From positions 1 to 45,996 of the forward strand of contig CAMAXG010000003.1 in assembly GCA_945862225.1 (NCBI GenBank): a DNA stretch of 45,996 nt. Reading direction: 5' to 3'. This document shows positions 1-45,996 of this stretch, in pieces. Below the pieces are notes generated by a model. It made no database searches and was not told where the DNA came from. It saw nothing but the letters and a program-made list of their open reading frames with translations. This stretch comes from Thermoflexus hugenholtzii JAD2. Its GTDB lineage: Bacteria > Chloroflexota > Limnocylindria > Limnocylindrales > Limnocylindraceae. A program made the translations under genes and the position numbers. Every line of letters starts with the position of its first letter. Position 1 is the stretch's first letter.

Positions 1-739
1 GGTTACCTACATGCTCGACGGCATCCTCGACCATCGCGATAGCAACGGTGGAGGCGGACGCATTAGTGATGGCGATACGCAGTGGATGACCGCCGGCGGC
101 GGCATCTTGCACATCGAGACACCACCAGAGTTCTTGGTCGCGAGCGGCGGCCTCTTTCACGGATTCCAACTCTGGGTGAATCTGCCGCGCGCCAAGAAGT
201 GGTCGCCACCCGCCTACCAAGACATCCGTTCAAGCGAGGTAAAACTGCTCGCCTCCCCCGATGGCGGCACCCTCCTGCGCTTGATTGCTGGTGATGTTGG
301 TGGCCACAGCGGACCTGGCTCCACACAAACGCCGATCGCCCTGGTGCACGCAACGCTGCAGCCTGGTGCCGAGCTCGACCTGCCGTGGCGCCCCGACTTC
401 AATGCACTCGTCTACGCCCTCTCTGGCCGCGGCACTGTTGGCGCCGAGCGCGTCGGTATTCAGGCAGGGCAGCTCGCCGTCTACGGCGCGGGTGATCGCA
501 TCGTCGTCAAGGCCTCCGAGCATCAGGACCAGCGCACCCCTGCACTCGACGTGCTGATCCTTGGCGGGCTCCCAATCAAGGAGCCGGTTGCTTGGCTCGG
601 ACCATTCGTCATGAACACGCGCGACGAGGTGGTCCAGGCCTTCGAGGATTACCAGGCTGGAAAGCTCGGCGTGATCCCCGCCGCCCATAGCAATCCACAC
701 AACACACCAACGAGCGTCGTGGAGTCGGGGCACGAGTAG
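1..739 (+). CDS. Pirin family protein (5' end truncated by window)
   Basis: The frame is open from base 2 (VTYMLDG...). Pirin motifs QWMTAGGGILHIE, GFQLWVNLP and GPFVMNT are present. Confidence 0.92.
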   Translation, partial: VTYMLDGILDHRDSNGGGGRISDGDTQWMTAGGGILHIETPPEFLVASGGLFHGFQLWVNLPRAKKWSPPAYQDIRSSEVKLLASPDGGTLLRLIAGDVGGHSGPGSTQTPIALVHATLQPGAELDLPWRPDFNALVYALSGRGTVGAERVGIQAGQLAVYGAGDRIVVKASEHQDQRTPALDVLILGGLPIKEPVAWLGPFVMNTRDEVVQAFEDYQAGKLGVIPAAHSNPHNTPTSVVESGHE

Positions 740-741
740 GG

Positions 742-1389
742 GTGGAGATCTTTCTCCTTGGCGCCGCACTCGCCTTCTCCATCAATATTGAACTCGGTGT
801 CGTCAACGTCATGATCGTGCGCACCGCGATCGATCGTGGAGCATGGCCCGCCCTTCTCATCGGCCTCGGCTCTTGTATCGGCGATGTGATCTGGGCCTGT
901 GCTGGCGCACTCGGAATCAGCGCCCTACTTCAGTGGCCACCCGCGGCCTGGGTGCTCTGGCTCGGCGGCAGCGCCATCCTCTGCTGGTTCGCCGCTGCCG
1001 CGCTGCGCGACGCTGTGCGCGGCGGCTCAATTGATGACTCATCACCACTCCGTCGCGCCACCGGGCTGCGTGCCGTCGGGCTTGGCCTTGGCGTTGCCCT
1101 CAGCTCTCCTACGTTGATCTTGTGGACCGCCACCGTCGGCGGCAGCGTCGTCGCCTCGCAGGCAACGAGCATCGCCGGATTCATCCCATTCATCTCTGGA
1201 TTCGCAACGGCGGCGGTGTTGCACTCTGTTGTGCTCGCCGGCGTAGTCGGCGCAACGCGTCGCTTCACTGGACCGCGTACGATTCGCGCTGTCGCACTGA
1301 TCTCTGCACTGATGTTTGCCGCGTTCGCGATTGGAATCTTTGTTGACGGTGCAAACCGTCTTGCGTTGCCACTGCTCGCGGGGAACTAG
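742..1389 (+). CDS. LysE/RhtB family amino acid exporter
   Basis: 215 aa hydrophobic protein with a LysE-type N-terminus (GVVNVMIVRTAIDRG...GLGSCIGD) and about 6 TM segments. GTG start 2 nt after the pirin stop. Confidence 0.8.
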   Translation: MEIFLLGAALAFSINIELGVVNVMIVRTAIDRGAWPALLIGLGSCIGDVIWACAGALGISALLQWPPAAWVLWLGGSAILCWFAAAALRDAVRGGSIDDSSPLRRATGLRAVGLGLGVALSSPTLILWTATVGGSVVASQATSIAGFIPFISGFATAAVLHSVVLAGVVGATRRFTGPRTIRAVALISALMFAAFAIGIFVDGANRLALPLLAGN

Positions 1390-1399
1390 TCCGAGCGCG

Positions 1400-1927
1400 T
1401 CACGAGTTGATCGGCTCCGCGTTTTTCGCTGCGATTTTTAGGAGGTCTTTCGTGAAGCGCTCCATCTCGCTGACGGGGAGTGCGCCACCGAATCGTTCCG
1501 CAACTGCTGCGAGGTGCCCCGGCGCAACAGCCTTGAACGTTCGCACGCCGAGTGGGGTCAGAGTTGCCCAATGCACGCGACCATCTTCGGTGCAGCGGCG
1601 ACGTGTGACCCACCCATTGATTGCGAGTCGATCAATTCGGCGCGTCAGTCCGCTCTTTGAGATGAGGGCTGCATCGGCAAGTTCGCTCATGCGCAGTCGG
1701 TAGTCCTCAGATCGAACCAACTGCGCCAGCACATCAAAGTCGGCAAGGCTCATCCCTGAACTCTCCATGAGCTCAGCGGAGAGGGCGCGCGTCACGCGGC
1801 CGTAGGCCGTGAGCAGCGCGATCCAGGCTTTCGCAACCGTGGGGTCGAGCAGCTTCGACGCGTCGGTACCAAGCACTGCGGAGAGTGCTTCAATTTCGGC
1901 GCTGACGGGTTTGTTCGTTGTTGCCAT
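1400..1927 (-). CDS. MarR family transcriptional regulator
   Basis: Winged-HTH motifs LRMSELADAALISKSGLTRRIDRL and DGRVHWATLTPLG. The ATG at 1927 is chosen over the ORF-track start at 1951. Confidence 0.9.
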   Translation of the reverse strand: MATTNKPVSAEIEALSAVLGTDASKLLDPTVAKAWIALLTAYGRVTRALSAELMESSGMSLADFDVLAQLVRSEDYRLRMSELADAALISKSGLTRRIDRLAINGWVTRRRCTEDGRVHWATLTPLGVRTFKAVAPGHLAAVAERFGGALPVSEMERFTKDLLKIAAKNAEPINS

Positions 1928-1936
1928 TGCTTGCAA

Positions 1937-1954
1937 TAGTTGCACTTGCAATCA
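1937..1954. promoter_or_regulatory. Putative MarR operator 1 (TAGTTGCA-CT-TGCAATCA)
   Basis: Imperfect 18 bp palindrome immediately upstream of the marR start; a second copy lies at 1971-1988. Confidence 0.65.
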
Positions 1955-1970
1955 TTTTGGTCAAGGGGTA

Positions 1971-1988
1971 TGGTTGCGTCTGCAACTA
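1971..1988. promoter_or_regulatory. Putative MarR operator 2 (TGGTTGCG-TC-TGCAACTA)
   Basis: Same consensus as operator 1. It overlaps a candidate -10 box (TATGGT, 1969-1974) for the LUD gene. Confidence 0.65.
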
Positions 1989-2029
1989 CCTGCGCGCTCG
2001 CACGGGGGTTGAGTTGAAGGAGGTCCACG

Positions 2030-2641
2030 ATGTCAGCAGCACGATTCAAGGAAGTGGCAGATAGCGCCAAGATCGATCGCGCCGTAGCGGCGCTCAATAA
2101 GCGCGGCTTCTCCGCGAAGGTCGTTGCCAACGGCGCCGCCGCCAAGGATGCAGTGCTCGCGCTGATTCCTGCCGGCTCGGAGGTCTTCACCTTCACCTCA
2201 GCGACGCTCGACACCGTTGGCCTCACCCAGGCGCTGAACGCAGCTCCGTACAAGAGCCTGCGCGACAAGATGTACGCCCTCGACCGCAACACGCAGAGCG
2301 CCGAAATGCGCGCCATCGGTTCGGCTCCAGCATTTGCCGTGGGTAGCGTGCACGCCATTACCGAAACGGGCGAACTGATGTTGGCCTCTGCAACCGGCTC
2401 ACAGCTTCCAGCGTATGCCTACGGTGCAGGCCACGTGGTCTTCGTCGTTGGCGCACAGAAGATCGTGAAGGATCTTGCCGAGGCAACGGAGCGGATCGCT
2501 ACCTATACCCTGCCGCTCGAAGATGTTCGCGCGCAGGCCGCCTACGGCGTAAACAGTGCCATCAACAAGACATTGACCCTTCACGGCGAGTTTCCAGGTC
2601 GCATTGACGTGGTGATTGTTGCCGAAGAGCTCGGCTTCTAA
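2030..2641 (+). CDS. LUD domain (lactate utilization, YkgG-like) protein
   Basis: Motifs GSVHAITETGELMLASATGSQL and VVGAQKIVKDL; strong SD AAGGAGG. Confidence 0.8.
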   Translation: MSAARFKEVADSAKIDRAVAALNKRGFSAKVVANGAAAKDAVLALIPAGSEVFTFTSATLDTVGLTQALNAAPYKSLRDKMYALDRNTQSAEMRAIGSAPAFAVGSVHAITETGELMLASATGSQLPAYAYGAGHVVFVVGAQKIVKDLAEATERIATYTLPLEDVRAQAAYGVNSAINKTLTLHGEFPGRIDVVIVAEELGF

Positions 2642-3051
2642 TGCTGGCCGCAGTCAATCGCGGCGCAGCACTCGCCGCAATCGGCAATCTTGCTCTGTGG
2701 ATCGCGGTCTCGATCGTCGGCATTGTGCCGCCGATTGGAGAATCGGTCCCGACGGTCGCTGGCGTTGCGTTTGCGTCTGCCGGCGGCGTTGCTGCGGCCA
2801 GCCTCGTGGCGCGGATCTTTGTCGGCACATGGCGCCGCTACATTTGGGATCGCGCTGCACTTGTCGTCTTGCTGATGTCGTTCGGCTCGCCGCTCGGCTT
2901 GGCTCTGGGAGTGATTCCAGTTTCGCCAATTGATCCAACAAACGAGCTGTTGATTTCGTTCAAGGATGGGATCGCGCTGATCTATGCCGTGATGCATGTC
3001 ACGACGTACCTCGCGGTGCAGCGTACGGTTGCCAAAGAGTTCAGTGCGTAA
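2641..3051 (+). CDS. Hypothetical membrane protein (about 4 TM)
   Basis: TAATG coupling with the LUD gene; hydrophobic 136 aa. Confidence 0.65.
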   Translation: MLAAVNRGAALAAIGNLALWIAVSIVGIVPPIGESVPTVAGVAFASAGGVAAASLVARIFVGTWRRYIWDRAALVVLLMSFGSPLGLALGVIPVSPIDPTNELLISFKDGIALIYAVMHVTTYLAVQRTVAKEFSA

Positions 3052-3128
3052 GTTCGCTTGAGAAGTGGGGCTGACCCGCTTGGGGCGATCCATCGCACTA
3101 TCAACGGCGCTCCGCTACGCTGCTGGGC

Positions 3129-3974
3129 ATGAGCTTTGATCCGCTTGGTCCACTACACGCGCAACCGCGACTGGTCACCTTCATGACCGACTTCGGCCTG
3201 CGCGACCCCTCCGCCGGGGTCCTTTCGGGCGTGGTGCTCGGGATCGCCCCAGATGCGCGAACCCTTGACCTCACCCACGCGATCCCCCCCTATGACGTGG
3301 AGGCGGGGGCTGAGGCGCTCGTCGAGTCGCTCGTGCACCTGCCAATCGGCGCCCATGTGGCGGTGGTGGATCCGGGCGTGGGCACCCAGCGCCGACCGAT
3401 CGCCATTCGCTGCGGGCGTGGTGATGCCCTGATCGGCCCAGACAACGGACTCCTGCTCCCTGCCGCAGCGGCGCTTGGCGGCGCGGTGGCAGCGGTCATC
3501 CTTGATGACGAGCGCTGGTGGGGCTCGAGCCGCTCACACACCTTCCACGGCCGCGACCTCTTTGCGCCAGTCGCAGCGCACCTCGCCGCGGGCATCCCCT
3601 TCGGCGACCTCGGTACGCCGATCTCCCCCAGCGACCTTGTCCCCGCATCCAAGCTGCCGATTGAGATCGGCGCCGGTGTCTTGAACACATCAGTTCGCAT
3701 CGTGGATGGTTTCGGCACGTTGGTGCTCACGGGCGATCGCCAAGCCATTGAAGCGTCAGTTGGTGCCCTGACCGCCGGGGAGCCGCTCAAGATCAGTGTT
3801 GGCGACAAGCAGCTGACAACCGTCTGGGCCAACCGCTTCGGCGACGTGCCTGAGCAGGAGCCCCTCTGCTACATCGACTCGGCTGGGCGGCTCGCGCTGG
3901 CAATCAACCGTGGCAGCGCCGCCGAGCGATATGGTGCAGTTCGCCGAACTCCTGTGGTGATTACCCGCGCATAG
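3129..3974 (+). CDS. DUF62 SAM hydroxide adenosyltransferase (SAM hydrolase; halogenase superfamily)
   Basis: Motifs TDFG, VVDPGVGT, GPDNGLL, TFHGRDLFAP, DGFG and LAINRGSAA. TACGCT lies 7 nt before the ATG. Confidence 0.88.
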   Translation: MSFDPLGPLHAQPRLVTFMTDFGLRDPSAGVLSGVVLGIAPDARTLDLTHAIPPYDVEAGAEALVESLVHLPIGAHVAVVDPGVGTQRRPIAIRCGRGDALIGPDNGLLLPAAAALGGAVAAVILDDERWWGSSRSHTFHGRDLFAPVAAHLAAGIPFGDLGTPISPSDLVPASKLPIEIGAGVLNTSVRIVDGFGTLVLTGDRQAIEASVGALTAGEPLKISVGDKQLTTVWANRFGDVPEQEPLCYIDSAGRLALAINRGSAAERYGAVRRTPVVITRA

Positions 3975-4014
3975 CTCGGTTTCCAGCCACCACCCCCCTG
4001 CTATCCTTCCGCTC

Positions 4015-4098
4015 GTGGGGGCACAACGTCGACGGCGCGCCGCGCGCCGATCACCGCCCCACCGTCGCACTGACGCTGTGTCAGATCGTCGCCAATAG
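4015..4098 (+). CDS. Putative leaderless Arg-rich leader peptide (MGAQRRRRAARRSPPHRRTDAVSDRRQ)
   Basis: TATCCT (4002-4007) plus 7 nt plus GTG; 10 of 27 codons are Arg; the stop is 9 nt before the SD of the ABC substrate-binding gene. Confidence 0.5.
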   Translation: MGAQRRRRAARRSPPHRRTDAVSDRRQ

Positions 4099-4120
4099 CG
4101 GCTGTACAGGAGGTATGGAT

Positions 4121-5041
4121 ATGAGCACAACGCGCTCACGCATCGCAATCGGCCAGACCACACGTATGGCGGCCGTGGTCATGGCGATGGCGATGTTCCT
4201 CGCCGCCTGTGGCGGCTCCGCAGCTTCACCATCAGCATCTGTTGACGCTTCATGCGCAAAAGACACGTTGGCACTGAAGACCGCAGGGAAGCTCACCCTC
4301 TCCACTGACAACCCGGCCTACAGCCCGTGGTTCCAGGGTGGTAATGAGGGCGCCACGGTGTGGACCGGTGATTACAACAATGATCCAGTAAAGGGCCAGG
4401 GCTATGAAGGTGCAGTGGCGTACGCCGTTGCCGCCAAGCTCGGATTCACTGCCGACGAGGTTGTGTGGATTCACACCACCTTCGACAATTCGTACGCCCC
4501 TGGGGCAAAGAGCTTCGACCTCTACTTGGCTCAGGTCTCGATTAAGCCAGAGCGCGCAGAGGCCGTAGATTTCAGCAGCGGCTACTACGACGCTGCTCAG
4601 GGTGTGGTGACGATCGAGGGTTCGCCAATTGCTGGTGCCACGAGCATTGCCGATCTAAAGACGGCGAAGCTTGGCGCAATGATCGGCACGACGAGCCTTG
4701 ATGCGATCAGCGAGACCATTAATCCAGACACGGAAGTCGCCGTGTTCAACACGAACGACGAGGCAGTTGCTGCGCTGAATGGCGGCATCATTGACGGCAT
4801 CGTGACCGACGTTCCAACTGCGTTCTACATGCGTGATGCACAGCTCACGGGCGGCATCATCGTTGGGCAGCTCCCTTCAGAGGGTGGCGCACAGGAGCAG
4901 TTCGGCATCGTGATTGAGAAGGACTCAGCACTCACGGCCTGTGTTTCAGCTGCTGTCGACGCCCTAAAGGCTGACGGCACGTTTGCAGCACTGCTCACGG
5001 AGTGGATCGCGGACAAGGCGAGCGCGCCAGTCCTGAAGTAA
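4121..5041 (+). CDS. Polar amino acid ABC transporter substrate-binding lipoprotein
   Basis: Lipobox LAAC and SBP_bac_3-like motifs (SIKPERAEAVDFSSGYY). SD AGGAGG at 4108-4113 favours the ATG at 4121. Confidence 0.9.
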   Translation: MSTTRSRIAIGQTTRMAAVVMAMAMFLAACGGSAASPSASVDASCAKDTLALKTAGKLTLSTDNPAYSPWFQGGNEGATVWTGDYNNDPVKGQGYEGAVAYAVAAKLGFTADEVVWIHTTFDNSYAPGAKSFDLYLAQVSIKPERAEAVDFSSGYYDAAQGVVTIEGSPIAGATSIADLKTAKLGAMIGTTSLDAISETINPDTEVAVFNTNDEAVAALNGGIIDGIVTDVPTAFYMRDAQLTGGIIVGQLPSEGGAQEQFGIVIEKDSALTACVSAAVDALKADGTFAALLTEWIADKASAPVLK

Positions 5042-5053
5042 GCGAATCGCACG

Positions 5054-5860
5054 ATGACGGCGGCGAGGTCAGCCCGTAAGGGAACCCTCGTCGCCGTCAT
5101 CAGCACACTCGTCGTCGCGACACTCGTCGCGATCTCCATCGGCTCATCGCCGAGCTGGCCACTCGTTCAGAAGGCCTTCTTCGACGGAACCTACTTCTCC
5201 TCCTCCCTCCCGGATGTGATTGGCGCATTCGCCATCAACATCCAGCTCTTCGTGCTGGCCGAGATCCTCATCCTGCCGATCGGACTCTTGATTGCACTCG
5301 CGCGATCGATCACCAATCCAGCCTTCACACCGCTGCGGATTTTCGCGACCATCTACACCGACTTCTTCCGTGGTGTGCCGAGCATCTTGCTCATTTACGT
5401 GCTCGGCTTCGGCGTGCCTGCGCTGCGCCTCCCTGGCGTGCCGAAGGAGCCCTTCTTCTGGGCACTCGTCACCTTGGTGCTGATCTACAGCGCCTACGTA
5501 AGCGAGGTCTACCGCGCCGGTATCGAGTCCATTCACCCATCGCAGGAGCGCGCCGCACGTGCGCTCGGCCTGACACGCTTCCAGGCGCTGCGCTACGTCG
5601 TGCTGCCGCAGGCGCTCCGGCGCGTCGTGCCACCGCTGTTGAATGACTTTATCGGCCTGCAGAAGGACACGGCGCTGGTCTCAATTCTCGGTGTCGTGGA
5701 AGCCTTCAAGCAGGCGCAGATCCTGAAGTCAGCCAACTTCAACTTCACCCCACTCATGGTGACCGCGCTGATCTTCTTGGTGATCACGATTCCAATGACG
5801 CGACTCGTTGATTGCCTCGCGGCGAAGGATCGTGCGACGCAGCAGGGAGGTACCCGCTGA
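5054..5860 (+). CDS. Polar amino acid ABC transporter permease
   Basis: FFRGVPSIL and the EAA loop SEVYRAGIESIHPSQERAARALGL. Confidence 0.92.
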   Translation: MTAARSARKGTLVAVISTLVVATLVAISIGSSPSWPLVQKAFFDGTYFSSSLPDVIGAFAINIQLFVLAEILILPIGLLIALARSITNPAFTPLRIFATIYTDFFRGVPSILLIYVLGFGVPALRLPGVPKEPFFWALVTLVLIYSAYVSEVYRAGIESIHPSQERAARALGLTRFQALRYVVLPQALRRVVPPLLNDFIGLQKDTALVSILGVVEAFKQAQILKSANFNFTPLMVTALIFLVITIPMTRLVDCLAAKDRATQQGGTR

Positions 5861-6642
5861 TGGCCCGCAAGGCGACGAAGCGGGCAGCTGCGCCAGTGCT
5901 GGAGCTGCGCGGCCTCTCGAAGCGCTACGGGCGCCCCCTGGTGCTCGACAAGATTGATCTCTCACTCGCCGAACACGAGGTCGTCTGCCTGATCGGCGCA
6001 TCAGGTTCGGGGAAATCAACGCTGTTGCGCTGCGCCGACCTACTCGAGCCGATTGACGCCGGCAGCATCACGCTCGACGGGGGCACGGTGAGCGCTGATG
6101 ACCGCGATGCAGACGCGACGCGACGTCAGCTCGGGATCGTCTTCCAGGGGTTCAGCCTCTTCCCGCATCTCACCGCCCTGGAGAATGTGGCGCTTGCTCC
6201 GCGCGTAGCGCTCGGCCTGACCACCGCTGCGGCGGAGAAGCGTGCCCGCGCACTCTTGAAGCAGCTCGGGCTTGCCGCAAAAGCGAACGCGTACCCAGAC
6301 AGCCTCTCGGGTGGACAGCAGCAGCGCGTTGCCATTGCGCGTGCATTAGCGACGGAGCCAAAGGTCTTGTTGCTTGATGAGATCACCAGCGCGCTCGACC
6401 CGGTCTTAGTTGCCGATGTGCTTGAAGCGCTGCGCGCACTCGCAAAGGGCGGCATGACGATGCTCATCGCAACGCATGAGATGGCCTTTGCCGCCGACGT
6501 CGCCGATCGCATCTGCTATCTCGAGGGTGGACGAATTGTGGAAGAGGGAAGCCCAGAGAAGATCTTCAAGGCACCACGAGACCCACGAACGCGCGCGTTC
6601 CTGAAGCGGGTGCGCTCTGTTGGGGCAAGCGCCCTTCGCTAA
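5860..6642 (+). CDS. Polar amino acid ABC transporter ATP-binding protein
   Basis: Walker A GASGSGKS, LSGGQQQR and LLLDEITSALD; TGATG overlap with the permease. Confidence 0.92.
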   Translation: MARKATKRAAAPVLELRGLSKRYGRPLVLDKIDLSLAEHEVVCLIGASGSGKSTLLRCADLLEPIDAGSITLDGGTVSADDRDADATRRQLGIVFQGFSLFPHLTALENVALAPRVALGLTTAAAEKRARALLKQLGLAAKANAYPDSLSGGQQQRVAIARALATEPKVLLLDEITSALDPVLVADVLEALRALAKGGMTMLIATHEMAFAADVADRICYLEGGRIVEEGSPEKIFKAPRDPRTRAFLKRVRSVGASALR

Positions 6643-6689
6643 GTGCTGGTGGTACGCCACCAATACGTGGGTCGCGATAGGGTGAACTC

Positions 6690-7229
6690 ATGAGCCGTAT
6701 GTATCGCGTCAAGATCGCCGGGCGTTGGACCGAGGCGCCGAAGTGGGCGCTCGACCTCCCCTTTGAAGTTCGACCGATGCGTGGCTTCACTGTTGCTGCA
6801 TGGCCGCACTGGCGCCCAACGCTCGAGCTCCTCGCAAAAGCTACCGCGCGTGCCAAGCGAAAACTTGAGTGGGTGCGCATTCACGACCACACCGGAACGC
6901 GACGTGAACCATCGCATCCGTTTGGTTGGGTGATCACTGAAGCGGGTGAAATGTTCCTCTGCTCGTACGACAAGGGGACCGCGCTGCATGAGCTTGCGCA
7001 CCTCATCAGTGGCGATTCGCATGGTGATGCGTGGGCGCGGAAGTGCTTTGAACTGCATCGCACCTGGTTACGCGGGGCGGCAATTAAGGCGGCTGACCTT
7101 GAGGTGACGCGCTATCTCTCTGGGCGACGTGAGTGGAAACGACGATTTGGCGAGCGTCCACCGAAGCAGCCGGTGCCGAAAAGCTCCTGGGTTAGCGAGG
7201 GTCGACGGGCGGCGGCAGCAGGGCGGTAA
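6690..7229 (+). CDS. Small basic protein with HEXXH zinc motif (SprT/WLM-like zincin)
   Basis: ALHELAHLISGDSHGDAW; TAGGGT 6 nt before the ATG. Confidence 0.6.
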   Translation: MSRMYRVKIAGRWTEAPKWALDLPFEVRPMRGFTVAAWPHWRPTLELLAKATARAKRKLEWVRIHDHTGTRREPSHPFGWVITEAGEMFLCSYDKGTALHELAHLISGDSHGDAWARKCFELHRTWLRGAAIKAADLEVTRYLSGRREWKRRFGERPPKQPVPKSSWVSEGRRAAAAGR

Positions 7230-8424
7230 GTCGCTGCACATAGGCGGCACCAGCCGCCTCCCAGCTGAGACCGCCCTGAATCGCTGCGAGGCCAGACGCA
7301 ATGCGACTCGCGCGTTCTGCTGGATCTGACGCTAGCCGTCTGATCACAGTGGCAGCCTCCTCAGCACTCCCCGACGCGTAGCGTGCGACCGACTCTTCTG
7401 GGACGAGGTCGTCAAGCGTCTTGAGCCGTGTCCCTAGTACAAGTCGACCACTTGCCATCCCTTCAAACACCTTGTTTGAGATTGAGAGATCGGTGAACTC
7501 GTCGAGACGCGTTGGTGCCAAGGCAATGTCGGCGCCTCGAATGAGCGCCGGCACCGCTTCAAATGGGACACGGCCCAAGAATTCCACCGCATCCGCGACC
7601 CCAAGTTCTGCGGCAAGTGCCTGGAGGGCCTGCTCACGATCGCCGCGTCCCGCAACAACCAGGTGCACTGGAAGCGGTGCTGGCGCAGCGCGCAGGAGCG
7701 CGACGGCGCGAATGATGACGTCGACCTCGTAGATCGGCGTCAGCGCGCCGGTATAGACAAGGCGGACCGTTCCATCTGACATCCAGGTTCGATCGCCTGC
7801 TGTTGCGGCGGCGAATCGTTGCGTCTCGGGAACGTTGAGGAGCACCTCCACCGCATCGGCGCGTCGCGGTGCGATCTTGACTAGACGATCGCGCAGGCGT
7901 GGAGCGGTGACAAAGACCCAATCGGCGATGGCGATGGAGCGGCGTTCAGCGAACGCGACGAACGAGATCAGTGCACGCGCTGTGAAGCGCGTGAGGAGCG
8001 AGCGCGACGATCGCGCGAAGCGCATGCGGAAGAGTTCCGGGGACGCTTCGTGCAGGTCAAGGATCAGGCCGATGCGGTGGCGTCGGCGCAGCGGCACGGC
8101 GGCAAAGACGAGCCAGTCTGGGACGCTGTTGGTATGGACGACGTCGATCGGATGATCGCAGTCGATGCGGAGCAGTTGGCGCGCGGCCAGCACAGCGAAG
8201 CGACCGTACTCAACGACGTAGGTGCTGATCCCCGCCCCTTGGTGCCGCTGAACGGGCTGGCGGTAGAGCTGGGCACCGTCGAGATCACCTCGTGCGGGAT
8301 CGCCGTCGCGCTGCAGGGAGATGATGCTGACCCGCCAACCGGCGGCAACCGCGGCGCGGGCGGCGCGGCGAACGCGCGGATCTTCATCTACGTACGAGTG
8401 CACCACGAGTGCCAGGTGTGGCAT
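7192..8424 (-). CDS. Glycosyltransferase family 4
   Basis: DPRVRR N-terminus, LDLHE, YTGAL and SNKVFEGMASG. Start placed at MPHLALVVHS. The 3' end overlaps the convergent upstream gene by 38 nt. Confidence 0.88.
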   Translation of the reverse strand: MPHLALVVHSYVDEDPRVRRAARAAVAAGWRVSIISLQRDGDPARGDLDGAQLYRQPVQRHQGAGISTYVVEYGRFAVLAARQLLRIDCDHPIDVVHTNSVPDWLVFAAVPLRRRHRIGLILDLHEASPELFRMRFARSSRSLLTRFTARALISFVAFAERRSIAIADWVFVTAPRLRDRLVKIAPRRADAVEVLLNVPETQRFAAATAGDRTWMSDGTVRLVYTGALTPIYEVDVIIRAVALLRAAPAPLPVHLVVAGRGDREQALQALAAELGVADAVEFLGRVPFEAVPALIRGADIALAPTRLDEFTDLSISNKVFEGMASGRLVLGTRLKTLDDLVPEESVARYASGSAEEAATVIRRLASDPAERASRIASGLAAIQGGLSWEAAGAAYVQRLTALLPPPVDPR

Positions 8425-8526
8425 GAATCCCCTCGCCTTCTCTGAATAACTCTGGGCGATCGTAGCAGGGGCTCCCCGCGCATCAGGCACGCAGGTGGGG
8501 AGCGAAACCCGTACACTCACCGCCTT

Positions 8527-9507
8527 ATGGAACGCCGAAAGATCTTGCTCGACGCCGACGTGGGGATCGATGATGCGATCGCCATGCTTCACCTCGCCGG
8601 GCGCAACGACGTTGAACTGATCGCCGTTGGTAGCGTGCACGGCAACATCCCCGCTGACCTCGCCGCCGTCAACGCTCGTCGCCTCCTTGAGCTCTGCGGC
8701 CTCGACGATGTTCCGGTCGCCTACGGCGCGCGCCGACCAATGGCGCAGCCGCTGGCCACCGCCGAGTGGGTGCACGGCGAAGATGGCCTCGGCAATACCA
8801 ACCAGCCCGCGCCGAGGCGCGGGCCTGTTGCTGAAGATGCGGTCTCACAAATCCTGCGCCTCACCCGCGAGATGCCTGGAGAGATCGACCTGCTCGCCGT
8901 TGGCCCACTGACTAACCTCGGACTCGCCCTCTGCCTCGACCCAGAGCTCGCGGGGCGTGTGCGCTCTGTAGTGGTGATGGGCGGTGCGATCGCTCACGAA
9001 GGGAACGCCTCCGCCACAGCTGAAGCCAACATCTGGCACGACCCTGAGGCGGCGAATCTTGTCTTCGGTGCCGAGTGGCCGGTGACCATGGTTGGGCTTG
9101 ATGTGACCCAGGTCACGCGCTTGCGCACCAAGGAGCTTGCTGAAATTGAGGCGATCGGCTCAGTGCGTTCGAAGTTCGCCCTCAAGGTGTTGAGTCACTA
9201 CCTCGACGTCTATCAGCGAACGTTTGGCACGCGCGAGTGCCCACTCCATGATCCGCTCGCCGCTGGCATCGTCGCCGATCCCACCTACATGACCGAGTGG
9301 CTTGATCGCGCAGTAGAGGTGAACACCACTGGCCCAACCCGCGGCGCAACGATCATCGATCGCCGCGCCTGGATGGCTCCCGCCGCCGATGCTCGCGAGA
9401 CGCGTGAGCGCAACGGTGGCAAAGATGCCACCCCGCCACTTGTACGAGTACCAATGAAGGTTGATGGCCCACGCTTCGTCGCCGATCTGATCGCCTCACT
9501 CAAGTAA
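8527..9507 (+). CDS. Inosine/uridine-preferring nucleoside hydrolase
   Basis: DADVGIDDA, GPLTN, AEANIWHDPEAA and LHDP. Confidence 0.93.
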   Translation: MERRKILLDADVGIDDAIAMLHLAGRNDVELIAVGSVHGNIPADLAAVNARRLLELCGLDDVPVAYGARRPMAQPLATAEWVHGEDGLGNTNQPAPRRGPVAEDAVSQILRLTREMPGEIDLLAVGPLTNLGLALCLDPELAGRVRSVVVMGGAIAHEGNASATAEANIWHDPEAANLVFGAEWPVTMVGLDVTQVTRLRTKELAEIEAIGSVRSKFALKVLSHYLDVYQRTFGTRECPLHDPLAAGIVADPTYMTEWLDRAVEVNTTGPTRGATIIDRRAWMAPAADARETRERNGGKDATPPLVRVPMKVDGPRFVADLIASLK

Positions 9508-9568
9508 GGCGCCCTACTCGGCGCGACCGTGCCACGCTGCTGGCACGCACACGTGCCACACTACGAAC

Positions 9569-10504
9569 ATGAAGAAGACTCAGCGCACCCCTTGGCTTGT
9601 GGCCGCAGCTCTGGTTGCCCTGATCGTTGGCTCTGCTGCCGCACCACGAACGTTTGGCTGGGGTGCCGGGCTGGTCGCTGCGGCCGACGAAGAGCCAATC
9701 GACGGGGACCCGATCACCGACGAAAGCGCCGATCCCGATGAGAGAACGTCGCCAGACGAGAGCCTCGATCCCGATGCTTCCGCACCTGCCGAGGAGGAGC
9801 CAGAGCCTGACCCGGGGCAAGATCCGGGAGAGGAGATTACCCCTGACGCCACGGACGGCGAAGGTGGCGAAGACGGCGATGTCGAAGTATCTCCAAGTGA
9901 TGAGCCAGCTACGCCAACTCCACCAGAGCTCACACTCGGCGATCTGCTCGCCGCCGCCACTGCCAGCACACCCTTTGATGCCGATCTCGCGCTGCAGATC
10001 CTGCAGGACTATGCGCCACCGGGCGCACGTGCAATTGAAGTCGCTGATCGACAAACCTTCCGCAACGCACGTACCTACACGATCCGCGAAGTGCGTAGCT
10101 GGTCGCGACTTCCGCAACTCGGCACGTCGAGCGCAACGGTATGGATGCGGTTCGTTGGCGGATCAGAGCGAACGCCGTTCGCCGTTGCCGCTGGACGCGA
10201 CCGTAGCGATCCGCGAATTAGCAGTGTGCGTGTTCGCGAAGGGCGAGCATCGCGCGGGAACCCAGCGCCATATCTTCTGAAAATCGCCGGAAGCGATACG
10301 GGCACCGGCACCGTTGCCATTGAGGTACGGGTTGGCTACGAGAAGCCGCTCAGGTTCGCCGCTGGCGATGAGATTGAGATCGGCCCCTTCATGAAGACTA
10401 CGGGCGGGAAGGTGATCTTGTTGATGCGTGGCGTCACCGTTGAGGTGCGCTTGATTGATGCAGCTGGGAACGAGAGTTCCTGGCGCCGCGTGCGCCTCCC
10501 CTAG
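9569..10504 (+). CDS. Secreted hypothetical protein with acidic Pro-rich region
   Basis: Signal peptide, long D/E/P low-complexity segment, beta-rich C-terminus ending DAAGNESSW; CACACT 6 nt before the ATG. Confidence 0.65.
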   Translation: MKKTQRTPWLVAAALVALIVGSAAAPRTFGWGAGLVAAADEEPIDGDPITDESADPDERTSPDESLDPDASAPAEEEPEPDPGQDPGEEITPDATDGEGGEDGDVEVSPSDEPATPTPPELTLGDLLAAATASTPFDADLALQILQDYAPPGARAIEVADRQTFRNARTYTIREVRSWSRLPQLGTSSATVWMRFVGGSERTPFAVAAGRDRSDPRISSVRVREGRASRGNPAPYLLKIAGSDTGTGTVAIEVRVGYEKPLRFAAGDEIEIGPFMKTTGGKVILLMRGVTVEVRLIDAAGNESSWRRVRLP

Positions 10505-11764
10505 CTAGAGGATCGCCCGCCACCGCGTTGCCGCGTACGCCGTGGCAATCAGCGCCAACCCGCCCGCAACGATCAGCGCGCCTGGTGCCCCAATGAGCGA
10601 AACCACCGCACCTGTCCCAAGCCCACCAATCGGGGTTGAGCCGGCGAAGACCGTCGTATACACGCTCATCACTCGACCGCGTAGTGCTGGCGGCGTCGAG
10701 GTCTGAATCGATGCGTTTGCAGTGGCCGCCATGGCAATCGCGCCGAAGCCAGCGCCAAAGAGAGCCACACCAGTAACGAGTGCCGCCCACGGTGCTCCAC
10801 TCCCGCTGACTGCACCAGCCACGATGGAGAGCACTCCTAGTGCCGCCGCCCCAAGAATAATCACGGCCGTACGCGGCTGGCGGAGCATGGCGACCGCGAG
10901 CGCTCCACTTAACGAACCGAAGCCGATCGCAGCCATAAGCAAGCCGAGGCCAGGCGCACCAATCTCCAGCACGCTGCGCGCGAGGATCGGGATGATCACG
11001 TTGAAGTTCATTGCCACACCAGAAACTACGCCGATCACAAACACACAGAGGGCAATGAGCGGCGTGCGAGCCACGAATCGAACGCCCTCGGCGAGGCTGA
11101 TGAGCACATCGGCAACGGTTCGCGGACGTGGGGTTCGTGGCGCAGGGCGAAGCTCATCAGCACGCATAAAGAGGAGAGCCAGCAACACTGCAAGGAAACT
11201 GGCGCCGTTGACGGCGAAGCAACCGGCTACGCCGATCACCCCGATCAGCACGCCGCCGATCGCTGGGCCGATCACGCGCGCGCCATTGAACATGGCTGAG
11301 TTCATCGCGACGGCGCGACCGACCTCGTCTTCGGGAACCATCTCGCTGAAGAACGACTGGCGAACAGGCATGTCGATGGCATTTACGGCACCGAGCAAGA
11401 CGGCCATGAGAATCAGCAGCGGCAGTGTCATGTGGCCTGTTGCAACTAGCGCGGCCTGAAGTAGAGCGAGCACCATCAGACTGACCTGCGTCCCCATGAG
11501 GGCGCGGTGCTTGGGGAGCGCGTCGGCGAGCACACCGCCGAAGAGTCCGAGGATCATCACTGGGGTGAACTGCGCGGCGGCAACGATGCCGAGCCATGCG
11601 GGCTCATTCGTGAGCTCGGTGATGTACCAGGCCTGTGCAATTGACTGCATCCACGTGCCAGCCAGCGAGACAAGTTGCCCGAACCAGAAGAGGCGGTAGT
11701 TGCGATGGCGAAACGGCCCACGCCAGGCTGGGGTGATGCGGGATCTGCTTCGTGTATTCGGCAT
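10505..11764 (-). CDS. MFS transporter (EntS/DUF894-like)
   Basis: RNYRLFWFGQLVSLAGTWMQ, GGVLAD and LRGRVMSVY; about 12 TM. Confidence 0.9.
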   Translation of the reverse strand: MPNTRSRSRITPAWRGPFRHRNYRLFWFGQLVSLAGTWMQSIAQAWYITELTNEPAWLGIVAAAQFTPVMILGLFGGVLADALPKHRALMGTQVSLMVLALLQAALVATGHMTLPLLILMAVLLGAVNAIDMPVRQSFFSEMVPEDEVGRAVAMNSAMFNGARVIGPAIGGVLIGVIGVAGCFAVNGASFLAVLLALLFMRADELRPAPRTPRPRTVADVLISLAEGVRFVARTPLIALCVFVIGVVSGVAMNFNVIIPILARSVLEIGAPGLGLLMAAIGFGSLSGALAVAMLRQPRTAVIILGAAALGVLSIVAGAVSGSGAPWAALVTGVALFGAGFGAIAMAATANASIQTSTPPALRGRVMSVYTTVFAGSTPIGGLGTGAVVSLIGAPGALIVAGGLALIATAYAATRWRAIL

Positions 11765-11817
11765 CGCTAGAGGCTACACCTGCGCGGATCTACCCCTCGC
11801 CAGCGTGGCGGGTTGGG

Positions 11818-12930
11818 TTAGCGACGCTTGCTCTTTGCGGCTCGCTTCACCGTTTTTGCGCGGGCTGGGGGCTCATCGCGGCGAATTGCGGCAACGGCAG
11901 CGACCACAGGCAGGGCGAAGATCGCCCCAAGGACGCCCCCCACGAGCCCGCCGATGCTGCCCGCAATGAAGACGGTGGTTCCAGAGAGGCGCAGCACGCC
12001 GTTCATCAGACGTGGTGCGAGCTGCGTGGCACAGAGGAGCCAGCCAACAATGATCACCACCGAGCCAGGAAGCACGTAGGGGCCAGCGGCGAGAATCGAG
12101 AGCGCAAGTGGTGGTAGTACCGCAGCGCCCTGGCCAATTGACGGGATCGCCATCACGATGCCGCCAAGCACGGCGGCCAACAGGCCATCGGCTCCAGCAA
12201 TCGTGGCGCCGACGAACACGACTAGGCCGTAGACAAACCCGAGTGCCACATGTCGTCCAATGAACCGCGCAATGATCGTTTCAAGAATCTTGCGTGAACG
12301 CTGCGCGCTGCGCACTCGCCCGCGCGTTGCAATCTGATCAACGGAATCAAGGTGAGCAGGGTTTGCCGAGAGGATCACGCCAATGCCGATCGCCAAGATG
12401 AGCGGGCCAAGCGCACCAATCGCGCCTGCCGCGATCGCCGCAATGTTTGACTGCACCGACGCCGCCACATCGCGGATGGCGAGGATCGCCGTGGTCGCCA
12501 GCGGTACGAGATCAACATTGAGTCCGACAGAGGCGAGTAGGGCGCTGAGTCGCCCAACCATCACGCCGACCTCTGCCGACGTTGGCTCTGGCCCGGCGAT
12601 GATGCCGCCCAGCGATTGCGCGAAGGCAATCGCAAGCTCAATCGCAATGACGATGACAGGAATAGCGCCTGCAATCCACACAAGGACCGCTGCGCGTGTG
12701 CGCGTCCAGCCGCGTGCCACGAGTCGGTCAATTGGCGCATCGGCCAGCGCCGCCAGCAGCCACCCGCCGGCGAGTGCGTAGAGGAGGGGGCCCTGGGCTG
12801 AGATGAAGGTGGTGACGACGCCAAGTCCCGCCATGATGGCGACGAGGGCAAGGCTTGCGAGCGTGGCCCACGCGATTAGGCGAATGCTCTGTGGCCACTC
12901 ATCGCTGCGGAGAGGATTCGGCAGATTCAT
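11818..12930 (-). CDS. AI-2E family transporter
   Basis: PIDRLVARGWTRTRA, IPSIG, LAPRLMNGVLRL and GVLGAIFALPV. Confidence 0.8.
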   Translation of the reverse strand: MNLPNPLRSDEWPQSIRLIAWATLASLALVAIMAGLGVVTTFISAQGPLLYALAGGWLLAALADAPIDRLVARGWTRTRAAVLVWIAGAIPVIVIAIELAIAFAQSLGGIIAGPEPTSAEVGVMVGRLSALLASVGLNVDLVPLATTAILAIRDVAASVQSNIAAIAAGAIGALGPLILAIGIGVILSANPAHLDSVDQIATRGRVRSAQRSRKILETIIARFIGRHVALGFVYGLVVFVGATIAGADGLLAAVLGGIVMAIPSIGQGAAVLPPLALSILAAGPYVLPGSVVIIVGWLLCATQLAPRLMNGVLRLSGTTVFIAGSIGGLVGGVLGAIFALPVVAAVAAIRRDEPPARAKTVKRAAKSKRR

Positions 12931-12939
12931 GAGGTGATC

Positions 12940-14094
12940 TTAGTCCAGCGCCGTGCGCACGATATCGAGCGGGAGTTCCACGGCTGTGGCGCCGTCAGCG
13001 CCACTCATCGTTTCGGCGGCGAAGAGCGCATCAAGGATCGCGGACTCTGTCGCATCAGCGGTCGCCTCAAAGAGCGCAGAGAGGTGTGCATTGACCACCA
13101 TCGTGACTGAGGCTTCGAACGGCTCCTTCGGCTCAAGGTCCTCTGCGGGGAGATGCCCATTCGCGGTGCTAAAGCTGAGCACGAAATCACCCGAGGAGTG
13201 CTCACCGACGCCACCAACGCGGCCGATGCCGATGACCGCTCGCTGCGCAAGGCGATCGAGTTGCATCGGAAGGAGTGGCGCATCCGTCGCGACGATCACA
13301 ATGATGGAGCCTGCCCCGCCGCGAGGATCATCGGGCTTCGGTGCAGCGCCGACCTTGGTCTCCCATGGAAGTGGGTAGTGCTCAGTCGAGAGTGGTCCGT
13401 CGGCGGCGCCCAGCATCTTCCCCTGCAGCGTGAGCCGGTGGCGACGTCCATGGTTCGCCTGAACGAACACCCCAATGGTGTACCCGCCAAGTTCTGCGGG
13501 GAGTCGGCGACTCGATGTGCCGTTGCCGCCCTTAAAGCCGTGGCAGATCATGCCGGTACCGCCACCCTGATTGCCGCGCGGCACTGGCGCACCGTTCGGT
13601 AGCGCAGCTGCCGCATCGAGTGCCTGCTGTGCATGCGCCGCGGTGACATGGAATCCGTTCACGTCGTTCAGCACACCGTCCCAGGTCTCGCCTGCAACGG
13701 GGAGGCTCCATGGTGGTGCGTCGGGTACGTGGTCCAGCGACCAGCTGATCATGGCGTCGTGCACGACACCAACGGAGTGGGTGTTTGTCAGACAGATCGG
13801 CGAGGTGAGCAGACCAGACTCCCGAATCCATTCCAACCCCGTGAGCTCGCCGTTGCCGTTCAGTCGATGGGTGCCAGCAAAGAGCGGGTGTCCCATCTCG
13901 GCGAGCGGGCGGGGAAGAATGGCGGTGACGCCGGTGCGAATCGGTCCAACACCGCGCTTGAGTGCGCCGTCACCCTTGATGATGGTGGTGGCAGCAACGC
14001 GCACGCCCGCAACATCGTTGATTCCGTCCGTTGGGCCAGGAGTAAACCGGCCGATGCGGATTCCAAGGTCGGTGGCTCGGGTGTCTCGTGGCAT
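12940..14094 (-). CDS. DmpA-like L-aminopeptidase/D-esterase (peptidase P1/S58)
   Basis: GINDVAGVRV, NGNGELTG, LTNTHSVG, autoprocessing G/SIIVIVATDAPL and SSGD. Confidence 0.9.
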   Translation of the reverse strand: MPRDTRATDLGIRIGRFTPGPTDGINDVAGVRVAATTIIKGDGALKRGVGPIRTGVTAILPRPLAEMGHPLFAGTHRLNGNGELTGLEWIRESGLLTSPICLTNTHSVGVVHDAMISWSLDHVPDAPPWSLPVAGETWDGVLNDVNGFHVTAAHAQQALDAAAALPNGAPVPRGNQGGGTGMICHGFKGGNGTSSRRLPAELGGYTIGVFVQANHGRRHRLTLQGKMLGAADGPLSTEHYPLPWETKVGAAPKPDDPRGGAGSIIVIVATDAPLLPMQLDRLAQRAVIGIGRVGGVGEHSSGDFVLSFSTANGHLPAEDLEPKEPFEASVTMVVNAHLSALFEATADATESAILDALFAAETMSGADGATAVELPLDIVRTALD

Positions 14095-14129
14095 GGGGGT
14101 AGTGTGCCATCCCGCACTACACTCTCCCT

Positions 14130-14921
14130 ATGTTGCCGCCAACCAAGCCCACGTCCCGCACTCCGCGTGAGCGCATGCCGTTTCGACATATTGGCTCAAC
14201 GATCCTGCTTGCTACCTCGTTCATCCTCGCTGCGGGCGCGCTCGTCACGTGGGGGATCGATCAGCAGATCGGACCCTGGGCCCCAGACGGAGTTGTGGTC
14301 GTCACTGAGGAGCCGTCAACCGGCCCAAGCGGCTCCCCCACTCCAGAGGCCGACCCATCAGACCCTTCAGAGCGCTCGCGCACCACGCCGCCACCCCTCC
14401 CGCCCGTGGATCCAAGCCTGCTCGTTCCCTCGATCGCCGGTGACCCTGTTCGCGTCTTGGTGAGTGGCGTCTGGATCAACCTCCCGGTCGTTCGCCCACC
14501 ACTTGAGGGCGATGGAGCGCCTCGATTCCCCTGGTGTCGTGTTGCCGAGTGGATGCCAAGTAAGGGGAGGGCCGACGGTAAGACGGGCATCCTCTTTATC
14601 TATGCACACAGCCGCTACTGGGAATTCGGCGGTCTTCTCGACAAAACGCCAAAGCAGATGCTTGGTCAGATCATTGAGGTTGATGTTCTGCCAAAGGAAA
14701 CTGGCCAGAAGCTGCTCCGCCTTCGCTACCGCGTGACCGAAGTGCGACAGCACATCACCTCATGGGCTGACATTAGTGATGTGCCAAAGGGTCGCGTCGT
14801 CTTGCAAACCTCTGAAACTGATCGTAGTGATGGAACAAAAATGGTCGTCATTGGAAAGTACGTAGATACAACAGTCTCCACCCGGCCGATGCCGGTAGCA
14901 ACGCCGCAGATCTGCGAATAG
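14130..14921 (+). CDS. Sortase-fold membrane-anchored protein with non-canonical active site (H ... LQTS ... K)
   Basis: N-terminal TM anchor, Pro-rich linker, then sortase-like elements INLPVV, FIYAH, YRVTEV, VVLQTS and KMVVIG. Confidence 0.65.
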   Translation: MLPPTKPTSRTPRERMPFRHIGSTILLATSFILAAGALVTWGIDQQIGPWAPDGVVVVTEEPSTGPSGSPTPEADPSDPSERSRTTPPPLPPVDPSLLVPSIAGDPVRVLVSGVWINLPVVRPPLEGDGAPRFPWCRVAEWMPSKGRADGKTGILFIYAHSRYWEFGGLLDKTPKQMLGQIIEVDVLPKETGQKLLRLRYRVTEVRQHITSWADISDVPKGRVVLQTSETDRSDGTKMVVIGKYVDTTVSTRPMPVATPQICE

Positions 14922-14968
14922 TTTTTCCGGGATCAGCCCAGCAGTATTGAACGAGCTGATCTAGTGCG

Positions 14969-15760
14969 CTAGCGCTGCGCCCGCTCCGCGGCGTAGAGCA
15001 TGATCGCGGACGCCACCGCAAGGTTGAGACTCTCAGCGGTTCCAAGCATCGGAATCAGTGCCGCACTGGCACAGGCGCGGCGCAGGTTGGCACTCAGCCC
15101 ATCCGCCTCAGTGCCGATCACGATCGCCGTTGGGGTTGCGTATGTGAGCTCGCTGTAATCTGATGCTCCGTCGAGTGCAGTGGCAACGGTGCTCCCCGGC
15201 CAGCGCTTCAGTAGCGCGACCGCCTCTTCGTGTGTCGCGCGATAGATCGGCACCGTAAAAATGGAACCCATCGTGGCGCGCACCGTTTCAATGGAGTACG
15301 GGTCGCACGTGTTGCCAACCAGAATCACGCCCCCAGCCGCACAGGCATCGGCGCTGCGAATGGCGCTCCCAAGATTGCCAGGGTCGCGCGGTGCTTCAAG
15401 CATCAGCCAACGTGCTGCTCGGCTCGGGTCAATGGTGGACACCGATTGGGCCTCTGGCGCAGGATCGGCATAGACGGCAAGCTGCTCCTGCGGGTTGTCG
15501 CGTCCAGTGATCTTGGCCAGCACTTCGGTCGTCACCGAGAACGACTCGCGCGCGTGGCTCGCTCCACCGTCAATGGGAGCGCGCAGGGGCCCAGCGGTCA
15601 GCAGCATCTCAGGGATCCAGCCTGCTGCCGTAGCGGTCGCAATGGTGCGCTCGCCCTCAGCCAGGAAGAGGCGCTGCTCGTCACGACCCTTCGGTGTGCG
15701 CAGGGCGCGCAGCCCCTTCACGATCGGGTTGGAGAGGCTTTCAATGCGCAGCGGTTGCAT
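14969..15760 (-). CDS. TrmH/SpoU family RNA 2'-O-methyltransferase
   Basis: DPGNLGSAIRSA, GTEADGLS and IPMLGTAESLNLAVA. Confidence 0.92.
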   Translation of the reverse strand: MQPLRIESLSNPIVKGLRALRTPKGRDEQRLFLAEGERTIATATAAGWIPEMLLTAGPLRAPIDGGASHARESFSVTTEVLAKITGRDNPQEQLAVYADPAPEAQSVSTIDPSRAARWLMLEAPRDPGNLGSAIRSADACAAGGVILVGNTCDPYSIETVRATMGSIFTVPIYRATHEEAVALLKRWPGSTVATALDGASDYSELTYATPTAIVIGTEADGLSANLRRACASAALIPMLGTAESLNLAVASAIMLYAAERAQR

Positions 15761-15775
15761 GGGGGGAGGATACCC

Positions 15776-16744
15776 CTAGGGGGCTGCGACGGTTTCGCCA
15801 ATCAGGCGCAAGAGTGAGTCGCTACCGCGCGCATCCTGCGATAGCTCCCAGATCATGATTCCGCCTGCCAACTGCAGGGCAAGCTCCGTCTTGCGCCGAA
15901 TCGTTGCGGGCCCGTTGTAGTTCTGCTCAAAACCCTTGAAGAGGATGCGATCACCGCTTGCGGTCGCTGGGTCGCTTGCGAGCAGGGTGCGGTAGGTTGC
16001 ACCACCGGGGCGGGCGTAAAACGGCACCCCAAGCACGAGCTTGTCGGGATGAATGCCTCGGGCAAGCCAGCTCGTGATCGAACGTTCGGCCATCGCAAAC
16101 GACGAGTGATCGGTTCTCGGTCCGTCGTACGCCATGAGGTTGATGAAGTCGAGAAGCCCAACGGCATCAGTCGAGATCCCATCCGCGTCCGTGGCATCGG
16201 CGAGCACTGCGGCGGTCACCAGCGCCCCCGCAGGGAGCGCCGATCGGAAGTCCATCGCGAGTGCGGCGAAGCGCTCCGCCGATGCCCCGGCATTTGGATA
16301 CTCCCAATCAATGTCGACCCCGTCGAGTTGGTAGGTGGCACAAAAATCAGCCACGCGCTTCGCGAGCTTTGCGCGAATTGCTGGATCCGCCGCGAGCGTC
16401 TCAAACTCCTTATCCCACCCCCAGCCTCCAACAGCGATGAGCACCTTGACGTCATGTTTCTTCGCTTGCGCAACAACGTTGCGTAAATGATTCGGCGCAC
16501 CGAACGGTCGAGTCGTGCCATTCGCCCGTGGAATGAGGAAGGAGTAATTGATGTGCGTCAGGATCGAGAAGTCAATCGCATCGATGTTTGCCGCCGGCGT
16601 CACATATCCAACGACCTTGAATGGTTGAGTTCGCGCGATTGGTGTCGGGCTTGGCGACGCCGTCGGAACCACCGAAGCCGAGCAGCCGATAAGTACGAGT
16701 GCAAGGCCCACGGCACTCCAGGTTGCTCGTACAAAGCGCACCAT
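15776..16744 (-). CDS. Glycoside hydrolase family 18 (chitinase-like) lipoprotein
   Basis: Intact catalytic DGVDIDWEYP, plus LMAYD, LGVPFY and GGIMIWELSQD; lipobox LIGC; TGATG overlap with the upstream gene. Confidence 0.9.
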   Translation of the reverse strand: MVRFVRATWSAVGLALVLIGCSASVVPTASPSPTPIARTQPFKVVGYVTPAANIDAIDFSILTHINYSFLIPRANGTTRPFGAPNHLRNVVAQAKKHDVKVLIAVGGWGWDKEFETLAADPAIRAKLAKRVADFCATYQLDGVDIDWEYPNAGASAERFAALAMDFRSALPAGALVTAAVLADATDADGISTDAVGLLDFINLMAYDGPRTDHSSFAMAERSITSWLARGIHPDKLVLGVPFYARPGGATYRTLLASDPATASGDRILFKGFEQNYNGPATIRRKTELALQLAGGIMIWELSQDARGSDSLLRLIGETVAAP

Positions 16745-19449
16745 CAGCGCAGCGTCTTCACAGTGCCAAGGTCGATGCGCGGCGATGGCCCGGCCGGGGC
16801 AGACCAGGCGACGAGCGTCACCTTGTAGGTGACCCCTTTGACGAGGCCAGTGATGGTGCACGTAGCGGCAGCCCCTGCGACCTGCGTGACCGCTGTTCCA
16901 GCAAGCGTGCAGGTGCGCGTCGTTCGACCCTTAGCGGTAGCGGTAGCGATCCAGCCAGTTGCAAGGGTGGAATCGGCGGGGAGCGTCCAGTCGACGCGAA
17001 TGGTGCCGCGACCCGCCGTGAGCGTTGCGCCAACAGGGGCGCCAGGCGCCTGGGTCGCCCAGACTCCGATGCAGCGCCCGCCGTTGCCGCCAGGAGCTGC
17101 GCTCCGCACTCGTGTCGCCGCATACACCGTTCCGAATGCGCTCGACGCGAGGGCGTCGGGCTCAATGGCAAGACCAGCGCCGATCGTTGTGTACCGCTGC
17201 GTGATGGGGTCCCATAGTGCGAGATTCGGCGAATTCAACGCGCCGGCATTGGCGAAGTAGCCGCCAACAGCAACGGTGCCGTCGGAGAGTGTGGTCATCG
17301 CCGTAACCCACGCCGTGCGTCGCGGGTAACTGACGCCGCCGCCCAGCGCGACCCAGCCACCAGGAGCGGCGGGTTCAATCATCTGGACCGCTTCGCCATA
17401 CCAGCCAACGCCACGCCCAATGAGTGGATGGCCGAGTGAATCAATGACCATACTCGTCGGAAGGTCAGAGAAGAGTCGAGCGTCACCGATCGCGCTCCAG
17501 TCTTTCGTTGTGGGGTTCCATGTTGACACCAGCCCATCAGTAAACTGACCGGCGGCGTAGACGGTGCCGTCGCCTGCGAGCGCAGCGGTGACAACGTCAG
17601 ATTTCACTCCGGTGCCAAGGGCGAGCCAGCGCTTCCGTGCTGGGTTCCACGTTGCGATGTTTGCCGAGGCGATGCCGCCCGCGCGCGTAAAGCGGCCCCC
17701 GACCAGCAGGTTGCCACTCGCTGCGTCCAGCGAGAGTGTTCTGGCGAAAACCCCTTTGCCGGTGAGGCCTGTGCCGACCTTTGACCAGAGCCCAGTTTTG
17801 AGATTGAGCTGGGCGATCCCAACAGCTGCAACGCGGCGGTTGCCCCGCGTCACGCTGCTGAAGTTGCCAGCGACATAGAGGAGTTTCCGCGAGGCATCAA
17901 CGGCCAACGCGTACACCGAGGCGACGCGCCCGTTAGAGGTCTTCAGACTTGCGAGGGCCTGCCACGCGCCCGTCCGCGGGTCGAGCACCGCAAGCCCCGC
18001 GACGGCACTACCGGCCGCCTTCGTCAGTCCTGTGCCGCCAACGACGAGGCGCCCATCGGGGAGCTCAACCATCGATGTCGTGCCGCCCACCCAACCGGTG
18101 GAAGAGCCGAGAGCGATCCAGCGGGCAGCCAGAGCATCGCTGCTGCTGATCGGTGTGGGATCACCGCAGTAGTCGGCAGGGAGAACCACCGGCGCGTCGG
18201 GTGGCTCCGGGTCGCCGCTGTCGGCAGCGGTGGGGCGCGGTAGGCCACTACCATCAACTGCGGGCTGATCAATCAACTTGAAGAGTTCCATAACAAGATC
18301 GTCGGCGAACGAGTTCCTTGTCGGCGAGCCGTTCGCCACCGCAGCGATGGTGATCCCCAGCGTGGGAATTCGCTTGAGTGAGCTCGTGACGCCAGAGAAT
18401 CCACCATCGTGGCCGTACGTGCGCAGTTCGCCGAGCCAGGTTCGATCCACTTGTGTGCCGTAGTTGTAGAGCCATGATGCCCAGGTTCGATATCCGATTC
18501 CGTTCATCGCGAGCGTTGCCTCACCCTCGGTGAGTCGGTTCCCCCAGAAGAGCTCACCGAATCGTGCAAGGTCGCGTGGCGTGGAGAGCATGTCACCTGC
18601 GCCACGCAAGATCGTGCCGACCGCCTTGCTCGGCCCCCAGCTCGCAAAGCCGTATGGCTTGCCGCTCATGTGTGGCCGCGCCGCGCCAACTTTTGGTCCC
18701 CAGCCTGTCTCAGTCATGTTCATTGGATCAAGGAGCAGCGACTGCACCAGCGACTTCCAGCCAACACCAGTAGCGCGTTCAGCGGCGATTGTGAAGAGAG
18801 TGAAGCCTGAGTTGGAATACGAGAAGTTCCCAACCGTTGTCGGGGAGAGCAGCCCCTGCACGGCCGTCAGTGGCGTCACCTTGGCGTTCTGATTTCTGCT
18901 CAGCCACCCCATTCTGGAGTCCTTGTCGGTCAGCCAGTCGCTCATCCCTGATCGATGCAACAGCAACTGCGCAATGGTGACTTCAGGTTTCACGTCAGCT
19001 TCGGGTACGAGATCAGAGGCGCGTGTGCTAAGTGGCAAGATTCCACAGCGATCAAGGAGCAGCGCCACTGCGGCGGTCATTGCCTTGCTGGTACTCGCGA
19101 TGGTGAATGGCATTGCGGGCGTAACGACACGCTTGCTCTTCGTATCACCAACACCAACGGCAGCGGTGAGGCTGCGGCCATCATCCCAGCGAATGGCGAC
19201 GGAGACGCCGGGGTGGCGGGTTCGACGCGCCTTCTGCCAGGCAACCACTTTGGCGGTGAGGGCCTTTGCAAGAGTGGGGTCAACTGCGCGCGCCGGTGGG
19301 AGCGGGACAGGGCGTGCCGCACAGGTGCGCCAATCCACTGGATCCGTCGCGGCAACCGGCGCCACCGATTGACCCGAGAGGCTGATGGCGACGGTGAGCA
19401 GCGCGACGCAGAGGCGGACGGTGCGGTGCGGCACGGCGGCAGATGGCAT
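16744..19449 (-). CDS. Secreted serine hydrolase (AmpC/PBP-like) fused to beta-propeller repeats and an FN3-like domain
   Basis: Signal peptide; SxxK (ASTSK), YSN and HDG motifs; repeated LYVAGNF/LVGGRF/VGGYF ... W..LG.G blades; C-terminal FN3-like domain (GLVKGVTYKVTLVA). Confidence 0.8.
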   Translation of the reverse strand: MPSAAVPHRTVRLCVALLTVAISLSGQSVAPVAATDPVDWRTCAARPVPLPPARAVDPTLAKALTAKVVAWQKARRTRHPGVSVAIRWDDGRSLTAAVGVGDTKSKRVVTPAMPFTIASTSKAMTAAVALLLDRCGILPLSTRASDLVPEADVKPEVTIAQLLLHRSGMSDWLTDKDSRMGWLSRNQNAKVTPLTAVQGLLSPTTVGNFSYSNSGFTLFTIAAERATGVGWKSLVQSLLLDPMNMTETGWGPKVGAARPHMSGKPYGFASWGPSKAVGTILRGAGDMLSTPRDLARFGELFWGNRLTEGEATLAMNGIGYRTWASWLYNYGTQVDRTWLGELRTYGHDGGFSGVTSSLKRIPTLGITIAAVANGSPTRNSFADDLVMELFKLIDQPAVDGSGLPRPTAADSGDPEPPDAPVVLPADYCGDPTPISSSDALAARWIALGSSTGWVGGTTSMVELPDGRLVVGGTGLTKAAGSAVAGLAVLDPRTGAWQALASLKTSNGRVASVYALAVDASRKLLYVAGNFSSVTRGNRRVAAVGIAQLNLKTGLWSKVGTGLTGKGVFARTLSLDAASGNLLVGGRFTRAGGIASANIATWNPARKRWLALGTGVKSDVVTAALAGDGTVYAAGQFTDGLVSTWNPTTKDWSAIGDARLFSDLPTSMVIDSLGHPLIGRGVGWYGEAVQMIEPAAPGGWVALGGGVSYPRRTAWVTAMTTLSDGTVAVGGYFANAGALNSPNLALWDPITQRYTTIGAGLAIEPDALASSAFGTVYAATRVRSAAPGGNGGRCIGVWATQAPGAPVGATLTAGRGTIRVDWTLPADSTLATGWIATATAKGRTTRTCTLAGTAVTQVAGAAATCTITGLVKGVTYKVTLVAWSAPAGPSPRIDLGTVKTLR

Positions 19450-19531
19450 GCAGCGATTCTACCGCTCTACGCTCCGAGGGAGCCGTACAATCGGCGGAGC
19501 GAGCCGTGTGGCGCGCACGAGCTAGGAGGGC

Positions 19532-19579
19532 ATGGAGATAGTCTCTGGTTCGCGACAATTCACACCTCAGTACGCATGA
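19532..19579 (+). CDS. Putative 15 aa uORF (MEIVSGSRQFTPQYA) coupled to the P450
   Basis: TACAAT at 19486-19491 and AGGAGG just upstream (short spacing); its TGA overlaps the P450 ATG (ATGA). Confidence 0.3.
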   Translation: MEIVSGSRQFTPQYA

Positions 19580-20631
19580 GCGGCCCGACACGGATTGAAC
19601 GCCTACCGCGCATCACTGGCTACGACGCCGTCCGAGCGGCAGGAAGAAACTTTGAACGATTTTCGTCGCTCCACCAAGGCGACGAAGATGTACGCGACTA
19701 TCGACAGCTGCCGCTGGAGGCGGACCCGCCGCTGCACTCTGCGCTGCGCGCGTTTCTTGTTCCCTTCTTCTCTAAGGGATCACTCGCGCCACACCAGCAC
19801 CACATTGACGCGGATGCGCGTGCGCTAATCGCTCCGCTGGCGCACAGTGATCTTGAACTGGTTCGCGGGGTTGGCCTCCCACTTGTGGTGCGCACCATCG
19901 CGCGGCTCCTCGACCGCGAAGGCGACATCGAAGAGTGGGCTTCATGGGGTCCGTCGGTGTGGGGTGATCACGATGGGCGACGCGACGGCACGGCGTTGCT
20001 CGGATTCTTGGAGCGTGCCGTTGATGAGGGGGCTGCGGGGCGCGGTGGGCGCCTCTTTAACCTCCTTGCGGCCACACCGATCAACGGTATGGTGCTGAGC
20101 CGTGAGGAGCAGATCGGTGTTGGTAGCCTCCTCCTCGCCGGGGGACGAGATACGGTCATGAACCTGATCTCCGGAATCGCCTGGATGCTCGCGATGCACC
20201 CAGCCCATGCCGACGCCGTGCGAGGCGATGCAGCACTACGGGCAACGTTCATTGAAGAGACGTTGCGGCTTACCACCCCGCTTGGCCTCATGGAGCGCAT
20301 TGATCGCGGTGATGCTGCTGGTAACCCCGCGACTTCGCCACACGTCGGGCTCGACTTTGCCTCAGCCAATCACGATCCCGCCACCTTCACCTGCCCCGCC
20401 GAACTGCGCCTCGACCGCCCCGCAAGCACGCCGCATGTGGCGTTCGGGATTGGTCCTCATGCCTGCGTTGGGGCGCCTCTCGCGCGCATGGAGGCGCATG
20501 CCGTACTTGGCGCACTCTTGGACGCGGCGCCAAACGGATGGCAGATCGTTCACTGCGAAGCACAGTACCGAACAGTTGACGGGAGAGAGGTTCCCGCAAG
20601 CTTCCAGCGCCTGGTGATCGCTGCTCGCTAG
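19576..20631 (+). CDS. Cytochrome P450 (compact, about 351 aa)
   Basis: DPPLHSALR, I-helix AGGRDT, ExxR (EETLR) and heme motif FGIGPHACVG. Confidence 0.9.
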   Translation: MSGPTRIERLPRITGYDAVRAAGRNFERFSSLHQGDEDVRDYRQLPLEADPPLHSALRAFLVPFFSKGSLAPHQHHIDADARALIAPLAHSDLELVRGVGLPLVVRTIARLLDREGDIEEWASWGPSVWGDHDGRRDGTALLGFLERAVDEGAAGRGGRLFNLLAATPINGMVLSREEQIGVGSLLLAGGRDTVMNLISGIAWMLAMHPAHADAVRGDAALRATFIEETLRLTTPLGLMERIDRGDAAGNPATSPHVGLDFASANHDPATFTCPAELRLDRPASTPHVAFGIGPHACVGAPLARMEAHAVLGALLDAAPNGWQIVHCEAQYRTVDGREVPASFQRLVIAAR

Positions 20632-20640
20632 CTCAGGCAG

Positions 20641-22503
20641 CTACGCGTGCAGCCCGAACTGCACCGCGGCGAGTTCAGCGTAGAGGCCGCCGTTGGCGCG
20701 CAGTTCTTCATGTCGACCGCGCTCCACGATGGTGCCGTGATCCAAGACGATGATCTGATCTGCCGAAGCAACGGTGCTCAGCCGGTGCGCCACGGCGATG
20801 GTGGTGCGGCCCGCCATGGCGCGCTCGAGCGCCTGCTGCACATGGCGCTCCGAGACCGAGTCGAGTGCCGAGGTCGCCTCGTCGAGCAAGAGGATTGGTG
20901 GGTCCTTCAAGAGCACGCGGGCGATGGCAAGGCGCTGACGCTCACCACCAGAGAGCTTGTAGCCGCGCTCCCCTACGACGGTATCGAGCCCCTGCGGCAA
21001 CTCCTTGATGCGCTCTTCCAGCGATGCTCCCGCAAGTGCCGCGAGGATCTGTGTGTCGCTTGCCTCTGGTCGGGCATAGAGCAGGTTGTCGCGGATGCTC
21101 GCATGCAGCAGGTGCGTCTCTTGGGTCACGACGCCGATCATCTCGCCGAGCGATCGCAACTTGATCCCGCGCACATCCACACCATCAACCTGCACCGATC
21201 CGGCGCTCGCATCCCAGAAGCGTGGAATCAAACTCAAGATCGTGCTCTTCCCTGAGCCTGATGGGCCAACGAGCGCGGTGAGGCTCCCTGATTCGGCGGT
21301 GAACGAGATGTTTGTGAGACCGAAGGAATCACGCCTCTGTCGACCCTGGCCCTCGGGTGGCTGCGGATAGCGGAAGCCGACATCGCGCACAGAGACCTGC
21401 CCGCGAACTCCAGCGCGCGTCAGTGTTACCGCGTTCGGCGCGTCCACAATTTCTGGAACAAGGTCGAGGTAGGCAAAGATGCGCTCAAAGAGCGCGAGGC
21501 TTCCACCGATCTCGACCTGCAGACCGAGCAGTGAGGCGAGTGGGAAGAAGAGGCGGCTCTGCAGTGTGGTGAAGGCGACGATGTCACCAATGGTTGGCGC
21601 ATCTGGCGCGCCAGCGACAGAGAGTGAACCAGCGACGAAGTAGACCAGCGCCGGAATGCCGCTGAATACGACTTGCACCACCACGCCGACCCAGCGACCA
21701 GTGAGCGCTTGCCGCAACTGCAGTGTGGCGAGCTCACCGGAGCGATGCGTGAATCGCTCAGCACCAGCCTCAGAGCGACCGAACGACTTGGCAAGAAGTG
21801 CGCCGCCCACGGAGAGGTGCTCTTCAGCAATAGAGGTCAGGTCGGCAAGCGCCGTCTGCACCTCACCACTCGCCTTGCGGCGGGCCGCTGAGGCCTTTGA
21901 GCTTAAGAAGAGGAAGAGCGGCGCAACGGCAACGCTCACCGCTGTGAGGCGCCAGTCGATGATTGTCATCGCCACCAACGTTGAGACGACGATGGCAATG
22001 CTTGATGCCAAGTTCGCGGCGGCGTCACTGACGACTGACTGCACGCCAGAGACATCGTTGGTGAGGCGGCTCTGAATCTCGCCGGTGCGTGTCTCTGAGA
22101 AGAAGCGGATCGGCATCGACTGCACATGGGTGAAGAGGGCGTTGCGCAGGTCGCGCATCACGAACTGGCCAACCGAGGCGGTAAGCCACGCCTGGGCGAG
22201 TCCAATGCCACCGTTGACGATCGGCACCACCACCATCAGCCCGGCGTAGAGGGCCAGCAGGCCAAGATCGCGCTGCGGAATCGCCTCGTCGATGAGGAGC
22301 TTTAGTAGATACGGGTTGGCGAGCCCCAAGATGCTCGACCCAAGGATGGCGAGCCCAATGACGCTCAGTCGCCCTCGATATGGCCCAAAGAACTTGGCCG
22401 CTCGTCGTAGTAGCGGCAGCGCCGCCCCGGCCGGCTTCGTTGGGCCGGTGTCATCGCCGCCGAACATGTGGCCACCACGACCTGAACCCATGCCGCCGCT
22501 CAT
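20641..22503 (-). CDS. ABC exporter, fused permease/ATPase half-transporter (MsbA/Sav1866-like)
   Basis: TM domain followed by GPSGSGKS, LSGGERQR and LLLDEATSALD. Confidence 0.92.
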   Translation of the reverse strand: MSGGMGSGRGGHMFGGDDTGPTKPAGAALPLLRRAAKFFGPYRGRLSVIGLAILGSSILGLANPYLLKLLIDEAIPQRDLGLLALYAGLMVVVPIVNGGIGLAQAWLTASVGQFVMRDLRNALFTHVQSMPIRFFSETRTGEIQSRLTNDVSGVQSVVSDAAANLASSIAIVVSTLVAMTIIDWRLTAVSVAVAPLFLFLSSKASAARRKASGEVQTALADLTSIAEEHLSVGGALLAKSFGRSEAGAERFTHRSGELATLQLRQALTGRWVGVVVQVVFSGIPALVYFVAGSLSVAGAPDAPTIGDIVAFTTLQSRLFFPLASLLGLQVEIGGSLALFERIFAYLDLVPEIVDAPNAVTLTRAGVRGQVSVRDVGFRYPQPPEGQGRQRRDSFGLTNISFTAESGSLTALVGPSGSGKSTILSLIPRFWDASAGSVQVDGVDVRGIKLRSLGEMIGVVTQETHLLHASIRDNLLYARPEASDTQILAALAGASLEERIKELPQGLDTVVGERGYKLSGGERQRLAIARVLLKDPPILLLDEATSALDSVSERHVQQALERAMAGRTTIAVAHRLSTVASADQIIVLDHGTIVERGRHEELRANGGLYAELAAVQFGLHA

Positions 22504-22556
22504 GCGGGCACGGCGAAGAGGGCGAGGGCGTTACGCGTCGGTAGGCGATTGGGCAT
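22500..22556 (-). CDS. Putative leaderless 18 aa uORF (MPNRLPTRNALALFAVPA) coupled to the ABC exporter
   Basis: TAGAAT 6 nt before the ATG at 22556; its TGA overlaps the exporter ATG (ATGA); the exporter has no SD. Confidence 0.45.
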   Translation of the reverse strand: MPNRLPTRNALALFAVPA

Positions 22557-22580
22557 GGCGGGATTCTATCCCGCCGAGCG

Positions 22581-23471
22581 TTAGATCCCTGAACCCTCGG
22601 CAGCGAGCTCGTCGGTGCGCACGCGTGCCTGCGAAAGTTGGCTCCCAGCAGGAACGCTCTTCGTCAGCCATACGTTGCCGCCGATCGTTGAACCGCGTCC
22701 AACGGTGATGCGACCCAGGACCGTCGCCCCGGAGTAGATCACCACGTCGTCTTCGATGATCGGGTGCCGAGGCTGGCCCTTTACGAGGTTGCCGTCTTCA
22801 CCCTTCGGGAAGCTCTTGGAGCCAAGGGTGACGCCTTGATACAGGCGCACGCCACTCCCGATGATCGCCGTCTCGCCGATCACCACGCCGGTGCCATGGT
22901 CAATAAAGAAGCGCTCGCCAATCGTTGCGCCGGGGTGAATGTCGATTCCCGTTGCGGAGTGCGCCGCCTCCGATGCGATGCGCGGCAGGAGCGGCACGCT
23001 CAACGTATAGAGAAGGTGGGCCATGCGGTGGTCAATCATGGCGCGCACGCCAGGGTAGCCATGCAGGATCTCTGAACGGCTGCGTGCTGCTGGGTCTCCC
23101 GCAAACGCTGCGGCGATATCGCCTTCAATCAGCGTGCGAATCGCGGGGAGCTCGGCCGCGAATGCGCTCGTGACGCGATCGACCTGATCAGGGGCGAGCC
23201 CTTCGCCTGGTCGCTCAGCAGCAAAGAGCACCGTGCATCGTCGGATCTGCTCGCGCAGGCCGGCGAGCGCCGCGGTGAGATGCGCGGCTACTGCCGCATC
23301 GCCATCGGCGGCGACGCCGAGCTCGCGTGGGAAGAGTGCCGCACGCAACTCGGCCAACACGCGTGTGATCTCGCCACGCGATGGGCGGTCGCCCGCCGCC
23401 ACCGCGCCGCCCGCGAGGGCAGCGTCGGCAGCGGTGAGTGCACGACTAAGTTCGTTCACCTCAGAACTCAC
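22581..23471 (-). CDS. cysE: Serine O-acetyltransferase (EpsC-type CysE)
   Basis: [34 protein letters not shown] and RHP; GTGA overlap with cysK. Confidence 0.93.
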
Positions 23472-24457
23472 AGGGCGATGCCGCTGGCATCAAAGAGCCC
23501 CTCGTAGAGCGCGGTGCTCAAGTAGCGCTCGCCCGAATCTGGCAGTACCACCACGATGGTCTTCCCCGCGTTCTCTGGCAGGTGCGCCAACTTCAGCGCA
23601 ACGTGTGCGGCAGCGCCGCATGAGATGCCAACGAGGATCCCCTCTTCGCGAGCGATGCGACGCGCCATGGCGATCGCCTCTTCGTTCGTCACTGACTCAA
23701 CCTGATCAATCAGCGAGATATCAAGAATGTCAGGAACGAATCCTGGCCCGATCCCTTGAATCTTGTGCGGCGCAGGCTGATTTGGCTGGCCAGCAATGCG
23801 CTGCGCAATGACTGGGCTGGTGGCAGGCTCAACGGCAACGATGTGTACCGCCTTACCACGACCCTTCTTGAAGTAGCGAGCGACGCCGGTAATGGTGCCG
23901 CCGGTGCCACTCCCTGCAACGAAGATGTCGACCTTCCCGTCGGTGTCTGCCCAGATCTCTGGACCGGTGGTTGACTCATGAATGGCCGGGCCGGCTGGGT
24001 TTTTGAACTGCTGCAGCAGCACGTAGCGTGCAGGATCTGATGCGGCAATCTCTTCCGCCTTCGCGATCGCGCCGGGCATTCCCTTTGCGCCCTCGGTAAG
24101 CACCAGCGTTGCGCCGTAGGCAACGATGAGCTTGCGTCGCTCAATGCTGACGGTGTCGGGCATGGTGAGGGTGACCTTGTAGCCGCGTGCCGCACCAACC
24201 ATCGCCAAGGCAATGCCGGTGTTGCCGCTCGTTGGCTCAACGATCTCTACGCCTGGCTTCAGTACGCCGCGCTTCTCGGCGTCGAGCACCATGGCGGTGC
24301 CAAGTCGGCACTTCACGGAGTAGGCAGGATTGCGCCCCTCAACCTTGGCAAGCACCGTTGCGGCGGCGCCGTCGGTGACGCGGTTCAGGCGCACGAGTGG
24401 CGTACCGCCAATGGTGATCGCGTTGTCGGAGAAGATCTCTGGGTTCTGAACGCTCAT
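23468..24457 (-). CDS. cysK: Cysteine synthase A (O-acetylserine sulfhydrylase)
   Basis: PLP lysine in [31 protein letters not shown] and [10 protein letters not shown]. Confidence 0.95.
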
Positions 24458-24538
24458 GTCGGGTACCTCCAGCTACATGGTGGGTGGTGGACTACATCCG
24501 CCGCCCCCTCTGCCGTTTGGTCCCTGGTTGCGATCGCC

Positions 24539-24631
24539 TCAGCGCGCGCAGGACGGCCCGAAGGAGAGCGACGGGCATCGACAGATGCTCGGCTCGCCAG
24601 CGGCTTGGGCAATGAGGTCAGCTGCGGTCAT
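24539..24631 (-). CDS. Putative leaderless Cys-containing leader peptide (MTAADLIAQAAGEPSICRCPSLSFGPSCAR)
   Basis: TACGAT (24643-24638) plus 6 nt plus ATG; 3 Cys codons in the C-terminal half; ends 81 nt before cysK. Confidence 0.65.
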   Translation of the reverse strand: MTAADLIAQAAGEPSICRCPSLSFGPSCAR

Positions 24632-24685
24632 ATGGATATCGTATCGCCTACGCGTGGAGGTCGTTACTGCAACGTCTCGCAACCG

Positions 24686-25270
24686 CTAGATGCGGCGCGT
24701 GACCCCATCAATGAAGCTAAGGAGGCTCCCCTTGCGAAGGGTGGGGGTGATCCAGAGGCGCCAAAGCGCGGCAACAACCTTCAGTGCGAGGTAGATCGCA
24801 AGTGCCCCGGCCGCTCGGGCCATGATGTCGTGCACGTCGATCCGATACGGCGGTACTGGGCTCGAGAAGTAGTTAGAGAAGCCCTGGCTGATCTCGAGGC
24901 CCACCGCAATGATGCCGATGACCGCAAACGCTGCGCGTCGGGCATCGCCATAGAGGGCAAGGGTTGCGAGCAAGAATGTTGATGCGCCCATGCTGACCTG
25001 CACCAGCAGCCACTGCGTTTGCAGAAGGGCAGGGTCAAAGTCCATAAATGGAATCAGGCGGATCACATCGCTGCCGAGCGGAGCACGCGACCAATCAGAG
25101 TTGGGAAATCCGAACGGTGCCCAAACGTAGGCGACGAGGGCGGCAAACGCGATGGCACTCACCATCGTTCCGCGGGATTGATGGATGCGCTGCGACCGCT
25201 GCACAAACAGCACAACAAGGAAGCTAACCAGCCCCCCGATGATGCCCGTCCAGTCCCACTGCGCCAGCAT
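24686..25270 (-). CDS. Membrane protein, VanZ-like
   Basis: IRLIPF, GLEISQ and RIDVHDIMAR resemble the VanZ pattern; about 5 TM; TAAAAT 7 nt before the ATG. Confidence 0.6.
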   Translation of the reverse strand: MLAQWDWTGIIGGLVSFLVVLFVQRSQRIHQSRGTMVSAIAFAALVAYVWAPFGFPNSDWSRAPLGSDVIRLIPFMDFDPALLQTQWLLVQVSMGASTFLLATLALYGDARRAAFAVIGIIAVGLEISQGFSNYFSSPVPPYRIDVHDIMARAAGALAIYLALKVVAALWRLWITPTLRKGSLLSFIDGVTRRI

Positions 25271-25332
25271 GTCTGGGATTTTACCGAACGGGCTCCGTTT
25301 CCGCCAACCCCCTCAGGCGATACGATGCACGC

Positions 25333-26502
25333 ATGAATACTCGAGAGCGCATGCAGCTCTTTCTTCGCAGCGAGACCGTGGGTGGCGCGCTGCTGATCGC
25401 TGCAGCGCTCATCGGCATCCTCCTGGCGAACAGCCCCCTCTCAGAGGTACTGCGCGCCGTTGCCACGACGCAGATCGGCAGCGACGCGCTCCACCTGAAC
25501 CTCACCGTGCAGGAGTGGGCCGCGGATGGGTTGCTCGCCATCTTCTTCTTTGTGATCGGCTGCGAGCTCAAGCATGAGCTGGTGGTGGGCACACTCTCGA
25601 AGCCGCGCCAGGCGGCCCTGCCGGTTGCCGCGGCACTCGGCGGGATGATCGTTCCAGCGCTCTTCTACGTTGCAATCAATCAGGGCGGTGCCGCCGATGC
25701 GCTCAGCGGCTGGGGTATTCCGATGGCCACAGATATCGCCTTCGCCCTCGCAGTGCTTGCGGTGCTCGGTCGCGGACTGCCCACTGGCGTGCGCACCTTC
25801 TTGCTGACACTGGCGGTGGTCGACGATCTCGGAGCGATTCTAGTAATCGCACTCTTCTACTCCGCGAGCCTGCACGTAGAGTGGCTAGTCATTGCAGCGG
25901 TGCTGCTCGCACTCTTTGCGATCGCGCAGCGACAACGCATCACCTCACCGCTCATCTACGTGCCCCTTGCACTCGGCACCTGGTACGCCGTGCATAGTGC
26001 TGGGATTCATCCAACGATCGCGGGCGTTGCCCTCGGGCTACTGATGCGCGTCAAGAAAGATCCTGGCGAGCAAGATGCACCCGTTGACCGCGCAACGGAA
26101 CGCTTCCATCCCATCAGTGCGGCGATCGCCGTGCCGCTCTTCGCCCTCTTCGCCGCTGCAGTTGACCTTCGCTCCATCGACCTCGGTGCGGTAACCGGTT
26201 CGCCAATTCTGCTCGGCGTACTTGTTGGCCTTGTCCTCGGCAAGCCAATCGGCATTCTTCTCGCCGCCCGGCTTGCAACCGCGCTAGGGGCGAAGCTTTC
26301 GGCGGGCATGCGCTGGATTGACATCGCCCTCGTTGGTGCACTTGGAGGGATCGGCTTTACCGTCTCGCTGCTCATTAGTGAGCTCGCCTTTGCTAACGAG
26401 GCGTCGCTCGGTGCCGCCAAGATTGGCGTCTTGATCGCGTCAGTTGCCGCAGTTGCACTCGCTGCCGTTGTTCTCGCCCTGCGGCGATCACTCGCTCGCT
26501 AG
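25333..26502 (+). CDS. nhaA: Na+/H+ antiporter NhaA
   Basis: DGLLAIFFF, GWGIPMATDIAF, LAVVDDLGAI, GKPIGI and GIGFTVSL. Confidence 0.95.
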   Translation: MNTRERMQLFLRSETVGGALLIAAALIGILLANSPLSEVLRAVATTQIGSDALHLNLTVQEWAADGLLAIFFFVIGCELKHELVVGTLSKPRQAALPVAAALGGMIVPALFYVAINQGGAADALSGWGIPMATDIAFALAVLAVLGRGLPTGVRTFLLTLAVVDDLGAILVIALFYSASLHVEWLVIAAVLLALFAIAQRQRITSPLIYVPLALGTWYAVHSAGIHPTIAGVALGLLMRVKKDPGEQDAPVDRATERFHPISAAIAVPLFALFAAAVDLRSIDLGAVTGSPILLGVLVGLVLGKPIGILLAARLATALGAKLSAGMRWIDIALVGALGGIGFTVSLLISELAFANEASLGAAKIGVLIASVAAVALAAVVLALRRSLAR

Positions 26503-26535
26503 CCCAACTCGATCGCGTTCGGATATCCTCGCGCC

Positions 26536-27027
26536 ATGGAAAACACCACGTTGAACCGCACCCTGGAGCACATGGCCTGGGCGAACACCCAGATGTTCAC
26601 AGTGCTTGCAGCACTTCCTGTTGATGCGCTCGCCTACACCTCACCCGGCTCCGAATGGAGCGTTGGAGCGATTACCCATCACCTGGTCACCGCCGCCGAG
26701 AACTACGCGCAGCGACTGCACGGTGAGCCGCGCGCCGAGAAGCGCGAGCTCCCCACCACCATCGCCGATCTCGCCGCCCTCGCGGTCGCCGTGAAGGTTG
26801 CCGACGCCAAGCTCCATGCGGGTGCGCAGCTCCCCGGCGACGAGATCCTCACCTGGATCTCGTACGGCGGTGAAGAGATCTCCGTACCCCGTTGGGTGCT
26901 CATCAACCAGGCGGTGCACCACGCCACCGAGCATCGCGCCCAGATCGCTGGTGCACTCGCCGCGAACGGCAACACCACGCTCGACCTCGATGCGCTCGAC
27001 GTCTGGACGTATAACGACGCCCTCTAG
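26536..27027 (+). CDS. DinB family protein
   Basis: HMAWAN, HHLVTA and HHATEHRAQI metal-binding histidines. Confidence 0.85.
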   Translation: MENTTLNRTLEHMAWANTQMFTVLAALPVDALAYTSPGSEWSVGAITHHLVTAAENYAQRLHGEPRAEKRELPTTIADLAALAVAVKVADAKLHAGAQLPGDEILTWISYGGEEISVPRWVLINQAVHHATEHRAQIAGALAANGNTTLDLDALDVWTYNDAL

Positions 27028-27062
27028 ACCGCTCGCTAAGCGACGGAGCTAGCCTCCGCCCT

Positions 27063-28253
27063 TTACGCGTTCTGGTCGTGCGATAGAAAGAGCAGACCAG
27101 TTGCTGGCTTCGGCGAGAAGTGCGTCGACTTCTGGGGCATCACCTGCTGCGCGAGCGCCATAGTTGTCACGAGTTCCGCTCGCTCTGGCGGAAGGAGCAA
27201 CGTGATCACCCCATCAGTGCGTGAAGCCTCAACCGCGTCCGTCACTCGTCGCTCATAGCGAAGTGCCCCGCCGGCAATATCCTCTTTGGTGATTCCAAGG
27301 AGCGACCGAAGGAGATCCTCTACCTGCTGCGTGATCGGCTGCGCCTGTTGGCTTGGCGCCAGCGTGATGAGGTGCGCCGCTCCATTGGCGCAGAGCGAAA
27401 ACTCCGCTCGCTCGCCACGGTGCACTTCGGAGAATCGCGCTCTCGCATCTGCCAGATCAACTGCCTGAACAGTGACGACGTCACTGCTCTCTCGGAGGGC
27501 GGTTAGGAATCGCTCGCTTTCGTAGCCGCGCAGGATCCGGTGGGTGGCATGCAGCGTTGGGCCAGCGGCATCGGCCTCAACGATGAGGCCCATCGTGGCC
27601 GCAGGGCCGCCGTGGCGCTCGGCATATTCGCGCGCTGCTTCGTATCGGTGATGCCCGTCGGCAATGATCAGCGGCGCGCCAGATGCCCAGCCCAGCAGGG
27701 TTCGGCCCGCCTCGCTCTCTGGCGGTACGTGCCAGAGTCGAATACGCGTGCCATCTGGTGCAGTTGTGCGCGTTGTCGGTTCACCTGCTGCAACCTGCGT
27801 GAACGCCGCGCTGAATGTGTTGGCATCGCCCGCGCGCAAAAGTAGGATCGGTGAGAGGTTCGCACGCGTTGCCGCGAGCAGTGCTAGTCGACCTGCGCGC
27901 GGTGCATCGAGGGTGCGCTCGTGCCCATAGACGCCGGTCTCTGGTCCGTATGCGCCAACTGGCACTGCGGCAAAGATGCCGCGCATGGTGACGCCGTTTT
28001 CGCTGACCCCTTCGTACAGGTAGATCGCAGGCTCGGCTTCGTCGATCAGCACGCCGCTCTCGCGCCACGAGCGCCAGAGTGCCGCGGACTCTTCGGGAGA
28101 GTTTGAGGCGTCGAGCGCCGCCGAGTTGAGCGGCTCGCTCGCGCACAAGCGTTGAATCACCTCTGCCTCTGCCGCGTCATACGGCGGACTCAGGAGCGCG
28201 TCAATCTGCTCGCGCGCGTAGCGCGTCGCCCGGAAGGGTCGTACGTTCGCCAT
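27063..28253 (-). CDS. DUF1015 family protein (ParB/Srx-like DGHHR motif; candidate serine kinase)
   Basis: VRPFRA, SPPYD, GHERT, IADGHHRYE and MPQKSTHFSPKPATGL. Confidence 0.85.
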   Translation of the reverse strand: MANVRPFRATRYAREQIDALLSPPYDAAEAEVIQRLCASEPLNSAALDASNSPEESAALWRSWRESGVLIDEAEPAIYLYEGVSENGVTMRGIFAAVPVGAYGPETGVYGHERTLDAPRAGRLALLAATRANLSPILLLRAGDANTFSAAFTQVAAGEPTTRTTAPDGTRIRLWHVPPESEAGRTLLGWASGAPLIIADGHHRYEAAREYAERHGGPAATMGLIVEADAAGPTLHATHRILRGYESERFLTALRESSDVVTVQAVDLADARARFSEVHRGERAEFSLCANGAAHLITLAPSQQAQPITQQVEDLLRSLLGITKEDIAGGALRYERRVTDAVEASRTDGVITLLLPPERAELVTTMALAQQVMPQKSTHFSPKPATGLLFLSHDQNA

Positions 28254-28273
28254 GAGCGTCTAACGCCGGTGCG

Positions 28274-29638
28274 TTACGGCTTTGGCAGGTCGCTGAGCGC
28301 AGCCTCGATCTTGCTCTGCTCAAGGCTCAAGTCCTCGAGCTTGCCAGCGAGGTAGTTCTCATACGCCGCCAGGTCGAGGAAGCCGTGCCCGCAATTGTTA
28401 AAGACAATCACGCGCTCCTTCCCCTCGGCCTTGGCGATCAGCGCCTCACGTACCGCCGCCGCAATGGCGTGGTTCGCTTCGGGTGCTGGCAAGATCCCCT
28501 CTGCTCGGGTGAACTCCACGCCGCGCTCAAAGGTTTCACGCTGCGGAATGGCGACCGCCTCGATGGCGCCCTTCTCCTTTAGGAGAGAGACCAGCGGGGC
28601 CATGCCGTGATAGCGCAACCCACCGGCGTGGATTGGATCTGGCATGAAGGCCGAACCGAGCGTGTGCATCTTCACCATTGGGGCCATATGCGCGGTGTCG
28701 CCGTAGTCATACGCATAGATGCCGCGCGTCAGCGATGGCGCCGCCGTCGGCTCCGCCGCAATCACCCGCACCTTGCGCCCGCCACGGAAGGCGGCACCCA
28801 AGAACGGGAAGGTGAATCCGGCAAAGTTCGATCCGCCGCCGGTGCAGCCGACCAGGATGTCGGGCTCAACGTCCGCCATCTCGAGCTGCAACTGCACCTC
28901 TTGGCCGATCACCGTCTGGTGCAACAGCACGTGATTCAACACCGAACCGAGCGCGTACTTGGTGTCGTCGCGCGTGGCGGCATCTTCGACCGCCTCGCTA
29001 ATCGCCATGCCAAGCGAACCGGTCGTGTGCGGATCCGACGCGAGCACCGAACGACCGTAGTTCGTGTCGGGGCTTGGGCTTGCAACCACCTTCGCGCCGT
29101 ACGTCTCCATAAGGATGCGGCGATACGGCTTCGCGTCGTAGCTCGCACGCACCTGGTAGACCTTGATCTCCAGGCCGAACATTGCCCCTGCGAACGCGAG
29201 CGACGTACCCCACTGGCCAGCGCCCGTCTCGGTTGCCAGTCGCTTCACACCCTCTTGCGCGTTATAGAACGCCTGCGCAATCGCGGTGTTTGGCTTGTGG
29301 CTTCCGGCTGGGCTCACACCCTCGTACTTGTAGAAGATCTTCGCCGGCGTGCCCAGCAGCTTCTCAAGTCGATGCGCGCGAAAGAGCGGGCTCGGTCGAT
29401 AGAGACGATACGCGTCGCGCACCGGCTCTGGAATCTCAATCTCTCGTTCCGTCGAAACCTCTTGGCCAATGAGTGCCATTGGGAAGAGTGGGGCGAGATC
29501 ATCGGGGCCAAGGGGCTGGCCGGTCTGAGGATTCAGCGCCGGCGATTGGGGCCACGGAAGATCCGCCGCGATGTTGTACCAGGCCTTAGGCATCCGATTT
29601 TCGTCGAGCACGAATTTCGTCTGCTTTGGGTCGGCCAC
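28274..29638 (-). CDS. trpB2: TrpB2-type tryptophan synthase beta (TrpB-like PLP enzyme)
   Basis: GSHKPNTA, TETGAGQWG, GSLGMAISEA and HAGGLRYHG; GTG start with SD AGGAGG; no trpA adjacent. Confidence 0.93.
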   Translation of the reverse strand: MADPKQTKFVLDENRMPKAWYNIAADLPWPQSPALNPQTGQPLGPDDLAPLFPMALIGQEVSTEREIEIPEPVRDAYRLYRPSPLFRAHRLEKLLGTPAKIFYKYEGVSPAGSHKPNTAIAQAFYNAQEGVKRLATETGAGQWGTSLAFAGAMFGLEIKVYQVRASYDAKPYRRILMETYGAKVVASPSPDTNYGRSVLASDPHTTGSLGMAISEAVEDAATRDDTKYALGSVLNHVLLHQTVIGQEVQLQLEMADVEPDILVGCTGGGSNFAGFTFPFLGAAFRGGRKVRVIAAEPTAAPSLTRGIYAYDYGDTAHMAPMVKMHTLGSAFMPDPIHAGGLRYHGMAPLVSLLKEKGAIEAVAIPQRETFERGVEFTRAEGILPAPEANHAIAAAVREALIAKAEGKERVIVFNNCGHGFLDLAAYENYLAGKLEDLSLEQSKIEAALSDLPKP

Positions 29639-29788
29639 GATACACCTCCTATAGATGACACAGCCTCAGGGCAACGCCCCGATTGTGCTGCGGCGGATGC
29701 CACGATACCGCACGCGCCACTGCCACCGCCGTTGCGGTGCAGATTCCTCGCTTGGGGTGGTTCGCGTTCTTGTTACCATCCCGCAACG

Positions 29789-30343
29789 ATGAGCACCCTC
29801 CCGCAACGTACGGCAACCGCGCTCCTGATCATCGACGTGCAGGTCGGCGTGGTTGGCGCCGCCTACCAGCGCGACACCGTGATCGCCAACATCCAAACGC
29901 TCCTCACCGCGGCGCGTGCATCTGGCACCCCCGTGATTTGGGTGGCGCACTCGGAAGAGCAGATGCCCATCGGCAGCGAGGCCTGGCAGTACGTACCCGA
30001 GCTCGTGCGCCTAGAGAGCGAGCCGCTCGTGCACAAACTCTACGGCGACTCATTCGAGGCGACTGATCTAGAGGCGGCGCTTGCTGCTGCGAATGTGGCG
30101 CACCTAGTGGTGGTCGGCGCTCAGACCGATGCCTGCATTCGCTCAACGATTCACGGCGCCTTTACTCGTGGCTACGACGTAACGCTCCTAAGCGACGCCC
30201 ACACCACCGAAGACATGACCGAGTGGGGTGCGCCGCCCCCCGGAGTGATCATCAAGCACACCAACATGTATTGGGGCTTTCAGTCAGCGCCAGGTCGAAC
30301 CGCGAAGGTGTTGACGACCGCAGAGGTCTCGTTTAGCGCTTGA
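29789..30343 (+). CDS. Isochorismatase/cysteine hydrolase family protein
   Basis: ALLIIDVQ, HKLYGDSF, GAQTDACIRST and SDAHTT. The true start is MSTLPQR, not the long ORF-track start. Confidence 0.88.
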   Translation: MSTLPQRTATALLIIDVQVGVVGAAYQRDTVIANIQTLLTAARASGTPVIWVAHSEEQMPIGSEAWQYVPELVRLESEPLVHKLYGDSFEATDLEAALAAANVAHLVVVGAQTDACIRSTIHGAFTRGYDVTLLSDAHTTEDMTEWGAPPPGVIIKHTNMYWGFQSAPGRTAKVLTTAEVSFSA

Positions 30344-30369
30344 CCGCCGAACTTCCTCGTCGCTTCTCC

Positions 30370-31101
30370 TTATTGGGCAACTAGAACGATTGCAACCCCG
30401 ATCAGGAAAATAGCGAAGCCTCGACGAAGTACTCCTGCTGGGATTCGTTCGGCGAGCGGTGTAATCAGAAACGCGGTACCGATAGCTAACGCCGCAACTA
30501 GCCCAACGGGGCCGAGCTGCAACGTGCCCCATTGGTCGGCACGCAGAAGCAGCACGACTGCCGAGTTCAAGCTGATCGCTACAAGAGATGCTCCAGAGGC
30601 TTCACGAACAGAGAGACCCATGCCGAGCACTAACGCCGGCACGATCATGAACCCACCCCCTATTCCGAACAGGCCGGTGAGCGCCCCCACCCCAGATGCG
30701 ATGAGAACCGTTCGCCATCGCCCACCCCAAACTTTTCCGTTGGGGGGTACCGAACGCCACATAGAAGCGGCTGCAGCAAGCACAACAAGAGAGAAGGCAT
30801 ACACAACGATGCGCTCGTCGATCAGCGACGCAAGTCGAACTCCGACGATCGCACCGAGAAGGCCGGTTGCACTGAAAACCACCCCAGCACGAACGTTGAT
30901 CGACTCGGTTGTTCGACGCCGAATGAGCCCCGCTACCGACGCGCTGCCAACGATTACTGCTCCAGAGAGGGTCGCCTCGTTCATGGGGAGACCGAGCACG
31001 GCGATCAAGCCAGGAACGGCCAAAATCGAACCACCGGCGCCAATCAACCCAACAAGCGCACCGATTGTGATGCCGAGTGCAACGAGCCCAACGGGTGGCA
31101 C
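30370..31101 (-). CDS. Sulfite exporter TauE/SafE family protein
   Basis: Duplicated GLIGAGGSILAVP / GLFGIGGGFMIVP motifs. The start is uncertain; the GTG at 31101 just after the upstream stop is used. Confidence 0.85.
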   Translation of the reverse strand: MPPVGLVALGITIGALVGLIGAGGSILAVPGLIAVLGLPMNEATLSGAVIVGSASVAGLIRRRTTESINVRAGVVFSATGLLGAIVGVRLASLIDERIVVYAFSLVVLAAAASMWRSVPPNGKVWGGRWRTVLIASGVGALTGLFGIGGGFMIVPALVLGMGLSVREASGASLVAISLNSAVVLLLRADQWGTLQLGPVGLVAALAIGTAFLITPLAERIPAGVLRRGFAIFLIGVAIVLVAQ

Positions 31102-31108
31102 GGTGACG

Positions 31109-32512
31109 TTAAGGGTGTGCTGGTTCGTCTGATGGGGCAACGGGCGTGTGATCTGAGGCGCCACGAACTATCGTGAGACCGGTCGCCCCAAGTGCTGCGC
31201 TGTATGGCTCGTCAATGAGCACCGCCGTGCGACCAGAGCGCTCCAAGACTCCTACGGCGGCCGCAGCGCGATACGCGCCAGCACAGTGCACCCAGATTTC
31301 ACTGAAGGGCGGGATCTCCTCCACCCGTCGCTCCAACTCGTGCAGAGGAATGTGGTGCGTTCCCAGCACATGCGAACCCTCACGCTCGCTGTTGCGACGA
31401 ACGTCAAGGACGAGTTTGCCGGGGTCGCTCAGCACTGCGGCAACTTCGCTGAAGGTCACCCGCCGGGTTGAGCCGCCATCAAGTTGTTCGCGCGGGGCGA
31501 CCATTGCCGCCGCTGGACGGTCGATGCCAATGCGTACCAACTCACGCTGTGCGACCGCAACCTGCTGCGCTGAATCGCTGACGAGCAGAAGTTGGCGCTC
31601 GTAGGGAAAGACCCATCCAAGATACGTAGCCATAGAGCCGTCGGTGCCGAATGGGATGCTTCCAGGAATATGCCCACTGCACCATTGCGCACGCGGTCGC
31701 ACATCTACGGCCCACGCCCCAGAGGCAATTGCGCGCTCGACGGATGCACGATCCGCAGCAGGAAGCGCCGTTAGATCAACGGGAGAGGGTCCGGCAAGAT
31801 TTGCGGGTCCCATATGACGATAGTAGGCAGGGAATGCATCAAGGCCAGCGAGTGTCTCCTTGATGAACTGTTCGCGCTGCAAAAGTAGTGCCGGGTTCAC
31901 GCGGCGCTCGTCTTCGATGGTTGACGCGGTGCCACTCGTTGGCGTTGCCGCACAGAACGATCCGAAGCCATGGGTTGGATAGATTGACGTCTTCGCTTCA
32001 AGCAGCTCACTGAGTCGATGTGCAGAGCCGTGCTGTAGGCCCGCTAATGTTGGTGCATGTTCAGGGCCAAGTAGATCGGGGCGACCAGTTGAACCGTGGA
32101 GGAGCGAGCCACCAGTGAAAACCCCCTGCGCCTCGCCGTTGGCGGCAAGCAACGAGAAAGACAGATGCGTGAACGTGTGGCCAGGGGTATGAAGAGCTTG
32201 TACGCCGAAACTGCCAACGTTGACAACATCGCCGTCGCGCATTTCACGGCGAGTGAATCGCACCGGATCCTCGGCGCTGACGAGGTAGTGCGCGCCGTTT
32301 AGCCGAGCCAGCTCCAAGCCACCGCTCACGTAGTCGTTATGCATGTGGGTTTCGGCGACGGCGGCAATAGTGACGCCCTCTTGCTCCGCGAGTAGCTGGA
32401 CGCGGTCAATATCGCGCTGCGGATCAACGACCAGGGCCTGCGCGCCATCGTGTACGAGGTAGGAGCGATCACCAAGCGTTGGGGTGTCGATCGCGATGAC
32501 TTTCAGGTTCAT
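31109..32512 (-). CDS. MBL-fold persulfide dioxygenase-rhodanese fusion (CstB-like)
   Basis: ETHMHNDYVSG, TPGHT, GRPDL and PTHGFGSFC; a pseudo-rhodanese domain followed by a rhodanese with HCAGAYRA. Confidence 0.85.
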   Translation of the reverse strand: MNLKVIAIDTPTLGDRSYLVHDGAQALVVDPQRDIDRVQLLAEQEGVTIAAVAETHMHNDYVSGGLELARLNGAHYLVSAEDPVRFTRREMRDGDVVNVGSFGVQALHTPGHTFTHLSFSLLAANGEAQGVFTGGSLLHGSTGRPDLLGPEHAPTLAGLQHGSAHRLSELLEAKTSIYPTHGFGSFCAATPTSGTASTIEDERRVNPALLLQREQFIKETLAGLDAFPAYYRHMGPANLAGPSPVDLTALPAADRASVERAIASGAWAVDVRPRAQWCSGHIPGSIPFGTDGSMATYLGWVFPYERQLLLVSDSAQQVAVAQRELVRIGIDRPAAAMVAPREQLDGGSTRRVTFSEVAAVLSDPGKLVLDVRRNSEREGSHVLGTHHIPLHELERRVEEIPPFSEIWVHCAGAYRAAAAVGVLERSGRTAVLIDEPYSAALGATGLTIVRGASDHTPVAPSDEPAHP

Positions 32513-32538
32513 GGGCCCTCCACTCGCCTACGGTAGCA

Positions 32539-32556
32539 CATACCCCAGGGGGTATG
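32539..32556. promoter_or_regulatory. CsoR/CstR-family operator CATACCCC-AG-GGGGTATG
   Basis: Perfect 8 bp inverted repeat with C/G tracts flanked by ATAC/GTAT, between the divergent MBL and CsoR-family genes. Confidence 0.8.
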
Positions 32557-32604
32557 CTAATCTGCCGCCATCGGTCGTCAAAGTGTCCGAAGTAAGGAGT
32601 GAAC

Positions 32605-32892
32605 ATGGTGAAGGAAAGCATCGTTCCGGCAGCTGCAGATCAGCGATTGATCCTTGCCCGGGTTAACCGCGCGCATGGTCAGTTAGGTGCTGTTGCCCGC
32701 ATGATCGAAGAGGGGCGTGACTGCGAAGAGGTTGTCACGCAGCTTGCAGCCGTCAGCAAGGCGATCAATACGGCAGCCTTCACGATGATCTCTTCGAGCC
32801 TTCGTGAATGCATTTTGGACGGCAACAAAAAGAGGCGAGGGGGAGTGGACGCTTCGGCGCGCCTAGAGAAACTCTTCTTGACGCTGGCATAG
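32605..32892 (+). CDS. CsoR/RcnR family repressor, CstR-like
   Basis: RVNRAHGQL, RDCEEVVTQLAAV and SSSLRECI (two Cys; the copper-ligand His is absent); SD AAGGAG. Confidence 0.88.
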   Translation: MVKESIVPAAADQRLILARVNRAHGQLGAVARMIEEGRDCEEVVTQLAAVSKAINTAAFTMISSSLRECILDGNKKRRGGVDASARLEKLFLTLA

Positions 32893-32909
32893 GCAAAAGG
32901 AGGCTCAAC

Positions 32910-33104
32910 ATGTGCTCAAAAGTAACGTGCGGAACGTGCAAGAAACCGACCTGGTCCGGTTGTGGCCAACATATTGACCAGGCCCTGAAGGGTGTGCCAA
33001 AGGCTGAGCGTTGCCGCTGCCGAGCTGAGGCGAGCCAGGCCCGCCCAACAGCGACAAGCACCAAAGAGAGAGGGTTCCTCTCTCGTTTGTTTGGCGGCGA
33101 ATAG
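32910..33104 (+). CDS. Small Cys-rich protein (64 aa)
   Basis: SD AGGAGG; MCSKVTCGTCKKPTWSGCGQH...RCRC...GFLSRLFGGE; in operon order between the repressor and the rhodanese. Confidence 0.8.
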   Translation: MCSKVTCGTCKKPTWSGCGQHIDQALKGVPKAERCRCRAEASQARPTATSTKERGFLSRLFGGE

Positions 33105-33125
33105 CTCTACCGATAGGAGGAGAGT

Positions 33126-33536
33126 GTGAATATGATCCGAATGCCCCGATTGGCCAAGGTTGCACTGCTCACGTTGTCTGCGGTGCTCATTGCTGCTGCT
33201 TGCAGTAGCGGGAGCGCAACTGGTATTGGAATCCGCAAACTCGGAGCGAAGGAGGCTGTCACCGTGATTGATCAGCGAACTGTTATTGACGTCCGGAGTG
33301 CCGGCGAGGCCGCCTCAGGCATCGTTGCTGGCGCTACTGTCCTGGACTTCAACTCTGGTGAGTTTGAGACCAAAATTGGCGCATACGATCGGAGCGCAGC
33401 CTATTTCGTCTACTGCCGCAGCGGCAGTCGCTCGGGCCAGGCCGTGGAGATCATGAAGAGCCTCGGCTTTACCGACGTGATTGACGGGGGTGCGTACGCA
33501 GATCTCGTGGACGCGGGGGCGCCCACCGCGCCGTAG
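33126..33536 (+). CDS. Rhodanese-like lipoprotein
   Basis: Lipobox IAAAC, IDVRS and active-site loop YCRSGSRS; SD AGGAGG. Confidence 0.88.
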   Translation: MNMIRMPRLAKVALLTLSAVLIAAACSSGSATGIGIRKLGAKEAVTVIDQRTVIDVRSAGEAASGIVAGATVLDFNSGEFETKIGAYDRSAAYFVYCRSGSRSGQAVEIMKSLGFTDVIDGGAYADLVDAGAPTAP

Positions 33537-33581
33537 CCGGCTACCTGGGTGGTTGTGGCTCCGCTACAATCCCCCTTCGGC

Positions 33582-33656
33582 GCCGATGTAGCTCAGTGGT
33601 AGAGCAGCTGTTTCGTAAACAGCAGGTCGTGAGTTCAATCCTCACCATCGGCTCCA
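33582..33656 (+). tRNA. tRNA-Thr(CGT)
   Basis: Acceptor stem GCCGATG/CATCGGC, D arm TAGCTCAGTGGTAGAGC, anticodon arm GCTGT-TTCGTAA-ACAGC, T loop GTTCAATC, encoded CCA; -10 TACAAT at 33565-33570. Confidence 0.97.
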
Positions 33657-33660
33657 GCCG

Positions 33661-34719
33661 CTACGGCTGGTTGACCGGAACCCCCATCCACTTGGCCAGC
33701 ACGGCCGCTGAGTAGCGCCCGTCGTGATACTTGCGGGCGAAGGCTTGCCCTGCGGCGGCGCGTGCGGACCAGGTTGTTCGATCGGCAACGAGGTCGCGGA
33801 TCACTGCCTCGAGGGTGGCGATGGAGCTCTGAACCAGCGGTATCTCGTCAAGCTCGTCGCGCTCGATTTGATCGATGTCACCAATGAGGAGTCGCCCAGA
33901 GGCCATCACCTCGGCACCCATGACGCCCGTACCTCCAATGCCAATCTTGTCGATCACGATGTCTGACCATTCCACATGTGCGCGCACCTCCGCCGGAGTG
34001 ACTCCCGTGATGCTGCGGTACTCAATGACGCCCTCCTCGTGCAGCGCCTGACAGATCTGATCCACCCGGTCGCTTTGGAAGAGTGCGCGTCGGGATGGTA
34101 GATGCAGCACGTGTGGACGTGGTCGATCCGTGGAGATTGCCGACATTGGCGTAAACCAGGAAGCGTCCGGGACGATCGGGAGCCAACGCCCACGCGGCAC
34201 GAAGCGCTTCAGGTCAAGTGTTGAGATAAAGACTGGAAACGGCCAGACCCGCAACCAACGGTGCATCTGTTGCGTTTGCGTTTCGAGCTTCGCAGTCAAG
34301 CCATCGAGGCTCTCATGGAACGGTGAGTCAGGGTGCCTGGCGGCGTGCATGCTCGGCACGCGGATGTCACTGCCGTGAAAGAGTAGCGCTGGTCGAATAC
34401 CGTGGCGGCGCGCCGTGAGTGCCTGGAAGAGCATGCGCCGGAACGTGCCCCTGATGACAATCGGCTTGCCGCTTTCGATGATGAGATGCGTTGGTTTCGT
34501 GGGGGCTTGTAGTAGATCCTTCCAAGCTTGATCGGCTGCACCGTTTACAAGTGTGTAGGTGCGATCCGCCGCAAACGAGATGGCCGCCTCGTCGGGCCGC
34601 TTGATTCCCCATGACTCGGCTGTTGCTGGGGTGTTGTGTCGCACGGCGTTCGCCCATTCACGCGCCTGCCCAGCGGTATTGAGCATGCCGATCACGAGTC
34701 GACGCGGCGAGCGGCTCAT
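33661..34719 (-). CDS. Glycosyltransferase-like protein (GT-B fold)
   Basis: NTAGQA, FHGSDIR, SDIVIDK, GAEVMASG and FARKYHD. Confidence 0.7.
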   Translation of the reverse strand: MSRSPRRLVIGMLNTAGQAREWANAVRHNTPATAESWGIKRPDEAAISFAADRTYTLVNGAADQAWKDLLQAPTKPTHLIIESGKPIVIRGTFRRMLFQALTARRHGIRPALLFHGSDIRVPSMHAARHPDSPFHESLDGLTAKLETQTQQMHRWLRVWPFPVFISTLDLKRFVPRGRWLPIVPDASWFTPMSAISTDRPRPHVLHLPSRRALFQSDRVDQICQALHEEGVIEYRSITGVTPAEVRAHVEWSDIVIDKIGIGGTGVMGAEVMASGRLLIGDIDQIERDELDEIPLVQSSIATLEAVIRDLVADRTTWSARAAAGQAFARKYHDGRYSAAVLAKWMGVPVNQP

Positions 34720-36059
34720 GCTGATGGTGTTGGTGGCAGCGATCTGTAGAGCTCGGTAAGGCGGGTGGCCTGCGCCTCCCAGTTCCAGCGCGCGGCGGCT
34801 GCGCGAATGCAGTGGGCGCGCAGAGCCGCGCGATCGCTTGGGCTCATGCTGAGGATCGAGTGAATGGCGGTTGCGACGTCGTGTGCGTTCGTCGGATCGC
34901 AGACAGCGCCGAGGGGAGCGTCGGGATCTCCGAGCAGAATGTCGCGCATCGTGGTGAAGTCGCTACCAACGACCGGCACACCAGCACCGATTGATTCAAA
35001 GAGCTTGTTCGGCGTGGAGATTCGATGATTCAACGTGCTGGGCAGCACGGTGCACATGCCGACATCGGCACCCGAGACCCAACGATCGAGCACTTCTGGT
35101 GCGACCGCCTTCAGCACATGAACGCGCCCGCTGTATGCGGGATCAGCGGCAGCCGCACGCAGCGTGGCCTCAAGCGGTCCGTATCCAAGGAACACCAAAT
35201 GTGCGTTGGTAAGGCGCGGGTCTCGCTTCGCTTCAAGCAGCTCTTCGAGCCCACGGTGTGCCGAGAATCCACCGTGATAGAGCACGACCTGCGCCGTGGC
35301 ATCAACACCAATGGCGGCGCGCAGCTCTGTGCCGCGCGGCTCGGCGTTCCATGCTGGCGGGCAGTTGTACGTCACGACCTGGCGCTCTGGAATCTCGTAG
35401 CGCTTGGCGAGCTCCTCGATGACCTGGGGGTTCACCGCGATCAGCGCGGCAGCGCGACGGAGCGCCGGCTGCTCAAATCGTGTGGCGAGGAGACGGCGAA
35501 TGAACGCAGGGCTTTTCGCCCAGCGCCCACTCTCAAGGAAGACTTCGTGGCTGTCATAGAGCAGCGTGGCGGTGGGGTTGGTGCGGAGTGTGGCGAGGGC
35601 GGGCAGTGCGCCGGAGAGGTCATGGGCGTGCAGGATCTGCGCGGAGTTTGCCGCGCGTGCCGCAAGCGTTGCCCATGATGTCCAGCGGATGGCAAGAAGT
35701 GCAGCGCCAGCAAGTGGGAGTCGAACCTTTCGCGCAACAGCGACGGCGATGGCAAGCGCGCACCAGAGCGGATGAAGGAGTAGGGCGAGAAGTCGTGGGC
35801 GGATTGGTAGTACCGGCGGAATCAGCCCGAGCCGATGACGAAGAATCGTGAATCCGTCTGGGTGCTCCTCTCGTAGTGGGAGCACCTCACGTCGCTGTGC
35901 GATCGCGTGCACCGTGACGGCGAACCCAGCCGCGGCCACCGTTGCCGCCTCGCGGATCACACGGCGGTCGCTCACCATGTTGTTGGCCACGAACATCGCC
36001 ACCTGCCGCTTCGGCTGGGAGGCACCCTTTGGTACGGTGTGCGGAGCGGGGTTCGGCAT
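34716..36059 (-). CDS. Glycosyltransferase family 4
   Basis: DRRVIREA, HAHDL, YDSHE, YHGG and PNKLFESIGAGVPVV. Confidence 0.9.
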   Translation of the reverse strand: MPNPAPHTVPKGASQPKRQVAMFVANNMVSDRRVIREAATVAAAGFAVTVHAIAQRREVLPLREEHPDGFTILRHRLGLIPPVLPIRPRLLALLLHPLWCALAIAVAVARKVRLPLAGAALLAIRWTSWATLAARAANSAQILHAHDLSGALPALATLRTNPTATLLYDSHEVFLESGRWAKSPAFIRRLLATRFEQPALRRAAALIAVNPQVIEELAKRYEIPERQVVTYNCPPAWNAEPRGTELRAAIGVDATAQVVLYHGGFSAHRGLEELLEAKRDPRLTNAHLVFLGYGPLEATLRAAAADPAYSGRVHVLKAVAPEVLDRWVSGADVGMCTVLPSTLNHRISTPNKLFESIGAGVPVVGSDFTTMRDILLGDPDAPLGAVCDPTNAHDVATAIHSILSMSPSDRAALRAHCIRAAAARWNWEAQATRLTELYRSLPPTPSA

Positions 36060-36108
36060 GCGGCGAGTCTATCGCAGCACGCACGGGCGCCAAGGGTGAG
36101 GAGGGGCT

Positions 36109-37227
36109 ATGCGCATCACGGCGATCGTCGGAACGCGCCCGCAACTCATCAAGCTTGCCGCCCTTCGCCCGCACCTCTCACCTCCCATTGAGCCGTTCGT
36201 TATTGATACCGCCCAGCACCACGATGAGTTGCTTGCCGGCCAGATCTACCGCGACCTGGGGATGGCACCGGCCGACCTCCTCCTCCCTGAGCCAGGAGAT
36301 CTCCACGGCACCGAGCGACTTGATGCCATGGTGCGTGGGCTGGATGCAGCACTCGCGCAGAGTCAGCCCGATGCCGTGCTCGTGTTTGGTGACACCGACT
36401 CCACGCTTGCAGGTGCGCTCGCTGCGCACGCTCGCAAGATTGCAGTCGTGCATGTTGAGGCAGGGGTGCGCTCTGGCGACACGTCGATGCCCGAAGAGCG
36501 CAATCGCATTGCGGTCGACAAGATCGCTGCACTGCGACTTTGCACGAGTGACGCCGCGGTACAGGCGTTGCGCGGTGAAGGACTCACCGAAGAGAACGTG
36601 GTCGTCGGCGACCTGATGGCCGACCTTGCGGCGCGACTCGCACCAACAGCGCGCGGCGCTACAGCCCTTGATGCTGCCGCGCTGCATATCGGCCGATCAC
36701 TGACATCAGGTGGGTTCGCCTACGCCACCCTGCATCGCGCCGATGTGCGCGAGGCGTCACGGCTGCGCGCCGCGCTTGATGTGCTGCGCGTTGCCGCAGA
36801 GCACCTCGGCGTGCCAATGCTCTTTGCGGCGCACCCTGGAACCAGCGCCGCGATCGCCGCGCACAACATCGACGTACCCGATGGCGTGGAACTGGTGCCG
36901 CCCGTCGGCTATCTCGACTCACTCGCCCTCGCTGCACACGCCGCCGCAGTGCTCACCGACTCCGGCGGGTTGCAGCGCGAGGCGGTCTGGCTCAATACGC
37001 CAACGCTGATCTTGCGCGACACCACCGAGTGGCCAGAGCTCGTGCACCCGGCTGGTCCGTCGCTCCTTATTGGGGTGGATGCGGCTCGCGCTGCAGGTGC
37101 CCTCGTAACGGTCGGGGCCACAACGGGTGCGGCTGCGGTCGCTGCGCGGGCCTCCCAACCACTCCCCGCCGGGGGTGCCGCGGAGGCGATCCGAGCCGCC
37201 CTAATCGCGCGCCGCTTCGCTCGCTGA
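36109..37227 (+). CDS. Non-hydrolysing UDP-GlcNAc 2-epimerase (WecB/WbpI-like)
   Basis: GTRPQLIK, GDTDST, HVEAGVRS, MPEERNR, TDSGGLQRE and RDTTEWPE. Confidence 0.9.
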   Translation: MRITAIVGTRPQLIKLAALRPHLSPPIEPFVIDTAQHHDELLAGQIYRDLGMAPADLLLPEPGDLHGTERLDAMVRGLDAALAQSQPDAVLVFGDTDSTLAGALAAHARKIAVVHVEAGVRSGDTSMPEERNRIAVDKIAALRLCTSDAAVQALRGEGLTEENVVVGDLMADLAARLAPTARGATALDAAALHIGRSLTSGGFAYATLHRADVREASRLRAALDVLRVAAEHLGVPMLFAAHPGTSAAIAAHNIDVPDGVELVPPVGYLDSLALAAHAAAVLTDSGGLQREAVWLNTPTLILRDTTEWPELVHPAGPSLLIGVDAARAAGALVTVGATTGAAAVAARASQPLPAGGAAEAIRAALIARRFAR

Positions 37228-37240
37228 TACGCTCCCCGCA

Positions 37241-38362
37241 ATGAGTACACCGCCAATTCGCATCCCGATCACCCGCCCCGCCGTTGGCCGCGAGGAGGCT
37301 GACGCCGCCGCCGACGCGATCATGTCGGGCGCCCTCGCACAGGGCCCACGCGTTGCCGAGTTTGAGCGCCGCTTCGCCGAGCTCGTTGGCGTGAAGCACG
37401 CGATCGCCACGGCGAACGGCACGCTCGCCGAAGAGGCGATCATTCAAGGACTCGGCATCAAGCCAGGCGACGAGGTCATCACCGTTGGTCACACCTTTAG
37501 TGCCACCGCAGCCGCGATCTTGCGCGCAGGTGCCACGCCTCGATTCGTAGACATCGATCCGGTCACCTGGTTGATGGACCCCGCTGCTGCTGCAGCGGCG
37601 ATCACGCCAAAGACGAAGGCCCTGATGCCGGTGCACCTCTTCGGCCTCATTGCCGACATGAACGCCCTTGGCGCACTCGCCGCCAAGCACAACCTCGCGA
37701 TGATCGAAGACGCCTGCCAAGCGGTTGGTGCGACACAGAACGGCAAGCAGGCCGGTTCGTTCGGTGTTGGCGCCTTCTCGCTCTACGCCACCAAGAACAT
37801 CACCAGCGGTGAGGGGGGCATGATCACCACGAACGACGACACGCTGAACGAGTGGCTGCGCACCTTCCGCAGCCAAGGGATGAAGGTGCGCTACCTGCAC
37901 GAGATGCTCGGCACCAACTACCGCATGACCGACATCGCCGCCGCAATCGGCACCGTGCAGCTCGGCAAGCTTGCCCAGTTCACTGCGGCGCGCGTCACCG
38001 CTGCGTCGCGCTACGACGAACTCCTTGCTGGCGCACCAATCGTTCGTCAGGGAACTCCAGCCGGCAATCTGCACGTCTATCACCAGTACACGGTGCACGT
38101 TGGTCCAGCGCGCGACGAGATCGTGAAAGATCTTGCCAACGATGGCATTGGCACTGGCATCTACTACCCAATTCCGGTGAGCCAGCAGCCATACATTAAG
38201 GAGCGCGGTCTCGACGTTGCGCTCCCGGTTACGGATGCGCTGGCGAAGGGTTGCCTCTCGCTCCCAATGTTCGCGGCGATCACCGCTGCGGAACAAGAGG
38301 AGGTTGCCGCATCGCTCCGACGCGCCGTGGAACGCCACGGCGGGAGCGCATGGCCCGCATGA
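37241..38362 (+). CDS. DegT/DnrJ/EryC1/StrS aminotransferase (WbpE-like)
   Basis: PVHLFG, EDACQA, FSLYATKNITSGEGG and GTNYRM. Confidence 0.9.
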   Translation: MSTPPIRIPITRPAVGREEADAAADAIMSGALAQGPRVAEFERRFAELVGVKHAIATANGTLAEEAIIQGLGIKPGDEVITVGHTFSATAAAILRAGATPRFVDIDPVTWLMDPAAAAAAITPKTKALMPVHLFGLIADMNALGALAAKHNLAMIEDACQAVGATQNGKQAGSFGVGAFSLYATKNITSGEGGMITTNDDTLNEWLRTFRSQGMKVRYLHEMLGTNYRMTDIAAAIGTVQLGKLAQFTAARVTAASRYDELLAGAPIVRQGTPAGNLHVYHQYTVHVGPARDEIVKDLANDGIGTGIYYPIPVSQQPYIKERGLDVALPVTDALAKGCLSLPMFAAITAAEQEEVAASLRRAVERHGGSAWPA

Positions 38363-39372
38363 AGGTTGGCCTGATCGGCCTCGGTGTGATGGGTCGCAAC
38401 CATCTCCGTGTTCTCGCAACACTCCCCGACGCCGAGATCGTGGCGATCAGTGACCCAGTCGATGCGGCGCGCGACGCTGCACTCGCCGTGGCGCCAGCGG
38501 CCACCGCCTATGCCGACGCCGCAGAGCTGTTGAGCCACCCCGGCCTTGAGGCGGCGATCATCGCCGCGCCAACGCGCTTCCACGCCGCGCTGGTGATTCG
38601 CGCAATCGAGCGCAAGATTCCAATTCTGGTCGAGAAGCCGCTCGCCGCCGATTCAACCGAGGCGCTCGACTTGGTCGCACGCGCCACAGCCGCCGGCGCC
38701 ATCGTGCAGGTCGGCCACGTGGAGCGCTTCAACCCTGCCGTCACGCGCCTCTTCGAGCAGATGGGCGGCAGTGCTGGTGAAGCGCTCTACGCGATCGAGG
38801 CGATGCGCGAGAGCCCACTCCCCGAGCGGATCAGCGACGTTGGTGTGGTGCGCGACCTGATGGTCCACGACATCGATCTCGCCTGTGCCATCGCTGGCAG
38901 CTCGCCGCTCTCGGTCACCGCCGTAGCCGGCTCACGACTCATTGAAGGGCGAGAAGATTTTGCGGAAGCGCTCTTCACCTTTGCGGGTGGCGCCGTTGCG
39001 CGCATTCGCGCCTCATGGCTTGCGCCAGCAAAGCGTCGACAACTGCTCGTCACCACGAGTGCGGGCGCCTACGACGTGAGCCTGCTGCAGCGCACCGTCT
39101 CGTTCACCAGCGCCGATCCGAACTCGAGCGCCATGCTCGATGGATTCGCCCCCGTGCAGCCGGGTCGCACCGCCGACCTCCCCGCCGCACGACAGGAGCC
39201 GCTGGCGCTCGAGCTGAGCTCCTTCCTTGCCGCTGCACGTGGTGAGGCGAAGCCTGCGGTCAGCATTCACGATGGCGCGCGTGCCGTGATCCTCGCAGAC
39301 GCAGTTCTTGAGTCCGCACGTGGCGGCGGCGTCCCTGTGCGGCCGAACCTCGAGGCGATCGCCGCGGTGTAG
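38359..39372 (+). CDS. Gfo/Idh/MocA oxidoreductase (WbpB-like)
   Basis: GLGVMG, LVEKP, VGHVERFNP and DLMVHDID; ATGA overlap with the aminotransferase. Confidence 0.88.
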   Translation: MKVGLIGLGVMGRNHLRVLATLPDAEIVAISDPVDAARDAALAVAPAATAYADAAELLSHPGLEAAIIAAPTRFHAALVIRAIERKIPILVEKPLAADSTEALDLVARATAAGAIVQVGHVERFNPAVTRLFEQMGGSAGEALYAIEAMRESPLPERISDVGVVRDLMVHDIDLACAIAGSSPLSVTAVAGSRLIEGREDFAEALFTFAGGAVARIRASWLAPAKRRQLLVTTSAGAYDVSLLQRTVSFTSADPNSSAMLDGFAPVQPGRTADLPAARQEPLALELSSFLAAARGEAKPAVSIHDGARAVILADAVLESARGGGVPVRPNLEAIAAV

Positions 39373-39401
39373 CATCCCCTCCAAGGGAACAAGGAGGGGC
39401 A

Positions 39402-40811
39402 ATGAGCGCACGCACCACAGATCCGCTCGGTCGAGCAACGTCCATGCTCGGTGGCTCCTTTACTGCTGAGCCGCATCCCTGCACCCATGGCACGCCCATT
39501 ACCGCCAAGCCGTGGGTCGGCGCCCCTGACACCGTTGGCACCATCGCCGTCATCGGCTCCGGAAAGATCGGCCTGCCGCTCGCCCTGCAGTTCGCCTCCC
39601 ACGGGTGGCGCGTGCATGCCGTCGACATCAATCAGGCACTCGTCGACATCATCAACTCGGGCGTTGCCCCGTGGGGTGGCGAGCCGAATCTTCCCGAGCT
39701 CCTCGCCGAGCACGTTGGCTCTGGCCGACTGCGCGCCACCATCGACGGCCCTGCTGCAGTGCGTGACGCTGACGTTGCCCTTGTCGTAGTGCCGGTACTC
39801 GTTCGCGACGACGGAAGCATCGCCGACAAGGCGCTCGTTGGCGCCACCGAAACGCTGATCGCCGGTGCGCACGACGACCTACTCGTCATTCTTGAAACCA
39901 CCGTGCCGATCGGCACCACCCGCGACCTGGTCGCGAAGGTTGCTGCCAAGAGTGGCGCCAAGGTCTTCGGCTGCTTCTCGCCAGAGCGCGTGCTCACCGG
40001 CCAAACGTTCCGCAACCTCGCCGCGTATCCGAAGCTGGTTGGTGGCACCGAAGCCGCCAGCTTGGCGCGTGCAACTGCCTTCTACGAGAGCGTGCTCGAC
40101 GCGCCAATCGCGCAGATGCAAACGCTCGAGGCCGCCGAGATGGCAAAGCTTGCCGAGACGACCTATCGCGATGTGAACATTGCGCTCGCCAACGAGTTCG
40201 CTCGCGTTGCGGATCGACACGGCATTGATCTCTCTGAGGTGATTCGCGCCGCGAACTCGCAGCCGTACTCACACATTCATGAACCGGGCATCGGCGTTGG
40301 TGGGCACTGCATTCCCGTCTATCCGCGCATGATCCTCTCGACCGATGGCGACCTTGACGTGATCAAGACCGCGCGCGCAGTGAACGATGGACAGGTGGAT
40401 CGCGCCGTTGACGCCGTAGCGAAGCAGCTCGGTTCGCTGAAGGGGGCGACGGTTGCGGTGCTTGGGCTCACCTACCGCGAAGGTGTGCGAGAACTTGCAC
40501 ATGCGCGCGGACCACTCGTTGCCGACGCATTGCGAGCACGCGGCGCAACCGTCCTTGGTGCCGATCCACTACTTTCTGCTGATGATGTTTCGGCGCTCAA
40601 GATGACGCCGTGGGACGGCACTGCGAATGCGAGCGTCAGCGCCGTGGTGGTTGCGACCGCTGATGCTGCGTATCGCACGATGGACTTCGCAACACTCTTC
40701 CCGGCGCTGAAGGTGCTGATTGACGGGCGTAATGCCTGCGCTGGTGCGACGTTGCCAGCTGGCGCGAAGCGCATCGGTTTCGGCCGACCAAACGGAGTCG
40801 CAGCTCAATGA
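39402..40811 (+). CDS. Nucleotide sugar dehydrogenase (WbpA/WecC-like)
   Basis: GSGKIGLPLA, SPER, KLAETTYRDVNIALANE and PGIGVGGHCIP. Confidence 0.9.
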   Translation: MSARTTDPLGRATSMLGGSFTAEPHPCTHGTPITAKPWVGAPDTVGTIAVIGSGKIGLPLALQFASHGWRVHAVDINQALVDIINSGVAPWGGEPNLPELLAEHVGSGRLRATIDGPAAVRDADVALVVVPVLVRDDGSIADKALVGATETLIAGAHDDLLVILETTVPIGTTRDLVAKVAAKSGAKVFGCFSPERVLTGQTFRNLAAYPKLVGGTEAASLARATAFYESVLDAPIAQMQTLEAAEMAKLAETTYRDVNIALANEFARVADRHGIDLSEVIRAANSQPYSHIHEPGIGVGGHCIPVYPRMILSTDGDLDVIKTARAVNDGQVDRAVDAVAKQLGSLKGATVAVLGLTYREGVRELAHARGPLVADALRARGATVLGADPLLSADDVSALKMTPWDGTANASVSAVVVATADAAYRTMDFATLFPALKVLIDGRNACAGATLPAGAKRIGFGRPNGVAAQ

Positions 40812-41410
40812 TTGACCCAACGGCGTTCATTGACCCAACGGCGATTGTCGAAGATGGCGCGACGATTGGCGCGCGCAGCAAGGTGTGGGGCGGCGCCGTG
40901 GTACGACGCGGCGCCCGAATCGGCGCCGACTGCATTATTGGTCGCGGTGCCTTCATCGACGCCGACGTTGTGCTTGGCGATCGCTGCAAGGTGCAGAATC
41001 TCGCCCTCGTCTATCACGGTGTCACCGCTGGCAACGGTGTCTTCATCGGCCCCAACGCGATCCTCACCAACGACCGCTTCCCGCGCGCGCAGACACCCGA
41101 CGGCGGCCTTGCCGCAACGAGCGACTGGGTAGTTAGCCCGATCCACGTTGGCGACGGGGCCTCGATTGGTGCTGGCGCCGTGATCGTGGCTGGCATCACC
41201 CTGGGCGAGTACTGCATGGTTGGTGCGGGTGGAGTCGCCTCACGGAACGTGCCGCCGCGCGCCCTTGTGGTTGGCAGCCCAGCCAAGCGGATCGGCTGGG
41301 TCTGCGACTGCGGAAGCCGCCTCCCCAATGAGGGAGCCACGCTCAGCTGCAGCACCTGCGCACGCTCATACACGCTCAATGCATCGAACGGTGGCCTAGC
41401 CCGCGCTTAA
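40808..41410 (+). CDS. Hexapeptide-repeat N-acetyltransferase (WbpD-like)
   Basis: IDPTA, CKVQN, FIGP.AILTND..PR and GSPAKRIGWVCDCG...CSTC. Confidence 0.9.
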   Translation: MIDPTAFIDPTAIVEDGATIGARSKVWGGAVVRRGARIGADCIIGRGAFIDADVVLGDRCKVQNLALVYHGVTAGNGVFIGPNAILTNDRFPRAQTPDGGLAATSDWVVSPIHVGDGASIGAGAVIVAGITLGEYCMVGAGGVASRNVPPRALVVGSPAKRIGWVCDCGSRLPNEGATLSCSTCARSYTLNASNGGLARA

Positions 41411-41484
41411 TCGCCGACGGTCTCGCTAACCCCCCTCCGCTACCATTACCCCAACGCCAAACGGCGACTAGTAAGGGGGACTTC

Positions 41485-42459
41485 ATGGGCGGCAACGAAC
41501 TCTTCTCGCCACTTGGAATTGGATTCATGGTCTTCCTCGTTGCCGCGCTCGCCGTTGACTTTGGACTTCTCCGAAAGAATGGCACGCACGTTGTGCCGGT
41601 CAAAGAGGCGGCGGCCTGGACCCTGGTCTGGATCGTACTCGCCATCATCTTCGGCATCGCGATGCAATTCGTCTGGCAAGATGGAACGAAGACCACGGAG
41701 TACTTTGTCGGCTACCTCGTAGAGAAGTCGCTCTCTGTCGACAACATCTTTGTCTTCACGCTAATCTTCGCTGCGCTCAAGACGCCGAAGAAGTTGCAGC
41801 AGCTCGCCCTGATGTGGGGCATTCTTCTCGCGCTCGTGCTGCGCGGCATCATGATCTTGATCGGCGCTGCGCTGATTGAGCGCTTTGAGTGGATCATCTG
41901 GGTCTTTGGCGGATTCCTTCTCCTTACCGGCGTGCAGATGCTGCGCGGTGGTGGCCATGCAAATGAAAATGAGCCGTCGGCGATCAAGCTCGCACGACGC
42001 TTCATCCACGTGAACAACGACTACACCGAAGAGCGCTTCTGGATCGTTAAGGCGGGTAAGCGAGTCTTCACGCCGATCTTCTTGACCATCGCGGTAATCG
42101 GCATCATTGACCTCGTCTTTGCCATTGATAGCATCCCAGCAATCTTTGGCATCACGCTTGATCCGTTTATCGTGTTCACTTCAAACGCGTTCGCCATCCT
42201 CGGTCTTCGCAACCTGTACTTCTTGCTTGCTGACGCGAAGGATCGATTCCATTACCTGAGTGCGGGCCTCGCCTTTGTGTTGATGTGGATCGGCGTGAAG
42301 ATGATCCTGCCGGCAATCAATCATGACTGGAAGGTTCCGCCACTCGTGAGCTTGGTGATTGTGCTTTCCATCTTGACGCTCTCCATCGTGGCTTCACTGC
42401 TCCGTACGAGGCGCGTCGCGCGCAAGGCTGCTCGACCCGCTCGCGCGCGCAAGCGCTAG
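41485..42459 (+). CDS. TerC/Alx family metal homeostasis membrane protein
   Basis: EKSLSVDNIFVF, DLVFAIDSIPAI and SNAFAILGLR. Confidence 0.92.
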   Translation: MGGNELFSPLGIGFMVFLVAALAVDFGLLRKNGTHVVPVKEAAAWTLVWIVLAIIFGIAMQFVWQDGTKTTEYFVGYLVEKSLSVDNIFVFTLIFAALKTPKKLQQLALMWGILLALVLRGIMILIGAALIERFEWIIWVFGGFLLLTGVQMLRGGGHANENEPSAIKLARRFIHVNNDYTEERFWIVKAGKRVFTPIFLTIAVIGIIDLVFAIDSIPAIFGITLDPFIVFTSNAFAILGLRNLYFLLADAKDRFHYLSAGLAFVLMWIGVKMILPAINHDWKVPPLVSLVIVLSILTLSIVASLLRTRRVARKAARPARARKR

Positions 42460-42467
42460 GCGCAACA

Positions 42468-42498
42468 ACGCCGCTGGTAGGAGGACCACCAGCGGCGT
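42468..42498. terminator. Hairpin terminator between convergent genes
   Basis: 11 bp perfect stem ACGCCGCTGGT/ACCAGCGGCGT with a 9 nt loop; short U-rich tail (TGTTG) on the minus strand. Confidence 0.6.
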
Positions 42499-42521
42499 CG
42501 CGCGATAACTAGGTGCGCTCG

Positions 42522-43289
42522 TTACTTGACGATAAGCACCGACTCAGCGGCTGCGACCTCTCGGCCCATGTCCACAACCACGCTGTCACCGGCGGTGACG
42601 TCGGCGTTCGTAGCAGCTGCAATCTTGCTGAACACGGTGTTGTCACTGACTGTGACGGTAATGGTCTTTGTTCCGCTCGGAGTGACCATCGCAAGGGTGA
42701 GGGTGTTGCCGTCCACGGCGGTGACCTTCGCAGGTCGGCCAAGGTGAACGTGCGCCTCGGTGAGTCCGGTCGCTAGAACGGCGATACCGTCAGCTTCACT
42801 TACTGCACCGTCGACCGGCTTCTCAGCTCGGACGAGTACATAGGAACCAACCGCCACGTCAGCAGCGGTGCCCGCCGTCTTCGTGAAGTACTGGCTCTCG
42901 CTGTTGAGCACGACCGTCTTGGTCGTACCGTCAGCGAGCGTGATCGAGAGCTCGGTTGGGCTCACGCTGGTAACGGCCCCGGTGAGATCAGCGCTAGCCT
43001 GTGGCCCGCCCTCGCCTCGATGCCGGTCGCCGTGTCGATCGCCGTCTCGGTCCATGCCGCCGCGCATGTGATCGCGCTCCATCTCCATGCGCGCTTCCGC
43101 ACCCTGTCCAGGGTGACGATCATCTCGACCGTCAGGACCACCGTTTGCGAGTGCCGTACCGGCAAGAGCGCCTGCAGCCACAAGGGCCGCTGCGCCAAAG
43201 ATGGCCGGGAGGTTGTTGCGAATGCCGCTGAAGCGTGAAGGGGCAACGATCTGCCTCTCTGTTGGAGCAAGCTTTACCGTTCGTGCCAT
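42522..43289 (-). CDS. Membrane-anchored/secreted protein with two OB-fold-like repeats (DUF5666-like)
   Basis: Hydrophobic N-terminal segment, G/D/R/H-rich linker, two repeats (GAVTSVS...T.TV.....T.F.K...A...DV..G..V.V); SD AAGGAG. Confidence 0.6.
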   Translation of the reverse strand: MARTVKLAPTERQIVAPSRFSGIRNNLPAIFGAAALVAAGALAGTALANGGPDGRDDRHPGQGAEARMEMERDHMRGGMDRDGDRHGDRHRGEGGPQASADLTGAVTSVSPTELSITLADGTTKTVVLNSESQYFTKTAGTAADVAVGSYVLVRAEKPVDGAVSEADGIAVLATGLTEAHVHLGRPAKVTAVDGNTLTLAMVTPSGTKTITVTVSDNTVFSKIAAATNADVTAGDSVVVDMGREVAAAESVLIVK

Positions 43290-43398
43290 ACATGGCTCCT
43301 TCCCAATTCCCGAGGTCATTTGCCTCGTTCTCCCTCATGGTGCGCCTCGCGCATTAGCCGACTCTTTGTTGAAGATGGGAATGCGCCAAACTATCGCC

Positions 43399-44391
43399 AT
43401 GAACCGTGCTCACCACCCCCGGCCACCCATGCGCGTCGTGCCCCTTCTCGCGCTGATTCTTGGTGCCTCGGTCCTGGGGGCCGCCCTTCCCGGGGGTGGG
43501 GTCGTGGCGGCGGGCGTTGCCCCGCACACGGTTGTAGTGCCCCCCATCACCGCCTGCTCAGAAATCAACAAGCGCAAGATCATCATCACGCGCACATCGA
43601 TCGGCATTCAAGGGGCAGTGACCACCAAGAACTGGCGCACAAGCCAATGGGCTACCTCCGTTCTTGACCCCATGTACCGCCTCTCGTCGAGCTATAAGCC
43701 AACGAACCTCGTCGCTATCACCTGGCGCGGCGTCATCAGCCCCAAAGGTGGATACCTGTTGAAGCGCGAGGCGGCCCAAGCGCTCAGCGCCATGTTCATC
43801 GAGGCCAAGGTCAGCAACATCTCGCTGAAGATCCTCTCCGCATATCGCTCATACGCCACGCAGAGAGCCACCTTTGCGAAGTGGGTGGCGCAATCTGGGC
43901 TGCAGCAGGCTCGAAAGTACAGCGCCGTTCCTGGGCACTCTGAGCATCAGCTTGGCACGACCGTTGACCTTGGAAGTCTCACCGGAGTGGCCTGGAGTAA
44001 TCCAAAATTCCCCACGTCGCCAACAGCACTCTGGCTTGAATCAAACGCATACAAATTCGGATTCGTTCGTTCGTATCCGGCAGGTTCAGCGAACATCGCG
44101 CTGAGTTGCTACGGCGCAGAGGCGTGGCACTGGCGCTACGTTGGCAAAGATCTCGCCTACGAGATCGTCTGCAGCGCGCAAGTCCCACGCATCTTTTTGT
44201 GGAACCGCCAAAACGGCGGGGATCGCGTGATTGGCCCCGCATGTGATTCGTTCACGCCGCCAGATGGCTACGTGTTGCCAAGCCCAAGCGTGTCGCCACC
44301 AGCGAGTGAGACGCCGAGTGAGACGCCGAGCGAATCGCCGACTGAGTCGCCGACTCCGTCGCCTACTGGTTCGGAGCCGACTCCGCCGTAG
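43399..44391 (+). CDS. M15B D-Ala-D-Ala carboxypeptidase (VanY-like), secreted
   Basis: SAYRSY..Q, PGHSEHQLG..DL and EAWHWRYVG. The start is uncertain (43399 follows CAAACT by 6 nt). Confidence 0.88.
   Translation: MNRAHHPRPPMRVVPLLALILGASVLGAALPGGGVVAAGVAPHTVVVPPITACSEINKRKIIITRTSIGIQGAVTTKNWRTSQWATSVLDPMYRLSSSYKPTNLVAITWRGVISPKGGYLLKREAAQALSAMFIEAKVSNISLKILSAYRSYATQRATFAKWVAQSGLQQARKYSAVPGHSEHQLGTTVDLGSLTGVAWSNPKFPTSPTALWLESNAYKFGFVRSYPAGSANIALSCYGAEAWHWRYVGKDLAYEIVCSAQVPRIFLWNRQNGGDRVIGPACDSFTPPDGYVLPSPSVSPPASETPSETPSESPTESPTPSPTGSEPTPP
44302..44373 (+). repeat. Degenerate 12 bp coding tandem repeat, about 6 units (PSET/PSES/PTES tail)
   Basis: GCGAGTGAGACG CCGAGTGAGACG CCGAGCGAATCG CCGACTGAGTCG CCGACTCCGTCG CCTACTGGTTCG. 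Confidence 0.75.
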
Positions 44392-45121
44392 TCTCCTGGC
44401 CACGTCGATAGACGAGTGCGGCTACGAGTAGCGCGAGAAGTAGGACCGGCATGGTCGCCCCTGGGAAGAGCGTGCGTACCACCGCGACGGGCGTGTGAAT
44501 AGCGGCAGGCAGAAGAAGCCCGCGGCCAATCGCGCGTGGTCCACCGCCACGAACCACCGCGCGCAGCACGATCACCGTAAGGAGCGCGTGGAGTCCAAGC
44601 ATCAGTGCACCCTGAGCAACCAGCAGCGCCGCAGAGAAGAGCGTTTGGCTGGCGAGGAAGACTGCGACCGCCTGCACCTTCTCGGTGACTTCGGCATCCA
44701 GGCCGACGAAGATGCTGCCGTCTCTAATGCCGCTAAGAATGATGACCGCCGAGAGTGTTGGAATCAGTGAGCTCGTCAACAGGTCAATCGCGCCGTGTCC
44801 GAATCCGAAGGCCGTGCTCGGCCTCGTGTCGCGAACGCCTCGTGCGGCGGTAGAAAGAATGATCGCGCGGCTTGCCTCTTGCAGCGGCGCACTCGTAAAC
44901 GCCGCGATGAGTGGGCCAAAGAGAAAGAGGGTCACAACTTGTGCAGTCTGGCTCAACACGAACGAGACGCCGCCAAGCGCCCAGCCGTTCAGTGAACGCG
45001 CCCAGGTGGCGGCAGCGACTGCGCTGCCGACGATCAGAAGGCCAACGCCGACGAGGGCAAAAGTGAAGGCAGCGGAGGCTGCCTCAAGCGCTGCGGATGA
45101 TGGGAGATCGACCGTGATCAC
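44363..45121 (-). CDS. YhfC/PrsW-like intramembrane protease family protein (degenerate motifs)
   Basis: LQEASR, GFGHGAID, HALLT and AIH; GTGA overlap with the SdpI-family gene. Confidence 0.65.
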   Translation of the reverse strand: MITVDLPSSAALEAASAAFTFALVGVGLLIVGSAVAAATWARSLNGWALGGVSFVLSQTAQVVTLFLFGPLIAAFTSAPLQEASRAIILSTAARGVRDTRPSTAFGFGHGAIDLLTSSLIPTLSAVIILSGIRDGSIFVGLDAEVTEKVQAVAVFLASQTLFSAALLVAQGALMLGLHALLTVIVLRAVVRGGGPRAIGRGLLLPAAIHTPVAVVRTLFPGATMPVLLLALLVAALVYRRGQETTAESAPNQ

Positions 45122-45795
45122 CGGCGGCGTTTCGTGCGCGGCGACCTCGGTTCACGACTCCAAACGCGATAGGCAACGAAGACGGTGCCGACCACGCTGA
45201 GCGTCAAGCCAACCAGCAGCGTGAGGATTGCCGCTGCACTAAGGCCGAGGTAGCCGAGGAGCGCCGTGGCGACCCCGACAAGAATCCAAATGCCGCCGAT
45301 GAATCGGTGTGACGCATCCCACGCCGCCTCGCTCTCAATCGTCCAGGGGAGGCGCACACCAATGGTGTAGTTCTGGCGAATGTTCGGCATGGCGTAGCCA
45401 AAGATGGCGAAGAGGGCGCCAGCAGCGACAGGCACCGCATGATCGAGTCGCGCCGCCTCGCCGAATCCTGAGTTGATGATTGCCGACTGCGTGACGGCAA
45501 CCAGCAGGGAGAGAGCGACAACAACCAGACCGAGAGAATCGGCGCTGCGCGCGATATTGACGCGCTTCGGGTCGTAGCGCACCGCGAGCCAGAGCAGGCC
45601 GCCGACCAGAGCCGTGGTGATCGGAACGAATAAGAGCGCCTCTCGGCCGGCGAAGCCGTCAGCAACACCGTTGATGTTCCAGTGAATCGCTAGCACTGCG
45701 TCGGCAGGGAGCTGCAGGAAGGCTGCAAGCGTGAAGAAGGCGGTGGCGGCCAAGGCGACCGTGCTGACCGCTCGTGCGAGTGGGTTGAGCTCCAT
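45118..45795 (-). CDS. SdpI family immunity-like membrane protein (DUF1648 + SdpI)
   Basis: LP..LAIHWNINGVADG and NYTIGVRLPWTIESEAAWDASHRF.G. Confidence 0.85.
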   Translation of the reverse strand: MELNPLARAVSTVALAATAFFTLAAFLQLPADAVLAIHWNINGVADGFAGREALLFVPITTALVGGLLWLAVRYDPKRVNIARSADSLGLVVVALSLLVAVTQSAIINSGFGEAARLDHAVPVAAGALFAIFGYAMPNIRQNYTIGVRLPWTIESEAAWDASHRFIGGIWILVGVATALLGYLGLSAAAILTLLVGLTLSVVGTVFVAYRVWSREPRSPRTKRRR

Positions 45796-45801
45796 TCGGG
45801 C

Positions 45802-45996
45802 CTAGAGCCCCTTCACTTCGGTGACGACCTGGGAGAGGACGCTCTTAGCGTCGCCGAAGAGCATCGACGTCTTGTCGAGGTAGAAGAGCTCGTTCTCAAT
45901 GCCGGCGAAGCCGGTGGCCATGCCGCGCTTCACGACAATGACCTGCTCGGCGTCCTGCACGTTGAGGATCGGCATGCCGTAGATCGGCGAGCCTGG
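45802..45996 (-). CDS. pntB: NAD(P) transhydrogenase beta subunit, C-terminal 64 aa (truncated by window)
   Basis: Own translation: PGSPIYGMPILNVQDAEQVIVVKRGMATGFAGIENELFYLDKTSMLFGDAKSVL...GL-stop. Confidence 0.93.
   Translation of the reverse strand, partial: PGSPIYGMPILNVQDAEQVIVVKRGMATGFAGIENELFYLDKTSMLFGDAKSVLSQVVTEVKGL

Follow-up and report, generated by a model that had tools for sequence, protein, structure and literature searches.

What is the role of a 30-codon open reading frame that precedes a cysteine-synthesis operon and carries Cys codons of its own? The question is raised by the region upstream of cysK and cysE in the 45,996-nucleotide stretch of DNA analysed here (the window), which is assigned to Thermoflexus hugenholtzii JAD2 (GenBank assembly GCA_945862225.1, contig CAMAXG010000003.1). 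The original prediction, made from the letters alone, described a leaderless upstream ORF with dispersed Cys codons and competing RNA helices, and proposed a cysteine-sensing attenuator that might lie outside Actinomycetota. The location was borne out, as the leader belongs to the Chloroflexota class Limnocylindria. In this study, the mini-ORF is found to be real and conserved on the evidence of the sequences compared, and by analogy with known leaders it probably reports cysteine shortage through the ribosome. We put the probability that the leader is a ribosome-mediated, cysteine-responsive attenuator of the cysK-cysE operon at about 0.7.

The mini-ORF, its start and its relatives

All features of the operon lie on the minus strand. 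The cysK gene (23468..24457) encodes a cysteine synthase A of 329 amino acids (PALP, 5.3e-74; TIGR01139, 447 bits with a cut-off of 350.95). Its stop is overlapped by 4 nt by a gene for a serine O-acetyltransferase of the CysE/EpsC type (22581..23471; 296 amino acids; Hexapep; NF041874, 160.5 bits with a cut-off of 150), which scored 164.4 bits with the cysE model TIGR01172, below the cut-off of 210.65. The Shine-Dalgarno sequence (SD) of cysK, GGAGG (24470-24466), was read from the sequence and is conserved in the alignments; the cysK ATG is at 24457. The mini-ORF (24539..24631) is separated from cysK-cysE by 81 nt and forms the first cistron of the operon. It comprises 30 codons and a TGA (24541-24539), encodes the peptide MTAADLIAQAAGEPSICRCPSLSFGPSCAR, and is conserved in start codon, frame, length and stop. 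The start region reads exactly as first described: the putative -10 box TACGAT (24638..24643), the six nucleotides ATCCAT, and the ATG at 24631-24629. The ORF of 30 amino acids was indeed missing from the program-made list of ORFs, although its frame was listed there as an ORF of 47 amino acids starting at an upstream TTG (24539..24682). The leader matched no Rfam 15 covariance model at E <= 10, and the two sub-threshold matches in 22000-27000 both lay elsewhere. The mini-ORF peptide had no match among 1.84 billion representative proteins, a search that says little because tiny ORFs are seldom called.

No canonical -35/-10 pair was detected at the leader. Because the -10 box lies 6 nt before the ATG, the transcript is expected to begin at or beside this codon, that is, without a leader of its own. 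The same arrangement is found in relatives: TANNNT stands upstream of ATG or GTG in 61 of 61 distinct leaders (at 6 nt in 42 and 7 nt in 19), and all 38 readable metagenome copies are intact, with such a box at 6-7 nt. Genome-wide, TANNNT occurs at position -12 of the first ATG or GTG in 5.66% of 1713 long ORFs, compared with 0.04-0.25% at internal in-frame starts; leaderless starts thus appear to be common in this genome. RNA data were taken from Logan contigs, whose gaps, ends and depths prove neither a 5' end nor an expression level: metatranscriptome contig X4 (1249 nt) spans cysK and the leader and has an end at 24627, 4 nt from the ATG; three of the four RNA runs leave 24680-24807 uncovered and reach a depth of at most 1.72 over 24616-24679; and the contig depth of the gene upstream of the leader ranges from roughly equal (X4) to about 17-fold lower. 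Against a start at 24631, one contig of run X7 bridges 24563-24717. Judged by the sequence comparisons, the mini-ORF, its start and its -10 box are clearly beyond chance, and the mini-ORF is very probably a conserved leaderless first cistron ahead of cysK-cysE.

Alignment of the upstream regions of relatives showed that frame, start and stop are retained and that Cys17 is conserved. The 61 distinct leaders belong to three types of 30, 29 or 16 codons, within which length and stop vary little. The three types have the invariant peptide GEPSIC in common, with a Cys codon that is always UGU (61/61). They stand before cysK-cysE (type A, as in the window), before a DUF4395 membrane gene adjoining sufS-sufU (type B), and before rhodanese-SufE (type C). 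In the genus, DUF4395 directly follows a class-V aminotransferase gene and a NifU_N gene. Two of the three leader types are carried by genome G000; neither a type C leader nor the associated rhodanese gene was found in this genome, which is 90% complete. The codons of GEPSIC show synonymous turnover for Gly (GGC 23, GGT 22, GGG 16), Glu (GAG 43, GAA 18) and Ser (AGC 21, TCG 24, TCC 12, TCA 4), and those for Pro (CCG), Ile (ATC) and Cys (TGT) are the same in all 61 leaders. The candidate sensor codon, Cys17 (24581..24583; nt 49-51 of the predicted transcript), is always TGT, even though TGC makes up 81% of the Cys codons in the long ORFs of this genome. Its distance from the 5' end is 45-48 nt in every leader, and the codon after it is CGA (39 leaders), TGA (19), CCT (2) or CAA (1). 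Peptide conservation ends at this Cys; in type C the stop comes directly after it, and the nucleotides past the stop still match those of type B1. The idea of several dispersed Cys codons held only for this one: Cys17 is kept across leader types, whereas Cys19 is confined to type A and Cys28 is lost or displaced (absent in G024, shifted in G055).

Two further observations bear on the type A leaders. Around the Cys codon, 30 nt show 100% identity even in the most divergent type A leader, whose cysK has only 84% identity, and this invariance could also reflect a site for an RNA or DNA factor. In addition, 18 of 19 type A leaders, the exception being G024, have a box, TTGCGAGACGTTGCAGTAAC (24663..24682), that reads as an imperfect palindrome or as a direct repeat; its centre lies about 43 nt 5' of the mini-ORF ATG. 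The box is not a -35 element, because the 23-nt gap to the -10 box is too long. From its sequence it is a possible transcription-factor site, and control may be partly or wholly transcriptional. A metagenome scan for type A diversity gave 40 contigs, nearly all of the same two sequence types and none with new compensatory changes. An exact 21-mer was also found in four Streptomyces genomes; these matches were attributed to chance, since all of them lie within membrane-protein coding sequences in a different frame.

Outside the genus, related mini-ORFs stand upstream of DUF4395 across the class, at 19 of 25 loci. They follow the pattern [C/S]xC[RPTL]RR, and their last Cys codon is TGT. Their N-termini are otherwise unrelated; EGEP[C/S]xC is also found in other families of the class, and many class-level leaders have no GEP and retain only CxC-RR (for example, MSEVARVGCTCLQCSCRRRV). 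In G035 and G036, DUF4395 is followed by cysE-cysK. The genes found after DUF4395 elsewhere in the class are varied: Pyr_redox_2, EamA and a metallo-beta-lactamase occur once each, and no Pfam match was obtained for 11 of the 16 following ORFs tested. Among 16 cysK loci of the sister family, no GEPSIC leader was found directly before cysK; the upstream gene has a closely similar end in nine loci and is another gene in seven, and it was confirmed as cysE in G035 and G036 only. A search for the peptide pattern outside the genus gave 10 matches in 396 genomes versus 13 for a reversed control, so matches across the phylum are at chance level; one of the ten, G029, is a true relative.

Predicted helices around the Cys codon and the SD

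The original prediction envisaged a relay of three helices, in which a segment just after the Cys codons pairs with a G-rich segment, the G-rich segment pairs alternatively with a C-rich one, and CCACCA covers the SD. The first of these exists. The post-Cys segment CCGUCGCUCUC (24564..24574) and the G-rich segment GGGGGCGGCGG (24498..24508) can form 11 bp, eight Watson-Crick and three G-U, and RNAalifold picks this helix over 19 leaders. In the window, however, it does not exceed what composition would give (-22.9 kcal/mol vs -19.2 +/- 3.1 for shuffled partners; z -1.2; 51 of 500 shuffles as good). Pairing of the two segments is above chance in divergent type A lineages, namely G055 (z -4.1; 0/500) and G024 (z -2.8; 7/500). 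The pairing of the G-rich segment with UCCACCACC is imperfect and that of CCACCA with the SD is weak, both as had been stated; the C-rich segment CCACCACCCACC (24479..24490) varies among relatives, and its variants CCACAACCC and CCACCGCCC occur without compensation. The relay as a whole did not hold up, as its first helix is plausible but within chance here and neither of the others is strong or conserved.

A predicted hairpin, H1 (24563..24598; nt 34-69), GGCGAGCCGAGCAUC-UGUC-GAUGCCCGUCGCUCUCC, has the Cys codon in its loop and the post-Cys segment in its 3' arm, with a predicted energy of -16.5 kcal/mol (z -2.15). It recurs in A, B1 and B2 leaders through different pairings, with z-scores of -2.04 in B1, -2.01 in B2, -3.40 in G055 and +0.20 in type C. 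Within type A, 93.6% of cells are paired and 2 of 14 pairs have changed on both sides. Covariation of H1 within type A is thin: 29 of 500 shuffles score as high as these two pairs. Class-level hairpins have negative z-scores in 16 of 19 leaders, with z <= -2 in six.

The SD of cysK is predicted to be partly paired. In the minimum-energy fold, GGGACC (24519..24524) acts as the anti-SD strand and pairs with GGU-ACCC over the 3' half of the SD; other sequences take this part in G055 (GCACCAGGC with GCCUGAGGUGC) and G024 (GCGCCUCGC with GCGAGGCGC). The RNAalifold consensus offers an alternative partner of the SD region, ORF nt 21-29 (UGCCCAAGC; 24603..24611) paired with positions 161-170, with four pairs changed on both sides, a count that comes from only two divergent sequences and depends on the alignment. 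In the predicted folds the SD pairs with GGGACC or with ORF nt 21-29, and never with the Cys codon itself. SD sequestration is likewise predicted for the B2 and G024 leaders, and in 12 of 17 class-level leaders P(SD unpaired) is <= 0.08, compared with shuffle means of 0.12-0.32.

Folding with ribosome footprints, in each case an equilibrium model, did not bear out a release of the SD by a ribosome fixed at the Cys codon. P(SD unpaired), averaged over 19 type A leaders, was 0.33 for the free RNA, 0.35 with a stalled ribosome and 0.36 with a ribosome at the stop; the window gave 0.42 alike for the free RNA, for a ribosome at Cys and for two ribosomes, and 0.40 for one at the stop. The SD in the window is also no more paired than in shuffles (0.42 vs 0.22 +/- 0.16; 35 of 40 shuffles at or below the observed value). 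In a set of 26 representative leaders, the one placement that made the SD more exposed in several of them was a ribosome at the stop codon, with a rise from 0.00 to 0.36 in B2, 0.39 in L182 and 0.22 in L178. In these models such exposure would agree with simple translational coupling, whose sign is wrong for a biosynthetic operon. No consistent SD switch from a lead ribosome, a disome or a stop-codon ribosome was found in these folds.

Sensing by the ribosome and the competing readings

In the proposed mechanism, transcription would begin at or beside the ATG at 24631, as the spacing of the -10 box and the genome-wide leaderless signature suggest and the RNA contigs weakly hint, and 70S ribosomes would translate the 30-codon leader, to which its coding-type conservation points. 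Scarcity of charged tRNA-Cys would make the ribosome pause when codon 17, the one invariant UGU and one read by wobble, occupies the A site. This codon lies in the predicted loop of H1 and would be preceded by nascent GEPSI; the Cys leaders of mycobacteria are the analogy from which a pause there is proposed. The ribosome halted at this codon, probably joined by a follower on the 48-nt 5' stretch, would keep H1 and the 5' half open. Downstream refolding would then free the cysK SD, which is the least supported step; a possible route is that post-Cys:G-rich pairing breaks a stacked hairpin closing the anti-SD:SD helix. Since the same sensor stands ahead of two further sulfur loci in the genus, it would, if functional, constitute a ribosome-coordinated cysteine regulon. 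The presence of a single sensor codon instead of a Cys run counts against this mechanism.

If the element is a Cys sensor, our tentative choice of output, at somewhat less than even odds, is control of translation by unmasking the SD. Rho-dependent termination or polarity is a weaker candidate, stabilisation of the mRNA by 5'-proximal stalled ribosomes is doubtful, and the remaining share falls to some other output. A Cys-codon sensor with transcriptional output, in which the pause at UGU-17 alters the fold or the coupling of ribosome and RNAP and so sets Rho termination before or within cysK, is possible but unlikely. Such an output has been proposed for actinobacterial Cys leaders without terminators, as far as the cited account goes (Seliverstov et al. 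2005, PMC1262725). It would agree with the equilibrium folds that show no SD switch, with the count of zero intrinsic terminator-like sites in 24300-24900 and a leader without a U run, and with the Rho encoded by G000 (TIGR00767, 596 bits, cut-off 509). A C-rich stretch does lie between the mini-ORF and cysK (24490-24479), but it is short, variable and adjoined by a G-rich stretch, and the pairing of SD and anti-SD by different sequences in each lineage points to translational control.

The nascent peptide itself may contribute. TnaC is an arrest peptide that senses tryptophan in the ribosome tunnel; similarly, a GEPSIC chain might slow or stop the ribosome at or after Cys, either amplifying a one-codon signal or responding within the tunnel to cysteine or a related thiol. 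Amino-acid-level invariance of G-E-P-S-I-C despite synonymous turnover, including AGC to TCN switches of Ser, would be explained, as would the EGEP[C/S]xC of other families, the constant 45-48 nt between the 5' end and the Cys codon in ORFs of 16 or 30 codons, and the Cys-UGA end of type C, a termination-site geometry that resembles TnaC. On the other hand, many class-level leaders keep CxC-RR alone and no GEP, and the leader paralogues arose by recent duplication inside one genus, so that inheritance and hairpin constraint may account for the sequence they share. We regard arrest as quite unlikely, and give the same low standing to its wider form: that GEPSIC leaders are a new programmed-pause (arrest-type) class in which a one-codon sensor of Cys-tRNA or thiol is built from the GEPSI chain, a hairpin and a UGU about 46-51 nt into a leaderless transcript, and in which copies of this sensor coordinate a ribosome-run sulfur regulon of Limnocylindria (cysK-cysE, DUF4395, rhodanese-SufE). 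A very unlikely alternative treats the conserved core as a recognition element in RNA or DNA, with the hairpin as the target of a protein or small ligand and the ORF incidental or secondary. The 30 identical nucleotides in so divergent a leader, the formation of H1 by different pairings in A, B1 and B2, and the match of type C to B1 past its stop would all suit such an element; they are opposed by the retention of start codon, -10 spacing, frame and stop in 61/61 leaders, the synonymous turnover at three codons, the non-significant H1 of type C, the thin covariation of type A and the lack of an Rfam match at E <= 10. The most improbable reading weighed here is that the mini-ORF encodes a free-standing small protein, a thiol or metal peptide co-transcribed with sulfur genes. 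Its core is conserved and it is always the first cistron of sulfur-related operons, but the C-terminal halves differ by type, type C has only 16 residues, N-termini are unrelated across the class, and the protein search, with its reservation about tiny ORFs, gave no relative.

Implications and comparison with known systems

If the reading as a ribosome-mediated cysteine attenuator is true, ribosome-sensed cysteine control by leaderless mini-ORFs would not be peculiar to mycobacteria. A second phylum would have it too, in a freshwater lineage that is abundant, uncultured and genome-streamlined, and its design there would differ: the place of a cysteine run would be taken by one conserved codon set within a conserved peptide and a hairpin. 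The leader would offer a small, sequence-defined system for asking how one codon serves as a starvation sensor, and nature supplies three variants of it, including one that stops immediately after the Cys codon. DUF4395, whose family has no known function, is consistently tied by these leaders to cysteine metabolism; it would be marked as a cysteine- or sulfur-handling membrane protein if the arrest-type reading were true. The general picture of attenuation would be unchanged by the GEPSIC leader.

In the TnaC and ErmCL leaders, a conserved nascent peptide lies just before the critical codon, and the stalled ribosome remodels the leader. The GEPSIC motif beside a putative stall codon, conserved through synonymous turnover, is similar; for the GEPSIC leader no ligand or drug is known, and arrest in it is putative. 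Classical trp-type attenuators have a terminator hairpin with a U run and a competing antiterminator; no terminator-like site was found in 24300-24900. Cys leaders outside Actinomycetota are exemplified by the uORFC-8-2 motif upstream of cysS in Rhodobacterales (PMC8632094). In the portion of that report considered here, the conserved Cys codons of its uORF (codons 14-15) are placed much as in the present leader and fall within the first stem that the structured leader forms. The two differ in that uORFC-8-2 controls a tRNA synthetase, its uORF is SD-led, its Cys codons are in tandem and it has an intrinsic terminator with a U run, whereas the present leader has a leaderless start, biosynthetic genes and no terminator. 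The candidate actinobacterial leader peptides, for which Rho was the suggested effector, are likewise short Cys-codon ORFs before cys operons without a terminator hairpin; they differ in having Cys runs near the stop and in lineage, and the sections consulted report no shared peptide motif (PMC1262725).

The closest likeness is to mycobacteria, in which polycysteine leaderless sORFs control cysteine loci as a 'Cys ribulon', including Ms5788A and Rv2334A, the latter before cysK1-cysE (Canestrari et al. 2020, 10.1101/834739). According to the sections of that paper drawn on here, the criterion for these sORFs is at least two consecutive Cys codons (section 10). In attenuators of this type the Cys tract usually lies at the 3' end and pairs with the SD region, which a stalled ribosome frees, and downstream expression increases under cysteine limitation in a way that depends on the Cys codons. 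The leader in this Chloroflexota genome has instead one invariant UGU (C-R-C in this ORF, CxC in class relatives) in mid-ORF, 13 codons before the stop; no pairing of Cys codons with the SD appears in its folds, and the conserved GEPSIC peptide and the hairpin around the codon are features of this leader and not of those sORFs as described there. Common to both, from sequence on our side, are a first cistron that is leaderless, contains Cys codons and has a length of about 16-30 codons, several loci per genome that share the sensor, no terminator, SD sequestration predicted in many relatives, and downstream cysteine or sulfur operons, which in mycobacteria include cysK-cysE and a thiosulfate sulfurtransferase operon (10.1101/834739). 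As judged from their sequences and the part of the mycobacterial account cited, three paralogous leaders before sulfur and cysteine genes are the pattern of the mycobacterial Cys ribulon.

Layout of the cysK upstream region and conservation of the mini-ORF

The original prediction placed a leaderless, cysteine-containing upstream ORF and competing RNA helices before cysK-cysE, and when the sequence was read again each of its features was found in place. On the minus strand, the stop codon TAG of a 194-aa ORF (24688-24686) is followed by a conserved 20-nt box, TTGCGAGACGTTGCAGTAAC (24682-24663), an imperfect palindrome centered ~43 nt upstream of the mini-ORF start. The -10 box TACGAT (24643-24638) stands 6 nt before the ATG (24631) of the 30-codon mini-ORF MTAADLIAQAAGEPSICRCPSLSFGPSCAR, which ends at a stop codon at 24541-24539. 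A spacer of 81 nt, holding a G-rich (24508-24498) and a C-rich (24490-24479) segment, separates it from cysK, which has its Shine-Dalgarno sequence (SD) GGAGG at 24470-24466 and its ATG at 24457. The cysK product matches TIGR01139 (447 bits; cut-off 350.95), and the downstream serine O-acetyltransferase, whose ORF overlaps cysK by 4 nt, matches NF041874 (160.5 bits; cut-off 150). Rfam returned no family for the leader, even at E <=10, and neither a sigma-70-type -35/-10 pair nor a terminator-like site was found within 24300-24900. The 194-aa ORF (24686-25270, minus strand) had no family above threshold, its weak VanZ-like match (E 0.002) being below the cut-off; its end directly precedes the box at most loci whose leader precedes cysK-cysE. 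The box itself occurs in 18 of 19 leaders before cysK-cysE (type A), with the version ATGCAACATGTTGCAT in the divergent relative G055, and may be a transcription-factor site adding a second layer of control.

Judged by its conservation, the mini-ORF is real. All 13 aligned leaders keep the start codon (ATG, once GTG), TANNNT 6 nt upstream, the frame and the TGA stop, and the 30-nt core GAGCCGAGCATCTGTCGATGCCCGTCGCTC is unchanged even where CysK identity is only 84%. A 24-nt core was recovered in 40 metagenome contigs, and in all 38 with sufficient flank the ORF opens with ATG, runs for 29-30 codons and has its -10 box at -12. In the source genome (1.11 Mb in 77 contigs, 90% complete; the window has 63% G+C), 5.66% of the 1713 ORFs with 150 or more codons have a TANNNT that begins at -12 relative to their first ATG/GTG and 1.28% have one at -13, while the same count at internal in-frame start codons gives 0.04-0.25%. 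This excess suggests that many mRNAs of this streamlined Chloroflexota genome are leaderless.

RNA cover was judged from assembled contigs of public lake and river metatranscriptomes, which span cysK and the leader. A 1249-nt contig of run X4 stops at 24627, 4 nt before reaching the ATG and with no loose end; in run X1 the contig stops at 24604, with adapter sequence thereafter. Positions 24680-24807 are uncovered in three of four runs, with depth <=1.72 at 24616-24679, and in the fourth (X7) a contig spans 24563-24717. Since contigs are unable to prove a 5' end, these ends near the ATG are a weak hint of one. A contig of river run X6 matches only the core (24569-24602) and continues into sequence resembling the G055-type leader, so the divergent type occurs in an RNA library too.

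Related leaders at sulfur loci and their distribution

A six-frame scan of the source genome revealed a second mini-ORF with the peptide GEPSIC, MSAAELIASVAGEPSICRRSHVPGLRSLAR, on contig C15 (~6054-6146, minus strand; locus L099), with TACGAT 7 nt upstream. Two sufS/sufU-like genes precede it, one for a class-V aminotransferase (cysteine desulfurase type) and one for a NifU_N protein, and a gene for a DUF4395 membrane protein follows (type B leaders, B1 and B2). In relatives (loci L125-L144), a type C mini-ORF of 16 codons, MTSTQLRALEGEPSIC followed immediately by TGA, lies 6 nt behind TATCGT and upstream of genes for a double-rhodanese sulfurtransferase and SufE; a search of the 90% complete source assembly recovered neither the locus nor its rhodanese gene. 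The nucleotides after the type C stop, CGCTCGCAT, still match B1, as though a CGA codon had turned into TGA.

The leader set comprised 61 distinct sequences (19 type A, 23 type B and 19 type C); one extra regular-expression match was discarded as spurious. TANNNT precedes the start in all 61, by 6 nt in 42 and 7 nt in 19. GEPSIC is invariant, although it is written with three Gly, two Glu and four Ser codons, with AGC to TCN switches among the changes; CCG is its only Pro codon and ATC its only Ile codon. The Cys codon is TGT throughout, whereas TGC makes up 81% of the Cys codons in long ORFs of the genome. The next codon varies (CGA 39, TGA 19, CCT 2, CAA 1), and thus conservation of the peptide stops at the cysteine. 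Of the three dispersed Cys codons first proposed as the sensor, Cys17 is general, but Cys19 is confined to type A, and Cys28 is Val in the divergent relative G024 and displaced in G055.

The exact 21-nt ORF core matched 21 species-representative genomes: 15 titled Chloroflexota/Chloroflexi, Ca. Limnocylindrus or Ca. Aquidulcis, two titled "MAG: bacterium", and four Streptomyces. The Streptomyces matches (L047, L055, L060 and L061) were rejected as coincidental because they lie within an orthologous membrane-protein gene in another frame; they are a trap that a motif search would miscount. Since Ca. Limnocylindrus is a member of Ca. Limnocylindria, a class of the phylum Chloroflexota, the suggestion of a host outside Actinomycetota was right. 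By DNA similarity the leader was detected in 20 of 42 genomes of the family, which is one genus in the collection. No more than roughly half of the searched genomes of the genus have the high-identity cysK-cysE operon (22581-24457), which looks accessory; a PALP paralogue (41-46% identity) is all that the rest carry.

Back-translated AGEPSICR matched 14 of 401 class genomes, all in the genus (13 of 15 sampled plus the source genome), against one match for the reversed control. A looser, phylum-wide peptide pattern stayed at chance level, with 10 matches outside the genus (396 genomes) versus 13 for the control. One of the ten is genuine: in G029, from the sister family, MTRELLCLHEGEPCICRRRGLAAVEHALRF starts at an ATG 6 nt behind TAGTGT and is followed by a DUF4395 gene. 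DUF4395 was then used as an anchor at 25 loci outside the genus, and 19 (16 by script, three more seen separately) have an upstream mini-ORF with [C/S]xC[RPTL]RR whose last Cys codon is TGT. EGEP[C/S]xC is common to several, and the N-termini of others, MSEVARVGCTCLQCSCRRRV for example, are unrelated. An accompanying tally took in two unpublished genomes, G104 and G148, on which none of these statements depends. In two of these genomes (G035 and G036) the gene order is DUF4395-cysE-cysK. Class-wide, DUF4395 is the gene most frequently found behind such mini-ORFs, an association that offers a functional lead for DUF4395.

Predicted structures and output to cysK

A hairpin, H1, is predicted at nt 34-69 of the transcript (24598-24563, minus strand) with the UGU of Cys17 in its loop. 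Its z-score is -2.15 in the window (-16.5 kcal/mol), -2.04 in B1, -2.01 in B2, -3.40 in G055 and +0.20 in type C. The pairings differ among types because the 3' arm tracks synonymous choices in the 5' arm. Inside type A, changes on both sides are confined to 2 of 14 pairs, a score that 29 of 500 shuffles reach. Among the class-level leaders, a hairpin is predicted at or just past the Cys codons, with z negative in 16 of 19, only six reaching -2. The 11-bp helix first described, between the post-Cys (24574-24564) and G-rich (24508-24498) segments, does exist as eight Watson-Crick and three G-U pairs; it is chosen by RNAalifold, and G055 (13 bp, z -4.1) and G024 (z -2.8) form it from other sequence. 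In the window, however, its strength is within what base composition would give (z -1.2; equalled by 51 of 500 shuffles), and it is absent from B1 (z +0.27).

The predicted partner of the cysK SD is GGGACC (24524-24519) or ORF nt 21-29, and the divergent leaders place other sequences at the same positions, GCACCAGGC with GCCUGAGGUGC in G055 and GCGCCUCGC with GCGAGGCGC in G024. Predicted sequestration is strong at class level (unpaired probability <=0.08 in 12 of 17; shuffle means 0.12-0.32); in the window it is not strong (0.42 versus 0.22 shuffled). Folding under ribosome-footprint constraints, as proposed with the original prediction, did not consistently free the SD, whether the footprint lay on the Cys codon, on the 5' end (two ribosomes) or on the stop codon; the SD did open in some leaders, but only under the last of these. 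The case for the sensor is therefore good, while its wiring to cysK is tentative. Rho is encoded in the source genome, which makes a Rho-dependent branch possible; any one particular output mechanism is still doubtful.

Comparison with known cysteine leaders

The best reading of the element is a leaderless gene for a cysteine-sensing leader peptide, and we put the probability of a Cys-responsive ribosomal sensor at about 0.7. The original observation is confirmed and its interpretation supported in part: the conserved, leaderless-type ORF with Cys17 stands, but ribosome-masked folding gave no consistent SD switch. Full-text searches of a mainly open-access literature, judged from titles and the openings of abstracts, gave no cysteine leader mini-ORF from Chloroflexota. 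Terminator-less Cys leader peptides were predicted for Actinobacteria in 2005 (PMC1262725), and cysS of Rhodobacterales has an upstream ORF with tandem Cys codons 14-15, together with a terminator (PMC8632094). The closest known system is that of the mycobacterial polycysteine leaderless sORFs, which act by blocking an SD-sequestering structure and include sORFs before cysK1-cysE and a thiosulfate sulfurtransferase operon (10.1101/834739). The element described here departs from known Cys leaders in design, with one invariant UGU instead of a cysteine run and the sensor codon set within a conserved peptide and hairpin context; in arrangement, with the sensor repeated at three sulfur loci; and in lineage, with its occurrence in Chloroflexota.
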